Source: Acaryochloridaceae cyanobacterium VAR_48_metabat_390
GTDB lineage: Bacteria; Cyanobacteriota; Cyanobacteriia; Thermosynechococcales; Thermosynechococcaceae
Length of the DNA: 64,000 bases
NCBI GenBank assembly: GCA_031422435.1
Contig: JANPLU010000128.1
Coordinates: 1 to 64,000 of the forward strand
Direction of reading: 5' to 3'
Shown piece after piece: positions 1 through 64,000 of the stretch (positions are counted from its first letter, which is position 1; every line of letters begins with the position of its first letter). The position numbers and the translations under genes are program-made. The notes under the pieces are model-generated. The model worked only from the letters and a program-made list of their open reading frames with translations, had not been told where the DNA came from and searched no databases.

Positions 1-613
1 GTCCTGCGTGGGCAGCACCTGGTGTCGCTTTGGGGTGCAGGACTCAACGGGGTTGGCGATCGCCGTTGAATTACGCTACCGAGGCTTACGGGCACCCCAC
101 AAGCTCAAGTCAGCAGTGTCTGGCTGTACCCGCGAATGTGCTGAAGCGCAGAGCAAAGACTTTGGCATTATTGCCACTGAAAAGGGCTGGAACCTCTACG
201 TCTGCGGCAATGGCGGCATTAAACCACAGCACGCCCAGCTCATTGCAGAAGATGTGGATCAAGAAACGTTGATTCGCTATGTTGATCGCTTTTTGATGTT
301 CTATATCCGCACTGCAAATCGACTGGAGCGCACGGCAACCTGGCTGAACAAGTTGGAGGGCGGGATTGAGTATCTAAAGCAGGTCATCATTCACGACTCT
401 TTGGGCATCTGTGCAGAGCTAGAAGCCGAAACGGCCTACCAGGTTGAAACCTATGCCTGCGAATGGAAGACCACCATCAACGATCCGCAAAAGCTTCTGC
501 GGTTCAACCATTTTGTTAACTCCGACGCGCCGGATCCAAGCCTGATGCGTGTGGAAGAGCGCGGACAGGTTCGCCCACCCTTTGAGCATGAGCGGCAGTT
601 AATTCAAGGGTAG
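1..613 (+). CDS. nirB: NAD(P)H-dependent nitrite reductase large subunit, C-terminal part (5' truncated by window edge)
   Basis: Siroheme/4Fe-4S motifs SCVGSTWCRFGVQDS and KSAVSGCTRECAEA, plus GWNLYVCGNGG and ERTATWL; followed by a nirD-like gene. Confidence 0.92.
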   Translation, partial: SCVGSTWCRFGVQDSTGLAIAVELRYRGLRAPHKLKSAVSGCTRECAEAQSKDFGIIATEKGWNLYVCGNGGIKPQHAQLIAEDVDQETLIRYVDRFLMFYIRTANRLERTATWLNKLEGGIEYLKQVIIHDSLGICAELEAETAYQVETYACEWKTTINDPQKLLRFNHFVNSDAPDPSLMRVEERGQVRPPFEHERQLIQG

Positions 614-660
614 GGCTGAGCTTCGATATACTGCTGTTTATAAGATTGGGTAAACTCACC

Positions 661-1029
661 ATGCAAACAACTTCTGCTCCTGAAACGATCGCCCAATGGC
701 TAACGGTATGTCCGCTCAGTCGCATTCTCCCGAATACTGGGGTTTGTGCGCTGGTGGGCGATCAGCAGGTGGCAATTTTTCGGGTGGGAGACGACGAAGT
801 GTATGCGATCGCCAATTACGACCCGTTCAGTAAAGCCTATGTGCTGTCTCGGGGCATTGTGGGCGATCGCCAAGGCATCCCGAAGGTCGCGTCTCCGATT
901 TACAAGCAGAACTTTAATTTAGTTACGGGCGAATGCTTTGATGATGAGACGGTGCGCGTCGCAGTCTTTCCGGTGCGGGTGGTAGAGGGTCAGGTGCAGG
1001 TTGGCATTGAGTCAGGCAAGTCGGGCTAA
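661..1029 (+). CDS. nirD: Nitrite reductase small subunit (Rieske-like)
   Basis: GVCALVG..QVAIF, NYDPFSKAYVLSRGIVGD, SPIYKQNFNL.TGEC; directly after nirB. Confidence 0.92.
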   Translation: MQTTSAPETIAQWLTVCPLSRILPNTGVCALVGDQQVAIFRVGDDEVYAIANYDPFSKAYVLSRGIVGDRQGIPKVASPIYKQNFNLVTGECFDDETVRVAVFPVRVVEGQVQVGIESGKSG

Positions 1030-1061
1030 GATTCTAGGACGGACTTGTTTAGGATGAGATC

Positions 1062-1478
1062 ATGAAGCCGTCCCTCAACACTGAAGCTTTAGTTCAAAAC
1101 ATCACTCAAGCCGTGGCTGAACTAAGCTGGATGAGTGAAACCGATGCACCCTTTGAGGTTTTACGTTGGACAGAGCGCGATCAGCATAACCTCACACCAG
1201 CACAAGTTTTGCATCAGGCACAACTGCCATCAGAAACGCCTGTCGAAGTGATGACATTAGATGATTTTCTAACGCCCGTCATTGAACCCCAGCCTTGGCA
1301 CACCGAAGCAGATGTTCATGTTGCCCAGCAATTTCAGGCACTCCAGACACTGTTAGCGCAAACGCAAAACCCCATTTACGTATACCGCTGCGGCACAACG
1401 GAACTCGAGATTTACGTGGTAGGTCAGGTGCAGGACTCAGACTGGCTGGTGCTGCATACTACCGCTGTCGAAACCTAA
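1062..1478 (+). CDS. Nuclease A inhibitor (NuiA) family protein
   Basis: L.WMSETDAPF N-terminus, VYRCG..E.EIYVVG and TTAVET C-terminus resemble NuiA. Confidence 0.75.
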   Translation: MKPSLNTEALVQNITQAVAELSWMSETDAPFEVLRWTERDQHNLTPAQVLHQAQLPSETPVEVMTLDDFLTPVIEPQPWHTEADVHVAQQFQALQTLLAQTQNPIYVYRCGTTELEIYVVGQVQDSDWLVLHTTAVET

Positions 1479-1488
1479 TCAATTAACC

Positions 1489-1809
1489 CTAGGGGGCAGA
1501 GGCGATCGCATCAGGAATCGTCTCAGAAGGGGCAGTAAAAGAGCCAATCAGCACGTACTCTAAACGCAGCTTCAGCCACTGGATAAACTGGAGATTGGGG
1601 GAGATAATTGCGGCGCAAGGCTGAGGGCAAGAAGCCTTAACTTCAGCAAACTCTGGCGCATCTAAAAACGCAGGCTGCTTTACAAGCCAAAAATCAACTT
1701 CTTTGTTGTTCTCTTTATAGTAGCGATGACGCTCATCAAAGACTTCGCTCAGGGGTTCTTCGTCGATTAGAAATTTTTGGCTGGCAAGGAGGTAGTGGTA
1801 GGTCTGCAT
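1489..1809 (-). CDS. ycf54: Ycf54, MgPME cyclase auxiliary protein
   Basis: YHYLLASQKFL..EEPL.EV..ER, DFWLVKQPAFL, WLKLRLEYV. Confidence 0.93.
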   Translation of the reverse strand: MQTYHYLLASQKFLIDEEPLSEVFDERHRYYKENNKEVDFWLVKQPAFLDAPEFAEVKASCPQPCAAIISPNLQFIQWLKLRLEYVLIGSFTAPSETIPDAIASAP

Positions 1810-1911
1810 AGATTCTTAGAGTGGCTGCGCTTGCGTCTTTTTGAGTCTAAAGATATTCTCTATTATCTCAAGGTTTAGGGTTTTTATCTCATTGATGAGA
1901 CAGAATCATTC

Positions 1912-2610
1912 ATGCATCATTACCAAACGCGATGGTCTAAGTGGGCTGACGGGCTAAGACAAAGTTTCAGCTTTGTGCTTCAGGCGCAGTGCCCTTTATG
2001 CGATCGCCCCTCCCCAGCCATTTTTTGCCAAGACTGTGCCCGTCGCCTCCAAGCCTGCCGCCGTCCGGCTGCCGTCTTTCAGGTGGATGGGCTACCTCCC
2101 CTGCATGTCTGGGGTAACTATGAAGGGGCACTTAAGCAAAGCCTCGCGCGGCTTAAGTATGATCGCCGACCCCTCGTTGCAGAGCCATTAGGACAGTGGC
2201 TAGGGCAGCTTTGGCTAGACGCAGGGGCGCTAAACCGTAATCTGGTGGCAGTGCCCATTCCGCTGCATAAAGACCGCCAACAGCAGCGCGGCTACAACCA
2301 GGCAGAACTCATTGCCCGATATTTTTGCCAGGTTACAGGGATGCCCCTACGCGCAAACGGGCTAACCCGAACCCAAGCGACGACTGCTCAATACGGCCTT
2401 TCTCGCAAAGAACGCTATCAAAATTTAACAAATGTCTTTCAACTGGGCGCAGATTTACAAAAGCTTCCCAAGTCAAAAGACATTGTGCTGGTAGACGATA
2501 TTTTTACAACGGGTGCAACCCTTAAGTCTGCTGTCGAAACCCTTCAGCAATCGGGCTTCAGAGTAGTGGCGCTCGTCGCCGTTGCCATCTCCGAACGCCA
2601 GACTGCTTAG
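1912..2610 (+). CDS. comF: ComF family protein (zinc ribbon plus phosphoribosyltransferase)
   Basis: CPLC..FCQDC, RGYNQAELIA, LVDDIFTTGAT. Confidence 0.88.
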   Translation: MHHYQTRWSKWADGLRQSFSFVLQAQCPLCDRPSPAIFCQDCARRLQACRRPAAVFQVDGLPPLHVWGNYEGALKQSLARLKYDRRPLVAEPLGQWLGQLWLDAGALNRNLVAVPIPLHKDRQQQRGYNQAELIARYFCQVTGMPLRANGLTRTQATTAQYGLSRKERYQNLTNVFQLGADLQKLPKSKDIVLVDDIFTTGATLKSAVETLQQSGFRVVALVAVAISERQTA

Positions 2611-2621
2611 GCTACTAACGA

Positions 2622-2960
2622 CTACGCCTCTGAAGGTACTTCCGCTTCGGCTTCTGAGGAAGCTTCCGGCGCTTCCGCATCAGGCGTTTCGAGTTCTTCC
2701 TCTGCGGCTGCTACAGGCTCAGGGGCTGGCTTGGGCGGCGTATATTTTGGCCCTCTTTGAAGTGCAGCGCTCACGCGGGGAGCCACTTCTTTCTCTTCGC
2801 GTCCTTTGCGCCCCCCGCGACCGCCTTTATCTCTGTCGCCCCCTCGTTCTCCTCGCTTTTCTCTATCCTGCGTGGGGGCATCGGCAGACTTAGCGGGTAA
2901 GTCTGCGGCTTTAATGGGCTTTGGAATTACTCTTTTGGGGGCAGACTCTTGTTCAGACAT
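2622..2960 (-). CDS. Hypothetical low-complexity charged protein
   Basis: Open ORF with P.VSAAL.RGPK segment and acidic tail; fills the intergenic gap. Confidence 0.6.
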   Translation of the reverse strand: MSEQESAPKRVIPKPIKAADLPAKSADAPTQDREKRGERGGDRDKGGRGGRKGREEKEVAPRVSAALQRGPKYTPPKPAPEPVAAAEEELETPDAEAPEASSEAEAEVPSEA

Positions 2961-3081
2961 CACAGAAAACTCAACATAACGGCACTAAGGGCTTAATAAG
3001 TGTAATGAATCACCACGCCCTTGAGCAACTAATGATGCCCAGTGATGCACAACTCGACATGCACAGCTCCACGAGGAACGG

Positions 3082-4578
3082 CTAGATTGCGAAGGAATCC
3101 CGATGGGTTGGAGCCGCCTGATGCACCCCGACGGACTCTTGGTGCGAAGCTATCGCCCGACGACGCACTTCTAAGATTTGCCCAATTTCGCGCGCAAAGC
3201 TGGGCTGACGCGCAATCATCTGGTTCACCTCATCGGCAGAAATCATCATCACCTCTAGGTCGTTGACTGCCGTAATCGAGACAGGGCTAGGTTCCCCAGA
3301 GAATAAAACCATTTCTCCAAAAAACTCCCCTGCGCTGAGGGAGAGAATCTGATGGTCTACCCCAGCACCATCCACCATTGATAAAGCAGCATGGCCTGAC
3401 ACAATGATGTAGAGCGAATTACTGGGATAGCCTTGGCGAATCACCTTCTCTCCACTGCCAAAGTGCTGAAGGGTGACACCCTCTGAATCGCCCTGCAAGT
3501 TGCGATTGTCTCGATCAATGGGCACAAAATCGGGTAGAGACTGAAGGCTCTCTGCAAACTTTTTGCTGGTGCTGCCCTGGCGAGCGGTGGGGCCATGAAA
3601 GTGATAGAGCGTGCGAATAGGGAAGGGAATGTTGAGATTATTGCGCTGAGCCGCATACCACACTCGGCTCATAAAGCGGCTGCGAATGTCTTCAATATCG
3701 CCGTAGTTTTCAACAAAAAACTTCACCTCATAGGTAATGGAAGAGTCGTCATAGGAAAGGGTCAACACCTCTGGCTCTGGCTTGACCAAAATCCCCTGGG
3801 TTGCCAGCGCCGTACTTTTGAGAACGTGACGGGCTAGGTTCGGCGGATCGCCGTAGGAAAAGCCAATCTTGACACGCTCAGCATGGAGGGTCAGAGGGCG
3901 GCTAAAGTTACGGATAATTTCGTTGCTGATGACCTTATGGGGAATAATCACCATCTCGCGGTCAAAGGTTTGCAGCCGAACCGATCGCCAGTTGATATCA
4001 ATCACCTGCCCCGTAAGTTCCCCTACCCGCAGCCAGTCCCCTACGTTGAAGGGGCGCTCAAACAGCAGCGCAATGCCAGAGGTAACGCTACCTAGGGTGT
4101 CCTGTAGGGCTAGGCCAATCACAATAGAGCTAACGCCTAAGGCCGTGGCGAGTCCGGCTAAGTCCGCCTTCCAGACCGTGGCTAAAACGATCGCCGAGCC
4201 GAGCAAAATTAAAAATAGCCGCGCTAGGTCAATCAGCAGCTTGGGCATTTTTGCGCGCCACGTATCGGCTCCGGCCTGCTCAAAAATCACCACATTAAGC
4301 AAAGACAGCGACGCGTGGATGACCACAATCCAGAGTAAGGTTTGGGCGCTCTTGACCACCTGATGGTCGGGGTGCATTTTTAGCACATAGAGCATAAATA
4401 GCAAAAAGACCAACACGGGCAGCAGCAGATTGCGGACGATGCGTAAAGTCCCCGCAATAGGCCGACCGCGCAGTTTCTGGCGATGGATGACTTCCCCTAG
4501 CAAAATAATCAGGAACGGAAAGCCGAGGATGAGGGCGATCGCCCACACCACAAGATTTTGAAGCGTTTCGGTATTCAT
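3082..4578 (-). CDS. MscS-family mechanosensitive channel with C-terminal cyclic-nucleotide-binding domain
   Basis: TM helices, GLALQDTL...FERPF.VGDW, INWRS, IPFP; cNMP motif IRQG...LYIIVSG...GEFFGEM. Confidence 0.9.
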   Translation of the reverse strand: MNTETLQNLVVWAIALILGFPFLIILLGEVIHRQKLRGRPIAGTLRIVRNLLLPVLVFLLFMLYVLKMHPDHQVVKSAQTLLWIVVIHASLSLLNVVIFEQAGADTWRAKMPKLLIDLARLFLILLGSAIVLATVWKADLAGLATALGVSSIVIGLALQDTLGSVTSGIALLFERPFNVGDWLRVGELTGQVIDINWRSVRLQTFDREMVIIPHKVISNEIIRNFSRPLTLHAERVKIGFSYGDPPNLARHVLKSTALATQGILVKPEPEVLTLSYDDSSITYEVKFFVENYGDIEDIRSRFMSRVWYAAQRNNLNIPFPIRTLYHFHGPTARQGSTSKKFAESLQSLPDFVPIDRDNRNLQGDSEGVTLQHFGSGEKVIRQGYPSNSLYIIVSGHAALSMVDGAGVDHQILSLSAGEFFGEMVLFSGEPSPVSITAVNDLEVMMISADEVNQMIARQPSFAREIGQILEVRRRAIASHQESVGVHQAAPTHRDSFAI

Positions 4579-4585
4579 CCCTTAA

Positions 4586-6727
4586 TCACCGTTTCGTTGC
4601 AGGCTGGACGGTCTTTAAACGCCAAGCCGAAATGGAGGCTTTGCTGCCGCCGTGGTCGAGATCCATCCAGGGTTCAAAATCATAGAGATCTCGAAGGCGC
4701 TGATAGACCGCCTCAGACACCAAAATTTCTCCAGCGGGGCAGGCATCTCTCAAATGGCTGGCAATATTAATGGTGTCACCCCAGACGTCATAAATAAACT
4801 TGTTGCGGCCAACGATACCAGCCACCACATCCCCCGAGTTAATGCCGACCTGAATATTAAGCTGAAACCCGCGCTCCAGGTTAAAGCGCCGCATGACGGA
4901 CTGTAGCTCTAGGCTAAACCCGATCGCCCGTTTGTCGTGGTCAAGGTAGGGGACGGATAGGCCACAAATTGCCATGTAGCTGTCGCCAATGGTTTTAATT
5001 TTCTCCATGCCAAAGCGCTCGGCGGCTTCGTCAAAGGCGGCAAATACGTCGTTGAGAAGGTGGACAATTTCGTAGGCCGTCATCGACTCAGACAGTTTTG
5101 AAAAGCCCGTTAGGTCGGCAAACAGCACCGCTACGTTAGAGATATCTTCTGCGATGTCTTTTTCGCCCAGCTTCAGACGCTTGGCGATCGCCGCCGGAAA
5201 AATGCTCAGCAAAAGCTGGTCGTTTTCGCGGTTTTTTTCGGCGACCAGGTCAGTCTGAGTGTGCAGGCTATTAAGCATGGCGTTAAAAGACTGCGCCAGC
5301 TCCCCAAATTCATCACGAGGGTTTAGCGGCACAATCACATCCATATCTCCAGTCTGTACCTTACGCGCACTGTCGATAAGATGCTGGATGGGCTTTACGA
5401 ACAGATAGGCTAACGCCATAGCAATCAGCGTGAGCAGCAGCATCAGCAGCGTCGCTGAGACCAGCACCTGCCGCGTAAAGGCGTAGATTGGCTCATAGGC
5501 TTCTGAGAGGTCAATTTCTGACAAAATCACCCAGTCTAAGCCCGCAATCTTTAGGGGTGCATAGGAGCTAAGCACCGGAATGCCGCGATAGTCCTTTAGA
5601 ATTTGGGTGCCCTGTCGCCCAGTCAAGGCTTCGGCAGTGCCTTGGGGCTGCACTTTCTGCTGAAGAATTGAGGTTTTATACTGTTTAACACGCCCAATCA
5701 CATCATCATTCACACCCACGGCTCGTAGGGATTCTATATACGCCTTAGGATCCTCCTCTAAAAAGCGGGAGACGGAGCGCATGAGGTAATCTCGCCCAAC
5801 GAGATAGGTTTCGCCCGTTTTGCCTAAGCCATCTCCCTCCCACTTGCGGTTGCCCGTCATGACATTGTTAATTTCATCCACCGGAAACTGAAACGCCAGC
5901 ACCCCAATCAGCTTCGCGTCGTTAAAAATGGGTGCTGCAATAAAGGCGGCTGGGGCACCATAGGAGGGAGCGTATCCTTCAAAATCAATGATTTTTGAGT
6001 AGTCTTTTTCTTTAGCCTGCTGTACTTGAGCGGCTAGTCGAGCTAAATTACTGGTTTTGTAGGCACCTGTACCCAGATTGCTGGTGAAGTCGGTTTCTTT
6101 AAAGACGGTATAAACGATTGTCCCTTGAGGATCAATCAGAAACATGTCGTAGTAGCCAAATTTCTCGATAATTTTGCGAAAAATAGGGTGATAGCGCCTA
6201 TGGGTTCGGCTGTAGCTGCTGCCGTCCTTCGCCGTATCAAGCAGGTGTTTTTTGCCAACGGGGTTGGGGTTATTGGCAATGTACTGATACTGCAAGTAGC
6301 GAGATGCGCCAAACTGCGGCAGGTAAGACTGTAGGACGGGCGACCCGACCTCTGATTTGTCAAGGCGCTTCAGAAACTCTTGCTGATAGTAGGCGGCAAG
6401 CTTTTGGTCAGACGCTGCGGGAATTTTGACCGCCTCTAGCTGGCGATGGGCTGCTGTAAACTCCTGCATGGCGGCAATCACCGCCGGATTTTCGCTGAGG
6501 GTTTCGGTATGGTGGTGGAGATTTTTGAAATAAGACTCAATCTGATACGCCTTTGAAGCCCGTAGGCTGGTGAGCTGATTAAACACCCGACTGGTGAGGT
6601 TAGATTGACCGCTTTGATACCCCAAATAAGCTGTAACTAAAATTGAAAAGCTGCTGACCCCGAGCAGCATTGCAATGAGCTTAGATTTAATGCTCAGATG
6701 GTCGAGCGATCGCATAGAGGTCTTCAC
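4586..6727 (-). CDS. Membrane adenylate/guanylate cyclase (sensor-HAMP-class III cyclase)
   Basis: Two TM segments, HAMP (DEFGELAQSFN), VLFADLTGFS, KIKTIGDSYM, YDVWGDTINIAS. Confidence 0.9.
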   Translation of the reverse strand: MKTSMRSLDHLSIKSKLIAMLLGVSSFSILVTAYLGYQSGQSNLTSRVFNQLTSLRASKAYQIESYFKNLHHHTETLSENPAVIAAMQEFTAAHRQLEAVKIPAASDQKLAAYYQQEFLKRLDKSEVGSPVLQSYLPQFGASRYLQYQYIANNPNPVGKKHLLDTAKDGSSYSRTHRRYHPIFRKIIEKFGYYDMFLIDPQGTIVYTVFKETDFTSNLGTGAYKTSNLARLAAQVQQAKEKDYSKIIDFEGYAPSYGAPAAFIAAPIFNDAKLIGVLAFQFPVDEINNVMTGNRKWEGDGLGKTGETYLVGRDYLMRSVSRFLEEDPKAYIESLRAVGVNDDVIGRVKQYKTSILQQKVQPQGTAEALTGRQGTQILKDYRGIPVLSSYAPLKIAGLDWVILSEIDLSEAYEPIYAFTRQVLVSATLLMLLLTLIAMALAYLFVKPIQHLIDSARKVQTGDMDVIVPLNPRDEFGELAQSFNAMLNSLHTQTDLVAEKNRENDQLLLSIFPAAIAKRLKLGEKDIAEDISNVAVLFADLTGFSKLSESMTAYEIVHLLNDVFAAFDEAAERFGMEKIKTIGDSYMAICGLSVPYLDHDKRAIGFSLELQSVMRRFNLERGFQLNIQVGINSGDVVAGIVGRNKFIYDVWGDTINIASHLRDACPAGEILVSEAVYQRLRDLYDFEPWMDLDHGGSKASISAWRLKTVQPATKR

Positions 6728-6728
6728 A

Positions 6729-6828
6729 CTAAGGAATGAAAATAAAATAACATCCAGGTTTTGTAGAGGCAGATTTTGCCGATCAATTTAGGATTCTCCA
6801 ACGCAGTATTAGCTAAACCCGCCCTTAC
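6729..6828 (+). repeat. Dispersed MITE/REPIN-like element, family 1, copy A
   Basis: ctaaggaatgaaaataaaataacatccaggttttgtagaggc...aaacccgcccttac; similar to 16557-16677 and, reversed, 52387-52507. Confidence 0.8.
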
Positions 6829-6871
6829 AGACTGTATTGATTGAGGCAGACTCACCAGCGGCTTTTCAAAT

Positions 6872-6905
6872 AAAAGAGCGCCCGTAGTGTTTACGAGCGC
6901 CCTTT
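6872..6905 (-). terminator. Probable intrinsic terminator of acsF
   Basis: Imperfect inverted repeat aaaagagcgcccgta/tacgagcgcccttt with a T-run on the minus strand. Confidence 0.5.
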
Positions 6906-6947
6906 ATGAAATCAACGGATTAGAAAATCAATAATTTCAACCGTTAC

Positions 6948-8024
6948 TTACCGTACCGCACCATGTAAGTGATCTACTCGAATGGGCTTCATCAAAAACA
7001 GGCTGATAAACTGCACCCCATTAGAAAGGTACGCTGGCAGCTTTTTCAGAAACTTAATGGGTGCGGGCGCATTAGAAGCCGCGACGGCACTTAGCTTATT
7101 GTTGTTTTCGATGCAGGTTTCAAGACGGCTATAGAACTGAGGGTTCTCCACGTCTAAAATGACGGGGAAAATTCGACCCGCAGTCTCGTTGGTCTTTTGG
7201 ATGACAACCTTGTCGTACTCACGAGCATCTAAACCCAAGGTGCGATAAAACTTCGCCCGCTGAACGTCGTTGAGGTACATGGTAGCAAACACCGACAGCA
7301 AAAAGAACCGACTCCAGAGGCGCGATTCGAGGTTGTTGATGAGAGCAGGCTGCGATCGCAGAACAGCATCAAAGAAGTCACCGTGGCGGTTTTCATCTTG
7401 GCACCAGTTTTCAAAGAAATTGAAAATAGGATAAACGCAGTCTTCAGGATTTGCTTCGAGGTGACGGAAAATGGTGATGTAGCGCCAGTACCCAATTTTT
7501 TCAGACAGGTAGGTCGCGTAAAGAATAAACTTAGGCTTAAAGAACGTATAGCTGCGGCTCTTGGTCAAAAAGCCAAGATCTAAAGACATGCCAAAGTCTG
7601 ACATGGCCTTGTTCAGAAAACCCGCATGACGCGCTTCATCGCGAGAGATTAGGTTAAAGCACTCAGCCAGAAGAGGGTTTTTATTTTTGAGGCGACGACC
7701 CAGCTCTTTGTAAAGTAAGAAGCCAGAAAACTCGGCGGTGCAGGAGCGCTCTAGAAACTCCATGAAAAGCTCACGGGTTTCACCGTCGATGTGATCCCAG
7801 GTCTGGTCAAATTGAGCATCACGGACAAAGTGCTTTTGATTATAGTCGATGCGCAACTCTTCGACGAGGGCCAGCAGTTCATCTTCATTGACGGAAAGGT
7901 CCATTTTGGCCATTTCGTCAAAGTCAGTGGTATAAAAACGCGGTGTTAGAAGGGTTTCCTTCGCGGGTGTCTTTGAATTCGCGTGGAGTTCTTCAACGTT
8001 GGGTCTTGTGGGGGTGTTAACCAT
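6948..8024 (-). CDS. acsF: Mg-protoporphyrin IX monomethyl ester oxidative cyclase
   Basis: [47 protein letters not shown]. Confidence 0.97.
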
Positions 8025-8181
8025 GGGTACTGTGCCGTATGGGTGCTTCTAATCGCTAATGCTCTACATGCGCCTGTATGCCATGTTACCTGAAGCTTCT
8101 TTGTGGATAGGGCGATCGCCAAAGAAGTGTTACGTTTTTCAACACTTATGAGTTTCGAGAAAACCTGGGTGATGTCTCGCC

Positions 8182-8207
8182 GCTCGTTTCGGCTTCGTTC
8201 AACGAGC
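8182..8207. repeat. Small hairpin repeat with TCG(A/G)CTTCG core
   Basis: gctcgtt-tcggcttcgttc-aacgagc; loop resembles that at 56211-56242. Confidence 0.45.
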
Positions 8208-8221
8208 TAATCTTGGGTTTA

Positions 8222-8791
8222 TTAATGGCCTTGCAAAACTTGAGCTGCCGTTACATCTAAACTGCCGAACAGCGGCGAAACCAGCAGTGTGTCGCTCTCG
8301 TACACCTTTTCCTCATATAGCCCTTCCACCCACTCTAAAATCGTCACCCGCGCCTGAATCGGATCCACAATCCAATATTCTGCAATGCCCCGTGCGGCGT
8401 ACTCAGACCGCTTATAGCGATAATCTCGGTTCTCTTGATTGGGGCTAACTACCTCAACCACCAGCAGTGGCGGCGGCATATCCATCAGCACCATAGAGCG
8501 ACTGGCTCCTTCAAGGGCGGTGGCTCCTTCCTCTGACAGCACAATCAAGTCCGGTACTCGCACAGATACCCGCAGACCACTGATTGCCACCTCGGTTTTC
8601 ATAGTCAACCGATAGGATGGAATCCCTAACTTGCTGAGATAAATCGCCAGAAACATTGCAATTCGTCGATTAATTTCGCTCTCCGCAGGCATTGCAATCA
8701 GTTCCTCGTTTTCTAGCTCATACAAACTATCTGTGCCATCGTCATAGTCGAGGAACTCTTCAAACATGATCTTCAGCGCTGCTACCGTCAT
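8222..8791 (-). CDS. Uma2 family (DUF820) endonuclease-like protein
   Basis: RVPDL, LVVEVVSP, DYRYKRSEYAARGIAEYWIVDP. Confidence 0.9.
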   Translation of the reverse strand: MTVAALKIMFEEFLDYDDGTDSLYELENEELIAMPAESEINRRIAMFLAIYLSKLGIPSYRLTMKTEVAISGLRVSVRVPDLIVLSEEGATALEGASRSMVLMDMPPPLLVVEVVSPNQENRDYRYKRSEYAARGIAEYWIVDPIQARVTILEWVEGLYEEKVYESDTLLVSPLFGSLDVTAAQVLQGH

Positions 8792-8906
8792 TGACTTACC
8801 TCCAATAAGCGCAAGCACTCTTATTATCTCAAGATTTTTTCTGGCTCTGCTTTCTTCGGCGCTGTCTACTGAAAACTAATTGGCTCAAATCATTACTATT
8901 TTCTAG

Positions 8907-9824
8907 CTAAATGCGATGGGCTTGTGCAAAGCGTTGAATCCCAGCTAAGTCCAGGTGAATTTGAATGTTGCGATAGCAACCCGATTGCTCTAACAGCGTA
9001 CAGACTGCTTCGGATTGCCCCATCATCATTTCTAGAAGCAGTACGCCCCCAGACTTCAGAAAATTAGGTGCTTGCAGAACAATGGCACGAATAGCATCTA
9101 ACCCATCTGCGCCACCGTCTAGCGCGAGGTGAGGTTCGTGACGCGCAACTTCTGGCTGTAGCGTTGGCACGATCACACTGGGGATATAGGGTGGGTTGCT
9201 AACAATTCCCTTTAGCTTTCCTTGGAGGTGAATCAGCGGATCTAGCCAGTCACCTTTGTAAAACTGCACCTGTTCTGTCAGACCCAGCCGCGTGGCGTTT
9301 TGCTTGGCAATATTGAGCGCAGTGGCACTGGTGTCTACTGCGTGAATGGAGGCATGGGGGAAGCTTTTGGCTAGGGCTAGGGCGATCGCCCCACTACCCG
9401 TCCCCAAATCTGCCCAATGCGCTGGCGTAGGCTCAGCCTCGGGGAACGCCGCAACAGCGAGATCAATCAGCAGTTCCGTCTCGGGTCTAGGAATCAGTAC
9501 CCCTGGCGCAACGGTGAGGGTAAAATCTCGCCAGTCTGTTCTACCCAAGAGGTACTGGACAGGCACTTGTTCCGTAAGCCTACGCTGCCAGAGAACAGAA
9601 AGATTAGACAGCGATCTTTCCATCGCAATGGCAGGGCAATCACGGTAGGTTTCTAACTTAAGCGCAAGGCGATCAACCGCCGCTACCGTCGTTAAAAGCC
9701 AGTCCAGCTCTCGGATATACGCCTTCGCAAACTGTACATTGTGGAGATAATCAAATGTATCTTGACAGGCGGTTTGCCGCCATTGCCAAAGGTCTTTCCC
9801 AGAAACACAGTCTGAATACTCCAT
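8907..9824 (-). CDS. prmC: Release factor glutamine methyltransferase
   Basis: VLIPRPETE, DLGTGSGAIA, SNPPYIP, HEP..ALDGG.DGL. Confidence 0.95.
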   Translation of the reverse strand: MEYSDCVSGKDLWQWRQTACQDTFDYLHNVQFAKAYIRELDWLLTTVAAVDRLALKLETYRDCPAIAMERSLSNLSVLWQRRLTEQVPVQYLLGRTDWRDFTLTVAPGVLIPRPETELLIDLAVAAFPEAEPTPAHWADLGTGSGAIALALAKSFPHASIHAVDTSATALNIAKQNATRLGLTEQVQFYKGDWLDPLIHLQGKLKGIVSNPPYIPSVIVPTLQPEVARHEPHLALDGGADGLDAIRAIVLQAPNFLKSGGVLLLEMMMGQSEAVCTLLEQSGCYRNIQIHLDLAGIQRFAQAHRI

Positions 9825-9837
9825 TGAGATTCTAGAT

Positions 9838-10668
9838 TTATTTAGGCTTCATGGCTGGAGCGGTTGGCTTGGCTCCTGGAGCCACTGGCTTATTGACTGG
9901 AGCAGCACCGCCCCCCGCTGCTTTCTGCTGCTCTAGCGCAAACTGAAGCGCAGACCGATCTGGCACTAAAGTAATTTGCTGAATGCCAGCGCCATTTTCT
10001 TTGAGCAAAGAATCTAAAATTTTGGAAAGAGACGTTACCTCAATTTTGACTGTGCTGCTGAGCTGCGGATCTTTCTGCTTCAGTTGGTCTAACATTCCCT
10101 GAAGATCTTTCTTGTTGAAGTAAAACGGGATAACTTTATTGGCACCCTGCTCAATGGTCAGTAGCCCCTTATCTTTGCCCCCTGTGCTGTAAAACAGCGG
10201 AATATCGTTAAACTGCTTTACGTCTTGACCATTTTGCTTGAGTACCGCAACGGCGTCATCAATCTGCTGTTTAGGCGGCAAAAACTCAAATACCAAAGAT
10301 TCTGCTTTGTCTTTATTTTTGGTTTTGAGGTCATAAGCTTGGCGCATTGAAAGGGCAACCACCTTTGCACTATTTCCCACATCTGGCTTCTGTTTTTTAA
10401 GCACCGTCACCAGCGACTGAGCATCTTGCTGACTCATGAAAAAGGTCGCAATCTGCACCTGCTTGGCTTTATCTTTAGGATTCGGCACAGACGCAAGAAT
10501 GGGAATGCCCTCTTTATTTGTGACCGCAAAAACGGGAATTGCGTCTAGGCGCTTCAGTGCATCGGCTTCGGACAGCGCAACGGCAGGTGCAGGCTGAACC
10601 AGCGTTTGCCCCAGTACAGTTCCCCCTAACAGGCTTAGCGTTAAGCCCAATCGAATCAGTGATTTCAT
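9838..10668 (-). CDS. Tic22 family periplasmic chaperone
   Basis: Signal peptide, L..IPVFAVTN..G.P, FFMSQQDA, IPFYF.K.DL. Confidence 0.85.
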   Translation of the reverse strand: MKSLIRLGLTLSLLGGTVLGQTLVQPAPAVALSEADALKRLDAIPVFAVTNKEGIPILASVPNPKDKAKQVQIATFFMSQQDAQSLVTVLKKQKPDVGNSAKVVALSMRQAYDLKTKNKDKAESLVFEFLPPKQQIDDAVAVLKQNGQDVKQFNDIPLFYSTGGKDKGLLTIEQGANKVIPFYFNKKDLQGMLDQLKQKDPQLSSTVKIEVTSLSKILDSLLKENGAGIQQITLVPDRSALQFALEQQKAAGGGAAPVNKPVAPGAKPTAPAMKPK

Positions 10669-10917
10669 AAAATTATTTCTCTTAACTTTTAAACAAAAAG
10701 TGCTTTACGGTGGCGCTGTTCAGTGACAGTTCTCTGGGACAGGCTCTAAGTCACTGAAAGCTTACCCTATTCTGAAGAAAGTCAACCAGTTTTTTAGGCA
10801 AGGTACATTCTTACCGTCGAAGCACTGTTTTATCATGCGTTTAGCGTCAAAATTGACGCGGCTGACTCAGTAACTTTTCCCTAGATGTTGGACGGTTGCC
10901 CTCCGTAAAGGTTCCGT

Positions 10918-11964
10918 TTAGGCGGTGTAGGCAGAACCTAAGCCTAGCTCTCGAAGTCCCTTGCGGTAGGCGATCGAGGTAATATCTGCCCCAATGTGCG
11001 CCTCAGCCGCAATCTCTAGGGGCAAATCTTCGGGGTATTGCGCTTCTACTACTTCTTTATCTTCGGCAAACACCTGGTAGTTAAATTCATAGACTGGCTC
11101 TAAGGGCATGTCTTTGTCGAAGTTTCGGCAGATGGGGCAAAATACGCGGGTTTTGCGCGCTGAAATGGGCGAGGCGGCATTGAGAACGCACAGCCGTTGA
11201 CCTTCTTCGGGAAAGTGGACGGTGAGTTTTGCGGTAAATGGAAAAAATACGTCAAACACGCGCAGCCACTGGAAATCTTGAGGCGCTCTGTGCTGCATGG
11301 CCTTGGGAAAATTGCTGACGGTGCTGAGGTATTCGGCACGGATGCCGTTCTCGGTATTGTAGACTTCATAGCGGGGGACGACGGGGTTATTGCGATCGCC
11401 AAAGGTATCAGTATGCACCCAGGCAAAGTGCCCCACATCAAGAAATCCTTCTACTTGACGACCAGCGGCAGCATTGAGGTTTACAGCCTCGGGCAAAATT
11501 TTCTGATAGTCTGGGTCGTCCCACTCATTGCAGTCGGGAAGGTTGAACGGCTCACCACCGCCCAGGGAAGTCCAGATCAGACCGTAGGCTTCTTTAACGA
11601 GATAGGTTTTAAGACAAAGCTTTTTAGGAATAGCGGTGCCAGGGTTAGCAGGTACTAGGGTACACTGCCCCTCTGAAGAATAGTGAAAGCCGTGGTACTT
11701 GCACACCAACTGGTCGCCCGCAACGTGACCCATGCTGAGCGGAACGCCGCGATGTAGGCAGATATCGTTGGCAATAGAGAGTCCGGTGGGGGTTCGCCAA
11801 ATTACGAGGCGCTGATCGAGTAGCGTGGTTGCATGGGGCTGATCTGTCACCTCATGGCTAAAGGCAACGGGATACCAAAAGAGATGCAGTGCGCTCCAGT
11901 CAGAAGCTGTAAAGGTACAGCCTCTGGGATAGGTGATTTGATGAGCCATAGGGCAAGACTCCAA
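10918..11964 (-). CDS. Rieske non-heme iron oxygenase (VanA-like) alpha subunit
   Basis: CLHRG...CKYHG Rieske motif; EGFLDVGHFAWVH mononuclear Fe site; VFAED. Confidence 0.88.
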   Translation of the reverse strand: MESCPMAHQITYPRGCTFTASDWSALHLFWYPVAFSHEVTDQPHATTLLDQRLVIWRTPTGLSIANDICLHRGVPLSMGHVAGDQLVCKYHGFHYSSEGQCTLVPANPGTAIPKKLCLKTYLVKEAYGLIWTSLGGGEPFNLPDCNEWDDPDYQKILPEAVNLNAAAGRQVEGFLDVGHFAWVHTDTFGDRNNPVVPRYEVYNTENGIRAEYLSTVSNFPKAMQHRAPQDFQWLRVFDVFFPFTAKLTVHFPEEGQRLCVLNAASPISARKTRVFCPICRNFDKDMPLEPVYEFNYQVFAEDKEVVEAQYPEDLPLEIAAEAHIGADITSIAYRKGLRELGLGSAYTA

Positions 11965-12067
11965 TCTTTAGGCAGTGTAGGATTTACATGCTACTCGTAT
12001 ACTGCATACTGATTTACCAAAAAACCGTAGTTTGGGTCACAAAAACTGGAGTTTGAGTTTAAATCGC

Positions 12068-12967
12068 CTACGCTAAGTCGCGGTAAGCGCTGGGAACTAG
12101 CGTTATGAGGTGTTCTAGGTTTTGGCGCATGGTGATGCAGATGGCATCTAGGGGCAGATCGTTGTGGTCGTGCCCAAAGGGGTTTTCAATTTCAACACCA
12201 ATTTCTTCAATACCAAATAGGGTAAAGGCAATTAAGGCCACAATGGGAGCCGTCCAATACCCCACTTCGCCCACGAGTTGGAGTGGCAAGAGCAGACAGT
12301 AAATAAGCAAAAGCTGCTTGAGATGAATGGCGTAGGCCAGGGGGATAGGCGTTTTAAGAATCCGCTCACAGACGCCGAGGCTATCAACTAATTTGTCGAG
12401 CAGTTCGTTGAGGGTGGTGATTTGGTATAGATCGACGCGCTTAAACTGATACTGCTGCTGAAGGTAGTCCTCAATCCAAAAGGCGATTTTGAGGGGCGCG
12501 TTGGGGGCTTCTTGGAGGGCTGCAACCTGATGATCGCCCAGTAGCTCTAGCACTTCTGCGGTTAATGGCTCTTGGCGAAGGTGCTGTTTGGTGGCAACCG
12601 CAAAGGCCAAAATGAGATGCAGCACCTCTTTTTTATGGGTGCGATCGCCCAATTCCTTTTCTTCTACAAAAACCCAGATCCGGCGGGTCAGGTTGCGAAC
12701 GGTATTGACCAGCACTCCCCAAGCTTTGCGACCTTCCCAGAAGCGATCGTAGGCTGTGTTGGTACGAAAGACTAGGAGTAAGCCCAGCACAATACTGGGG
12801 ACAACATTGCCCAAAATTGGCCACGCTTGAATCCAGCCTTGCCCATACAAAAAGGAAACAAACAGGCCAAAGCCGCCACAAAAAAATGCCTTCGGCAATA
12901 CAGCCGGAATGACGGAGCCTTTTATCTTAAGCGTAAGCTTTACCCAGCCTAGGTTAGCGGTGCCCAT
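12068..12967 (-). CDS. Bestrophin family channel (YneE-like)
   Basis: LLVFRTNTAYDRFWEGRK.WG, CERILKTPIP.AY, EIENPFG.D.NDLPL. Confidence 0.92.
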   Translation of the reverse strand: MGTANLGWVKLTLKIKGSVIPAVLPKAFFCGGFGLFVSFLYGQGWIQAWPILGNVVPSIVLGLLLVFRTNTAYDRFWEGRKAWGVLVNTVRNLTRRIWVFVEEKELGDRTHKKEVLHLILAFAVATKQHLRQEPLTAEVLELLGDHQVAALQEAPNAPLKIAFWIEDYLQQQYQFKRVDLYQITTLNELLDKLVDSLGVCERILKTPIPLAYAIHLKQLLLIYCLLLPLQLVGEVGYWTAPIVALIAFTLFGIEEIGVEIENPFGHDHNDLPLDAICITMRQNLEHLITLVPSAYRDLA

Positions 12968-12988
12968 AATACTTAGAATATGAGCCGC

Positions 12989-13528
12989 TTAATCCACGCG
13001 GAAGGAGGTTTCTACCTTTTTATACAAACTTGCAACTTTGTCCCATCGCTGCTCGGGTGCCGAAATATTGAGGGTATAAAGCTTGCCTCGGCTGACGGCA
13101 ACGCTAGCGAGGTGATGCCGTTCGCGATCGCCAATTTTAATCAGATACTCTAAGTCGTAGTAGACCTTATCTGCCGTCTCACGCTCTGCCGCAGAGAGTA
13201 GTTCTGCCTGGCGATTGGAGCCTTCTGGTGCTAGTATCTTTTGGGCGAGCTGTAGCCCTACCGTAGACGCATCCCCCAAGTCTGAGAGCTTGCGGTTGCC
13301 TGTGAGGGCACTTAGCACCACGCTCACATTGTCGGTTTCTTCAATAAGGTCACGGAACACCACATCTGGCCCATTATTACCACTCACCTGAAGCCAGCCA
13401 TTAGGATAGAGGAATTTATAGCCGTCCATTGCGTCCACATAGGCATTAAAGCCACCGCCAAGGCTAGCACAGCTCTGAAGCGCCAAACTTAAGACCAGCA
13501 CTGCAACAACGGCAATTCGTTTTAACAT
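12989..13528 (-). CDS. psbP: CyanoP / PsbP-like lipoprotein
   Basis: Lipobox LQSC, DGY.FLYPNGW, GPDVVFRDLIE, V.RGKLYT. Confidence 0.9.
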   Translation of the reverse strand: MLKRIAVVAVLVLSLALQSCASLGGGFNAYVDAMDGYKFLYPNGWLQVSGNNGPDVVFRDLIEETDNVSVVLSALTGNRKLSDLGDASTVGLQLAQKILAPEGSNRQAELLSAAERETADKVYYDLEYLIKIGDRERHHLASVAVSRGKLYTLNISAPEQRWDKVASLYKKVETSFRVD

Positions 13529-13669
13529 TTCTCTATCCTTAACCCGTATGTTTTGCACGCCCCGAGAGTACGGCATAGCTCAGTGTTGCCTACCCTCTTC
13601 TGACGTACCCATTGTAGTGGCTGAGCTGCCATGATAGATAGAGTGAATGCTACAGCAGAAACAAGTGAG

Positions 13670-14452
13670 ATGGCGCAATATCTACAGGTTTTGAGACTGT
13701 TTTGGTCTACGGCGATCGCCGCTGAAATGGAGTACCGCGCCAATTTTTTGATCTCGGCCCTCAGCAGCGTTGGAAACCTGGCAGGCAGCCTGTTTGGGCT
13801 GTCTTTGTTTTATCGCAATGGCTACACTTTTTCAGGCTGGTCGTGGCAAGAAGCGCTGATTGTATTGGGCATTTTTACGCTCTTGCAGGGGCTATCGGCT
13901 TCATTTCTAGTGCCCAATCTCAACCGCATTGTGAAGCACGTTCAAGAAGGCACCCTAGACTTTGTGCTGCTAAAGCCTATCAGTAGCCAGTTTTGGCTTT
14001 CGACCTACACTTTTTCGCCTTGGGGCTTACCGGACGTGCTGTTTGGGCTAGGGGTGATTGGCTATGCCGGCATGCAGCTCAATCTAAGGGCAGCAGACTA
14101 TGCCTGGAGCTTAATTCCTCTAGGGTTTGGGTTTATTAGCCTCTACAGCCTGTGGTTTATGTTGGGTGCTACCAGCATCTGGTTTGTCAAAATCTACAAC
14201 GTAACGGAAGTGCTGCGGGGGCTAGTCGAAGCGGGGCGCTACCCGATTACGGCGTACCCAGCCAGCTATCGGTTTTTCTTTAGCTTTGTGGTGCCGATTA
14301 CGGTGTTAACGACCGTCCCTGCCCAGGTAATGCTGCGCCGTGCCGAATGGGAATGGGTAGTGGGTTCTGGAATTTTGGCAGTGGTATTGCTGTACAGTAC
14401 TCACCTTTTTTGGCGATTTGCACTGCGGTTTTATACAAGTGCATCCAGTTAA
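13670..14452 (+). CDS. ABC-2 type transporter permease
   Basis: AEMEYR.NF, GTLDFVLLKP, GRYP, ALRFYTSASS; multiple TM helices. Confidence 0.85.
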   Translation: MAQYLQVLRLFWSTAIAAEMEYRANFLISALSSVGNLAGSLFGLSLFYRNGYTFSGWSWQEALIVLGIFTLLQGLSASFLVPNLNRIVKHVQEGTLDFVLLKPISSQFWLSTYTFSPWGLPDVLFGLGVIGYAGMQLNLRAADYAWSLIPLGFGFISLYSLWFMLGATSIWFVKIYNVTEVLRGLVEAGRYPITAYPASYRFFFSFVVPITVLTTVPAQVMLRRAEWEWVVGSGILAVVLLYSTHLFWRFALRFYTSASS

Positions 14453-15123
14453 GCGGGGCTTTCTTCTGCCCTTAATGAGTCTCGAAAAGCCCGTTTTGCT
14501 GAAGTTTCGCCCTGCTGGCGACAATCGCTTAAAAATTGATAGAGTGCGTCTTTTGGTATTTTTGGAAAGGTTGGGCTGCTTACTACTTCTTCATATTTCC
14601 CAGATTGAAGTTGATAAATGGTTAGAGTTTGACCGTTGAAACGCCAAAATTCCGGTACTCCAAGATCTGCATACAGGGCATTTTTACTGAGATTCGTATT
14701 TGTAATATCAACTTCAATCACGAGATCAGGGGGTGGATCACCTGTTAAGTCTACTTTTTTACCGCGAACTATCCCTTCATTGGCGATGTAGTAGCACTGA
14801 TCGGGTTCGGCTCCTACCTTTAGATCAGATCGATTAAGGGTTGTGGATGCCAAACTCTTTAGCTCTAATCCTTTTTCTTCGGTAAGAATATTAATAAACT
14901 TATCAATTAGAATGCTGGAGTTTTCATGTTCTTCGAGGGGAGCCATAAATTCTAGAAGACCTTTGTAATAGCTTAGGCGTGGCGATCGCCGTTCTCCACG
15001 GATGCTCAAGATAGTTTCATAGGCTTCCCAAGTAACATCCCGCAGCAGAACTCTATTTTCTGCAGGAGGGACTTTTGTGAGAGTCTTTTCTATTGATTGT
15101 GCGACGACCATTGATATCACCAA
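14449..15123 (-). CDS. Uma2 family protein
   Basis: EPDQCYYI, PPPDLVIEVDIT, YA.LGVPEFWRF. Confidence 0.9.
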   Translation of the reverse strand: MVISMVVAQSIEKTLTKVPPAENRVLLRDVTWEAYETILSIRGERRSPRLSYYKGLLEFMAPLEEHENSSILIDKFINILTEEKGLELKSLASTTLNRSDLKVGAEPDQCYYIANEGIVRGKKVDLTGDPPPDLVIEVDITNTNLSKNALYADLGVPEFWRFNGQTLTIYQLQSGKYEEVVSSPTFPKIPKDALYQFLSDCRQQGETSAKRAFRDSLRAEESPA

Positions 15124-15159
15124 ACAAAGGCTTTAATAAATTGAAATCCTCCAAAAAAT

Positions 15160-15714
15160 CTAAAGTATGAGCCAGCTAAAAACCTGTTCTACTGTTAAGG
15201 TTAATGGAATATTTTTGAGGATAGGCAGTACGTCACTCCCCTGAAATAACTGTACGTGCTGATTTTCAAACACTGCTAGAATTGCGTTTTCTGTGGGGTC
15301 AATGAGCCAGCCGAGTTCGGTGCCGTGCTGAATACAGTGTAAGAACTTACCTAAAACTTTTATTTGGCTTTGGTTGGGGGAAAGAATTTCGATAGCCCAA
15401 TCAGGGTAGGTTTCAAAACGGTTGATGATACGGCCTGAGGCAGTACGAGGGATTCTGTCCCAGCGGAATACGGCAATATCTGGCACGATGGAACTACCCC
15501 CAAAGGTACAGCACAATTCTGGTAACGCTAAGGCGATTTTCTGCGGTTTAAGAACCTGATTAAGTGTCTCGCAAAAAGCACCTTGAATGAGACTATGTTC
15601 TCCTTGGGGCATGGGTTTTTGACGGGTCACTCCATTGAGGAATTCTGTAGCTGGTTCTGTTTCAGGAGCCTGAAGAAATTTTTCTATGCTTTGAGGCTGG
15701 GTTAGGGTTGTCAT
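15160..15714 (-). CDS. Uma2 family protein
   Basis: QKPMPQGEHS, VPDIAVF, PDWAIEILSP, GWLIDP. Confidence 0.9.
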   Translation of the reverse strand: MTTLTQPQSIEKFLQAPETEPATEFLNGVTRQKPMPQGEHSLIQGAFCETLNQVLKPQKIALALPELCCTFGGSSIVPDIAVFRWDRIPRTASGRIINRFETYPDWAIEILSPNQSQIKVLGKFLHCIQHGTELGWLIDPTENAILAVFENQHVQLFQGSDVLPILKNIPLTLTVEQVFSWLIL

Positions 15715-15854
15715 AACATAAAGCAGTAGGTAAGTAGCTCCTTGCGGAACCGGATCAAAATTAGTCAACCAAAGTGAATACTAATACGTCAACTATTTTC
15801 TCTCGATGTTGTTTTAGAGAGATATAATGCTAATGGTAAGATAAAGGGTGGGAC

Positions 15855-15938
15855 ATGGCTAAAATCTCGATCTCTTTACCCAGTGAATGAGTTCACTTCG
15901 TTGATAGTCATATTGAAAAGTGTAGTGCGCTGATATAG
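15855..15938 (+). pseudogene. Remnant of a ribbon-helix-helix (CopG-like) antitoxin gene
   Basis: Reads MAKISISLPSE*VHFVDSHIEKCSALI*: an RHH-like start with an in-frame TGA; not in the ORF track. Confidence 0.45.
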
Positions 15939-15940
15939 CA

Positions 15941-16315
15941 CTAGAGAATAGGCAATTTGCGGAAACGTACAGAGTTATCTTCTAAAGTAATAGCTGAACC
16001 TTCAATAAGAACTTGCTCTAACTGAGGCAGAACTTCTAATAACCGTAAAGAGATAATCTCAGGTTGTGCAAAGGACAATCGGAGGGTAACTAAACTGGGC
16101 TGGCTATATCCTCCTAAAGCAACTAATGCGGAAAAATCTAAATCTTGGGTTAATATAATTCGATTTTCTGCCCTTGCGAACGATAAAATTTCTTCGTCAG
16201 TTGTAGCTGCGGATAAGACTTCAGTGACACGAATAATGTTATATCCTTTTTGCCTCAGAGCTATCACTGTCACAGGGGAAATATGTACGTCTGCAATAAA
16301 TTGAAGATTACTCAT
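15941..16315 (-). CDS. DUF5615 PIN-like toxin
   Basis: FIADVHIS, DEEIL..A..ENRIILTQDLDF; overlaps the upstream DUF433 gene. Confidence 0.85.
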   Translation of the reverse strand: MSNLQFIADVHISPVTVIALRQKGYNIIRVTEVLSAATTDEEILSFARAENRIILTQDLDFSALVALGGYSQPSLVTLRLSFAQPEIISLRLLEVLPQLEQVLIEGSAITLEDNSVRFRKLPIL

Positions 16316-16542
16316 GCAGATTGCAAATTAATGAGTTGACTTGAAGCTGTCCATGCAGCATAGGTAAGCGCTTGCTGTATATCTTCGGTTTCTAATTCTG
16401 GATATGATTCTAAAATTTCCTGAATAGATAAATTACTTGCTAATAGCTTTAAAACGAAACTCACGGTAATTCGCATTCCGCGAATGGTAGGTTGCCCTAG
16501 ACAAATGTTTGGATTGATGGCGATACGGTTTAGCTCTGTCAT
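16312..16542 (-). CDS. DUF433 family antitoxin
   Basis: RI.INP.IC.G.PTIRGMRI.V, EILESYPELE.EDI..AL.YAA. Confidence 0.88.
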   Translation of the reverse strand: MTELNRIAINPNICLGQPTIRGMRITVSFVLKLLASNLSIQEILESYPELETEDIQQALTYAAWTASSQLINLQSA

Positions 16543-16556
16543 AACGGGACTCTCAA

Positions 16557-16677
16557 CTTAGGAATAAAAATAAAATAACATCCAGGTTTTGTAGGGGCGG
16601 GTTTTGCCGATAAATTTAGGATTTTCTAATGCAGTACCACCTAAACCCGCCCTTAAGTACATAAGAACTATCTATAG
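16557..16677 (+). repeat. Dispersed MITE/REPIN-like element, family 1, copy B
   Basis: cttaggaataaaaataaaataacatccaggttttgtaggggcggg...aaacccgcccttaagtacataagaactatcta. Confidence 0.8.
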
Positions 16678-16684
16678 GCACGGG

Positions 16685-17062
16685 TTAGGCTAAAGTTTTT
16701 ATGGAGTCGTAATTTTGGATTAAGATTTCGGCAGGAATTCCGAGTTCTTGATTTAGTTTCCGAATCATTTCTAATGTTAATGAGCGCTTTCGAGACAAAA
16801 CTTCTGACACTCTTGCTCGACTGCCAAGGCAAGGCTCTAAGTCTCGACGAGATAGGCCACGAGTATCCATATAGTAGAGAATCGCTTCAATGGGGTCGGG
16901 TGCTTCAATAGGATAATGAACTTTTTCATAGGATTCCACTAATGTGCTGAGTAGGTCTAACCGATCATATTCAGGCGTATTGGGAAGAGCATCAAATAGT
17001 GTTTCAACTTCTTTTAATGCTGCTTGATAATCAGATTCAGTTCTAATAGGATTAATTTCCAT
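16685..17062 (-). CDS. higA: HigA-type HTH antitoxin
   Basis: PIRTE.DY..AL, PDPIEAI...M, DL...GSR.RVSEVL..KR.LTL.MIR.L. Confidence 0.88.
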   Translation of the reverse strand: MEINPIRTESDYQAALKEVETLFDALPNTPEYDRLDLLSTLVESYEKVHYPIEAPDPIEAILYYMDTRGLSRRDLEPCLGSRARVSEVLSRKRSLTLEMIRKLNQELGIPAEILIQNYDSIKTLA

Positions 17063-17076
17063 ACTTGTACCTCTTG

Positions 17077-17360
17077 TTAAACTGTTTCTGCGTCTACTTT
17101 GAATGAGTTCCAATAAATCGAATAAAAATAATGCCAATGTCGTAGCGAATTGAAACAATTAGGCAATATGTATTGCCTTTAATATTAAATACAACACGAT
17201 CATTTGTAATGATGCTGACATTACGACGAGATCTTTTGACATCAATTGGGCTTTGCCAATTAGCATTAGATGCCTCGGCATACCAAGTTTTCAGTGCTTC
17301 TTCAGCATCTGAGTGAGTTTCCCAGAAATTTCGGAGTGTGCTTCGAGACAGGATACGCAT
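17077..17360 (-). pseudogene. higB: HigB-type toxin with C-terminal frameshift
   Basis: MRILSRSTL..FW..H, RVVFNIKGN, FIRFIGTH then premature TAG at 17094; the tail KVDAETV* lies in another frame ending at 17077. Confidence 0.75.
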
Positions 17361-17372
17361 ATATCTATAGTA

Positions 17373-17397
17373 TCTTGATCCCATTTTGGGATCAAGA
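17373..17397. promoter_or_regulatory. Palindromic operator upstream of higBA
   Basis: Perfect 11-bp inverted repeat tcttgatccca-ttt-tgggatcaaga just upstream of the toxin start. Confidence 0.6.
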
Positions 17398-17406
17398 CTT
17401 AATCAC

Positions 17407-17452
17407 AAAAATAAGGGGTCTGCAAGATATATCTTGCAGACCCCTTTATTTT
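17407..17452 (-). terminator. Intrinsic terminator of the porin gene
   Basis: aaaaataaggggtctgcaagata/tatcttgcagacccctttatttt long hairpin with A/T tails. Confidence 0.8.
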
Positions 17453-17474
17453 GAATTTAACTAAGCGCTAAAGC

Positions 17475-19043
17475 TTAGAACGAGAAGGTTGCGCGAAGCA
17501 CACCTTGAACAACAGTATCAGTGTTGAGGTTTCCAACATCAGTGATGACCATCACGGCAGGTGTAATAGTGATATTATCATTGATTGGGAAGCGATAGAA
17601 AGCCTCAAAATTGGTTTGCTCAGGATTTAGATCGTTTTGCTGAACAAATGGCTGACCCGCAGCAACTGCTAACAAAGAGCCAGGGACAAACAGATCCTTA
17701 ACACCAACTCCTCCCATCCAAGATAGATAGTAGTCGGAATTGAAAGTTCTCCCAATGCCAGGGACAGCAGCGTCATCTGGATTAATCGAGTAGCCAAAAC
17801 GTCCAAAGACACCAATACGTCCAAAGGTAGCTTCAGTATTAACACCTACTACATTCTGATGAAGGTCAAAGGTAGAAGAACGGGTATATTGCAAACGAAC
17901 TGCAAAATTGTTCTTGCTGTCTTTTCCAAATGCCTTTGCATACTCAAGCTCGGCTGTTGCTTGATAGGGGTCACCAAACAGTCCACCACCAAAAGGATTA
18001 CCAGCAGCAGTAGAGTTAGTTGGGCTAGCTGCAACGTAGACTGCACGAGCAGTGATGCCGCTAGTACCAAATTTATAGTCAACCGCTGCACCCGCACCGC
18101 CAGGAGCATCAACGCCATTGGTAATAATCAGCGGGTTGTTAATGAAGAAGCCAGAGCTAAAGTCTTGGGCAGAGTTATTAGCGTAACTATTGAAATCAAC
18201 AAAATCGCTAGGGAAGATTCTAGGACCAACCGTTACGGTTAGACCTTTCATTGGCTTGAAAGAGTAGGCCAAGCGACGAAGCGTTACGTTTGTCCCAACT
18301 CCAGCGTAGTCAATGGCACCACCATCAACAAGTGGTAGAGGCAGTGGCGTATATTTATCTGGGTCAAATCCTGGTTCATCATTGGTAAAGTTACCAAATA
18401 GGTCTTGACCAGCATTGCCAACTTCAAGTTGAGTTTGCAGCAAATCACTGCCTGTAAAACTCGTATTGAAGTTTAACCGAACACGAGCGAGTGCAGTTGC
18501 ACGGCTATCAACTCTAGCTGGCACCCCACGATTTCCGGTAATGTCTCCGTACTGAACACCCATAACCACCTCACCCTGCAGCTTAGTGGTGGTGGAGAAT
18601 TGCTGAGCTTCAAGGGTTTTGGTGCGGGCTTCTAAGCCATCCACACGACCCTTGAGGGTAGCAAGTTCGGTTTTGAATTCTTCTTGAAGTGCCTTGACCG
18701 TAGCAAGGTCTTCTTTGCTAGCAAATCTATCGCTGATTTGGTCTAAGCAAGCGTTGAGTGCAGCAGCCAGCTCATAACGTGTAGCGGCGCGGTTGCCTCG
18801 GAAAGTACCGTCGGGATAACCGGCAATACAGCCATAACGTTCGACAAGGGACTGTAGCGCTTGAAATGCCCAGTCGGTAGGCTGAACGTCAGACAGTTGA
18901 GAAACAGATGTGACTTGACCGATGCTTTGCTGCTTTGCAGCATTCATCACGCTGTCAACGGAATTGACTTGCTCTGCAGAAGCAGTTTGTGCTGCAAGTA
19001 CAACTAAACCTAGACTTCCTGCTAGTAAAAATGCTCGTTTCAT
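17475..19043 (-). CDS. SLH-domain / OprB-type cyanobacterial outer membrane porin
   Basis: QVTSVSQLSDVQPTDWAFQALQSLVERYGCIAGYP, QFSTTTKL.GE, C-terminal LRATFSF. Confidence 0.93.
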   Translation of the reverse strand: MKRAFLLAGSLGLVVLAAQTASAEQVNSVDSVMNAAKQQSIGQVTSVSQLSDVQPTDWAFQALQSLVERYGCIAGYPDGTFRGNRAATRYELAAALNACLDQISDRFASKEDLATVKALQEEFKTELATLKGRVDGLEARTKTLEAQQFSTTTKLQGEVVMGVQYGDITGNRGVPARVDSRATALARVRLNFNTSFTGSDLLQTQLEVGNAGQDLFGNFTNDEPGFDPDKYTPLPLPLVDGGAIDYAGVGTNVTLRRLAYSFKPMKGLTVTVGPRIFPSDFVDFNSYANNSAQDFSSGFFINNPLIITNGVDAPGGAGAAVDYKFGTSGITARAVYVAASPTNSTAAGNPFGGGLFGDPYQATAELEYAKAFGKDSKNNFAVRLQYTRSSTFDLHQNVVGVNTEATFGRIGVFGRFGYSINPDDAAVPGIGRTFNSDYYLSWMGGVGVKDLFVPGSLLAVAAGQPFVQQNDLNPEQTNFEAFYRFPINDNITITPAVMVITDVGNLNTDTVVQGVLRATFSF

Positions 19044-19077
19044 AATTGACTCCTCTCACTCCAATTTCATTCAGTTA

Positions 19078-19096
19078 ATGGAGAACCATTTTGAAT
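19078..19096. promoter_or_regulatory. Possible Fur-like box upstream of the porin
   Basis: ATGGAGAACCATTTTGAAT resembles the ATTGAnAATnATTnTCAAT palindrome with 3 mismatches. Confidence 0.3.
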
Positions 19097-19425
19097 GCAC
19101 ACACAAAGTATAGATCAAAAACTGAATCTATTTCCTTTTGTTCTTTATATCATTTCGAAGAGAGAGGATGACGTTAGTTTGTGGAGATCTGCTGACTGTC
19201 ACATTTGGGGTTGAACAACTCGAAGTGTCTTCAACACGCTGCATGGCTTCTCTTGCCAAGGATAGGGCTAATTATTGTGAGGAGAGAAAAACGCGCTGTC
19301 AGGTCATGAGCTAAAAAACGCTGTCCTGTGGCAATCAAATGACGATCCGGTCACGGGTTTAGTGGCACTCAACAAAACAATCTAAAGGAAGATATTCCTT
19401 AAACCCTACAAAATGATGATCGCAT

Positions 19426-19893
19426 CTAAGCAAAGCTAGACGAGAAAAACAAAAACTTCACCAACCCAGCCACTAAACCACCAATGACGGCAATAAATAA
19501 ACTTCTAGAGACAATCTCCTCATTGCCAATACGACGGTCAATTGAATCTACCTTAGTATCTAACGCGCCGATCTTTCCCTCTAGTCGAGCAATCTCAGTT
19601 ACTACATGGGCTAGACCTATATCAATCTTGTTATCTAGCTCTGAAGTTCTAAGATCGATCTTCTTATCTAATTCTGAAGTTCTAAGATCAATCTTGTTAT
19701 CTAGCTCTGAAGTTCTAAGATCGATTTTGTTATGAAGCTCTGAAGCTCTAAGATCAATCTTCTTATCTAATTCTGAAATTTTCAGATCGATCTTATTGTC
19801 TAGTGCAGAAAGCCCTAAATCAATCCGTTTATCTAACTCCGAAAAGCTGGTCAGAATCAGATCTTTGAGTTCTTGCGTTGTAACTTCAGCCAT
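19426..19893 (-). CDS. Membrane-anchored coiled-coil protein with 11-aa tandem repeats
   Basis: About 7 repeats of SELD(K/N)KIDLRT followed by a C-terminal TM helix. Confidence 0.75.
   Translation of the reverse strand: MAEVTTQELKDLILTSFSELDKRIDLGLSALDNKIDLKISELDKKIDLRASELHNKIDLRTSELDNKIDLRTSELDKKIDLRTSELDNKIDIGLAHVVTEIARLEGKIGALDTKVDSIDRRIGNEEIVSRSLFIAVIGGLVAGLVKFLFFSSSFA
19621..19851. repeat. 33-bp intragenic tandem repeat, about 7 units
   Basis: Unit atcaatcttgttatctagctctgaagttctaag; units at 19621 and 19687 are identical. Confidence 0.9.
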
Positions 19894-19944
19894 TGCCTCA
19901 CGTCCTATGCCAACAGATAGCTTTACCTTAGCCCAAAGTCTGCA

Positions 19945-21006
19945 TTAAGCCGTCAACCCTAGCCGCTCTCGCTCATAGGTTTGGGAGGTCACTGCTTTAC
20001 ACCAGTCTGGGTTATCTAGGTACCACTCCACCGTCTTCCGAAGTCCAGATTCAACATCTTCTTGGGGCGACCAGCCTAGCTCTCGGTTAAGCTTACTAAA
20101 GTTGATCGCATACCGACGATCATGACCAGGACGATCCGTGACGTAATTCACTAAATTGAGGTGAGGCACGTGGACAGAATGTGGCAGCAGTTCATCCAAA
20201 ATCTGGCACAACTGCTGTACCAGCCATAAGTTTGTCCGTTCTGCAGCGCCACCTATGTTGTAGGTTTCGCCAGGTCTACCTTTCTCGGCGACTAGGGCGA
20301 TCGCCCGACAGTGATCTTCCACAAACAGCCAGTCTCGAATATTTTGCCCATCTCCATAAACTGGAAGGGGCTTACCCTCTAAGGCATTCAAAATCATCAG
20401 CGGAATCAGCTTTTCAGGGAACTGATACGGCCCGTAGTTATTAGAGCAATTGGTAATGAGCGTCGGTAAGCCATAGGTATGGAAATAAGCCCTCACTAGA
20501 TGGTCAGAGCTGGCCTTAGAAGCAGAATAGGGGCTGTTGGGTGCATAGGGGGTTGTTTCAGAAAAGGCATCATCATCTAGCGCTAAAGAACCGAACACTT
20601 CGTCGGTTGAAACATGCAGAAACCGAAAGGCTGCTTTTGCCTCTTTTGCCAACCCTTTCCAGTAGCTGCGCGTTTCTTCTAAGAGATTGAACGTGCCCAT
20701 CACGTTGGTTTGCACAAAAGCATCTGGCCCGTCAATCGAACGATCCACATGGGTTTCTGCGGCAAAATTAAGGATGGTATCGGGCTGATAGCGCGTAAGA
20801 AGATCGCGGACGAGGGGGCGATCGCCAATATCTCCCTGCACAAAACAATAGAGTGGGTCAGATTCCAGCGTCTTCAGCGTCACCAAATTTCCAGCATAGG
20901 TTAGCTTATCTAGATTAATAATGCGCACATCAGACGATTGCCGCTGTTGGAGAACGAAATTTCCCCCAATAAAGCCAGCCCCGCCCGTCACCAAAATAGT
21001 TTTCAT
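19945..21006 (-). CDS. rfbB: dTDP-glucose 4,6-dehydratase
   Basis: [49 protein letters not shown]. Confidence 0.96.
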
Positions 21007-21110
21007 AGTATTAGTGTGAATATGAGGCTCATAGAGCAAACTTAAAAAGAGGCTTAAGTCACATTATCATCGCGTCTTTTGTCAGCTATTCAGCCTAGCC
21101 GTACAAAAGC

Positions 21111-21716
21111 TTAGGCCGCCTGAATAATGCCTCGACGAACCAGTTCATCAATCACTTCATCCACGCAAACCTCTAAGGGCTTGATTCCCGTCTCTACCAC
21201 TAGCTCAGGAACCTCAGGAGCCTCATAGGGCGAAGAAATGCCGGTAAACTCCGCGATCTGTCCAGAGCGCGCTTTTAGATACAGCCCTTTCACATCACGC
21301 CCTTCACAGACTGCCAACTCAGCCTTGCAGTAAATCTCAAAAAATTCACCCTCTCCCACCATCTGCCGAACGCGATCACGATCTGCTCGAAAAGGAGAAA
21401 TAAAAGCTGTTAGCGTAATAACACCAGCCTCAATAAAAAGCTTTGCCACTTCCCCCACACGTCGAATATTTTCAGTTCGATCTGCTGTAGAAAATCCTAA
21501 GTCTCCACAAAGACCGTGCCGCACGTTATCGCCATCAATAACAAACGTGTGGCACTGATGCTCATAAAGGCGAGCTTCTACCCCATGAGCCAAGGTTGAT
21601 TTACCCGCACCCGATAGCCCCGTAAACCATAAAATGACGCTCTTATGGGCATTCTGAGTCTCTCGATCAGCACGAGAAACCGTTGCATTATGCCAAACAA
21701 CATTAGTAGACTGCAT
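21111..21716 (-). CDS. cysC: Adenylyl-sulfate kinase
   Basis: [37 protein letters not shown]. Confidence 0.96.
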
Positions 21717-21782
21717 CAATATTAAATCTCTCAATGAACATCAAAATAGCAGAAGCGCACTTGAAGAATCCGATCTCTAAAG

Positions 21783-24059
21783 CTAAGACTTTGGCCGAGA
21801 AGAGTAAGGGGGCTTGAGTTCTGCAGGTAGACCCGCAGCAGCCTGACCATTACGAGAAACCGGATCTGGCGACCCTTCTGCAGCGTAATAGCTTTTAGCA
21901 TAGTAGTAGTAGTAGCTATCCGGCTCATTTTCTGGAATAACGCCATTCAGTATCAGCCCCAGTATATTCGCTCCTTTTTCATCCCTATGCCCACTGGCTT
22001 TAGAGAGCGACGCTTTAGCAGATTCTGCCGAAGCTGACGTGAGTACTCCTGGACGAGCCACCATTAAGATACCATCCGTCATTTGAGCCAGCAAAAGCGC
22101 ATCTGACGCAACTGCCAGGGGCGGTGTATCAATCAACACAAAGTCATAGATTTCACGCCATTCATTAATCAAGCTCGCCATTCGATGCGAATCGATCAGC
22201 CGTAGCGGATTGGGCGGAATAATCCCTGCCGTCATCACGTCAAGCTGCTCATTTTCTGAACGTACCACCCCAGACCAAGATCCTGGCTCCACCAAAATAT
22301 TGGTCAATCCAACAGAATTGGGTAATTCCCAGATTTGATGCTGAGAGGGCCGCCGCAAATCGGCATCCACCAACAAAACGCGATGACCCATTTCAGCTAA
22401 TACTAAGGCCAGGTTAGCCGTTGTGGTTGACTTACCCTCTTGGGGCACGGAGCTGGTTAAAACCATCACACGCGGTGGGTGATCGGAGCTGAGAAATTTG
22501 AGGTTAGTTTGAAGCATACGATAGGCTTCACTGATAGCAGAACGCGGCTCATCCCGCACAGGGAGAGGTTGCCTATCACGAGCGAGATCCTTTGCACTGA
22601 CCTTTCTTTCCCCTTTAAGCTGAGGAATCGTCCCCAACACCGTGAGATCAAAGATCGCCTCCACTTCTTTGACGGTTTTAACCGAGTCATCTAGTGCTTC
22701 TAGCAGCAGAGCGGTTCCAATTCCGAGCAGCAGCCCCATTAGGGTTCCAATCGCAAGATTGAGCAAAATTTTAGGAGACACTGGCTTTTCTGGCGTCAGA
22801 GCTGCCTCAATGGGCAGTACGTTTCCAACATTTTGATTTTCAGAAATTCTGAATTCCTGAAGGCTCTTTAACAACCCTTCATAGATTGCCTGAGCAACAC
22901 CCAGCTTGCGCTGTAGTTCACCTTGGATCTGCTCTAAGCGGGGCAGCACCGTCATGCGCTCGCGAAAAGAGGTTTGGGTTTGCTGAAGCGTATTGACCTG
23001 ATTGCGTAGGCCTAGACGCTCTACCTCAGTTTTAACAAAGGTTTCGGTTAAATCCTGCTGCGTCTGGCTAGACTGCAGGGTTTGTAAAGACGGGGTTTTT
23101 GCTAATGCATTGCCAACCACCTGTCCTACCTGGGACTGAAGCAGCGCCTGAAGTGCTGCCTGCTTTTCGTTTAGATCTAAGACTTGAGGATGATCTGCTT
23201 GAAGTGTCGTCTTTGCCGTAGCGAGGGCGCGCTGAGTATCCTGAAGTTCTGTAAGGGCTTTTTGAACAGCCGGTGACTGACTTAGAGCATTGACCTCTAA
23301 TGCTTGCCTAGGAGGCAACCCTACCTGGTTACCCAGTGCTTGAGAACGGGTCTCTGCACTTGCTAGTAAGCCCTGGGCTTGTGTAAGCTGCCTCTGAATG
23401 TCGCCAATACCTTCTACCGCAGCTTTTGCTTCATCTGGTAAAGAAACGACTTTGCTACGCTCTTTGAATTGCCGAATGGCGCTTTCGTAGCGCTGAACAT
23501 CTCGTTCGGCAGACGGAAGTTGGGTTTCGATAAATTTGCGAGCGGCTGTCGCCTGAATTCGGGTTCGTTCAACATTATTGGCGCGATAGACGTCAATGAG
23601 CTTGTTAACGACCACTGCAGCCTGCTTAGCATCAGTATTACTATAGGCAATTCGGACGATGTCGGTATCCTTTGTATTAGAGATCGTCAGATTCTTTAAA
23701 AATGCTTCTAGTTTTAACGTTTTACCGTTGTCGTCTTGCAGACCAAGGGCTTGAATAACAGGCATCACAACGGGCATGGACTCGATAATTTCTGTTTCGG
23801 TGCTAATGGGATTGCTTTTTTGACCAAGCCCAGCTAGTACACCTAAGGTGTCAAGACCGCTCCCTGACAAGGCAGACGAAACGCCGCTGTCTTTCTTGAG
23901 GAGCACTTTTCCTTCGGCCTCATAGATTGGCTTTTGCAAAAACGTGATGAGTGCCGTTAGCGTGGTCACACTACCCATCACCAGTAAAGCCGGTAGCCAA
24001 CGACGACGAATAACCAACCAGTATTGCTTTAAGTCAATATACTCTTCTGTATATTCCAT
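21783..24059 (-). CDS. wzc: Wzc/GumC polysaccharide co-polymerase tyrosine kinase
   Basis: Two TM segments, coiled coil, EAYRML.TN, SSVPQEGKST, DADLRRP, IDTPP, C-terminal Tyr cluster YYYYYAKSYY. Confidence 0.9.
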   Translation of the reverse strand: MEYTEEYIDLKQYWLVIRRRWLPALLVMGSVTTLTALITFLQKPIYEAEGKVLLKKDSGVSSALSGSGLDTLGVLAGLGQKSNPISTETEIIESMPVVMPVIQALGLQDDNGKTLKLEAFLKNLTISNTKDTDIVRIAYSNTDAKQAAVVVNKLIDVYRANNVERTRIQATAARKFIETQLPSAERDVQRYESAIRQFKERSKVVSLPDEAKAAVEGIGDIQRQLTQAQGLLASAETRSQALGNQVGLPPRQALEVNALSQSPAVQKALTELQDTQRALATAKTTLQADHPQVLDLNEKQAALQALLQSQVGQVVGNALAKTPSLQTLQSSQTQQDLTETFVKTEVERLGLRNQVNTLQQTQTSFRERMTVLPRLEQIQGELQRKLGVAQAIYEGLLKSLQEFRISENQNVGNVLPIEAALTPEKPVSPKILLNLAIGTLMGLLLGIGTALLLEALDDSVKTVKEVEAIFDLTVLGTIPQLKGERKVSAKDLARDRQPLPVRDEPRSAISEAYRMLQTNLKFLSSDHPPRVMVLTSSVPQEGKSTTTANLALVLAEMGHRVLLVDADLRRPSQHQIWELPNSVGLTNILVEPGSWSGVVRSENEQLDVMTAGIIPPNPLRLIDSHRMASLINEWREIYDFVLIDTPPLAVASDALLLAQMTDGILMVARPGVLTSASAESAKASLSKASGHRDEKGANILGLILNGVIPENEPDSYYYYYAKSYYAAEGSPDPVSRNGQAAAGLPAELKPPYSSRPKS

Positions 24060-24307
24060 GCTGTATTTAAGACTAATGAGGCCTAGACAAGAGACAAACA
24101 ACGAAGGCTGTTGATGTGTAAAACTAAGGATGGAGGGGCTTATTGTACACTAGCAGCCTGTGGGAGTAAGTTTCGCCATTATTAAAGTTGCTTCGTGTGT
24201 TGCTTTGTGAGGCAAATAGCAACAATACTCTATCTTTTTCGTCCAGCTTTAACAAACAGTTTTTTCTGAACGAATCTTTCTACGCTTCACTAACTACGAA
24301 TGAACCT

Positions 24308-24772
24308 ATGCCTGAACGATTTTCTTGGATTTTGCCTCAAAAGCTGGCTGTCGGATCTTTCCCCAACGCAACAACCTCGGTTTCGCAGTTGCGCCGTGAA
24401 GGTATTACTGCGGTGCTAAGCCTGACAGAAAATCATGAGCGTTTGGTTCCCAAGGATGTGGCTCACAGCTTTCTTTGGGAGCAAATTCCAATTCCGGATG
24501 GATACAAAGGTGGTATTCCGACGGAGGCTCAGTTTGCCAAAGCTCTTCAGACTTTAGATCGCTGGTATCGCAAAGGGCACGTGGTCTATGTACACTGCTG
24601 GGCAGGCGTGGGGCGGTCGGCATCAGTATGTGCGCTGTATGTCGCCCATCGGCAAGGGTTAACGCTAAAGGATGCGATCGCCCTCGTAAAATCCCAGCAC
24701 AGCTACGCATCGCCAGACCCTCATCAAATTGAGGTCATGCAAAGATTTTTGACTTCATCGCTGACGGAGTAG
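24308..24772 (+). CDS. Dual-specificity / protein-tyrosine phosphatase
   Basis: [11 protein letters not shown]5R motif and IPD acid loop. Confidence 0.88.
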
Positions 24773-25125
24773 CGCACTTCAGCAATATGGTTATGAGCGT
24801 CTACTAAGACAACGGTAGGCTGGTACTGTGCCAGTTCGGCTTGGGCGTACTGAGCATAGGTCATGATGATGATGCGATCGCCCTTGACCCCCAGCCGAGC
24901 CGCTGCACCATTCAGCTCAATGATGCCAGAGTGGGCGACCGCAGGAATGGCGTAAGTAATCAGGCGTTCGCCGTTGTTGATGTTGACGACCTGAACCTGT
25001 TCATAGGTCAAAATGCCGGCGATTTCGAGTAAATGCTGGTCAATGCTAATGCTGCCCACATAGTCTATGTTGGCACCCGTGAGCGTGCAGTTATGAAGTT
25101 TTGCCTGAAGAAGGGTTCGCTGCAT
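24724..25125 (-). CDS. panD: Aspartate 1-decarboxylase
   Basis: [12 protein letters not shown] cleavage site, NGER..TY, NGAAAR. Confidence 0.95.
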
Positions 25126-25220
25126 ACTGCCCATCATATCGTGCCGAGGATTGTGCCGATATAGGCTAGGGCTGGGGGCTGGGTTAAACTGGACAGGATT
25201 GTAATGCGCTAGGCTCAATT

Positions 25221-25868
25221 TTGATAGCAAAAGCGGCTGAACCCATTGATGCTTTAAGTTGGACATCCCAAACTCAGATTCGTCAAAGCTGGGAAGGATT
25301 GCAGTGGCAGCTCTCGCAATGGCTTAAGTCTGACCCCAGCGCCGTCCAGAATGCTCAGCAGTGGGGTTGGGTGCTTCCGGTGTTGCTCTGGACGCTGCGA
25401 ATATTGGGACTAATTTTATTGGCGGTGGTGATCTTTTTGCTGATGCGGCAGGGTTGGCAATGGCTAAGGTCATGGTTAGGCCGTACCTCCGGCGATCGGC
25501 AGGTGGAGCCACAGGAGCCAGTGCGATCACGGTTGGATTGGCTAGCGATCGCCCAAGAAGCCCAAAGCCGTCAAGACTACCATCGGGCATTCGAGGCACT
25601 GTATCGGGCGCTTCTGGTACAGCTCCACGAATCTGACGTTCTGCGACAGGATACGGCACGAACCGACCGTGAATATATCAAAGGACTCGACCAGATTTGG
25701 AGTTTGACGGACAAACCCCTGTACCTGCGAGACGATTGGGTCACGCTCTTTAGAACCCATGAATCTTTGTGCTTTGGGGGGAGAGTGCTTCAGCAGAGGC
25801 ATTTTGATGAATGTCGAGCCGCCTATGAAAGTCTTGCGCCCTACCTTGCCGTGAACCCAGGAGCGTGA
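25221..25868 (+). CDS. DUF4129-type membrane protein of the MoxR cluster
   Basis: TM helix, then W...A.......DY..A..ALYRA.L..L and RTDREY; upstream of DUF4350/MoxR/DUF58. Confidence 0.7.
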
Positions 25869-25910
25869 CTTAAAGACCTCATGGGATGACTGACCGCTTT
25901 TACAAATATT

Positions 25911-26000
25911 CCCCTCTCCCCCGACCCCTCTCCCAGAACGGGCGAGGGGAGCCAGAATTAGCCCTTCTCCCCTTGTGGGAGAAGGGTTGGGATGAGGGGG
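25911..26000. repeat. CCCTCTCCC/GGGAGAGGG REP-like nested hairpin element, family 2, copy A
   Basis: cccctctcccagaacgggcgagggg...cccttctccccttgtgggagaagggttgggatgagggg; similar to 36484-36636 and 56057-56150. Confidence 0.8.
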
Positions 26001-26043
26001 CAGGTCGGCTCAATGACCCTTCAGTAAACGCTTTAGAACATCT

Positions 26044-27189
26044 ATGACTGCATCTACCCCAAAACGATCTTTACGCTGGTTTGCCAAAGTGCCCTTTTGG
26101 GGATGGGTGTTAATCGGGCTGCTATGCCTAACGCTGGTTGTTTCGATTGCTGCCCCTAAGTCTTACCCAAAAGGCTCTAGCTACGATCAGTCTTTGAGTG
26201 GCTATGCCCAGTGGTACGAGTTTATGAAAACTCAAAACCACCCCATCAAGCGGTGGCGACGTGACTATAGTCAGCTTAAAGGACAAAAACAGACGCTGAT
26301 TCAGGTGGCGGATGTAGAACGGTTTCAGGATCCCAATCTTGAGTCTGCTGAGATTCTAGATTGGGTAAAGCAGGGCAACACCTTAATTGAGCTGAGATGG
26401 GGGGGCGAAGTCTCCGGCGCACCGTTTCGGTCTGGTCTGGCCACGCCAAAGGGGGCTGTGCAGATTGAAACGACGCGACGCTATCAAAATCGGTCAGAAA
26501 ATTTTGATGATGGACTGCTTAAAGATAGCTTTGGGACGGCGGTTGGCTCCGAAACCCTTGAAAAAGGAACGGTGATTAAGAGTGTATATCCGTGGATTGG
26601 CTCAGGCATCTATGCCCAAAAGGGCGCAAACTTTCAGGTATTGGCGGATTTAGCGACAAAGCAGCAGGGAACCATTTGGGTCGATGAATGGCTGCACGGA
26701 TACCGTGACTTAGAACCAAAAACAGCCCTTGCCAAGGCCAAGCCTCAAGACTTATGGAGCTATTTTGCCCGTCGCCCCATTGCGGTGATGGCAGGTCAAG
26801 GGGTGCTGCTGCTGGCGCTGCTGCTATGGGGGCAAAACCAGCGGTTTGGGGCGCTGCTACGGATTGCGCCGCCCCTGCGAAACAGCAGCGAGCAGTACAT
26901 TCAGGCGTTGGCGGATACCCTCAATACTCATGGGCATACTGAGTATGTGTTGACGCTGCTGGGTCAATCTCTGCACGATCGCCTGAGATCTCGATTGGGC
27001 ATTGTGGGCGCGGATGGGTTAGGCGAAGGAGATGGGGCGATCGCCACAGAATGGGCGGTGGTGACTGGACGACCTCCCTCAGAGCTACTAGAGTTATTAA
27101 AGCAATCTAGGGTACAAAAGCGACTGAGAGACAGTGAACTTTTAGCCTGGGTGCAGCAAGCCGATACGATTCTGCGAGGACTATCTTGA
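26044..27189 (+). CDS. DUF4350 domain protein
   Basis: N-terminal TM, GSSY....GY..WY, WVDEWLHG, RFG, YIQALA; MoxR operon context. Confidence 0.75.
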   Translation: MTASTPKRSLRWFAKVPFWGWVLIGLLCLTLVVSIAAPKSYPKGSSYDQSLSGYAQWYEFMKTQNHPIKRWRRDYSQLKGQKQTLIQVADVERFQDPNLESAEILDWVKQGNTLIELRWGGEVSGAPFRSGLATPKGAVQIETTRRYQNRSENFDDGLLKDSFGTAVGSETLEKGTVIKSVYPWIGSGIYAQKGANFQVLADLATKQQGTIWVDEWLHGYRDLEPKTALAKAKPQDLWSYFARRPIAVMAGQGVLLLALLLWGQNQRFGALLRIAPPLRNSSEQYIQALADTLNTHGHTEYVLTLLGQSLHDRLRSRLGIVGADGLGEGDGAIATEWAVVTGRPPSELLELLKQSRVQKRLRDSELLAWVQQADTILRGLS

Positions 27190-28127
27190 AGAACGCCTTT
27201 CAACAGCTCCGCACCGAAATTAGCACCGTTATCTTAGGCCAAAGCGCCGTTGTGGATGCCTTACTTGTGGCGCTCCTCGCCGAAGGGCACGTCATTTTAG
27301 AAGGGGTTCCAGGTACTGCTAAAACGCTGCTAGTTAAGCTTTTTGCAACCCTGATTCAGGCAGAATTTAAGCGGGTGCAGCTAACGCCCGACGTTTTGCC
27401 AGCGGATGTGTTGGGCACCAGCATTTTTGATTTGGGCAGTCAGCAGTTTACCCTCCGCAAAGGCCCCATTTTTACCCAGATTTTGCTAGCAGACGAAATT
27501 AACCGAACGCCCCCTAAAACTCAGGCCGCGCTCTTAGAGGCCATGGAAGAACGGCAGGTGACGCTGGACGGCGAAACCATTCCGCTGTCGCCTTTATTTT
27601 GGACGATCGCTACTCAAAACCCCCTTGAATTTGAGGGCACCTACCCCCTCCCAGAAGCCCAACTGGATCGATTTTTGTTCAAGATGGTGGTGGACTACCC
27701 CAATGCGGTAGCCGAAAAGCAGATGCTGACCAATATTTTGGGCGGTTTTGAGCCTCATAACTTGGCGCAGTGGGCGCATCAGCCTATTTTGAATGGTGAT
27801 CAGATTTTAGAGGCGCGTAAAGCGGTGCGCAACGTTCGGGTAGAGGAGTCTATTCTGGATTATTTACTTAATCTTGTGACCAGCAGCCGGAATCAGCCGG
27901 AATTGCTCCTCGGCGCTTCGCCCAGGGCGGCGGTGGGCTGGCTACGGGCGGCGCAAGCCCAAGCATGGCTAGATGATAGAGACTTTGTCACCCCCGATGA
28001 TGTCAAGGGCATTGCCCTACCGCTTCTGCGACACCGCTTTATTTTGAAGCCGGAGGCACAGCTCGACGGTATTTCTGTCGATCAGGTGATTCGCAATTTA
28101 CTGAACCGCGTTGCGGTGCCGCGATGA
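27186..28127 (+). CDS. MoxR family AAA+ ATPase
   Basis: GHVILEGVPGTAKT, LLADEINRTPPKTQAALLEAMEE, ATQNPLE.EGTYPLPEAQLDRF. Confidence 0.95.
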   Translation: MKNAFQQLRTEISTVILGQSAVVDALLVALLAEGHVILEGVPGTAKTLLVKLFATLIQAEFKRVQLTPDVLPADVLGTSIFDLGSQQFTLRKGPIFTQILLADEINRTPPKTQAALLEAMEERQVTLDGETIPLSPLFWTIATQNPLEFEGTYPLPEAQLDRFLFKMVVDYPNAVAEKQMLTNILGGFEPHNLAQWAHQPILNGDQILEARKAVRNVRVEESILDYLLNLVTSSRNQPELLLGASPRAAVGWLRAAQAQAWLDDRDFVTPDDVKGIALPLLRHRFILKPEAQLDGISVDQVIRNLLNRVAVPR

Positions 28128-29533
28128 GTGATGCCGTAAGTAGATCGAAACTAGCGCCTGAGCGGCTCCGTGGTGATCGCTTTATCCCCAGCCAGCGCCT
28201 CTACTTAGTTTTGGGGCTAGGGTTTTTGATTCCGATGGGGTTAGGCCAAATCCCCACCCTTTCGGTGGGCTGGCTGTGGGGCATTTTGGGCATTTATGAC
28301 GCAGTAGTTTTGGCGATCGCCCTCCAAGATTACCGTCAGGCTACCCAGTGGCAAATTACCCTAGGGCGAGCCTGTGACGAAAAACTCTCTATTGGGCGAG
28401 ACAACCTCGTTCGTTTGGCATTAACGGTGACGGGTGCGCCCTCTGCGACTACCGCGACAGTTCTTCAGCTTCGAGATGGAACGCCCTCGGCGTTTAAGGT
28501 TGATCTAGACCCGCTTTCTGTAGCGCTAACGCCGCAGCTTGAAACCGAACTGACCTATCACGTCTTTCCCCCGCGACGAGGCACCTTCCGCTGGAACGCG
28601 ACTAGCCTAAAGCTCCGCAGTCCCCTAGGGCTAAGCTGGCGAACTTGGCAAATGCCCATCGAAACCGTGGTGGACGTATACCCTGATCTCATTGGGTTAC
28701 GGATGCTGTCGATTCGGCTGAGCTTAGAAAACAACGGCAATCTTCAGCGTCGCCATAAAGTAGGCGGCACAGAATTTGCCGAGCTGCGCGAGTACGTCGT
28801 TGGGGATGACATCCGCTTTATGGATTGGAAGGCGACCGCCCGTCGCCAGCGACCTATCGTGCGTTTACTAGAGCCAGAGCGAGAGCAGCCGCTGCTGATT
28901 TTGCTAGACCGAGGACGACTGATGACGGCGCAGGTCGCAGGGCTAAGTCGGTTTGACTGGGCGCTGAATGCGGCGCTGTCTTTGGCAATGGCGGGGCTAC
29001 GACGGGGCGATCGCGTGGGGGTCGTCGTTTTTGACAAAACCATCCACACTTGGATTCCACCACTGCCAGGGCTAGGACATTTATCCCAAATTTTGGAGCG
29101 CCTCAATACCATCGAGCCAGCTCGTACCGAATCTGACTATGCAGGGATTACCGCTCAAGTGCTGAATCAGTATCATCGACGGGCGCTGGTGGTACTGCTC
29201 ACCGATATTGTGGATGAGATTGCTTCTCAAGATCTGCTGGTCGCCATGGGACGGCTTAGCCCTCGGTTTTTGCCCCTGTGTGTCGCCCTCAGAGATCCGC
29301 AGGTAGATGCCCAGGCAAAGCCCTCTGTAGATTTACATCCTTCTTCATCCGAGCCTAAAATAGTTCAACCACTTTATACTCAAGCCGTAGCGCTTGACCT
29401 GCTGCATCAGCGCAAGGTCGCCTTTGCCAAGCTTCGGCAGCAGGGCACCCTCGTTTTAGATGCGCCTGCCCCTCAAGTGAGTGAGCAGTTGGTGAATCAA
29501 TACCTGCGCGTGAAGGCGCGAGGGCGACTCTAA
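28124..29533 (+). CDS. DUF58 domain protein (vWA-like)
   Basis: GTEFAELREY..GDD.R.MDWKATARR, LLDRGRLM, LLTD. Confidence 0.9.
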   Translation: MSDAVSRSKLAPERLRGDRFIPSQRLYLVLGLGFLIPMGLGQIPTLSVGWLWGILGIYDAVVLAIALQDYRQATQWQITLGRACDEKLSIGRDNLVRLALTVTGAPSATTATVLQLRDGTPSAFKVDLDPLSVALTPQLETELTYHVFPPRRGTFRWNATSLKLRSPLGLSWRTWQMPIETVVDVYPDLIGLRMLSIRLSLENNGNLQRRHKVGGTEFAELREYVVGDDIRFMDWKATARRQRPIVRLLEPEREQPLLILLDRGRLMTAQVAGLSRFDWALNAALSLAMAGLRRGDRVGVVVFDKTIHTWIPPLPGLGHLSQILERLNTIEPARTESDYAGITAQVLNQYHRRALVVLLTDIVDEIASQDLLVAMGRLSPRFLPLCVALRDPQVDAQAKPSVDLHPSSSEPKIVQPLYTQAVALDLLHQRKVAFAKLRQQGTLVLDAPAPQVSEQLVNQYLRVKARGRL

Positions 29534-30102
29534 TGGATTCTAATGCTTCGTCTAATCCTGATTCATCCCAAAGCGGTAGTACCGAAACGGAGGCAATGGT
29601 GGCCTACACCACCGGACAAGCTGCCTTTGAGCGGGGATTGTATCGAGATTCTATGGACTGGTTTGAAAAGGCGCTATCGCTCACGTCTGAGCAGTCGGCG
29701 TTGGGTGGCGCAATTCAAATTTGGCAGGTGACGGCCTACGATGCGGCGGGGCAGAATGAAGCGGCAGTCACCCTCTGTCGCAAGCTTGCGACCCATCCTA
29801 ATCTTGAAACCCGTCAGCAAAGTAAACGGCTGCTCTACATCTTAGAAGCACCCAAGCTTCAGACCCGACCGGAATGGCTCACACAAATTCCTGCTTTGGA
29901 TCCGCCTTCTGCCGCTACTCGCCGCTATAGTGCCGTGGGGCAGCCTGGATCGTCGCCATCAAAGCCTAAAGAGCCGAAGTCCATTACAGCCGAACCCTTT
30001 GAACCGATTGATCCTAAAGAAAGTCGCGGTTTTCTGGGCATTGCTCTAGGGCTAAGTGGCGTAATTTTGCTAGGACTGTGGTGGCTACAGACTTCGGGCT
30101 AG
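29533..30102 (+). CDS. TPR-like protein with C-terminal TM helix
   Basis: G..AFERG.Y, W.VTAY.A.G....A..LC, LYILEAP.L. Confidence 0.7.
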   Translation: MDSNASSNPDSSQSGSTETEAMVAYTTGQAAFERGLYRDSMDWFEKALSLTSEQSALGGAIQIWQVTAYDAAGQNEAAVTLCRKLATHPNLETRQQSKRLLYILEAPKLQTRPEWLTQIPALDPPSAATRRYSAVGQPGSSPSKPKEPKSITAEPFEPIDPKESRGFLGIALGLSGVILLGLWWLQTSG

Positions 30103-30314
30103 CGTAGGTCCTCTGGCTCAACCCACTTGGGCGGCTCTGAGGGTTGGGTCATTTTTTTGCGGATCCTTTCTTGGGCGATCGCCAGCATTTCGTCCATGGA
30201 CGTATTTTCGATAAATTTTGAAGCTGCCGCCAAATGTTCCCGATGGGGGCAGTCATCGCCTAAGATACAGCCGTTCACGCAGGCTTCAAGACAGTTCACG
30301 GGTTGTGTCGCCAC
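30099..30314 (-). CDS. Small Cys-rich hypothetical protein
   Basis: VNCLEACVNGCILGDDCPH motif; probable GTG start at 30314. Confidence 0.6.
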   Translation of the reverse strand: MATQPVNCLEACVNGCILGDDCPHREHLAAASKFIENTSMDEMLAIAQERIRKKMTQPSEPPKWVEPEDLR

Positions 30315-30391
30315 GGGTTTCTTCTCCAACAAAAAATGAATCGGGTTCCATGAGTGCCAGTCCCCCCCTAATTTTAATCGAAGGTAGGGTG

Positions 30392-31696
30392 CTAAGCCGT
30401 CACCGATAACCCGTCTACCAAAATTGAAGGAGTAGAGCAAGACCCATGCCAAGCAATGTCATTGCCTAAAGCAATCACCTGATTGAGCGCCTCATACACA
30501 TTGCCAGACACCAGCGTATCTTTGACCCGCCCCACAATTTTGCCCTTTTTGACGCGGTAGCCCAGATCCACGCTGATGGCAAAATCGCCAGAAATACCGC
30601 CAGAATCGCCTAAAAACTGATCCACAATCAGGCCGTCACGCATTTCATCGACCAGCGCTTCAAAACTGCGATCGCCAGGTAAAACCATTAGGTTAAATAA
30701 CCCAGGGGTAGGATAGCGTTCTAGACCAGGCCGAAAGCCATTGCCTGTACTGCCGCAGCCTAACTGCCGTCCGGTCGTGCGGTCGGTGTAAAAAAGCTGT
30801 AGTTCGCCTTCTCGAATAAACTCAATAGACCGAGTTGAGATACCTTCATCATCAAAGGGACAGCTAAAGGGTCCAGTGGATGGATTTTGCAGCAGGGTCA
30901 GGAGCGGGGAAACCACAGGTTCGCACAGGCGGTCGTTCCAGGGGGAAGCGTTTTCAATCACCCGTTTACTATTGAGGGCGGCTTCTACGGTCGTCCAGAG
31001 GAGATCAGCAGCTTTTCCGGCAAACAGGACGGGCATTCTGCCCACGGGTGAGGCGCTGCGCGATTTTGCCCACCGCAGACGCTGTACCATACTCTCTACA
31101 AACTCAGGAATATCTAAAATTGCCTGCCGCGTTTGTTCGGCTTCAACACACAAAAAGTCGTTTCCTCTCACCCATTCAGCCGATCCGTAAACGGAGTTCA
31201 TTTGGCTGGTGTATCGACAGGCTAACCCTTCTGAATTGAGGAGCGCGGTGGTCGTGGTTTCGGTATCTAGCTCTAAAACACACTGAAGATCTTTAAATTC
31301 TTGGGTATGGATGGTAGACAGGGCGATTTTGCCCCATTCAATGAGCTGCGGTACCTCCGCCGCCTGACCATACTGTCCATCCGCAATCTCTGGCAGGGTC
31401 GCAGTTAGCTCAATTTGCTCGGGTTCGTTGAGCTGACTGAGGGAGATCGCCGTATCGACCAGCCGCTTTGGCTCTATTTCGCCGTAGGTGACGGCTAACC
31501 CTGGGCGACCTTCGACCCACAGCCGCAGCGAAATGCCTTCAGAATCTCTCGTCTCAATCTGCTTAAGAACATTGGCCTCAAACAAAACGGGGCGATTAAT
31601 AGAGCGCTCTGTAAAAACCTCTGCTGCCTCTGCCCCAGACTGGAGGGCAACATCAATCAGCTGCTCGGCAAACGATGAAGCATCGAGTTGCGTCAT
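30392..31696 (-). CDS. TldD/PmbA family protein (PmbA-like)
   Basis: PFDDEG, STGNGFR, G.IVGRVKDTLVSGNVY..L. Confidence 0.88.
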   Translation of the reverse strand: MTQLDASSFAEQLIDVALQSGAEAAEVFTERSINRPVLFEANVLKQIETRDSEGISLRLWVEGRPGLAVTYGEIEPKRLVDTAISLSQLNEPEQIELTATLPEIADGQYGQAAEVPQLIEWGKIALSTIHTQEFKDLQCVLELDTETTTTALLNSEGLACRYTSQMNSVYGSAEWVRGNDFLCVEAEQTRQAILDIPEFVESMVQRLRWAKSRSASPVGRMPVLFAGKAADLLWTTVEAALNSKRVIENASPWNDRLCEPVVSPLLTLLQNPSTGPFSCPFDDEGISTRSIEFIREGELQLFYTDRTTGRQLGCGSTGNGFRPGLERYPTPGLFNLMVLPGDRSFEALVDEMRDGLIVDQFLGDSGGISGDFAISVDLGYRVKKGKIVGRVKDTLVSGNVYEALNQVIALGNDIAWHGSCSTPSILVDGLSVTA

Positions 31697-31705
31697 GGTT
31701 TGCCC

Positions 31706-32569
31706 CTAGTCTAGGTCGAGGGTCTGTAACAGCCAAAAGCCTGCAAACGATTCTTCTTTTGGCCCTGCCTGCACCGCTAAGAAATGCACCTGCTGCGATC
31801 GCTGCTTGGCCTGTTCAAAGTCAGTGGCCTCTTTTTGCAGATCAGGTTTGCCTAGGGGTGCCACCACCCAGCGATCGCTTAAGCCGGTTTCGAGCAGCAG
31901 ACGTGGGGTGGGCTTTGCTTCATAAAACAGTGAGGCAACTTCTAGCCCAGACATCCAGCCTGCTAAGGGGACTGCCCGCCGCGAAAAAATTACGAGACCC
32001 GGTACAGCAACATCCGGGTCAAGCTTCAGCAGCTCCAGGGGAATACCGTCCCGAAAGGTGATATCCCAGCCATTCATTTCGGCGAGATCTGCAAACTTGA
32101 GCGAGACAAAAGACCAGCCATCGCCTTTCAAGGCATCGGGTAAAGGCAACGCCGGAGCGGGTTCAAATTTAGGAGGTGCAGCCATATTGGGCTGATACCC
32201 TGGATGCTCTGGGTAGATGGACTGCGATCGCTCACTCAACCACTGCACCAGTGCGTAAGCGCGACGGCTTTGCTGCGCCGGAATGCCGATACCGTCACAG
32301 GCGCGGGTCAAAATGGCGGTCATGGGTCGCCGAAAGAACCGGATTTTTTCAGGCTTCGCGGCATCACTGAGCTTGAACTGCGACTGCCAAAGGGCGATCG
32401 CCTCTCCTAAAGCCGTCTGAAGCCAGCGCGCATTGGCCTCTGAGCCAGCGCAGTACCGCGCAAATTCAAAGGTGCGATCGGTATTGCAGATTAAGACTTC
32501 CCACAGCTTCTTTCCCTGCTCATCCAAGATGGGGCGGGAATAGAAATCAATTTCCCAAACTTCTGTCAT
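31706..32569 (-). CDS. Tab2/Atab2 family RNA-binding protein
   Basis: WEIDFYSRPILDE.GKK.WE, RFFR, LAGWMSGLE, HFLAVQ, FAGFWLL. Confidence 0.9.
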   Translation of the reverse strand: MTEVWEIDFYSRPILDEQGKKLWEVLICNTDRTFEFARYCAGSEANARWLQTALGEAIALWQSQFKLSDAAKPEKIRFFRRPMTAILTRACDGIGIPAQQSRRAYALVQWLSERSQSIYPEHPGYQPNMAAPPKFEPAPALPLPDALKGDGWSFVSLKFADLAEMNGWDITFRDGIPLELLKLDPDVAVPGLVIFSRRAVPLAGWMSGLEVASLFYEAKPTPRLLLETGLSDRWVVAPLGKPDLQKEATDFEQAKQRSQQVHFLAVQAGPKEESFAGFWLLQTLDLD

Positions 32570-32686
32570 GTAGCCCTAATAACCCAAAAAACCTTGATCT
32601 TAAAGATGAGATGAGCATTGCTGCTTACGATCACTTCTTCAGCATACTGGTCTGGGTTACGCCTAGGGCGCTAGGGTTCAAAAATA

Positions 32687-33652
32687 TCAAATTTGATGGT
32701 CAGATTCAGCGAAGTGAATGCCGTGGGCAATAAACTTTGTCACCCACACTTCAAGGTCAGGGTCTGGCAGCTCAGCTTGAATAGATGCGGCGATTTGCTG
32801 TGCCTCTTCTCGTGTGGCGGCAAGGGCAAATACCGTCGGGCCAGACCCAGACATCATTGCGCCGAGGGTTGATTGTGCTGCCAGTTTCTCTCTTAACAGC
32901 CCAACTTGAGGGTGATAGCTTAACACCACTTTTTCTAAGTCATTGTGAAGCGCTTGACCAATGGAGGTGGTGTCGTGATGGGCGGACTCTTGGTGCGCAG
33001 CTATCGCCCCCAGTAACCTCACCGATGGTCCCGTTCGTCGCCGCTCTTCTTGGGCAGCAGGCGTATTGGCGTAGGTAGCGCCAAACTGCTGCCGATAAGT
33101 TTGGTACGCCCAAGGTGTAGAAACCGAGAGGCTTTGATACTTTGCTAACACCGCATACAGCCGATCAAGATCGGGTAGGGGCGACAGTTCTTCGCCGCGT
33201 CCGAGCGCCAAAGCCGTGCCGCCAGAAACGCAAAACGGCATATCCGAACCTAGCTTAGCGGCAAGGGTATGCAGCTCATCCTGCGCTAAGCCCAGATTCC
33301 ACATTAGGTTTAGCCCGACTAGCACCGCTGCCCCATCCGTGGAGCCACCCGCTAACCCTGCGCCGATCGGGATATTTTTTTGGATTGTAATCTCTACTCC
33401 TCCGTGACCTGGAAAGCAATCTTGCATAAGCTTTGCAGCGCGGTAGGCAAGGTTACTCTCGTCGAGCGGGACTTGAGGATGGGTGCAGTGAAGGAGAATG
33501 CGATCGCCCCCTAGATGCTTCAGCTTAATTTCATCGGCTAAGTCTATGCTCTGCATTACCATGACCAGCTCATGGAACCCATCGGGGCGATCGCCGATGA
33601 TTTCGAGCAGCAGATTAATTTTGGCCGGAGCAATGAGTCGATAGGAGCGCAT
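32687..33652 (-). CDS. ispE: 4-diphosphocytidyl-2-C-methyl-D-erythritol kinase
   Basis: APAKINL.L, IPIGAGLAGGSTDGAA, LGSDMPF, MMSGSGPTVF. Confidence 0.95.
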   Translation of the reverse strand: MRSYRLIAPAKINLLLEIIGDRPDGFHELVMVMQSIDLADEIKLKHLGGDRILLHCTHPQVPLDESNLAYRAAKLMQDCFPGHGGVEITIQKNIPIGAGLAGGSTDGAAVLVGLNLMWNLGLAQDELHTLAAKLGSDMPFCVSGGTALALGRGEELSPLPDLDRLYAVLAKYQSLSVSTPWAYQTYRQQFGATYANTPAAQEERRRTGPSVRLLGAIAAHQESAHHDTTSIGQALHNDLEKVVLSYHPQVGLLREKLAAQSTLGAMMSGSGPTVFALAATREEAQQIAASIQAELPDPDLEVWVTKFIAHGIHFAESDHQI

Positions 33653-33667
33653 AGAACTCTGAAATAT

Positions 33668-34492
33668 TTAGGATGAGGCGGCAGCGGCAGCGGGCGTTAA
33701 AAGACGACTCAACGCCACCCAGTTTGCCACGCTTAACTCTTCCGCACGGGCTTGGGGATTTACGCTGATTCCCTCAAGTATGACCGTTAAGCGGTCTGGC
33801 TCCACAATAGATTTGAAATTATTGCGTAACATTTTGCGACGGCTTTGAAAGCCCAACCGCACCAAGGTTGAAAACCACTGAGGCTGCTCTACAGGGTCAT
33901 AATACGGGCGAGGCCGCAGCCGAATCACCGCAGAATCGACCTTGGGGGGTGGGAAAAAAGCTTTAGCCACCACATCACAAATCCAATCGCAATCCGCGAG
34001 GTATTGGCAGTGAACTGAGAGCGCGCCATAAGCACGAGAGCCAGGTTTAGACGTAATTCGCTGCGCGACTTCTTTTTGCACCAGCAGCACTAAGCTGTCA
34101 AACGCTGGACTCGTTGGCTTTGCGACGGTTCCGATGACTCGATCTAAGATTGGCCCTGTGATGTTGTAGGGGATATTGGCAACCACTTTGTTGGGGTAAG
34201 ATTCCGGCGGAATAAATTTACCCAGATCCATCTCTAGAATGTCGCCTTGGAGCAGCAAAAACCGCTCATGCTTGCCAAACCTTGCCACCAGCTTCGGGCA
34301 CAGGTCGCGGTCAATCTCAACGGCGGTGACTAAGGCAGGGGTTTGTAGCAAAAATTCAGTCAGTGCGCCCATGCCAGGACCAATTTCTAAAACGCGATCG
34401 CCCTCTTGTAAATCCGCCGCTTTTACAATAGAGTGCAGCGCTTTTTCACTGCGGAGCCAGTGCTGACCAAACTGTTTACGAGGATGAGACAC
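33668..34492 (-). CDS. rsmA: 16S rRNA m6,2A dimethyltransferase
   Basis: KQFGQHWL, LEIGPG.G, VVANIPYNIT, F.PPPKVDS. Confidence 0.96.
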   Translation of the reverse strand: MSHPRKQFGQHWLRSEKALHSIVKAADLQEGDRVLEIGPGMGALTEFLLQTPALVTAVEIDRDLCPKLVARFGKHERFLLLQGDILEMDLGKFIPPESYPNKVVANIPYNITGPILDRVIGTVAKPTSPAFDSLVLLVQKEVAQRITSKPGSRAYGALSVHCQYLADCDWICDVVAKAFFPPPKVDSAVIRLRPRPYYDPVEQPQWFSTLVRLGFQSRRKMLRNNFKSIVEPDRLTVILEGISVNPQARAEELSVANWVALSRLLTPAAAAASS

Positions 34493-34554
34493 GCGATCGC
34501 CTAGGTGGATGGTTTTAGTGAGTCAATCTCGTATGATATCTTAGGTAAGCGCCT

Positions 34555-34637
34555 GGGGGCGTGGCGGAATGGTAGACGCTACGGACTTAAAATCCGTTGA
34601 CCGTAAGGTCGTATGGGTTCAAGTCCCTTCGCCCCCA
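34555..34637 (+). tRNA. trnL: tRNA-Leu(UAA), intron-less, CCA not encoded
   Basis: Acceptor GGGGGCG/CGCCCCC, anticodon arm acgga-ctTAAaa-tccgt (anticodon 34588-34590), long variable arm, GTTCAAGTC T-loop. Confidence 0.95.
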
Positions 34638-34647
34638 TTTTTAAGCC

Positions 34648-34685
34648 AAAAACGGCTCTTTGTCTAAATCAAAGAGCCGTTTTTT
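34648..34685. terminator. Bidirectional intrinsic terminator between tRNA-Leu and the HAD gene
   Basis: aaaaacggctctttg...caaagagccgttttt. Confidence 0.75.
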
Positions 34686-35443
34686 CCAAGTAGACAGCGC
34701 ACCATCTCACAAAAGCCTTCTACTTCTGGCTGAGTGGTGACGTATTTAGGCTGATGCTGAAGGCGATCGCCATATTTCAAAATATTTGCGACCCCTACTG
34801 AAACTGGAAAAATGATGGGGTCAAACAGGGCTTCATCATTGGGGCTATCGCCAATCGTTAAAACCTGGGCAGAATGAAGCGTCGGGAAGTGCTGCGCCAA
34901 AACCTGCTGGAGTCCCGATGCCTTATTTTGCAGCGGCGGCTTGATGTGACACTGAACGGTACTGTAGGTGAAGCTCCAGCCTAAGGTTTGGCACTGAAGG
35001 GCGATCGCCTCCAATTCCCCTTCACTCACCCCCTCCACATCAAACGTCCAGTCCGTCAGCCGAAACGCATTATCAGTAGATTCTTTTATGTGGGGATACT
35101 GGTGCTGAATCTGAAGAAACGCCTCTGATAGCCGCTGACGATGTACAGCAAGGGCTGGCACATTGCCCAAAAGCTGGTAAACACCCGTTTTAGAGAAATA
35201 CACCCCGCCATTTTCGGCGATCGCCCCCGCCACAGGCAAATAGCTCCGTAGGGCATCCACCCAACCCGCAGAACGCCCCGTGACCAGCAGCAAAGGGAGA
35301 TTGGCTTGATTAAGCTGGGCGATCGCCTCTAGCAGTCTCGGCGTAAATCGGTCAGCACAGGTTAGCGTCCCGTCTACATCACTCGCAATCAGCCGAATCT
35401 GAGGGGCATCAATGACTAGTCCATCTAGAGAGAGTAGCGGCAT
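34664..35443 (-). CDS. HAD-IIB family hydrolase
   Basis: DVDGTLT, VTGR, AENGG, K..GL, GDSPND. Confidence 0.88.
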   Translation of the reverse strand: MPLLSLDGLVIDAPQIRLIASDVDGTLTCADRFTPRLLEAIAQLNQANLPLLLVTGRSAGWVDALRSYLPVAGAIAENGGVYFSKTGVYQLLGNVPALAVHRQRLSEAFLQIQHQYPHIKESTDNAFRLTDWTFDVEGVSEGELEAIALQCQTLGWSFTYSTVQCHIKPPLQNKASGLQQVLAQHFPTLHSAQVLTIGDSPNDEALFDPIIFPVSVGVANILKYGDRLQHQPKYVTTQPEVEGFCEMVRCLLGKNGSLI

Positions 35444-35456
35444 TGGGTAAGGGTGC

Positions 35457-36434
35457 TTAATTGGGACGAAAGTAAACGGTCATTTCACGATCTTCTGTGC
35501 CCACAAAAATAGGTGCCGTGGTTCGCAGCAGGCCATTGTTACCCACAAAGACCTTACCTTGCCCTGAAACCCCGTCCACAGACGTAATTGAAAGAACCTG
35601 ACCACTTTTGGTGGCCTCAAGCTGTCCCTGAAGCACAACCGTTTTAACCTTGGGTTCAGTTACCGTCAGCGTTAGACGCGTGATGCCTTTTGTCGTGCTG
35701 ACCGTGATGCGCGTCAGACCATACCGTTCTTCCTTCGCTTTGGCAGTGGATGGGTACATCACCAAGGCTCCTTGTCCTGGATAGGACGGCACCGCTGAGG
35801 CGGCAACAGACGCTGAACTAGGCTTTTTCGGAACCTGTGAGGTTGGGGGTTCAGCCGCCGCCGTATCTGCCTCTGGGATGGGTGCTTCCTCTAGGGTCAA
35901 CTTTCCAGTTGCCTTAACCTCACCCTTCAGCAGAGGGCCATTGCCAAACAGTGAGCAGGCTGCTTTGTCTTGCGTTTTGAGTCCTACAGTCTGGCAGGCA
36001 ATATCAAGGGTATATTTGGGCGACTGTCGGTCTTTGCTGTACTGATATCTCGCTAACAAAGACTTATAGCCGCTGCGACCGAGGTACAGCTTAGAGGTTG
36101 GGACAATACTCCAGGTGTAGGTGTCCATCCGCTGGCGATCGCCATTGCCCCCCGTCAGCACTACCGCCCCCAGACTCTCGGCGGTGAGCGTTGTATTCTC
36201 TACAGGCAACGCAACCACAGTTTTGGTGAGCTGAACCTGAAGCTGCTTCATTTCATCCACTGGGGTTGTCGCCTCAAAGGTCAAGACAGAACCCTGATTC
36301 TGTGCGCCTGCTGCCTGTGCCAGAAGAAAAGATTTAGCAAAATTTCTAGGGTGCGGTTTGGGTTGAAGTGCCTGTGCGCCTACGCCTGTCATCCCCCACC
36401 CTGCTAGCACTAATAAGGTAATGCTGCGCTTCAT
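35457..36434 (-). CDS. Hypothetical secreted protein
   Basis: Long ORF with a signal-peptide-like N-terminus (MKRSITLLVLAG..); start uncertain. Confidence 0.6.
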   Translation of the reverse strand: MKRSITLLVLAGWGMTGVGAQALQPKPHPRNFAKSFLLAQAAGAQNQGSVLTFEATTPVDEMKQLQVQLTKTVVALPVENTTLTAESLGAVVLTGGNGDRQRMDTYTWSIVPTSKLYLGRSGYKSLLARYQYSKDRQSPKYTLDIACQTVGLKTQDKAACSLFGNGPLLKGEVKATGKLTLEEAPIPEADTAAAEPPTSQVPKKPSSASVAASAVPSYPGQGALVMYPSTAKAKEERYGLTRITVSTTKGITRLTLTVTEPKVKTVVLQGQLEATKSGQVLSITSVDGVSGQGKVFVGNNGLLRTTAPIFVGTEDREMTVYFRPN

Positions 36435-36483
36435 CCTGAGATTCTTTACCATAATTGCCTCGTTTGAAAGCTCATTCACACAT

Positions 36484-36636
36484 TAGACCTCTTGCATCCA
36501 CCCCAACCCCTCATCCCTTTCTTATAGCCAAAGGCTTTACCCTTCTCCCACCAGGGGAGAAGGGCTACTTCCGTCTCCCATCGCCCGTTCTGGGAGAGGG
36601 GCTGGGGGTGAGGGTCATATTCGTGCAAGAGTTCTA
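36484..36636. mobile_element. MITE-like element with 13-bp terminal inverted repeats enclosing family 2 REP hairpins
   Basis: TAGACCTCTTGCA ... TGCAAGAGTTCTA (12/13 match), TA at both ends, 153 bp. Confidence 0.65.
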
Positions 36637-36808
36637 TCAAAGTCAGACATTAAAATCACACGTTATTACAATACGCCATCCCCAAAACCGCGCATCGCTG
36701 ACTAGGGGTGACGCAAAACTGTAAAACTTGTGCCAGGAAGTTCGGTTATCTCGATATCCACACCCACTGCAAGCAGATTTGAACGGGCTACAATAAATCT
36801 GCTCAGGT

Positions 36809-36835
36809 TTAGCACTCTGATCAAGAGAGTGCTAA
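36809..36835 (+). promoter_or_regulatory. CIRCE element (HrcA operator)
   Basis: Perfect TTAGCACTC-N9-GAGTGCTAA upstream of groEL. Confidence 0.95.
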
Positions 36836-36922
36836 TGTCTTATCCCCAAGGATTTGTGCAGGCTGGCTAATTCGCACAAGCTGATTGTGTGTGCTGCCCC
36901 GTCTGCTGTAGCAATTGTTTAA

Positions 36923-38608
<1,686 letters not shown>

Positions 38609-38669
38609 GTCATGCGTCTGAGGCTCATTCAACCTTAGAAACCTTTGAGAAGCTTAGGTTAACGTAATC

Positions 38670-38703
38670 AAAAGGGCGATCGCAGCACTGCGATCGCCCT
38701 TTT
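38670..38703 (+). terminator. groEL terminator whose stem contains two HIP1 sites
   Basis: aaaagggcgatcgcag-ca-ctgcgatcgccctttt. Confidence 0.8.
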
Positions 38704-38849
38704 AACGTTTGTAAGTAAGGGGTTTGGTGTAAAGCAAAGGAAGCATGTTAGGCTTTTGGGGTTCGTGGCATTGCGCTTATTTCACCCATAAAAGATCAGC
38801 GCCGTCAGAACCTTTTACCCTTTTTGATCAGAACCTCCGTACTGCCTCC

Positions 38850-39659
38850 ATGAAGTCATATCTTGCTGCGGCTATTCAAATGACTAGCCTTCCCGACTTA
38901 CGCCATAACCTTGCTCAAGCAGAAGAACTGATTGATCTTGCAGTGCGTAGAGGCGTAGAGCTAGTAGGCTTGCCTGAAAACTTTGCGTTTCTGGGCAATG
39001 AATCCCTCAAACTTCAGCAGGCGGCTGAAATTGCCGTTGAGAGCGAGAAATTTCTTAAAACCGTGGCCCAGCGCTATCAGATCACCATTTTGGGCGGCGG
39101 ATATCCAGCTCCAGCCAAAGATGGCAAGGTCTACAATACCGCGCTCCTTATTGACAAAGACGGGAAAGAATTGGCGCGTTACGAGAAAGTACACCTCTTT
39201 GATGTAGAGCTACCCGACGGTAACATTTATCAAGAATCCACCATGATTGTGGCGGGGGAAAAACAGGCTCCGGTCTATGCCTCAGAGCATTATGGCAACT
39301 TGGGGCTTTCAGTCTGCTACGACGTGCGGTTTCCAGAGCTATACCGCGCTCTAACGCAAGCGGGAGCCAATGTGCTGTTTGTGCCAGCGGCCTTTACCGC
39401 CTTTACAGGGAAAGACCACTGGCAGGTATTGCTTCAGGCGCGCGCTATCGAAAACACCAGCTACGTTATTGCTCCTGCCCAGACCGGACAGCATAACGCT
39501 CGCAGACAGTCCCATGGTCACGCCATGATTGTGGATCCTTGGGGCGTGGTACTTGCCGATGCTGGGACAGAGCCTGGAATGGCGATCGCCACCATTGAGC
39601 CGCGCCGTCTAGCGCAAGTCCGTCGTCAAATGCCCAGTCTCAATCATCGCGTGTTTTAG
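38850..39659 (+). CDS. Carbon-nitrogen hydrolase (Nit1-like)
   Basis: LPENF, YEKVHLFD, SVCYDVRFPE, ARAIEN, GH.MIVDPWG. Confidence 0.9.
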   Translation: MKSYLAAAIQMTSLPDLRHNLAQAEELIDLAVRRGVELVGLPENFAFLGNESLKLQQAAEIAVESEKFLKTVAQRYQITILGGGYPAPAKDGKVYNTALLIDKDGKELARYEKVHLFDVELPDGNIYQESTMIVAGEKQAPVYASEHYGNLGLSVCYDVRFPELYRALTQAGANVLFVPAAFTAFTGKDHWQVLLQARAIENTSYVIAPAQTGQHNARRQSHGHAMIVDPWGVVLADAGTEPGMAIATIEPRRLAQVRRQMPSLNHRVF

Positions 39660-39809
39660 TAAAGTTCAGACTGAGGTGGGGAACGATATTGGCGCGACAT
39701 AGCGTCTCTTACAGAGAACGCCCTAAGACAGAAAACTGTAAGCATGGCGATCTAGGTTGCGCAGCACTATGATGTTGGGGGCTGATAGTCGGCTTAAAAG
39801 CGTCGACTG

Positions 39810-41837
39810 ATGAAAACTAATTCGAGCGATTTGTTGGAAGACGGAGACTGGCGGATGGGGCAATGTCTTAGGCTTAATCAAAAACGGTCAGCATTTAGAG
39901 CGATCGCCCATCTGGGAGGAATTGTAGGCAGCTTGATTGGCCTTGGCCTGTTTGCCAGTGCCGCGACCGCCGCGCGACTACAGTCTTGGCGTTTCGATGC
40001 CGCTGCAAATCGGCTAGAGTTTTTGACGGACGAAGTGATTCAGCCTCGGGTACAGCTTTTACCAAATCCCGTCAGGCTTGTGGTCGATTTACCGGGTGTA
40101 AAGCTTGATCGCCCCACGCTCAACCAAACCTATAGTGCTGCGGTTCGCTCCGTTCGAATTGGTCAATTTGATGCCCAAACGGCTCGCATTGTGGTGGAGC
40201 TATCTCCAGGCTACACAGTTGATCCGCAGCAGGTGAAGGTGAACAGTAATGCTAATGCCTCATGGTCGATTGATTTACCCACACCTCAGTTAGCCCAAAA
40301 TACCCCAGACAGCGGTAGTCCTGGGGGAGCCTCTACACTAACGGCTGCCGTCAATGATGGCAATCTCCCTGATGCTCCTGTCCAGCAGCCTTCGCCGCTA
40401 ATGCCCTCCGGTTCAGCAGCCATAGCGCAGTCCACGAGCAACACCAGCACTTTAGAAGATGTGCTAGTCACCACAGACGGTTTATTTCTCAAAACTCGGC
40501 AGGCCGTGATGGGCGCACAGGTTACTCGCAGCCGAAACCGTCGAGAAATATTGGTGGATTTGAACGGATTGTTGGCGACTGCGCCGCTGACCCAAAATGA
40601 GTACCGGATGAACTACCACGGTATTCAGAGTGTCTCGATTCGCCAAATATCGACACAGCCACCCATAGCGCGGGTCACGCTGAAAGTGAACCGCGATAGC
40701 CCCAATTGGATGGCCAGCGCCAGCAGGTTTGGCGGTGTTGTACTTCTCTCTCAAGTAGGGGGGGAAACCGGAAACCGACCGACTAAGACCATCAGTCTAT
40801 TGCAGGGGCGAACTGTAGCATTGTCATCTGCTGCTGCTCCTATAAATCCGGTTAGACCATCTCCCCCATTCTCTGGGGATAGTCTGTCTCTAGCAACGCT
40901 GCAAAATGTTTCTTTGGGCGGTAGCCAGCTCTTAATTCAGGCAGATCGCCTCGTTTCTTACACGATGGGATGGGAAGGCTCGCGCTACCGCATTACGCTA
41001 CGGGGTGCTCAGTGGTCTACCAACATTCGCAGTCCGCAGACTGGATTTGGCAGCGCTATTACGGACATTTCGCTGCGTCAAGAGGGACAAAACGCAAGTA
41101 TTTTAGTTACCCCTGCCCCTGGCGTTCGCATTGGGACTATCAGTCGCACTAGATCTCAGGGGATTGTGTTGAGTTTAAATCGTTTTGGAAACAGCAACAG
41201 CTCTAACACCACAATTTTTCAGCCTAATGCGTTACCCAATCCCAATACCGCTAGTTTCCCACAGCCTACGCTGCCTCGTCCCAATGGACGTCGCATCGTA
41301 GTCATTGACCCTGGGCATGGCGGCACCGATCCTGGGGCAGTGGGCATTGGTGGGCTGCGAGAGACCGATATTGTTTTGCCCATCAGTATGGAAGTTGTGA
41401 GACTTTTGCAGCAGCAAGGTCTACAGGTGTATCTAACCCGAGCGGATGAATCACGGGAGGTGGATTTACCCCCTCGCGTTGCGCTGGCAAAACAGGTACG
41501 TGCCGATGTTTTTGTCAGCATTCATGCCAACGCCATTAGCCTCAGCCGCCCCGATATTAATGGAGCAGAAGCCTACTACGCCCCTGGCTCTGCATCGGGG
41601 GCTGAACTTTCTCGCGTTATTCTCAACAGCATTACGCGCACCGTGAATATTCCTAGTCGGGGTGTTCGTTCGGCGAGATTTTATGTTGTTCGTAATACTA
41701 CAATGCCTGCAACACTAATTGAAACAGGATTTGTGACGGGCGCACAGGATGCACCCAAGCTAAGAGATCCTAATTTTCAGCGACAGATGGCGGCGGCGAT
41801 CGCCCAAGGCATCATTGAATTTCTGAATCAGCGTTAG
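39810..41837 (+). CDS. amiC: N-acetylmuramoyl-L-alanine amidase with AMIN domains (AmiC-like)
   Basis: AMIN (RLVVDLPG, R.GQFD...ARIV), IDPGHGG.DPGA, FVSIHANA, LIETGF; start uncertain. Confidence 0.88.
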   Translation: MKTNSSDLLEDGDWRMGQCLRLNQKRSAFRAIAHLGGIVGSLIGLGLFASAATAARLQSWRFDAAANRLEFLTDEVIQPRVQLLPNPVRLVVDLPGVKLDRPTLNQTYSAAVRSVRIGQFDAQTARIVVELSPGYTVDPQQVKVNSNANASWSIDLPTPQLAQNTPDSGSPGGASTLTAAVNDGNLPDAPVQQPSPLMPSGSAAIAQSTSNTSTLEDVLVTTDGLFLKTRQAVMGAQVTRSRNRREILVDLNGLLATAPLTQNEYRMNYHGIQSVSIRQISTQPPIARVTLKVNRDSPNWMASASRFGGVVLLSQVGGETGNRPTKTISLLQGRTVALSSAAAPINPVRPSPPFSGDSLSLATLQNVSLGGSQLLIQADRLVSYTMGWEGSRYRITLRGAQWSTNIRSPQTGFGSAITDISLRQEGQNASILVTPAPGVRIGTISRTRSQGIVLSLNRFGNSNSSNTTIFQPNALPNPNTASFPQPTLPRPNGRRIVVIDPGHGGTDPGAVGIGGLRETDIVLPISMEVVRLLQQQGLQVYLTRADESREVDLPPRVALAKQVRADVFVSIHANAISLSRPDINGAEAYYAPGSASGAELSRVILNSITRTVNIPSRGVRSARFYVVRNTTMPATLIETGFVTGAQDAPKLRDPNFQRQMAAAIAQGIIEFLNQR

Positions 41838-42166
41838 GAAACTGGCCCTGTAGGCAGATCCTGATGTGACTCACCCGCGTTTGCAAAGGGGGCATGACCT
41901 GAAGGAGGCGATCGCCAGATCTATGACAAGCAGAATTTTCATAAAGCTGTCTCTTTAATTGATTCGGTGGGCAGAGTAAAATGCAGCCGACCATAAGATT
42001 TCTGGCAATCAAAATAGCTTGAATTACGGCAATGCCAATTCAAACGTTTCTGTAAACGCCAAGCCACGGTTTCCAGTCAGCGATACAATCGTAGAGGCAC
42101 AGCGCATTCAACAAATGTGGCTGTGATCGCGGCTCTCTACACATTTTACAGGTGACAATTTTAAAT

Positions 42167-42565
42167 ATGACGGCTGACGTACAGACCCAAGACTCCACAA
42201 TCAAATATGGTGAGCGGCTGATTGACGAGGGGAAACTCATTACGTTTCCAAACCCACGGGTAGGGCGTCGGTTTTCAATTCAGATCACCCTGCCAGAATT
42301 TACCTGTAAGTGCCCTTTTTCTGGCTACCCTGACTTTGCCACCATCTACGTGACCTATGTGCCTGACCAGCGCGTTGTGGAGCTAAAAGCCATCAAGCTC
42401 TACATCAACAGCTACCGCGATCGCTATATTTCCCACGAAGAGTCGATTAACCAGATCTTAGATGACCTCGTCGCTGCCTGTGACCCGCTAGAGATGACTG
42501 TCAAAGGTGACTTTACCCCTCGCGGCAACGTCCATACAGTCGTTGAAGTGACGCATCAGAAATAG
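42167..42565 (+). CDS. queF: PreQ0 reductase
   Basis: EFTCKCPFSGYPDFA, ELKAIKLY, SHEE, PRGN. Confidence 0.95.
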   Translation: MTADVQTQDSTIKYGERLIDEGKLITFPNPRVGRRFSIQITLPEFTCKCPFSGYPDFATIYVTYVPDQRVVELKAIKLYINSYRDRYISHEESINQILDDLVAACDPLEMTVKGDFTPRGNVHTVVEVTHQK

Positions 42566-42624
42566 AGTCGGTTGGCGCGGGTTTAGCAAGCGCCGTGCGT
42601 CAAACCTAATTACAGCCAAAAGCT

Positions 42625-43077
42625 CTAGCGTCTGAGGTCATTAGGTTCGATCTCGGTTGGAGAAGACTTTGTCGTAGCAGGCTTAGCCTTTAAGCTTTGC
42701 TGGAGTGACTCAAGCTGCTTTTCTGTCAGAGATAAACGAACCTTCAGCGTAGCGTTTTCTGAGATTAGCGCGCTATTTTGAGCCTGTGCTGTTTTAAGCT
42801 GCTGTTCTATCGCTAGACCCTTCTGCTGAAAGGTGGCTAACTGTTTTTGAGCCGCCGCGAAATCTTTTTGCAGTTTGCCTCTAGACGTAATCGTCGCGGT
42901 GTTTTGATCCTTTAAAAGCTGCATTTGCTGAGTGGTCTGGTCTAGCTCGGTTTTAGTCCGTGCTAAGTCACGATCTTTTTGCTGAAGGTTGCTAATTTGC
43001 CAAATTGCTAATCCCGTAAAAAGTCCTACTACCGCAAAGAATGACAGCAGTATCCAAAGCTGTTTGCGCTGTCCCAC
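42625..43077 (-). CDS. Hypothetical membrane-anchored coiled-coil protein
   Basis: N-terminal TM helix followed by a Q/L/K-rich heptad region. Confidence 0.65.
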   Translation of the reverse strand: MGQRKQLWILLSFFAVVGLFTGLAIWQISNLQQKDRDLARTKTELDQTTQQMQLLKDQNTATITSRGKLQKDFAAAQKQLATFQQKGLAIEQQLKTAQAQNSALISENATLKVRLSLTEKQLESLQQSLKAKPATTKSSPTEIEPNDLRR

Positions 43078-43197
43078 GATCAGTTTTCTCCTCTTATCAC
43101 CATGAGGTCAAGGCTCAAAAAACGCACCAGAACTGAATATTACCCTATTCTCATCCTTTCTTTGGGTTTGCGTGACCTACTAAGGCTTGAGAGGCCG

Positions 43198-43911
43198 CTA
43201 TATTTCCTGGGGTTTAGCCATCGCTAATATGCCCATCGTATCAACGGCGATCGCATAGTGACGCACTGCCTCAAAGCCTGCTTGAGTCGCCAACTCAACT
43301 TGCTCTATCCCTGTCGGAAATCGTGCAAGGCTGGTTTCTAGATAGGCATATTCTTCTTGGAGATCAAAGCGGCTGGCAATAGGCACCACAATCTGCCGTA
43401 AGTACCAGCGCTGAAACTGCTGCATAATTGCCGAGGTGGGGCGATTGAAATCTAAAATGGCGGCACTGGCACCTGGCTTCAGCACCCGATAGATTTCGCT
43501 GAGCGCCTTTGGGATATCGACGACATTTCTTAAACCGTAGCCCATCGTCAGCGCATCCACGGCATTATCGGGTAAAGGCAATACCAAAACATCAGCCTCA
43601 ATCCACTGGAGGGTATTTGCCCACGGCAGGGACTGGGCACGGGCTTTGGCAACTTCTAACTGCTTTGGCGAGAAATCAATGCCAATAAACTGCCCTTGAC
43701 CCCGCAGCGTCCGCGCGGTCATCAGGGTCAAATCCCCACTCCCGCAGCACAGATCTACGTTAACGCCATTGGGTTCGGGGTTAGCCCATCGAATCGCCAT
43801 TTGCTTCCAGACGCGGTGCTGGCCTAGGCTTAGCCATGCATTGAGCTGGTCATAGACAGGCGCAATGTCATCAAATAAAGCCTGAACCTGTTGGGAGAGA
43901 ACGGTGTCCAT
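43198..43911 (-). CDS. menG: UbiE/MenG family quinone methyltransferase
   Basis: FDDIAPVYDQLN..LSLG.H, DLCCGSGD, YGLRNV, RVLKPG. Confidence 0.88.
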   Translation of the reverse strand: MDTVLSQQVQALFDDIAPVYDQLNAWLSLGQHRVWKQMAIRWANPEPNGVNVDLCCGSGDLTLMTARTLRGQGQFIGIDFSPKQLEVAKARAQSLPWANTLQWIEADVLVLPLPDNAVDALTMGYGLRNVVDIPKALSEIYRVLKPGASAAILDFNRPTSAIMQQFQRWYLRQIVVPIASRFDLQEEYAYLETSLARFPTGIEQVELATQAGFEAVRHYAIAVDTMGILAMAKPQEI

Positions 43912-44195
43912 ACAAAATTACGTTTCTATAAGGTCTTATGGTCTCACTACTCCTGAATTTTGTCCGGAGTATTGCGAAAAAGGACTCCCTAATTGGATCT
44001 TTACTCTCTCCCTTAATGGCGTGAAAAATTTTCCTCAAGAATAGAATATCTTTTCTAAGCCGAAAGACTTCTGAGAATTAAGGCAGCTTTCTTAATATTT
44101 TGTTACATTAGTTAGTAGACAAAGCGTTATGCGTTCGTGCAGCTTACAGATTGCCCCGACCTGCTTGCGCCATCAGCCATTTAGAGGATCTAGCA

Positions 44196-44726
44196 GTGAC
44201 GAAGCAAGCTACAAACTATTTGGTTGCTGTATTGCCCAATCGAATTGAGGCAGAGTCTGCTTATTTAGAGCTAAAAGAAGCTGATTTACCGATTGATCAG
44301 CTTGAAATTTTGGGGCGCGGCTATAAGACTGCCGATGAGTTTGGTCTCATTAACCCCAATAACGTAGCGGAGCAACTGACTGATCGGCTTGCCAATGGGG
44401 TGGTGCCCTTTGGGTTTGTAGCAGGCTACCTTTTTAATGTGCTGACGGGTATTGAGCTGATTGGCTGGATTGGCGCGTTTGGAAATCACGTTTTGGGCGG
44501 CATTTTTGCTGCTGCTGCCGCTGCACTGGGTTCTTTTTTGACCGGGACGCTAACAGGCTGGACAACGGGCAGTGGAGACGCGATCGCCTATCGTAACCGT
44601 CTCAACGCGGGGAAATATCTCATCATTGCGACTGGCACTCATGCCTTTATGCGAGAAGCCACAGGGCTACTGCGGCAGTACAACCTTGAAAATATTCAGG
44701 GCTATGTGGAGCAGGCTGAAGGATAG
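44196..44726 (+). CDS. Hypothetical membrane protein
   Basis: NYLVAVL..R..AE.AY, GYK.ADE.G, YRNRLNAGKYL; two Gly-rich TM segments. Confidence 0.7.
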   Translation: MTKQATNYLVAVLPNRIEAESAYLELKEADLPIDQLEILGRGYKTADEFGLINPNNVAEQLTDRLANGVVPFGFVAGYLFNVLTGIELIGWIGAFGNHVLGGIFAAAAAALGSFLTGTLTGWTTGSGDAIAYRNRLNAGKYLIIATGTHAFMREATGLLRQYNLENIQGYVEQAEG

Positions 44727-45064
44727 GCTCAAGGTTTCGGAGGGCTTTGAAAGGCAGGGACAGAGGTGCTGTCTTTCAAAGAGCAGCAGCGCCTCATTTT
44801 TAAAGCGGCTGTTGCTTAACTTGCCTACCTATGCAATGTTGGACGAAACCCCTTGGAAATTAGAGCGTCATGGGATGTCTGATGCCTTGCGGAACTTGAG
44901 GGCGGCAGCAGCGTGCTGAATGTATTCATGAAGATTCTGGTGTCGTTAATCCTTTGGAGTTAGCTGGGTACTATAAGAACTGTGATGGACGGACTCTGGG
45001 TAGCGATCGCCTCAGCATCAAAATCCTCCACCGCGAAGCGTTTTACTATTTCTAACCTCCTGCT

Positions 45065-45838
45065 ATGAACATCATTAGAGTTTGGGCAATTGGCACCAAC
45101 GTGTTTCGAGAGGTGTTTCGAGAGCGCGTCTTATATGTAGCGGCGCTATTTGGGGTGGCGCTGGTGGGCGCAGTTTTGCTTTTAAATGAGGTTTCAGGCG
45201 GGGCAGAAGGCAAAATTAGCTTAGATGTAGGGTTAGCTGGCATTGGCCTTTTGGGGCTGACGGTTGCAGCTTTTATGGGCGCAGGGCTGATTAACAAAGA
45301 AATTGAAAAAAAGACGGCGCTGGTGCTGATTGCCAAGCCCATGAGTCGGGCAGAATTTATTGTTGGCAAGCATTTGGGATTAACCAGCATTTTAGGCGTA
45401 CTGGTTATACTCATGAACCTCATGCTGTTTGGGGTGATGCTATGGCGCGGTATTCCGTTTTCTGTGGGGGCGCTAACGCTATCGGGGCTGTATTTGATTT
45501 TGGAGCTGTCGCTGCTGACGGCGGTGGCGCTGCTATTTGGGGTGTTTACCAGTTCTTTGGTTGCGACAATCCTGACGTTTGCGGTGTACTTTATGGGACA
45601 CTTTAGCCAAAATTTAGTCACCTTAAGCCAAACTATCAAGACAGAATCTGTCAAAAATATTGTGAAAGGGATTTATCTCTTTTTTCCTGATTTATCTCGG
45701 CTTGACCTTAAAAATCAGGCGGTCTATGGGCTGCTGCCAGATTCGGGCATTATGATGCTGAATGCAGGCTACGGCGTTATTTATATTGTGCTGCTGCTGG
45801 CGATCGCCAGTCTCATTTTTTCCAGACGAGAATTTTAG
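45065..45838 (+). CDS. ABC-2 type transporter permease
   Basis: NVFREV.R.R.LY, KEIEKKT....AKP.SR.EFI.GK, F.RREF. Confidence 0.85.
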   Translation: MNIIRVWAIGTNVFREVFRERVLYVAALFGVALVGAVLLLNEVSGGAEGKISLDVGLAGIGLLGLTVAAFMGAGLINKEIEKKTALVLIAKPMSRAEFIVGKHLGLTSILGVLVILMNLMLFGVMLWRGIPFSVGALTLSGLYLILELSLLTAVALLFGVFTSSLVATILTFAVYFMGHFSQNLVTLSQTIKTESVKNIVKGIYLFFPDLSRLDLKNQAVYGLLPDSGIMMLNAGYGVIYIVLLLAIASLIFSRREF

Positions 45839-45883
45839 CCATCCTAAATAAAAGTTAGACTAGATAAAAATAGGCAAATGTAG

Positions 45884-46936
45884 ATGAACCAGGCATCACA
45901 AATCGAATTTCCAGGTGGTTCAAAATCAAGAGTGAATAAAGCTGGTGCGAATGTTCGACATAAATGTGCGACTTCTGAAGATTTGAATATAATTGATGAA
46001 TGGCGAGCAGCTCATCGAGCGGTTCTAAATACATTTCAGGCTAGTTTGCGCAATAGGACACGAGATACAGAAATTGTTGTAGCTCAACGCCACAAAAGGA
46101 AATCTACTATTTTTAACAAATTACATCGCTTTCCAGATATGCAACTGGCACGCATGGATGATGTTGCTGGTTGTAGATTAATTTTTTCTGATATCAATGA
46201 ACTTAATCAGTTTCGCAAAAAAATTCATAAGGCACGATTTCGGCATAAACGCCGTAATGACATTGATAAGTATGACTACATAAAGACACCAAAAAATGCA
46301 GGTTATAGAGGTATTCATGATGTCTATATTTATGATGTCAACTCTGAAGCAGGCAGACCCCTAAAAGGTTTGATGGTTGAGATACAGTATCGCACTAGAA
46401 TACAACATGCGTGGGCAACAGCCGTAGAGGTCATTGGTTATATTACTGAAAGCCAACCAAAGTTTCAAAAAGGAGATCAAAGATATCAAACTGCAATGGC
46501 ACTTACGAGTGAAATTCTAGCTCGGTCATTTGAAAACTCAAAAGGTTGTTTTCCACAAAAACCTGATATTGAGTTAGTCAAAGAGTTCTTAAGTCTGGAT
46601 GATGACCTAAGTCTATTAAAAAAATTGAGAGGTCTTAATGCTGCTGACACAGATATTACCGTCAATCGTAATGCTATTCTTATTATCTCAGAGTCTGGTG
46701 AGCTAGAAATAAAAACATACCGAGATTCTACTGAAGCCCTTCGTGAATTATTTCAGCTAGAAACAGATATGCCAACAAGTGATATTGTCCTTGTTAAAGC
46801 AGATAGCTCAGAAGATGTTCGCTTTGCATTTAAAAATTATTTTTCTGATGCTCAAGACTTTATTCATTTAGTTGAAGAAGGTTGTCAAAAACTTTCTGGA
46901 GTAGGTAATTCTCAAATAAATCGAATACATGAATAG
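45884..46936 (+). CDS. RelA/SpoT-domain small alarmone synthetase homologue with CapRel-like fused C-terminal domain
   Basis: SKSRVNKAG, WRAAH, AQRHKR..TI..KL.R, MDDVAGCR, GYRGIH, EIQYRT..QHAWATAVE, C-terminal DIVLV...FAFKNYFSD; AT-rich. Confidence 0.8.
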   Translation: MNQASQIEFPGGSKSRVNKAGANVRHKCATSEDLNIIDEWRAAHRAVLNTFQASLRNRTRDTEIVVAQRHKRKSTIFNKLHRFPDMQLARMDDVAGCRLIFSDINELNQFRKKIHKARFRHKRRNDIDKYDYIKTPKNAGYRGIHDVYIYDVNSEAGRPLKGLMVEIQYRTRIQHAWATAVEVIGYITESQPKFQKGDQRYQTAMALTSEILARSFENSKGCFPQKPDIELVKEFLSLDDDLSLLKKLRGLNAADTDITVNRNAILIISESGELEIKTYRDSTEALRELFQLETDMPTSDIVLVKADSSEDVRFAFKNYFSDAQDFIHLVEEGCQKLSGVGNSQINRIHE

Positions 46937-47095
46937 TCTATTTTCTAAAATCATGTCCCCTATTGGCTTTCGTCTAAAAAGCGCGTGCACACGGAACGGC
47001 GGCATACGCTATCGGTTAGTTATGATGCAAACATTATTTCCAGCCGATGACACGCCAGCCGGGGCTAAAATCCTAAAGATTCATCAAATATTTCG

Positions 47096-48805
47096 CTAAA
47101 ACAAGAAATATCGCTGTGCCATTGGTAAAACCGTCGCGGGTTCGCAGGTAAGCAATTCACCATCGGCACGCACCTCATAGGTTTCTGGATTGACCTCCAT
47201 GTGGGGCATCGCGCTGTTGAGCTTCATATCGCGCTTAGTTAACTTACGAATCCCCGAGACGGCAACCGCTTTCTTTTGCAGATTCAGCTTTTCAGGCACA
47301 CCGCGCTTGAACGCCGCCTTTGAAACAAAGGTCAAAGAGGTTGCCGCCATTGCGCTGCCGTAGCTACCAAACATCGGGCGCATGTGGACAGGCTGCGGCG
47401 TAGGGATACTGGCATTGGCATCACCCATCTGCGCCCAGGCAATCATGCCGCCCTTCAGCACCATCTCTGGCTTAACCCCAAACATCGCAGGTCGCCAGAG
47501 ACAGAGATCGGCTAGTTTACCCACCTCAATCGAACCTACATAGTTGGAGATGCCGTGAGTAATAGCCGGATTAATCGTGTACTTTGCCACATACCGCTTG
47601 GCACGGAAATTATCATTGCGCTCAGAATCTTGAGCAAGTGCCCCCCGCTGCACCTTCATTTTGTGCCCCGTCTGCCAGGTGCGAATAATCACCTCGCCAA
47701 TGCGTCCCATCGCCTGGGAATCTGACGAAATCATGCTGAAAGCACCCAGGTCATGGAGGATGTCTTCAGCGGCAATGGTTTCACGGCGGATACGAGATTC
47801 CGCAAAGGAAATATCTTCAGGGATATTGGGGTCAAGGTGATGACACACCATGAGCATATCCAGATGCTCGTCTAAGGTATTGAGGGTGTAAGGTCGGGTG
47901 GGGTTGGTAGAAGAAGGTAACACATTCGCCTCAGCACAGACCTTAATAATGTCTGGCGCATGACCGCCCCCTGCCCCTTCGGTGTGATAAGTGTGAATGA
48001 CGCGCCCTTTAAACGCGGAGATCGTGTCTTCTACAAACCCAGATTCGTTGAGGGTATCGGAGTGGATGGCAACCTGTACATCGTAGTCATCCGCCACGCT
48101 GAGGCAGGTGTCGATCGCAGCGGGGGTCGTGCCCCAATCTTCATGGAGCTTAAGGCCGATTGCACCTGCTTCAACCTGTTCTTCAAGGCCAGCGGGTTGG
48201 GCGCTGTTGCCTTTGCCTAAAAAGCCAATGTTCATCGGGAAAGAATCTGCCGCCTGAAGCATCCGGTGCATATACCAAGGGCCAGGGGTGCAGGTGGTGG
48301 CGCTGGTACCTGCCGCCGGGCCTGTACCGCCGCCAATCATAGTGGTAATACCAGAGGCGATCGCCACTTCAATTTGCTGTGGGCAAATAAAGTGAATGTG
48401 AGTATCAATGCCGCCAGCGGTAAGGATCAGCCCTTCTCCAGCGATCGCCTCGGTACCAGGGCCAATAATGATGTTGATGTTGTCTTGAATATAGGGGTTG
48501 CCTGCTTTACCGATCGCCGCAATTTGCCCGTCTTTAATGCCAATATCGGCTTTGACAATGCCCCACCAGTCCAAAATGAGGGCGTTAGTAATGACCGCAT
48601 CGACGGCACCATCTTTATTGGTGATGGGCGATTGCCCCATGCCGTCGCGGATGACCTTACCGCCGCCGAACTTCACCTCATCGCCGTAGGTAGTGTAGTC
48701 CTGCTCAACCTCAATGAAGAGTTCTGTGTCTGCTAAACGAATGCGATCGCCGACGGTTGGTCCAAAGGTATCCGCGTAGGCACGGCGACTCATGCGATAA
48801 CTCAT
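47096..48805 (-). CDS. ureC: Urease alpha subunit
   Basis: [45 protein letters not shown]. Confidence 0.98.
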
Positions 48806-48909
48806 GGAAACTCCTCACAAATGCAGGTTTGGGGGTGGCGCTGTTTTTCTCTCCCCAGAATAAAGGATTTCTGAGTCAGTGCTGTAGGCTAGCCATCAAT
48901 TTGCTGCTG

Positions 48910-49551
48910 CTACTGCTGAGCGATATCTGTTGTCTCTCCCCACACTTGCGCCAACCGCTGATCGCGTCCACAGGCAAAGCGATAAAAGCGGTACTTGAGC
49001 GCGTTGGTTTCGTAATAGTTTTGGTGATAGTCTTCTGCGGGGTAAAACTCACTTGCCGCAACAATCTCGGTTGCAATGGGCTGGATGCCAGACTGTTCTA
49101 ACGTCTTTTTAGACTGCTGTGCCTGCTTGCGCTGCGCTTCATCGTAGAAAAAGACGCTAGAGCGATACTGAGAACCGCGATCGCAGAACTGACCGCCCCC
49201 ATCAAGTGGATCGACGTTGTGCCAAAACACATCCAAAAGCTTCTCGTAACTTACTTGCGTCGGGTCATAGACCACCTGCACAGATTCTGCGTGACCCGTT
49301 GTACCAGAAGATACCTGACGATAGCTGGGGCGTTCTGTTTGACCACCTGTGTAGCCGGATGTTGTGGAGACGACTCCAGCCAATACATCAAAGGGTTTTT
49401 CCATGCACCAAAAGCATCCGCCAGCAAAGGTTGCTTTGGCTAAGGTTGGAACGGACTCTTGGGGCATAGCGATCGCCTCTGGATGCCAGAACCCTAATAA
49501 AGTTGACAGCATCAGCAATAGAGCAATACAGCGTTTTAAGTTAAATTTCAT
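48910..49551 (-). CDS. msrA: Peptide methionine sulfoxide reductase A with signal peptide
   Basis: FAGGCFWC.E, GYTGG, GHAE, FYPAEDYHQNY. Confidence 0.95.
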   Translation of the reverse strand: MKFNLKRCIALLLMLSTLLGFWHPEAIAMPQESVPTLAKATFAGGCFWCMEKPFDVLAGVVSTTSGYTGGQTERPSYRQVSSGTTGHAESVQVVYDPTQVSYEKLLDVFWHNVDPLDGGGQFCDRGSQYRSSVFFYDEAQRKQAQQSKKTLEQSGIQPIATEIVAASEFYPAEDYHQNYYETNALKYRFYRFACGRDQRLAQVWGETTDIAQQ

Positions 49552-49645
49552 TTAATGGCTCATAGTTCGTTTTCAAGCTTTTGTGACTGAGTACAGTCAA
49601 AGATCCTGTTTCAATCTATACGCCATGGAGTTGGCCTCTTTGAGG

Positions 49646-50068
49646 CTAAAGACTCAATAACAACGTTTCCGTTGTCCAGGTCGCAATCCCACACCCCAAA
49701 AAATCAGCATCCAAAGTCCAAATTGCAGCATCCACTGCCAAGGCGAGCGCCACAGTCGGCCAATCATGAGGATCACGCGGAATTCTTAAAAGCGCTTGTT
49801 CTTTCCATGCACCATAAATCTCTTCAGGAATCAGTCGAGCCTTTGCCTGTGCCAGATTAAATGCAGTTTCGAGCAGTGTCTCACCCGTTGCAGCACTAAA
49901 CTTATCCTGCTTGATCATTGCCTGTATTCTTTTGCGGAGTTCATGCTGCGCCTTACTCCAAGCGGCTTCAGCGACAAATAACTCCAACGTCTCATGGGCA
50001 ATCAATAGCCGTCCTCTATTGCGAATGAGTTCTGCCACAAAAATATTGGCATCCACTACCAACCGCAC
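49646..50068 (-). CDS. PIN domain toxin
   Basis: LVVDANI, RDPHDWPTVALAL, IWT.D.DF; downstream of a small antitoxin. Confidence 0.85.
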   Translation of the reverse strand: MRLVVDANIFVAELIRNRGRLLIAHETLELFVAEAAWSKAQHELRKRIQAMIKQDKFSAATGETLLETAFNLAQAKARLIPEEIYGAWKEQALLRIPRDPHDWPTVALALAVDAAIWTLDADFLGCGIATWTTETLLLSL

Positions 50069-50069
50069 A

Positions 50070-50318
50070 CTAACCTTCCGCAGCCGATAAATTCAAAATC
50101 TGACTCAGGCTTTCTTCATCTAAACCGCTTTCAACTAGAGATTTATCAATTGCCAACTCAAGCTTTGCTAGCGCCGCTTTGATTTCTGTCTCTTCCGAAG
50201 CCAGCACCGGAATATAAAACCCCACAACTTTGTTATGGCGCTTGATCGCCACAGCTTCCTTTGCCGCAAGATAGTGCGTGGCCCTATCTCTAAATTCACG
50301 GATGCCGATTGCTTTCAT
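50070..50318 (-). CDS. Phd/YefM-like antitoxin
   Basis: IGIREFR, V.I.RH.K.VG..IP; tandem tttgtggtca repeats just upstream. Confidence 0.75.
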   Translation of the reverse strand: MKAIGIREFRDRATHYLAAKEAVAIKRHNKVVGFYIPVLASEETEIKAALAKLELAIDKSLVESGLDEESLSQILNLSAAEG

Positions 50319-50392
50319 GAGTTTGTGGTCACTTTGTGGTCATATTTTAACACCCGAAGCTTTAAACATGTGTGCGGTGACTTTGACACAGA

Positions 50393-50905
50393 TTAACCGC
50401 AATTAAGCGTTTCGCGCGTGTTTCGTCCTGTTGTTGAGTTTGTGCCCTCAGCGACTTTGCAAAGTGCAGCCTGTACCGTATCGGTCAAATCCACGTCGGT
50501 AAAATCTGCGCCCGTGATGATGGCACCCTGAAATTGAGCGCTATACACAAACGCACCTTCTAAAATAGCGTTGGTTAAATTAGCCTGCACCAATCGCGCT
50601 GAATCTAAGGTGGCAACACTCAGGTTAACGCCTTCTAAATTTGTATCTTCAAGGTTTGCCCCAAAAAAGCTGACCCCGCTGAGGTTAGACCCTTTAAAGG
50701 TTGAGTTTTTGAGATTGGCTTTGGTAAAGTTTGCGTCGGTTAAATTTTTGCCGGAGAAATCAGCATTGAGCAAAATCTCTTTGGTATAGTCATCTGCCCA
50801 AGCAGGGCTAACCCAGCTCAGCCACAGCAAAATGCTTAACCCCGATACAAAGAGCCAGCTTACCCAATGCTTTAACCCAACACGTTGCATAACCTGATGC
50901 AGCAT
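50393..50905 (-). CDS. Pentapeptide repeat protein
   Basis: A(D/N)(F/L)xx repeats, signal peptide, LC..A.G.N..TG..TRETL.C. Confidence 0.9.
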   Translation of the reverse strand: MLHQVMQRVGLKHWVSWLFVSGLSILLWLSWVSPAWADDYTKEILLNADFSGKNLTDANFTKANLKNSTFKGSNLSGVSFFGANLEDTNLEGVNLSVATLDSARLVQANLTNAILEGAFVYSAQFQGAIITGADFTDVDLTDTVQAALCKVAEGTNSTTGRNTRETLNCG

Positions 50906-51059
50906 AAAGGCGTCCTGATATACGTTCTATGGGTTGGCGATATTGCCCCTTCTCGCTTGGGGGCAATCTTATTTTATGGGCGATCGCCCCATTTACCGTT
51001 CAAGCCTCAACAGAAATTAGAATACCTTTATCATCCTTGTCCAAAGGTATATGTAACTT

Positions 51060-52349
51060 ATGAAGCTCAGCCTCAATGAGCAGCAGAGCGCAGCGGTTAA
51101 GCAAATGAAGCAATTTCTGGCTTCAGAGGCAGATCTATTTTTGCTCCAGGGTTTTGCAGGGACGGGCAAAACCACTACAATTCAGTCCTTTATCCGTGAT
51201 GCTCAAGTAACGCAAAAGAGAATCAAGGTTGCCTTGACTGCCCCCACCAACAAAGCCGTTAAGGTACTGTCACGAATGGCAAACGAGTGGGATCTGCAAT
51301 GGGTAGATACAATGACCATCCATCAGCTTTTAGGGCTAATGCTCAAGCCCAGTCGGGATGGTGGCATGAAGCTAGAACACAAAGGCATAGACTATCTGCC
51401 CCGCTACGACCTCATCGTGCTAGACGAAGCCTCTATGGTCAATCAAGAGCTGTGGATGCACATCATGTTTGGGCTTGCCCACTGCAATAGGGTAAAACTC
51501 ATCTGCATGGGAGATCCGGCCCAGCTCCCGCCGATTGGGGAACCCGCCTCTCAGGTGTTTGACATTACCGACAGAGCTGAGCTAACGGACGTGGTGCGTC
51601 AGGCCAAAGATAACCCGATCGCAGAACTCGTTGATGTGGCAAGGCAGGCCGTCTACAATCCGGCGGTAGTTATTCCCAAAGAGTCTCAGCAAAACCTTGA
51701 TAAAGGCGTTTGGTGGATTAATCGTTCAGAATGGCTGCATCATTTGGTTGCAGCTTTTAAATCAGAGGGGTTTCAATCTGATGCGGATCATGTGCGCGCT
51801 TTAGCCTGGACGAATCGAGAATGTGATTGGCTCAACCATTATGTGCGCTCTAGCATTTATGAGCCGGACGTTGAACCCTATGTTGAAGGGGAACTGCTCA
51901 TTGCCCGAGAGCCGATCTTTCAAGAAGATGAAATTGTGTTGCCAACGTCCACTGAATGTCGCGTGTTTAGCGTGGGGCGATCGCATCGAGGGGGGTATCG
52001 GTGCTGGAATTTAGAGGTGATTTCAGACGAGGGGGGAACCTATGATTTTGAGGTGCTGCACCGCAGTGAACGCGATCGCTACCGTCAAAACCTAGCCCAA
52101 CTAGAGCAGCAGGCGCGCCAGCACTGGACAAAACCCAACTGGAAAGCCTATTTTGCCCTCAAGCAGCAGTTTGCCTATCTAGATTATGGGTACGCGATTA
52201 CAACCCATAAAAGCCAAGGCAGCACTTTTCAAAATGTGTTTGTTGTAGACCAAGATATTGACTGCAACCCGAACCGAGATGAGGCGGCTCAATGTCGCTA
52301 TGTAGCTTACTCTAGAGCTGCAAAGCGTTTGTTCAATACGCTGCAATGA
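51060..52349 (+). CDS. SF1B (RecD/Dda-like) DNA helicase
   Basis: GFAGTGKTT, APTNKA, DEASMV, GDPAQLPPI, YAITTHKSQGS, YVAYSRA. Confidence 0.88.
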   Translation: MKLSLNEQQSAAVKQMKQFLASEADLFLLQGFAGTGKTTTIQSFIRDAQVTQKRIKVALTAPTNKAVKVLSRMANEWDLQWVDTMTIHQLLGLMLKPSRDGGMKLEHKGIDYLPRYDLIVLDEASMVNQELWMHIMFGLAHCNRVKLICMGDPAQLPPIGEPASQVFDITDRAELTDVVRQAKDNPIAELVDVARQAVYNPAVVIPKESQQNLDKGVWWINRSEWLHHLVAAFKSEGFQSDADHVRALAWTNRECDWLNHYVRSSIYEPDVEPYVEGELLIAREPIFQEDEIVLPTSTECRVFSVGRSHRGGYRCWNLEVISDEGGTYDFEVLHRSERDRYRQNLAQLEQQARQHWTKPNWKAYFALKQQFAYLDYGYAITTHKSQGSTFQNVFVVDQDIDCNPNRDEAAQCRYVAYSRAAKRLFNTLQ

Positions 52350-52386
52350 TTTCAGCTAGACGCTCAAATTTAATAACGTCTAAATG

Positions 52387-52507
52387 CTTAGAAAACTCCT
52401 CATGGACGTAAGGGCGAGTTTAGCTGATCCTGCACTGGAAAACCCTAGATTTATCGTCAAAACCTGCCCCTACAGAACCTGGATGTTATTTAACTTTCGT
52501 TCCTAAG
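52387..52507 (-). repeat. Dispersed MITE/REPIN-like element, family 1, copy C
   Basis: Reverse complement matches copies A and B; termini CTTAGAAAA...GTTCCTAAG; overlaps the psb35 stop codon. Confidence 0.8.
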
Positions 52508-52706
52508 GTTTATCTTCAGTGTCAATTTTAGGCAGATAGCCAGGACGCTCTTTGCCTTCCCACCCGACGGGGCGTTTGGAGTTGTAGAACGCAAGTGACC
52601 CCAAAGATACCGCCGCAAAAAAGCCCAGGGCTAACACCCCATAGAACGCATACAGAGAATGCGAACCCGTTCCGGTCAAAGTCGTCAAGTCAAAGGCAAA
52701 AAGCAT
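52503..52706 (-). CDS. psb35: Photosystem II assembly protein Psb35-like
   Basis: GF.AAV.LGS.A.YNSKRPVGWE motif with one TM helix. Confidence 0.75.
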   Translation of the reverse strand: MLFAFDLTTLTGTGSHSLYAFYGVLALGFFAAVSLGSLAFYNSKRPVGWEGKERPGYLPKIDTEDKP

Positions 52707-52858
52707 AATGGCAGAATCCAGCACTGAAACGCTAGAAATAATGATTGTATTTAGAATACTCGGTTTTTGAAGGCGGTGGTGCACGACCTTACTCAGTAAA
52801 TAGCGTTTTTTTGAGGTTTCAACTTTTGAGAGCTACGACTTGACACCATAAAAGAGCG

Positions 52859-52916
52859 ATACTAGACTTAGCGGGTGCCAGATTGTTATGCCTAGCTATG
52901 GCGCTAGATATAGAAC
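52859..52916 (+). promoter_or_regulatory. Putative tandem NrdR boxes
   Basis: Cores CTAGACTTAG (52862) and CTAGATATAG (52904), 42 bp apart, upstream of the RNR gene; resemble CwAtATaTwG. Confidence 0.45.
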
Positions 52917-52952
52917 TTCACTCTCATTACATTTAGCCCTAAAGATAGTCCT

Positions 52953-55900
52953 ATGGTTGTATCTCAGTCCCCCGTCACCGAACTCAGCGAATCCCAGAAG
53001 GCGGTTTTACAAAAGTATTTCATCAATGGCGAATCCACCTGGGAAGCAGTGGTGGAACGGGTGGCTCGGTATGTTGCTAGCGCGGAAGCTACGCCAGAAC
53101 TACGAGACTACTGGCAAGAAAAGTTTCTCTCGGTTTTGATTCCCATGAAGCTGGTGCCGGGTGGCTCCATTTTGGCGAACTGTGACCACGGCACCAGAGG
53201 GTTACTGAACTGCTTTGTGCTTTCGGCTGAGGATAATATCCACGACATTACGAAGCTGGTTTCTGATGCGGTGTTGACCACTAAGTTTAGGGGTGGCGTT
53301 GGCATCAATATTGGTGCGGAAGGTCAAAAGGGCTATATTCGACCCAAAAATGCGCCGTTTCAGGATGGACGGGCGCTAGGTCCCTGTGCGGTTCTCGATA
53401 TGGTGTCTGAGAATTCTAAGAAAATTACGACGGGTAACAAGGCGCGGCGTGGCGCGTTTTTGTTTTCGATGGATTGGAAACATCCTGACATTTTGGAGTT
53501 TATCCAGGCGAAGACGCAATCAACCATTGATGCTGGGGTAACGAAGTCTGTTGTGGAGCAGATGGCGCAGTTGGTGCAAAGCGATTTGCCCCAAGATGAG
53601 AAGAATGAGAAGCTGCAAGCCCTTAATCAGGAGCTATCGACGGCTTGGGTAGAAACACACTTGAGTCCTGACGGGAAACGCGATCGCCGTTGGCACAATG
53701 CAAACATATCTGTACAGCTAGATGACGAATTTTTCACGCGACTGGATGCGGGAGACAGCTTTGCCCATGAGCTATGGGACAAAATTGCCAGCAATGCCCA
53801 CGCGACGGCTGACCCTGGCCTGCTGTTGATCGACAACGCCAAGCGCCGCAGCCCTATCCGAGATTTTGTGACCTGCACCAACCCCTGCGTGACTGCCGAT
53901 ACTTGGGTGCATACAGGCGAAGGGGCACGTCAAGTCAAAGATTTAGTGGGTCAACAGCACAGCACGTACGTGAATGGAGAGCTATTTAGCACCACGCCTG
54001 AGGGCTTCTTTTCGACGGGGATTAAACCTGTGTTGAGCCTCCAAACTCAGGAAGGCTATCGGCTGCGGCTAACGGGGAACCATCGGGTGCTGAAGGTGAC
54101 GGCGCAAACTCGATACCGTCAGTACACCGAATGGGTGGCGGCGGAAGATCTGCAACCAGGCGATCGCCTCATGCTTCACGACCACCGCGTTTTGGAAGGT
54201 TGGGAAGGCACAGGCACCTTTGATGAAGGTTGGCTGCTGGGTAGTCTCGTGGGAGATGGAACCTTTGCGCTCAACAATCAGGGCGAAATGCAGGGCATTC
54301 TCGGGTTCTGGGGTGACGATAATCCTGTAATGATGAGCTACGCCGTGGGTTTACTCAATCAGATTGAAAAGAAAAATAGTCTTGGTCGAGTTTATTCACT
54401 AACGGGTACCCAGGCGATCTCCCAGCAAAAAAGCGTCGTTGCTACAACACGATTGGCGGAACTGGCACAACGATTTGGCATTTGCAGAGGTTCTAAAACC
54501 GTAACCGCTGAAGTTGAACAGGCCAGTTTTGTCTTTTATCAAGGATTTCTACGCGGTCTATTCGATGCAGATGGAAGCGTGCAGGGACATCAAGCAAAAG
54601 GCGTTAGCGTTCGTCTAGCTCAGAGTAATGTAGCAACCCTTGAAGCCGTACAGCGAATGCTGGCACGGGTGGGCATTGCTTCTAAGCTTTACCAAAATCG
54701 GCGGGAGGCTGGCGATCGCCTTCTTCCTGATGGCAATGGCGGTCTTGCACCATACTTCTGTAAAGCACAGCATGAGCTGATCATCGCTGGGGACAATTTG
54801 GGTCGATTTGCGGAAGCGATTGGATTTCAAGATCCTGCCAAGGCAGCAAAACTTGAAACGCTTATGGGTCAATATGTGCGGACTCCTAACCGAGAACGAT
54901 TTTCTGTGACGGTGGCGGCGATCACAGCCGATGGCGTTGAAGAAGTCTATGACTGTACAGTACCTGGGCCACATTGTTTTGATGCTAATGGTTTAGTAGC
55001 GCACAACTGCGGTGAGATCTTTTTGCCGCCAAACAGCGCCTGTAACCTTGCTTCGCTGGTGCTGACAAAGTTTATCCATCGCAATGAGAACGGTGAGATT
55101 GAGATTGACTGGCAAGACTTGGCGCAAACGGTCGCCATTGCCACTCGCTTCCTAGACAACGTCCTGAGCGTGGCAGAATTTGCTACCCCAGACCAAAAAC
55201 ACAACGTGCGGAACGTATTCCGGCAGTTGGGACTGGGCATTATGGGCTGGGCCGATTACCTCAAACAGGCGCATATTGCCTACGACTCCGCGCAGCATTT
55301 GGATGAGATTGATCGCTGGGGCGGTTGGATTGCGAACTATGCCTATCGTGCTTCGGAAGCGCTAGCGGCTGAGAAGGGAGCCTGTGGCGTGTGGCCTCAA
55401 ATACAGGATTTACGCACAGGCAATATTTTTGAGCGCTGGCTTGACAGCGAAGGTAACGAGTACAACGGAGAGCAGGCGCTCAATTCTAATCGCCAAGATT
55501 TGACCCAAGTACCGCGCCGTAACTCTACAGTTTTGTCTATCGCGCCAACGGGCAGTATTGCTCAGCTTGCGGCTTGTTCTTGGGCGTTTGAGCCAGATTT
55601 TGGGCTGACAATGTGGAAGCAGGTGTTTGTGGATGCTTCTAAAAATGAGCAAAACTGGATTCAAATCTTGAACCCATACCTCGAAGCCCTAAACCTTCCA
55701 GAAGCGGATGCCGAAATTGTGAAGCGCACGGGTTCTCTGAAGGGAACTGATTTTGCAAAGCAGCACCCTGATATTACGGCGGCGTTTAAGATTGCGCGGG
55801 AGGTGCCCCCAGGCTGGCATATCTTAGTGCAGTCTAAATGGCAGGACTGGATTGATTCTTCTATTTCTAAGACGATTAATTTGCCCAGTCATGCCACGGT

Positions 55901-56027
55901 GGATGAAATTAAGCAGATTTACCGTCTGGCGGCGAAGGCAGGCTTGAAGGGCGTAACGATTTATCGTTCTGGCACGTTGGAGTCTGAGCCGATTAAGGTG
56001 GGCGATGCGGAGAAATCTGGGAGTTGA
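52953..56027 (+). CDS. nrdJ: Class II (B12-dependent) ribonucleotide reductase catalytic subunit with intein
   Basis: NCFV, GGVG, TNP|intein|CGEI, CNLAS, LGLGIMG, SIAPTGSI, DSSISKTIN, KGVTIYR; followed by a TSCPD-type subunit, no nrdB nearby. Confidence 0.88.
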   Translation: MVVSQSPVTELSESQKAVLQKYFINGESTWEAVVERVARYVASAEATPELRDYWQEKFLSVLIPMKLVPGGSILANCDHGTRGLLNCFVLSAEDNIHDITKLVSDAVLTTKFRGGVGINIGAEGQKGYIRPKNAPFQDGRALGPCAVLDMVSENSKKITTGNKARRGAFLFSMDWKHPDILEFIQAKTQSTIDAGVTKSVVEQMAQLVQSDLPQDEKNEKLQALNQELSTAWVETHLSPDGKRDRRWHNANISVQLDDEFFTRLDAGDSFAHELWDKIASNAHATADPGLLLIDNAKRRSPIRDFVTCTNPCVTADTWVHTGEGARQVKDLVGQQHSTYVNGELFSTTPEGFFSTGIKPVLSLQTQEGYRLRLTGNHRVLKVTAQTRYRQYTEWVAAEDLQPGDRLMLHDHRVLEGWEGTGTFDEGWLLGSLVGDGTFALNNQGEMQGILGFWGDDNPVMMSYAVGLLNQIEKKNSLGRVYSLTGTQAISQQKSVVATTRLAELAQRFGICRGSKTVTAEVEQASFVFYQGFLRGLFDADGSVQGHQAKGVSVRLAQSNVATLEAVQRMLARVGIASKLYQNRREAGDRLLPDGNGGLAPYFCKAQHELIIAGDNLGRFAEAIGFQDPAKAAKLETLMGQYVRTPNRERFSVTVAAITADGVEEVYDCTVPGPHCFDANGLVAHNCGEIFLPPNSACNLASLVLTKFIHRNENGEIEIDWQDLAQTVAIATRFLDNVLSVAEFATPDQKHNVRNVFRQLGLGIMGWADYLKQAHIAYDSAQHLDEIDRWGGWIANYAYRASEALAAEKGACGVWPQIQDLRTGNIFERWLDSEGNEYNGEQALNSNRQDLTQVPRRNSTVLSIAPTGSIAQLAACSWAFEPDFGLTMWKQVFVDASKNEQNWIQILNPYLEALNLPEADAEIVKRTGSLKGTDFAKQHPDITAAFKIAREVPPGWHILVQSKWQDWIDSSISKTINLPSHATVDEIKQIYRLAAKAGLKGVTIYRSGTLESEPIKVGDAEKSGS
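53886..55007 (+). mobile_element. Intein (374 aa) with LAGLIDADG homing endonuclease
   Basis: Starts CVTADT, ends VYDCTV...LVAHN before C; block B LTGNHRV; LAGLIDADG motifs LLGSLVGDG and FLRGLFDADG. Confidence 0.95.
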
Positions 56028-56056
56028 GGAGTATGAATTGACTAGCCTTAATTTTG

Positions 56057-56150
56057 ACCCTCACCCCTCTCCCCTCTCCCAGAGCGGGAGAGGGGAGTAA
56101 GAATCTGGTTCCCCTTCTCCTGCGGGAGAAGGGGTTAGGGGATGAGGGAG
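56057..56150. repeat. Family 2 REP-like nested hairpin element, copy C
   Basis: ccctcacccctctcccctctcccagagcgggagagggg...ccccttctcctgcgggagaaggggttaggggatgaggg. Confidence 0.8.
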
Positions 56151-56210
56151 TGCAAAGCGTATCGCTTCTAAATCAATTCTCTAAATTATTTAATTCACGA
56201 TTTTAAGGGT

Positions 56211-56242
56211 GTTGAGGGCTTCGACTTCGCTCAGCCCTCAGC
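56211..56242. repeat. Small hairpin repeat with TTCGACTTCGCTCA core
   Basis: gttgagggct-tcgacttcgctc-agccctcagc. Confidence 0.55.
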
Positions 56243-56290
56243 TTAAGACTTGCAGAATCAGGAACTTTATTTCTAGGCGTATTTCTAACA

Positions 56291-57175
56291 ATGGCAAGTA
56301 CACAGGCTTTATTGACCCTAGTAGATTCTTTCCCTGAAGCGTTTTTTGACCCAGAGGGGGCGCAGGCTAGCGTTAGCAGCGCAACGCAAGGGAGCCAGCA
56401 CCAAGAAGCAGCTCGCATTCAGACGCTTTTAGATTTAGCGACGGAATTTCCTGAAGCGTTTTCAGACCCAGAGGCACCTGTGGCAACATCGGCTGTAGTG
56501 GCAGATGCTCCTGCACCGGAGGTTCAGCCTGTAGTGGAAGCAGCCGCAGCTCCAACCGTAGCGACAAGTTTACCTGTTGGATACGAATTCTCGCTCAACC
56601 GCACAATTTCTACATTTACTTGGGGCAATATTGAGGCGCACTTGAGCTATTCGACGGCAGGGCTAGGGTCGCTGTGGCTGGTGGCAGGCAAGTCGGGGAC
56701 GGAGATTCAGTCGCTGTGTGAGGCAATCTGTCGGTTGACGAATTTGCTGTTGACTTATCAGGTGCCTGTTACAGAAATTGTGCGACAGTTGCGCGGCATT
56801 CGCGGGGCGGATTCTGAAGGGCTTGGCCCCCATCGGGTGTTGGGGCTGGCGGATCTGATTGGGAAGGTGTTGCAGGAGGCTCCGGCGACGTTGACGGTTG
56901 GGGCTGCTGCTCCGGTGGCGGGGGCACGGGCTGTGACGGCAGCGGCGACTGTGCTGGAACCTGCGAAGGTTGAGGCTGTGATGCCTTTAAGCGATTCTCA
57001 GAATGGCAATTCTGTTGTGAAGTCTGGTAGCGAGTTGTTATCGCCTTCATTACTCGATTTATCGGAGAATAATCATCGGATGGGGCTTTGTGCTGAGTGT
57101 GGCTCTGAGTTACAGGCAATGAATGGTTGTTCGGGTGGGGCTTGTCTGGTATGTGGTTTTAGTAGCTGTTCATAA
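56291..57175 (+). CDS. NrdJb-like TSCPD domain protein with C-terminal zinc ribbon
   Basis: GKSG.E..S..EAI.RL..L.L, I..QLRGIRG, D.IGK.L, CAECG...GC....CLVCGFSSC. Confidence 0.75.
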   Translation: MASTQALLTLVDSFPEAFFDPEGAQASVSSATQGSQHQEAARIQTLLDLATEFPEAFSDPEAPVATSAVVADAPAPEVQPVVEAAAAPTVATSLPVGYEFSLNRTISTFTWGNIEAHLSYSTAGLGSLWLVAGKSGTEIQSLCEAICRLTNLLLTYQVPVTEIVRQLRGIRGADSEGLGPHRVLGLADLIGKVLQEAPATLTVGAAAPVAGARAVTAAATVLEPAKVEAVMPLSDSQNGNSVVKSGSELLSPSLLDLSENNHRMGLCAECGSELQAMNGCSGGACLVCGFSSCS

Positions 57176-57859
57176 GTGCTGGTCTAATACTTCATCTAAT
57201 CTGTTTTTAAACGCAGTTAAGCTAGGCATGTCGGTAATTCGACCAATGTCTATATTGCCTTGATCAATTAGGTCATTCAGCAAATGACTTGTGCCTGGTG
57301 TTTCAAGACATTGTTCTAGCTGACCTTTTAATGAATTAGGGGAAGCATCATTACCTGATTCATCTTCCAGTTGAACACAATTTTGATATTGATTACGCAA
57401 GGCACAAAGAATCCAAGCCTCGGATTTTGGTTTTGGAATCATTGGAACACCATTAGAAACTCCTTCGGCCTCAAAACCATCTAGCATGGATTGCTTTTTT
57501 TCGTTCCATTCTCCTCTATTGGAGCTTGCCGTGCCATCAGCATCCCTAAATAAAACCAGGATGACTGGAGTTCCATCTTCATTACTTTTTGTCTTTGCCA
57601 AAATGGCTAAAGCTCTTGCATTATTATAATAATAGCCAGTTTCTATCTTCCGCTTTTTCCCCTTTCTAGAAAGTGGCTTAATATGTTGTTTTGCTACTTC
57701 AGCAAGTCTTTGTTTGTTGACAATAGTATAATGGCCTAAATCAATGAGAGAATAACTGCTGCGTCTAGCAATCCAGTTATCTATCAACTTTGCCATAGGG
57801 CCAATTGCATCATCAATGCCTATGTCAGATGCCCCCTCTCCACTTAGCAATAAAAACAT
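57170..57859 (-). CDS. Putative TOPRIM-fold protein partnered with an ABC ATPase
   Basis: LSGEGASD, FRDADG (DxD), PKPKSEAWIL; AT-rich; directly downstream of the ATPase. Confidence 0.6.
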   Translation of the reverse strand: MFLLLSGEGASDIGIDDAIGPMAKLIDNWIARRSSYSLIDLGHYTIVNKQRLAEVAKQHIKPLSRKGKKRKIETGYYYNNARALAILAKTKSNEDGTPVILVLFRDADGTASSNRGEWNEKKQSMLDGFEAEGVSNGVPMIPKPKSEAWILCALRNQYQNCVQLEDESGNDASPNSLKGQLEQCLETPGTSHLLNDLIDQGNIDIGRITDMPSLTAFKNRLDEVLDQHL

Positions 57860-57875
57860 ATTTAAGGATGAATAA

Positions 57876-59042
57876 TTAACTTGATTTTCGTAGCATGGAA
57901 ATCTCCTTAAAAAGTTGACTTAGAATAGTATCTTCATAAACTTCTCCAGGCCCCATAACAGTTAACTTTTCACGCATAGAAGGAATATCAAAAAGACGGA
58001 TAGCTTGTGTTGCTCCATTTTCTCCTTTATATAAATAGACAACACCTTCAATTGCAACCTCATCTTCTAGATAGTTTAAGACCATTGGGCTATGAGTGGT
58101 TACAAGAACTTGTGGAGAAGCTTGCACTAAGCTGTCCACAAGAAACTCAACTAACTCTGGATTAATACCGTTCTCTATTTCATCAAGTAGCAAAAAACTT
58201 TGCTCTTTAGACAGTTGAGCAAATACTGCCAGCATACGAAGAAATCCATCAGCAACATGCCGTGCTTCTGTTTTTAATAGAGTCCCTTCAAATTGCTCTT
58301 GAACTATAAGTTGCTTCCATCCAGAACGCAAGACGGATGTATCAAGTAGCCTGAGTTGTGGATAGAGTCCAGACATTTTTTTCTGAATAACTTCTCGCCG
58401 ATCTTCCCCTACTTCATGTAAAAATGCTGACAGCCTCTCACCACCTAAGCCTAGACTATTCTCTGCATCTCTAGTACGTTGCCTTAACAATTCAGGAGCC
58501 AAAAGATCTAGTGAATGTAAATCTTCAAAGAATTTTTTGATTTCAAGAATTTCTTTAGTTAACTTAGATTCTTTGTACCCTGACAATAATGATCCTTGAT
58601 ATTCAAATTCAATAACTCCAGATGAGCTGCGTACACGTTCTTGGTCTTGCTCAGCTAAAGAACGAATTACATACTTTCCATCTTCTACTTTTAGAATTAA
58701 ATTCTTATTCCAATCTACTCGCTCGAAGGTGCAACGTAATGTTTGCCGATTAAATCTTGCAGTCCATTTAATCTCCAATTCATTATCATGAAGGAGTAAA
58801 ATCTCAAATTCAATATTATTTCTTGGAGTTAATTTTGAGTTGATATCAGATGCTTCCCACTGTCTTCTCTTCAACCATTTATCTAAATCACCTTTAACCT
58901 GTTGAGACAGAAAATCAAAAAATTGTAATACCGTTGACTTGCCTGAACCATTTAGCCCAACTAAACAGTTAAATTTAGATAATGGCAATTCAAAGTTCAC
59001 TAAGGATTTGAAGTTATCAACTTTTATGTTTTTGATTCTCAT
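57876..59042 (-). CDS. ABC-type (AAA_15/AAA_21-like) ATPase
   Basis: NFKSL, GLNGSGKST, ADG..R, LLLDEIENGI.P, VTTHSP. Confidence 0.85.
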   Translation of the reverse strand: MRIKNIKVDNFKSLVNFELPLSKFNCLVGLNGSGKSTVLQFFDFLSQQVKGDLDKWLKRRQWEASDINSKLTPRNNIEFEILLLHDNELEIKWTARFNRQTLRCTFERVDWNKNLILKVEDGKYVIRSLAEQDQERVRSSSGVIEFEYQGSLLSGYKESKLTKEILEIKKFFEDLHSLDLLAPELLRQRTRDAENSLGLGGERLSAFLHEVGEDRREVIQKKMSGLYPQLRLLDTSVLRSGWKQLIVQEQFEGTLLKTEARHVADGFLRMLAVFAQLSKEQSFLLLDEIENGINPELVEFLVDSLVQASPQVLVTTHSPMVLNYLEDEVAIEGVVYLYKGENGATQAIRLFDIPSMREKLTVMGPGEVYEDTILSQLFKEISMLRKSS

Positions 59043-59098
59043 ATCTGTAATTTCTAATACTTGCTGCCCACAGATCACACGAAATTATATAAAGTAAT

Positions 59099-59310
59099 TC
59101 TGTAGTCAATCGCAGAAAATTTTTTCGTTGTGCTTACTCTAGAGGCAAGCTTGAACATGTCCATTTTTTAGATCTGAAAATTCTCTACAACTTTAAAGAC
59201 ACTAACATTTTCTGCGAACAACTTCAAAACATTGTTCATCCCAATTCTCATCCCTCAAATATAAGGGTAATCCATCCAACGTGCAAAATCATGACTCAAC
59301 CCATATAATC
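59099..59310 (-). pseudogene. Degenerate copy of the DUF433 gene at 61286-61510
   Basis: Colinear nucleotide similarity (agtcaatcgc, actaac.ttttctgc.aaca, aattctcatccctc.aata.aagg) with indels and stops. Confidence 0.7.
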
Positions 59311-59355
59311 CATTGTTGGAATAGTCCTGATCGCCATGCTTGAGGTGGTTTCGGT

Positions 59356-59397
59356 GTGATCGCCTTGCCCAAGATTTTGCTTGAGCGGGGCGATCGC
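59356..59397 (+). repeat. 42-bp HIP1-capped hairpin repeat, copy 1
   Basis: gtgatcgccttgcccaagattttgcttgagcggggcgatcgc. Confidence 0.9.
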
Positions 59398-59462
59398 TGT
59401 GTGTGTTGGTAGTTTGAGGGAGATCGTTTAAACAAGTATTATGAGGGCTGTGGGCGATCGCA

Positions 59463-59780
59463 TCACTCAACAACCGTCGCTGTCCTTTTAGTAGTAGTCG
59501 CTAAAACTTCTAAAATCTTTGGAGCTAAAGGCTTTAAATCCGCCAAACGATTAGAGAACGCATGCAAAACAATAACTGCAATCCCAAACTGCGGTAAATT
59601 CTGTTGAAATGATAAATTCCGATCAACCGTAATAAAAACATCAAACTCCACCTCGGCAAGCGCGAGGAGTTGACCATTTTTAATTTCAGCCCATCCTATC
59701 TGCGGGACAGTTTTTACCTCATAGCCAATAAACTCTTTGGCCAACCTACGATCAATACATTCATCCAAAAGTAGCCTCAC
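59463..59780 (-). CDS. DUF5615 PIN-like toxin (cassette 1)
   Basis: GTG start, RLLLDECI, KNG.LL..A...FDVFITVDRNL..QQN. Confidence 0.85.
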   Translation of the reverse strand: MRLLLDECIDRRLAKEFIGYEVKTVPQIGWAEIKNGQLLALAEVEFDVFITVDRNLSFQQNLPQFGIAVIVLHAFSNRLADLKPLAPKILEVLATTTKRTATVVE

Positions 59781-59781
59781 C

Positions 59782-60000
59782 TCAAGCCCCCACCCCAATA
59801 AGCTGTTCTCCAGCCTCTTCCAACAAAGCAATGACTTGTTCCCTAGTCACAGTAGGGAATCCGTCTAAAAAGTCATCAATCGACTCTCCTGCTTTGAGGT
59901 AATCCATCAACGTCTGTACCGGAACTCTCGTTCCAGTGAAAACTGGCGTACCACCCATCACGTCAGCAGATACGCTAATCATCAAAGAATCTTTCAGCAT
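59782..60000 (-). CDS. DUF433 antitoxin (cassette 1)
   Basis: MGGTPVF.GTRVPV..L.DYL.AG.SID.FL..FPTV.REQ. Confidence 0.88.
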   Translation of the reverse strand: MLKDSLMISVSADVMGGTPVFTGTRVPVQTLMDYLKAGESIDDFLDGFPTVTREQVIALLEEAGEQLIGVGA

Positions 60001-60080
60001 TAGTCTTTGACCTCTAGCCTTTATACTGACTAGTTTATCAAGGGTTGAGCAGGGCGGTCGCACTTCTAGCAAACGGAGAA

Positions 60081-60122
60081 GCGATCACCTTGCCTAAGAT
60101 TTTGCTGACGTGGGGCAATCTC
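60081..60122 (+). repeat. 42-bp HIP1-capped hairpin repeat, copy 2 (most degenerate)
   Basis: gcgatcaccttgcctaagattttgctgacgtggggcaatctc. Confidence 0.8.
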
Positions 60123-60208
60123 CCTATGTCTTGTTCGTTTGAAGGCGATCGCATAGTCCAAGATGGCGATCATCCATAATAGATAAAGCACCATTGCATC
60201 AAACGGTC

Positions 60209-60454
60209 ATGGACTGGAAACTTCATATTCATTCAGACCCCAATATTTTACTTGGCAAGCCCACCGTCAAAGGGACGCGGCTGTCTGTTGAATTTATACT
60301 GGGCTTATTTGCTGAAGGGTGGACAGAACAACAAATTCTAGAAAACTACCCTACCCTAAATGCGATCGCCCTTCAAGCCATTTTTGCATTTGCCGCAGAG
60401 TGCCTCAAAGAAGACGTATTTTATACATCACTCCTGACCGCTGAGGCAGGCTAG
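60209..60454 (+). CDS. DUF433 antitoxin (cassette 2, opposite orientation)
   Basis: I.SDP.IL.GKPTVKGTRLSVEFIL, GW...QILENYPTL. Confidence 0.88.
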   Translation: MDWKLHIHSDPNILLGKPTVKGTRLSVEFILGLFAEGWTEQQILENYPTLNAIALQAIFAFAAECLKEDVFYTSLLTAEAG

Positions 60455-60456
60455 CA

Positions 60457-60814
60457 ATGCGGCTTCTAGCAAACGAAAATTTTCCCTTGCTCAGCGTCAA
60501 GTTAATACGGCAAACAGGCTATGACATTGCTTCAATTACTAGGGATTCTCCAGGGATAGAAGATATAGAGGTTTTGACCCGTGCGGTCAACGAACAAAGA
60601 GATTATCCTGACCTTTGACCGTGATTACGGCGAACTCATCTATCGCTTACGAAAGCCATCGCCAAGAGGAGTGATCTATCTTCGGTTTCGTCCCCGTTCC
60701 CCAGAAGAACCAGCCGCAATATGGCTAAACCTCTCGCAAACTGAGGGACTACAATTCGAGGGACGGTTTACGGTTGTCGAGCGCGATCAGATTCGCCAGC
60801 GTCCTCTTCCGTAG
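60457..60814 (+). pseudogene. DUF5615 PIN-like toxin split by a +1 frameshift near 60601 (cassette 2)
   Basis: MRLLANENFP...RAVNEQR continues out of frame as IILTFDRDYGEL; one extra G in AGA-G-ATT. Confidence 0.8.
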
Positions 60815-60861
60815 TTTGATGAACTCATTAATATGAGATCGCACTTCTGGCAAGTAGCAAG

Positions 60862-60903
60862 GCGATCGCCTTGCCCAAGATTTTGCTTGAGCGGGGCGAT
60901 CGC
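60862..60903 (+). repeat. 42-bp HIP1-capped hairpin repeat, copy 3
   Basis: gcgatcgccttgcccaagattttgcttgagcggggcgatcgc. Confidence 0.9.
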
Positions 60904-60944
60904 CTTATCAAATCCTTACCTGAAGCAAGCAAACGACAGAGCAT

Positions 60945-61289
60945 TTAGAGAGAACTATCATTAATCTCTATAATAATTTCGCCCTCCTGCAATTTGCCCA
61001 ATGCATCCGTCAAAGTTTTTGAAATAAGTTGATGTAAATTACGATTCGTCACGTTGCCACAGGTCAGCCAAATTATTTGAGGCGGCATACCTAAGCGGCA
61101 GACTAGATCGATGAAGTCACTGTCCTTCGTCATAATTACAGCATTAGCAGCTCGTGCCGCCTCAAAAATTTCAATATCCTTTGCGTCTCGTAAGCCAAGA
61201 TCTTTAAGAGAAAACGCTTCCACCTCAAACTTACTATTCAACCAACTTGCCAAAGTTGGAGGTAATTGAGCATCAACCCAGATCTTCAT
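60945..61289 (-). CDS. DUF5615 PIN-like toxin (cassette 3)
   Basis: MKIWVDAQLPP, D.EIF..A, IMTKDSDF, PPQIIWLTCGN. Confidence 0.88.
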   Translation of the reverse strand: MKIWVDAQLPPTLASWLNSKFEVEAFSLKDLGLRDAKDIEIFEAARAANAVIMTKDSDFIDLVCRLGMPPQIIWLTCGNVTNRNLHQLISKTLTDALGKLQEGEIIIEINDSSL

Positions 61290-61510
61290 GCAGTCAATCG
61301 CAAAAAATCTGTCCGTCGCGCCGCAAACAGAAGACAAGCCTGTATATCTTCATTCTCAAGATCGGGAAAATCTTCCAAAATCTCAGAGAAACTAACGTTT
61401 TCTGCCAACATCTCTAAAATGTCGCTCACCCGAATTCTCATCCCTCTAATACAAGGACGACCACCACACTGACCGGGAACCTGAGTAATACGAGACAATA
61501 GATTATTCAT
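61286..61510 (-). CDS. DUF433 antitoxin (cassette 3)
   Basis: RIT..PGQCGGRPCIRGMRIRV.DIL, EILEDFPDLE.EDI.ACL.FAA; ATGA overlap with the toxin. Confidence 0.88.
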   Translation of the reverse strand: MNNLLSRITQVPGQCGGRPCIRGMRIRVSDILEMLAENVSFSEILEDFPDLENEDIQACLLFAARRTDFLRLTA

Positions 61511-61581
61511 TCGTGTCTCAAGTTAACACCTTCGTATCATACTGCGTCAATGGCGATCACCCTGTGTGAAGTGCTTCGGGT

Positions 61582-61623
61582 TTGATCGCCTTGCCCAAGA
61601 TTTTGCTTGCGTGGGGCGATCGC
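61582..61623 (+). repeat. 42-bp HIP1-capped hairpin repeat, copy 4
   Basis: ttgatcgccttgcccaagattttgcttgcgtggggcgatcgc. Confidence 0.9.
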
Positions 61624-61635
61624 ATTCCCTTGAGT

Positions 61636-62970
61636 CTAGAGTGTGAACGTCGCTAGATCTTCATCCACCGTAGCGTTTTGGGCGATCAACGATTTTGTAG
61701 CTGGTGTTTTTGCCATGCTCACCCCAGACTCTACTCTAATATCCGTTTGGGAAATCAGCTCTGACACTTGTGCTTGAGGGTTCTGGTCAAGGACAGCTAA
61801 CAGGTTTACAAACGCCGTAATAGTATTGCGAGGGGTACGAAAATAAGCATCTCCAATGCGCTGGGAGCAGTGAGCCATAAAGTTCTGGATGCCTCCATCT
61901 GAGATGAGATAGTCTTTGACCTCCCCAGCAGCATAGACGTAACGAATCTTACCCAGCAGCACATAAAGATCCTCTGGGCTGAGATTGGTTAATCGTAAGA
62001 CTGGACCGCTGTAGTCTACCAGTCCATTCGCTGCAAAGGTATTTACTGCCAACCTTGACTGTAGCGCCGGGTAGCTATAAAGCCCTCGGCGAGTATCGGT
62101 CAAAAACTCAGGAGTGCCGCCAAGCAGTACGCCCAGCCCCACAGCGGTTCCTTGCAGCACATCATTCAAAATTCGCAAGATTTGTTCGTAGTTGCTTTTG
62201 CGCGCTTGGACGTTAGACAGCTTAAATAAATTGACCAATTCATCCCAGCAGATTAGTAAGCCTCCGTAGCCAGACAGCCGCACCAACTGCGCCATCAGCT
62301 TGAGCTGATCGTATACATTCTCATCGTCTACGATGGTGCGAACGCCCAAGGCCTGCCGCGCCTCAAGCTTTGAACTAAACTCCCCCCGCAGCCATCGGAC
62401 AGCACTTGTTTTAAGGGTTTCATCGCTGGCATCATGACCCCGCCAGTAGGCTGCAATCACTTCGGCAAAATCATAACCGCCTACCATTTCTGAGAGATGC
62501 GCTAGCCGCTCCCGAATAACGGCTTCGGGACTAAGACTGCGATCGCGGCCTTCACTAATGGCTGAGGTCACAAAGCGCTCAACCACACTTGCCAAGGCAC
62601 CCCCCTCTGGCTTAGTGCGAGTGGAGAGATTCCGCATGAGTTCGGTGTAGAGCGATCGCGCTTGGCCTCCGGTGGCGTGGAGTCGGCGGTCAGGAGTAAG
62701 ATCTGCATGAACCGTCACCAGCTTTTCCTGAAGAGCAATAGAGCGCACCAAAGCCAGAAAAAAAGTTTTACCAGAGCCATACTCGCCAATAACAAACCGA
62801 ATAGTAGAGCCGCCCTCCGCAATCCGCTTCACATCTTGAATGAGCGCCTCTAGCTCGCGCGCTCGCCCCACCTGAATCAGCGGCAAACCCGTACGAGGCA
62901 CCACCCCAGCTCGCAGAGACTGAATCACCGCATCGCGCTCTTTCACCTTAATTACGGGGATTTTAGTCAC
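61636..62970 (-). CDS. DUF2791 / BrxD-like P-loop ATPase
   Basis: SLRAGVVP..GL..IQVGR, GEYGSGKTF, DELVNL, NYEQIL..LND, GLYSY.AL.SRL, RTPR. Confidence 0.82.
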   Translation of the reverse strand: MTKIPVIKVKERDAVIQSLRAGVVPRTGLPLIQVGRARELEALIQDVKRIAEGGSTIRFVIGEYGSGKTFFLALVRSIALQEKLVTVHADLTPDRRLHATGGQARSLYTELMRNLSTRTKPEGGALASVVERFVTSAISEGRDRSLSPEAVIRERLAHLSEMVGGYDFAEVIAAYWRGHDASDETLKTSAVRWLRGEFSSKLEARQALGVRTIVDDENVYDQLKLMAQLVRLSGYGGLLICWDELVNLFKLSNVQARKSNYEQILRILNDVLQGTAVGLGVLLGGTPEFLTDTRRGLYSYPALQSRLAVNTFAANGLVDYSGPVLRLTNLSPEDLYVLLGKIRYVYAAGEVKDYLISDGGIQNFMAHCSQRIGDAYFRTPRNTITAFVNLLAVLDQNPQAQVSELISQTDIRVESGVSMAKTPATKSLIAQNATVDEDLATFTL

Positions 62971-63701
62971 GACAGCAGCTCCTGCAAAATATCTAGATTC
63001 ACTTCAAGGGGGTCTTCTCCCTCCGTTAAGGCTTCGTCACAACGCTCAAAGGCGGCTTCATTAATCAGCTCTAGGGCACCATCTAACAGAAGGTCTAACC
63101 GTTGAGCAACCCCCATAAGATCTGCGCGGCTCCATAGAGTTTTCTGTGTCAGGGTTTTCAGAAATGTGGCATGGGCAGCATCTAAGCTTAGAGTGGTTTC
63201 AGGAGATGAAGGGATAGAAGGTGCCTCAATGAAAACAGACTGAAGGAGCTGAGTGGCTTCTGCTGATTCACGCTCCTTGGCTTGAACAAGATCTAAGTTC
63301 AGGCTAAAGGGTAGCGATACCTCTAATTTAGATTCAGAAAAAGGCATTGAATCGCCAGCAGGTTCAGCCGTAATGTCAACTTTAGGCGTTCGTTTTTTTC
63401 GGGCACGCTTTTGGGTTAGCTCAGCAACCTGGGCGACGAGATCAGCATTATCAGCCTGGAGCTGAACCAGCTCAATCGCGCGATCGGTGGCAATCTGGTT
63501 GAGTTCAGCGACCCGCGTTTCTAGAGCGGTGCGTTGAGTGAGAGCAGCCGTTAGCTCCCGCTGAACTTTGTCCAACTGCTGTTGAAGCTGCTGTGTATTA
63601 TTTTGGGACTGTTTGACCGTAATCTCAACACGCTGGGCTTGCGTGCGCCACCAATAGAGACCTATTCCCAACGCTCCACCAATCCAAATATCTCGCAGCA
63701 T
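62967..63701 (-). CDS. TerB-C domain protein with N-terminal TM and coiled coil
   Basis: ES.....L..VF, LD..H..FL..L.....W, L..DGA.E.INE.AF...DE.L.EG.DP.EVN; overlaps the ATPase start. Confidence 0.7.
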   Translation of the reverse strand: MLRDIWIGGALGIGLYWWRTQAQRVEITVKQSQNNTQQLQQQLDKVQRELTAALTQRTALETRVAELNQIATDRAIELVQLQADNADLVAQVAELTQKRARKKRTPKVDITAEPAGDSMPFSESKLEVSLPFSLNLDLVQAKERESAEATQLLQSVFIEAPSIPSSPETTLSLDAAHATFLKTLTQKTLWSRADLMGVAQRLDLLLDGALELINEAAFERCDEALTEGEDPLEVNLDILQELLS

Positions 63702-63808
63702 GTTGATTTATATTCATCAAGTTGCAACACACAATAGCGCAAACTGTGTGCAATAAGCCTGATTTAGGGTTGTACCGCTTAATATCAGCGCGTTGACTTA
63801 AACCAATG

Positions 63809-64000
63809 CTAGTCAATATTGATTGACTGAGGCCCACTACCGTTGCTGCCATTACCCTCAGACGGCATATTAGAAGGCGACACCGTCACGCCTAGCTCTC
63901 GATCTAACCAAGTTCTGACCGGATCTTCAGATAGATTGAGTCGCAGTAAGCCTGATGCAAACCCGCCCAGAAACGCAACAGGCTTCTGAACTAGTTCTTG
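63809..64000 (-). CDS. Conserved cyanobacterial hypothetical protein (5' truncated by window edge)
   Basis: Frame reads QELVQKPVAFLGGFASGLLRLNLSEDPVRTWL...GPQSINID*; not in the ORF track. Confidence 0.7.
   Translation of the reverse strand, partial: QELVQKPVAFLGGFASGLLRLNLSEDPVRTWLDRELGVTVSPSNMPSEGNGSNGSGPQSINID

Follow-up and report, generated by a model that had tools for sequence, protein, structure and literature searches.

The function of HIP1 is still called unresolved in PMC5861425, and newer papers point to roles for it in DNA uptake and recombination (PMC13756078; 10.1101/2024.09.10.611283). Excision between two HIP1 copies in Synechococcus has already been published (Gupta 1993, for smtB; Robinson 1997; as related in PMC13756078, PMC4390886 and PMC5861425). 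For PCC 7002, HIP1-linked site-specific recombination was reported (Akiyama 1998, as cited in PMC4390886 and PMC13756078), and HIP1 in homology arms is described as raising integration in a Chi-like manner (bioRxiv 10.1101/2024.09.10.611283). The toxin-antitoxin (TA) array analysed here resembles the Synechococcus cases, as related in those papers, in having deletions that end in two HIP1 copies, namely module-sized losses of about 30 nt and, in a relative, one 1.6-kb loss truncating a vapC gene. However, those cases are described as laboratory events at single loci, whereas here HIP1 occurs every 28-34 nt inside a conserved repeat, in a natural, genus-wide array in which it marks the ends of cassettes.

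Three other systems invite comparison. Sedentary chromosomal integrons and CALIN arrays, as presented by Cury 2016 (PMC4889954), are likewise fixed sites with many small cassettes, mostly TA pairs, separated by a lineage-specific, co-oriented repeat foldable as an imperfect hairpin, and their cassette content and order likewise vary between related genomes. Replacement flexible genomic islands, and homology-flanked exchange of cassettes through natural transformation, as portrayed in PMC4033161 and PMC12614218, also combine variable genes and a fixed locus with conserved bounds usable as homology arms, but here the arms are repeats of 65-190 nt lying within the island and studded with HIP1. 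Finally, SDR5 of heterocystous cyanobacteria, for which our comparison rests on descriptions in citing papers (Elhai 2008, via PMC4390886, PMC5861425 and PMC13756078), likewise has modules of about 21 nt with a precise link to HIP1 sites; it is described as dispersed and confined to the Nostocaceae, whereas we found one array, in a lineage that is non-heterocystous to judge by record names, with modules in a set order. In the literature searched, which was thin on subscription journals, we found neither HIP1-bounded cassettes nor a TA array that is jointed by HIP1 and has a conserved hairpin core.

In the window, by which we mean the whole stretch of 64,000 nt that was analysed, the TA array sits between PDC-M25-like defence genes on the left and Shango-like defence genes on the right (Table 1). 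The HIP1 that closes spacer 4 is the right end of the array and lies 12 nt short of the sngB stop codon; the left edge of the variable region is at 57175, with no HIP1 there. The toxin gene of cassette beta carries a 1-nt insertion near 60600 relative to an intact 118-aa copy in G002.

Table 1. Coordinates of the TA cassettes, spacer chains and flanking defence genes in the window
Feature	Position	Strand	Remarks
PDC-M25 pair, left flank	57170..59078	-	PADLOC candidate defence system; PDC-M25B 1.8e-87, PDC-M25A 1.3e-156
PDC-M25 B gene	57170-57859	-	PADLOC match
PDC-M25 A gene	57876-59078	-	PADLOC match; also Pfam AAA_21/AAA_15
Gamma-type DUF433 antitoxin gene, broken remnant	59101..59320	-	71-79% identity to 61289-61456; 5 stops in translation
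Spacer 1 chain, first part	59327..59397	+	near-HIP1 59327-34; D (C2 type) 59335-55; near-HIP1 59356-63; B1 59364-89; HIP1 59390-97
Spacer 1 chain, second part	59398..59461	+	C1 59398-419; near-HIP1 59420-27; B3 59428-53; HIP1 59454-61
Cassette alpha, whole	59463..60001	-	DUF5615 PIN-like toxin and DUF433 antitoxin
Cassette alpha toxin, DUF5615 PIN-like	59463-59831	-	
Cassette alpha antitoxin, DUF433	59782 to about 60001	-	longest ORF extends to 60072
Spacer 2 chain, first part	60054..60114	+	near-HIP1 60054-61; A 60062-80; near-HIP1 60081-88; B1 (5 mismatches) 60089-114
Spacer 2 chain, second part	60115..60173	+	decayed site 60115-22; C1 60123-44; HIP1 60145-52; truncated long module 60153-65; near-HIP1 60166-73
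Cassette beta, whole	60209..60814	+	DUF433 60209-60454; DUF5615 toxin 60457-60814
Spacer 3 chain	60835..60925	+	near-HIP1 60835-42; A 60843-61; HIP1 60862-69; B1 60870-95; HIP1 60896-903; decayed C1 60904-25, no HIP1 after it
Cassette gamma, whole	60945..61510	-	DUF5615/PIN_10 toxin 60945-61337; DUF433 antitoxin 61286-61510
Spacer 4 chain	61553..61623	+	near-HIP1 61553-60; D (C2) 61561-81; near-HIP1 61582-89; B1 61590-615; HIP1 61616-23
Shango-type genes, right flank	61636..63701	-	SngB 7.6e-176; SngA 3.2e-25
SngB	61636-62970	-	Pfam BrxC_BrxD
SngA-like protein	62967-63701	-	TerB_C domain

The four spacers, 604 nt in total, contain six exact HIP1 sites against 0.63 expected at the genome average (Poisson P = 5e-5) and nine near-HIP1 sites. 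The first-pass annotation had read them as chains of HIP1-bounded modules A to D, at coordinates that proved correct. Its 26-nt module B is present in all four spacers, each time on the + strand, with 26, 21, 26 and 24 of 26 positions identical to the first copy (59364). The A, C and D pairs, at 12/19, 15/22 and 14/21 identical positions, exceed chance similarity (P = 1.1e-3, 1.1e-4 and 1.8e-4, respectively) when compared with 200,000 random pairs drawn from 7,693 HIP1-flanking segments of the same genome. Thus, what the annotation had observed was confirmed, with some amendments: all four modules exist, but D is a variant of a short C-type module rather than a type of its own; the order D-B-C holds for spacer 1 as far as it goes but misses a fourth module, B3; and the order A-B given for spacer 3 is likewise right in what it lists but omits a decayed C (11/22 identical, by eye).

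The interpretation built on these orders was supported only in part. Each of the orders D-B-C, A-B-C, A-B and D-B is a collinear subset of A-D-B-C(-B3), so deletion between HIP1 copies, starting from one ancestral repeat, is enough to account for them without shuffling, and the combinatorial exchange suggested by the annotation is needless. The module lengths do recur, but they carry no special meaning, being simply the look of homologous stretches of 20-26 nt with 67-84% identity. What stands is that the spacers differ by whole modules, with HIP1 or near-HIP1 at the joints. Specifically, the homology shared by spacers 1 and 4 runs on leftward into the neighbouring DUF433 gene and ends exactly at the HIP1 after B (59397 and 61623), while spacers 2 and 3 are homologous over A-B from a near-HIP1 site onward; the objection that the breakpoints might lie away from HIP1, which the annotation had itself raised, therefore fails.

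Comparison with relatives extended this grammar. Seventy-one modules from 30 chains in seven genomes were classified into seven families, of which B1 is 26 nt long in 20/21 copies, C3 is 20 nt in 7/7 and C1 is 22 nt in 12/16. The fuller form of the repeat is (A)-(C2 or D)-B1-C1-(B3 or B2)-(C3), with HIP1 between every neighbouring pair. Among 41 adjacencies of classified modules, tallied by eye, 34 are collinear and seven are not; the latter fit tandem extension and require duplication or exchange. All 24 B1 copies are co-oriented within their own loci, and the cassettes run either way. The cassettes between the repeats represent at least eight gene families, including DUF433/DUF5615, two VapBC types, ParDE, HigBA, HicAB, BrnT and DUF6887/6888.

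We found that the inter-cassette repeat is confined to the TA cassette array and to one genus. In the source genome (3.70 Mb), the genome-wide module families that the annotation had envisaged do not exist: B1 has four copies in the window and none elsewhere, a search for the seven families that tolerated up to 20% mismatches found them nowhere but in the array, and 21 further near-HIP1 chains bear no relation to the array modules. In addition, short HIP1-to-HIP1 gaps are not enriched in this genome (209 gaps of up to 80 nt, against 338 expected under Poisson), and neither 22 nor 26 nt stands out as a peak among the gap lengths. With a 78-nt B1-C1 query, six of the nine other genomes of the genus were matched strongly, and in the complete genome G009 all six matches fall inside 3.8 kb at one locus; in the family's 38 remaining genomes, only weak matches of 19-35 nt were obtained (E of 9e-4 or worse). 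In a scan of about 185,000 species genomes with a degenerate B1 pattern, real copies were found only in records named Altericista, Thermosynechococcaceae, Thermosynechococcus or Acaryochloridaceae, and there was none among the metagenome contigs, plasmids and phages scanned. Pattern scans outside the genus returned chance matches, plus an unrelated repeat in Xenococcaceae. No HIP1 chains surround these TA genes at the loci inspected in more distant relatives (G011, G031, G021 and G013). A dispersed repeat, MITE or REP was rejected on the zero copies beyond the array.

At 20 of 22 cassette ends, judged by eye, cassette homology stops at HIP1 or at a site within two mismatches of it; 11 of these are exact HIP1 sites, and the modules beyond differ. 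In relatives, one and the same cassette end is joined via HIP1 to different modules. These counts come from anchored inspection, which replaced an automatic count of BLAST ends because the latter was noisy: 27 of 76 raw ends lay at HIP1 in both partners, and many of the others were internal alignment breaks. A joint in G001 runs from vapC codons 1 to about 21 through HIP1 into B1. In G009 the counterpart HIP1 sites are 1,596 bp apart, so that G001 shows, relative to G009, a HIP1-to-HIP1 deletion of 1,596 bp that truncated vapC, with a crossover within the shared GCGATCGC and a single HIP1 at the joint against two in the longer form. Module-level cases of the same kind were also seen, and the vapC truncation is the only event with a clear direction, insertion or deletion. 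Not all rearrangements use HIP1, however: the terminal cassette remnant of G009 has its joint inside a B2 module, a B3 module in G002 carries a 21-nt internal duplication, and the truncated long module of spacer 2 also arose without HIP1.

It is reasonably probable, in our judgement, that the spacers are diverged copies of one genus-specific array repeat, divided by HIP1 into intervals of 18-26 nt, and that the present module sets arose by deletion, and sometimes by duplication, between HIP1 copies. The array is thus likely to be a natural record of HIP1 as a recombination joint. HIP1, often extended to GGCGATCGCC, appears to be the one long direct repeat that the spacers contain, and so would provide the microhomology on which RecA-independent slippage or illegitimate recombination depends; in addition, it may stimulate homologous recombination between spacers in a Chi-like manner. 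Such recombination would cut spacers back by whole modules and would join, delete or swap cassettes at HIP1. If slippage alone is at work, the finding, though neat, is a modest instance of a process already known. It is also a compact natural experiment on HIP1 function, since nearly all joints in about 30 spacers from seven genomes are HIP1 and thereby offer defined substrates for testing its roles; the array could separate mere microhomology from a Chi-like stimulator and from a true recombination site. Being built like a chromosomal integron yet free of attC features, it also bears on how defence islands are assembled in cyanobacteria.

A broader proposal is that the HIP1-studded repeats are joints of an integrase-free system, through which cyanobacteria build and reshuffle TA and defence arrays by HIP1 recombination. 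We regard this as unlikely but worth stating: if it is true, HIP1, an orphan palindrome for 30 years, would gain a concrete role as a cassette attachment and exchange site. A rival reading, in our view also unlikely, is a dedicated, integrase-independent system of cassette exchange, in which an enzyme would cut or pair HIP1, or the B1 core, to excise and insert TA cassettes at HIP1; it would use the module chains for attachment or leave them behind as scars. The cassette orders, which differ among the window (gamma'-alpha-beta-gamma), G007 (gamma-alpha), G004 (gamma-beta) and G003 (VapBC-alpha), are consistent with such exchange, as is the cassette end with changing partners, but the orders could also stem from differential loss out of an ancestral array that contained duplicates. 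In B1, a pair of inverted 10-nt arms flanks a 6-nt centre that is asymmetric and nearly invariant (10-6-10); together with the co-orientation of all copies, this is the layout of a tyrosine-recombinase core site of the dif/lox type, and the site-specific recombination mentioned above for PCC 7002 (PMC4390886) lends the idea some precedent. However, the breakpoints lie at several HIP1 sites along the chain (after C1 between G001 and the window, after B1 between G007 and the window, and at the first HIP1 between G004 and the window) rather than at one core or at the B1 centre, and no tyrosine recombinase was found on the 145-kb array contig or seen near the G009 array. Moreover, to go by the title of Robinson 1997, HIP1 excision is about as frequent in E. 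coli as in Synechococcus PCC 7942, a point against the need for a dedicated enzyme.

B1 may have a function apart from recombination. Together with its two HIP1 sites it forms a predicted, conserved hairpin of 42 nt, with 17 pairs, one internal mismatch and a 6-nt loop, ATTTTG, that is nearly invariant; the single-strand fold of spacer 3 reaches -21.7 kcal/mol (z = -4.3). In the alignment, 91% of cells are paired, against 30-48% with slid partners, and five pairs are changed on both sides, a number equalled by 0/500 shuffles, although each such pair involves single sequences and, because the copies are related, the shuffle control overstates the support from covariation. The hairpin is probably under selection; it may serve to block transcription in both directions between cassettes, or a protein may bind to it.

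If the modules were selected expression signals in general, with B1 a terminator and C1 or B1 supplying a -35 box for the CATAAT -10 box at the start of + strand cassettes, the module patterns would reflect function and not recombination history. In keeping with this, CATAATAGA starts three unrelated + strand cassettes, 1-6 nt from the boundary HIP1, and in the VapBC cassettes C1 has a TTGGTA or TTGGTC positioned 17 nt upstream of CATAATAGA; B1 stands downstream of a gene end in three of the four window spacers, and its most decayed copies are those between divergent cassettes. Nevertheless, the hairpin is followed by no T-run (U-run) and was not called as an intrinsic terminator in the terminator scan, its invariant loop is unexpected for a plain terminator, and the promoter scan did not pick out the CATAAT-type sites, its counts not rising above shuffled controls (6 vs 4.4 ± 1.5 and 3 vs 5.1 ± 2.3); nor did those of the terminator scan. 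This reading also leaves the HIP1 position of the joints unexplained, and we consider it improbable.

It is highly improbable that the modules are tiny mobile elements resembling SDR5 that were inserted singly into HIP1 and so built up the chains. A 21-nt SDR5 module is described as inserting precisely between nucleotides 3 and 4 of HIP1 (PMC4390886, PMC13756078), and here a HIP1 site either carries or lacks a complete unit of one module with one HIP1, the modules lying between whole HIP1 sites. Dispersal would be expected of a mobile element, however, and the modules show none; the many dispersed genomic copies typical of SDR5 were not found, as shown above by the families confined to the array of the source genome and by the single locus in G009, and the relative order of the modules is largely fixed.

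An attC site is one palindrome of 57-141 nt. That the repeats might be attC sites, and the array a CALIN served in trans by an integrase elsewhere in the genome, is suggested by an integron-type integrase gene in the source genome (TIGR02249, 484 bits against a cut-off of 265; contig C129) and by intI over the cut-off in four of five relatives checked. TA cassette arrays with species-specific repeats are typical of chromosomal integrons. Cyanobacteria are listed among the integron-bearing phyla (PMC4889954). According to the same source, attC sites have conserved AAC/GTT triplets in their R'' and R' boxes, a cassette boundary between G and TT, and a variable terminal structure of 20-100 nt. 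In 24 aligned B1 copies with flanks, by contrast, neither AAC nor GTT occurs in invariant or 90%-conserved columns, the cassette joints are at GCGATCGC, the spacers are chains of short modules and not single palindromes, and B1 with its HIP1 sites, at 42 nt with a 6-nt loop, is no imperfect palindrome of the attC type with extrahelical bases and the described terminal structure. The integrase gene of the source genome is on another contig than the array, whose 145-kb contig has none, and the DNA beside intI in three genomes contains GTTAG/ATAAC-type boxes and no HIP1 modules. Where true attC arrays were sought beside intI, the contigs of three genomes end less than 1 kb from it, and a 7-kb stretch next to a broken intI held no clear array. 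G009 keeps a five-repeat array with only broken pieces of intI, the nearest about 440 kb off. An attC origin is, in our judgement, scarcely credible; like the SDR5 and terminator readings, it fails or stays unproven.

Two further candidates for the modules were rejected. An Rfam scan of 57000-64000 gave one match only, at chance level, which speaks against a known RNA family. A coding relic is contradicted by four translations of A-HIP1-B1, for which Pfam gave no match up to an E-value of 10, and by the 64-nt spacing of the B1-plus-C1 unit (8+26+8+22), which is not a multiple of 3. As a minor observation, A-HIP1-B1 read in frame resembles the N-terminus of a DUF5615 toxin, and the 13 nt at 60063-75 are identical to those at 60463-75.

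HIP1 (GCGATCGC) is present in 72 copies in the window, compared with 1.25 expected from shuffling, while the 3.70-Mb genome has 3,856 in all; its density in the spacers is about 10 times that of the genome. Three TA pairs, each consisting of a DUF433 gene and a DUF5615 PIN-like gene, lie at 59.1-61.6 kb, and the PDC-M25-like and Shango-like genes on either side place them in a defence island. Compared with an intact 118-aa copy in a relative, G002, the DUF5615 toxin gene of cassette beta (60457-60814) has a 1-nt insertion near 60600 and therefore reads as two overlapping ORFs, whereas the beta antitoxin gene is intact.

Features of the toxin-antitoxin array and its flanks
Feature	Position (nt)	Strand
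Left flank, PDC-M25-like defence genes	57170-59078	
Broken gamma-like DUF433 remnant	59101-59320	
Cassette alpha, DUF433 + DUF5615 PIN-like	59463-60001	minus
Cassette beta, DUF433 + DUF5615 PIN-like	60209-60814	plus
Cassette gamma, DUF433 + DUF5615 PIN-like	60945-61510	minus
Right flank, Shango SngB + SngA-like defence genes	61636-63701	

The first-pass annotation had described the spacers as mosaics of HIP1-bounded modules, A to D, and its module positions were correct: B is present four times (in all spacers and always on the plus strand), and A, C and D are each found twice, the two copies matching clearly better than random HIP1-flanking segments do (P 1e-3 to 1e-4). Comparison with relatives revealed a fourth module, B3, in spacer 1 and a decayed C in spacer 3, the orders in the window being D-B-C-B3, A-B-C, A-B-(C) and D-B. 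Cutting the spacers of 7 genomes at HIP1 and near-HIP1 sites yielded 30 chains, in which 71 modules could be assigned to seven families, namely the long modules B1 (the B of the window), B2 and B3 (25-27 nt), the short modules C1, C2 (the former D) and C3 (20-23 nt), and module A (18-19 nt). The fuller form of the repeat is (A)-(C2)-B1-C1-(B3 or B2)-(C3), in which long and short modules alternate. The supposed shuffling of modules was not supported, as the orders in the window are all collinear subsets of one repeat; among all classified modules, 34 of 41 adjacencies are in collinear order and the remaining seven require tandem extension or exchange (split by eye). The fixed module length is what would be expected of stretches of 20-26 nt that are homologous and 67-84% identical; mean pairwise identity is 0.84 for B1, which is among the best conserved, 0.83 for C2 and 0.67-0.75 for the other families. 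Nor do the modules recur genome-wide: with up to 20% mismatches allowed, none of the seven families was found beyond the array, and with up to 6 allowed, module B had no further copy in the genome. A Poisson model predicts more short HIP1-to-HIP1 gaps than are observed, and their lengths do not peak at 22 or 26 nt; the other near-HIP1 chains in the genome are unrelated to the array modules and lie mostly within coding DNA.

Comparison of junctions between genomes upheld the other part of the claim, that the joints lie at HIP1. Reading outward from conserved sequence anchored inside each cassette end, we found by our own count that, at 20 of 22 ends, copies of a cassette in different genomes keep their similarity as far as a HIP1 or near-HIP1 site and lose it beyond, with an exact HIP1 at 11 of these; the two exceptions are both at the left end of gamma, which is decayed. 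A crude tally of BLAST ends put only 27 of 76 at HIP1, with internal alignment breaks included in the total. The breakpoints vary with the comparison, falling at different HIP1 sites along the chain. In one event with a clear direction, vapC in the relative G001 (locus L016, about 2340-2440) runs for ~21 codons to an internal HIP1 and then into B1 of a later spacer, and in the complete genome G009 the two sites so joined are 1,596 bp apart; this truncation corresponds to a HIP1-to-HIP1 deletion of that length relative to G009. Rearrangements away from HIP1 also occur: in G009 (L011, 12300-12440) the last repeat is followed by a second, partial PIN_3 cassette copy (antitoxin-gene end plus toxin-gene start) joined inside a B2 module, a module in G002 has an internal 21-nt duplication, that at 60153-65 has an internal truncation, and the left edge of the island (57175) is without HIP1.

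The cassettes are separated by a single array-specific repeat, within which closely spaced HIP1 copies are the sole long direct repeats. We propose that these sites are likely to be points of slippage or illegitimate recombination, at which whole modules would be removed or copied, and points at which cassettes would be joined, lost or exchanged. Such a mechanism fits the excision between HIP1 copies already published, as cited in PMC13756078 and PMC4390886, and a report that HIP1 placed in homology arms stimulates integration in a Chi-like manner (10.1101/2024.09.10.611283). That a dedicated system directs exchange at HIP1 seems rather improbable. The claim about joints was tested within this genus; in the literature searched, which excluded most subscription journals, TA cassettes bounded by HIP1 were not described.

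The array repeats were also considered as integron attC sites, a very unlikely reading, since they fail the attC features named by Cury 2016: the conserved AAC/GTT triplets are absent, the joints are at GCGATCGC and the loop is only 6 nt. The source genome does have an integron-type integrase gene, intact and scoring 484 bits against TIGR02249, beside mutS on the short contig C129 (L018, 1204-2178, minus strand), and most relatives checked also have an integrase of this type. The DNA beside intI contains GTTAG/ATAAC-type boxes and no HIP1 modules, the 145-kb array contig encodes no tyrosine recombinase, and G009 retains the array though its intI exists only as broken pieces, the nearest ~440 kb away. 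C129 ends ~400 nt past the integrase start, as is also the case in two relatives (L026, L027), suggesting an unassembled repeat or cassette array. A GTTAGAC box lies upstream of the L018 integrase.

B1 and its two HIP1 sites form a 17-pair hairpin, with 91% of hairpin cells paired, compared with 30-48% when the partners were slid by 1-3 columns. Five pairs have changed on both sides, which was reached in 0 of 500 shuffles; the support they give the hairpin is modest, because each occurs in only one sequence, among copies that share ancestry. The ATTTTG loop and inner stem are nearly invariant. Such a constant loop suggests that some factor recognises it and that B1 is not simply a terminator; the hairpin has no T-run after it, and neither the promoter nor the terminator scan exceeded shuffled controls. 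Possible roles for B1 are a barrier to transcription, a binding site and a recombination core. Thirteen nucleotides of module A (60063-60075) are identical to 60463-60475, where the beta toxin gene starts, and A-HIP1-B1 translated in frame (ALLANGEAITLPKILL...) looks like a DUF5615 N-terminus; as this translation has no Pfam match, the likeness could be accidental or a very ancient relic.

Searches of the locus against 41 related genomes and of the 78-nt B1-C1 unit against 48 genomes of the family gave strong scores in six of the nine other genomes of the genus, one weak match and two fragmented assemblies without a match, and nothing convincing in other genera. When about 185,000 genomes, one for each species, were scanned with a degenerate B1 pattern, the only true copies were in records with the title Altericista sp., Thermosynechococcaceae, Thermosynechococcus sp. 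or Acaryochloridaceae; metagenome contigs, plasmids and phages contained none. In G009, every repeat copy lies inside a single 3.8-kb stretch, preceded by a conserved 292-294-aa gene that also precedes the island in the window, and G002 has the same flank; the first slot after this gene in G009 and G002 holds other genes (AAA_22 ATPase, pentapeptide-repeat protein). The cassettes between repeats belong to DUF433/DUF5615 (three subtypes), two VapBC types, ParDE, HigBA, HicAB, BrnT and DUF6887/6888, and face either direction, and B1 is co-oriented within its locus in 24 of 24 copies.

PMC4390886, PMC5861425 and PMC13756078 describe SDR5 of heterocystous cyanobacteria, a module of 21 nt whose insertion point lies precisely inside HIP1, and state that no SDR-like repeat is known from other HIP1-rich genomes. 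The array modules resemble SDR5 in being tied to HIP1, but differ in that they are not dispersed and keep a set order. A different repeat, in a MAG titled Xenococcaceae (L048) and in metagenome contigs with the same sequence (L055-L058, L063, L064), is similar to B1 in its left arm and loop. This repeat has a fixed end point (...gaacggttac) followed by unrelated DNA, often lies ~55 nt from contig ends, and has the look of a mobile-element end.
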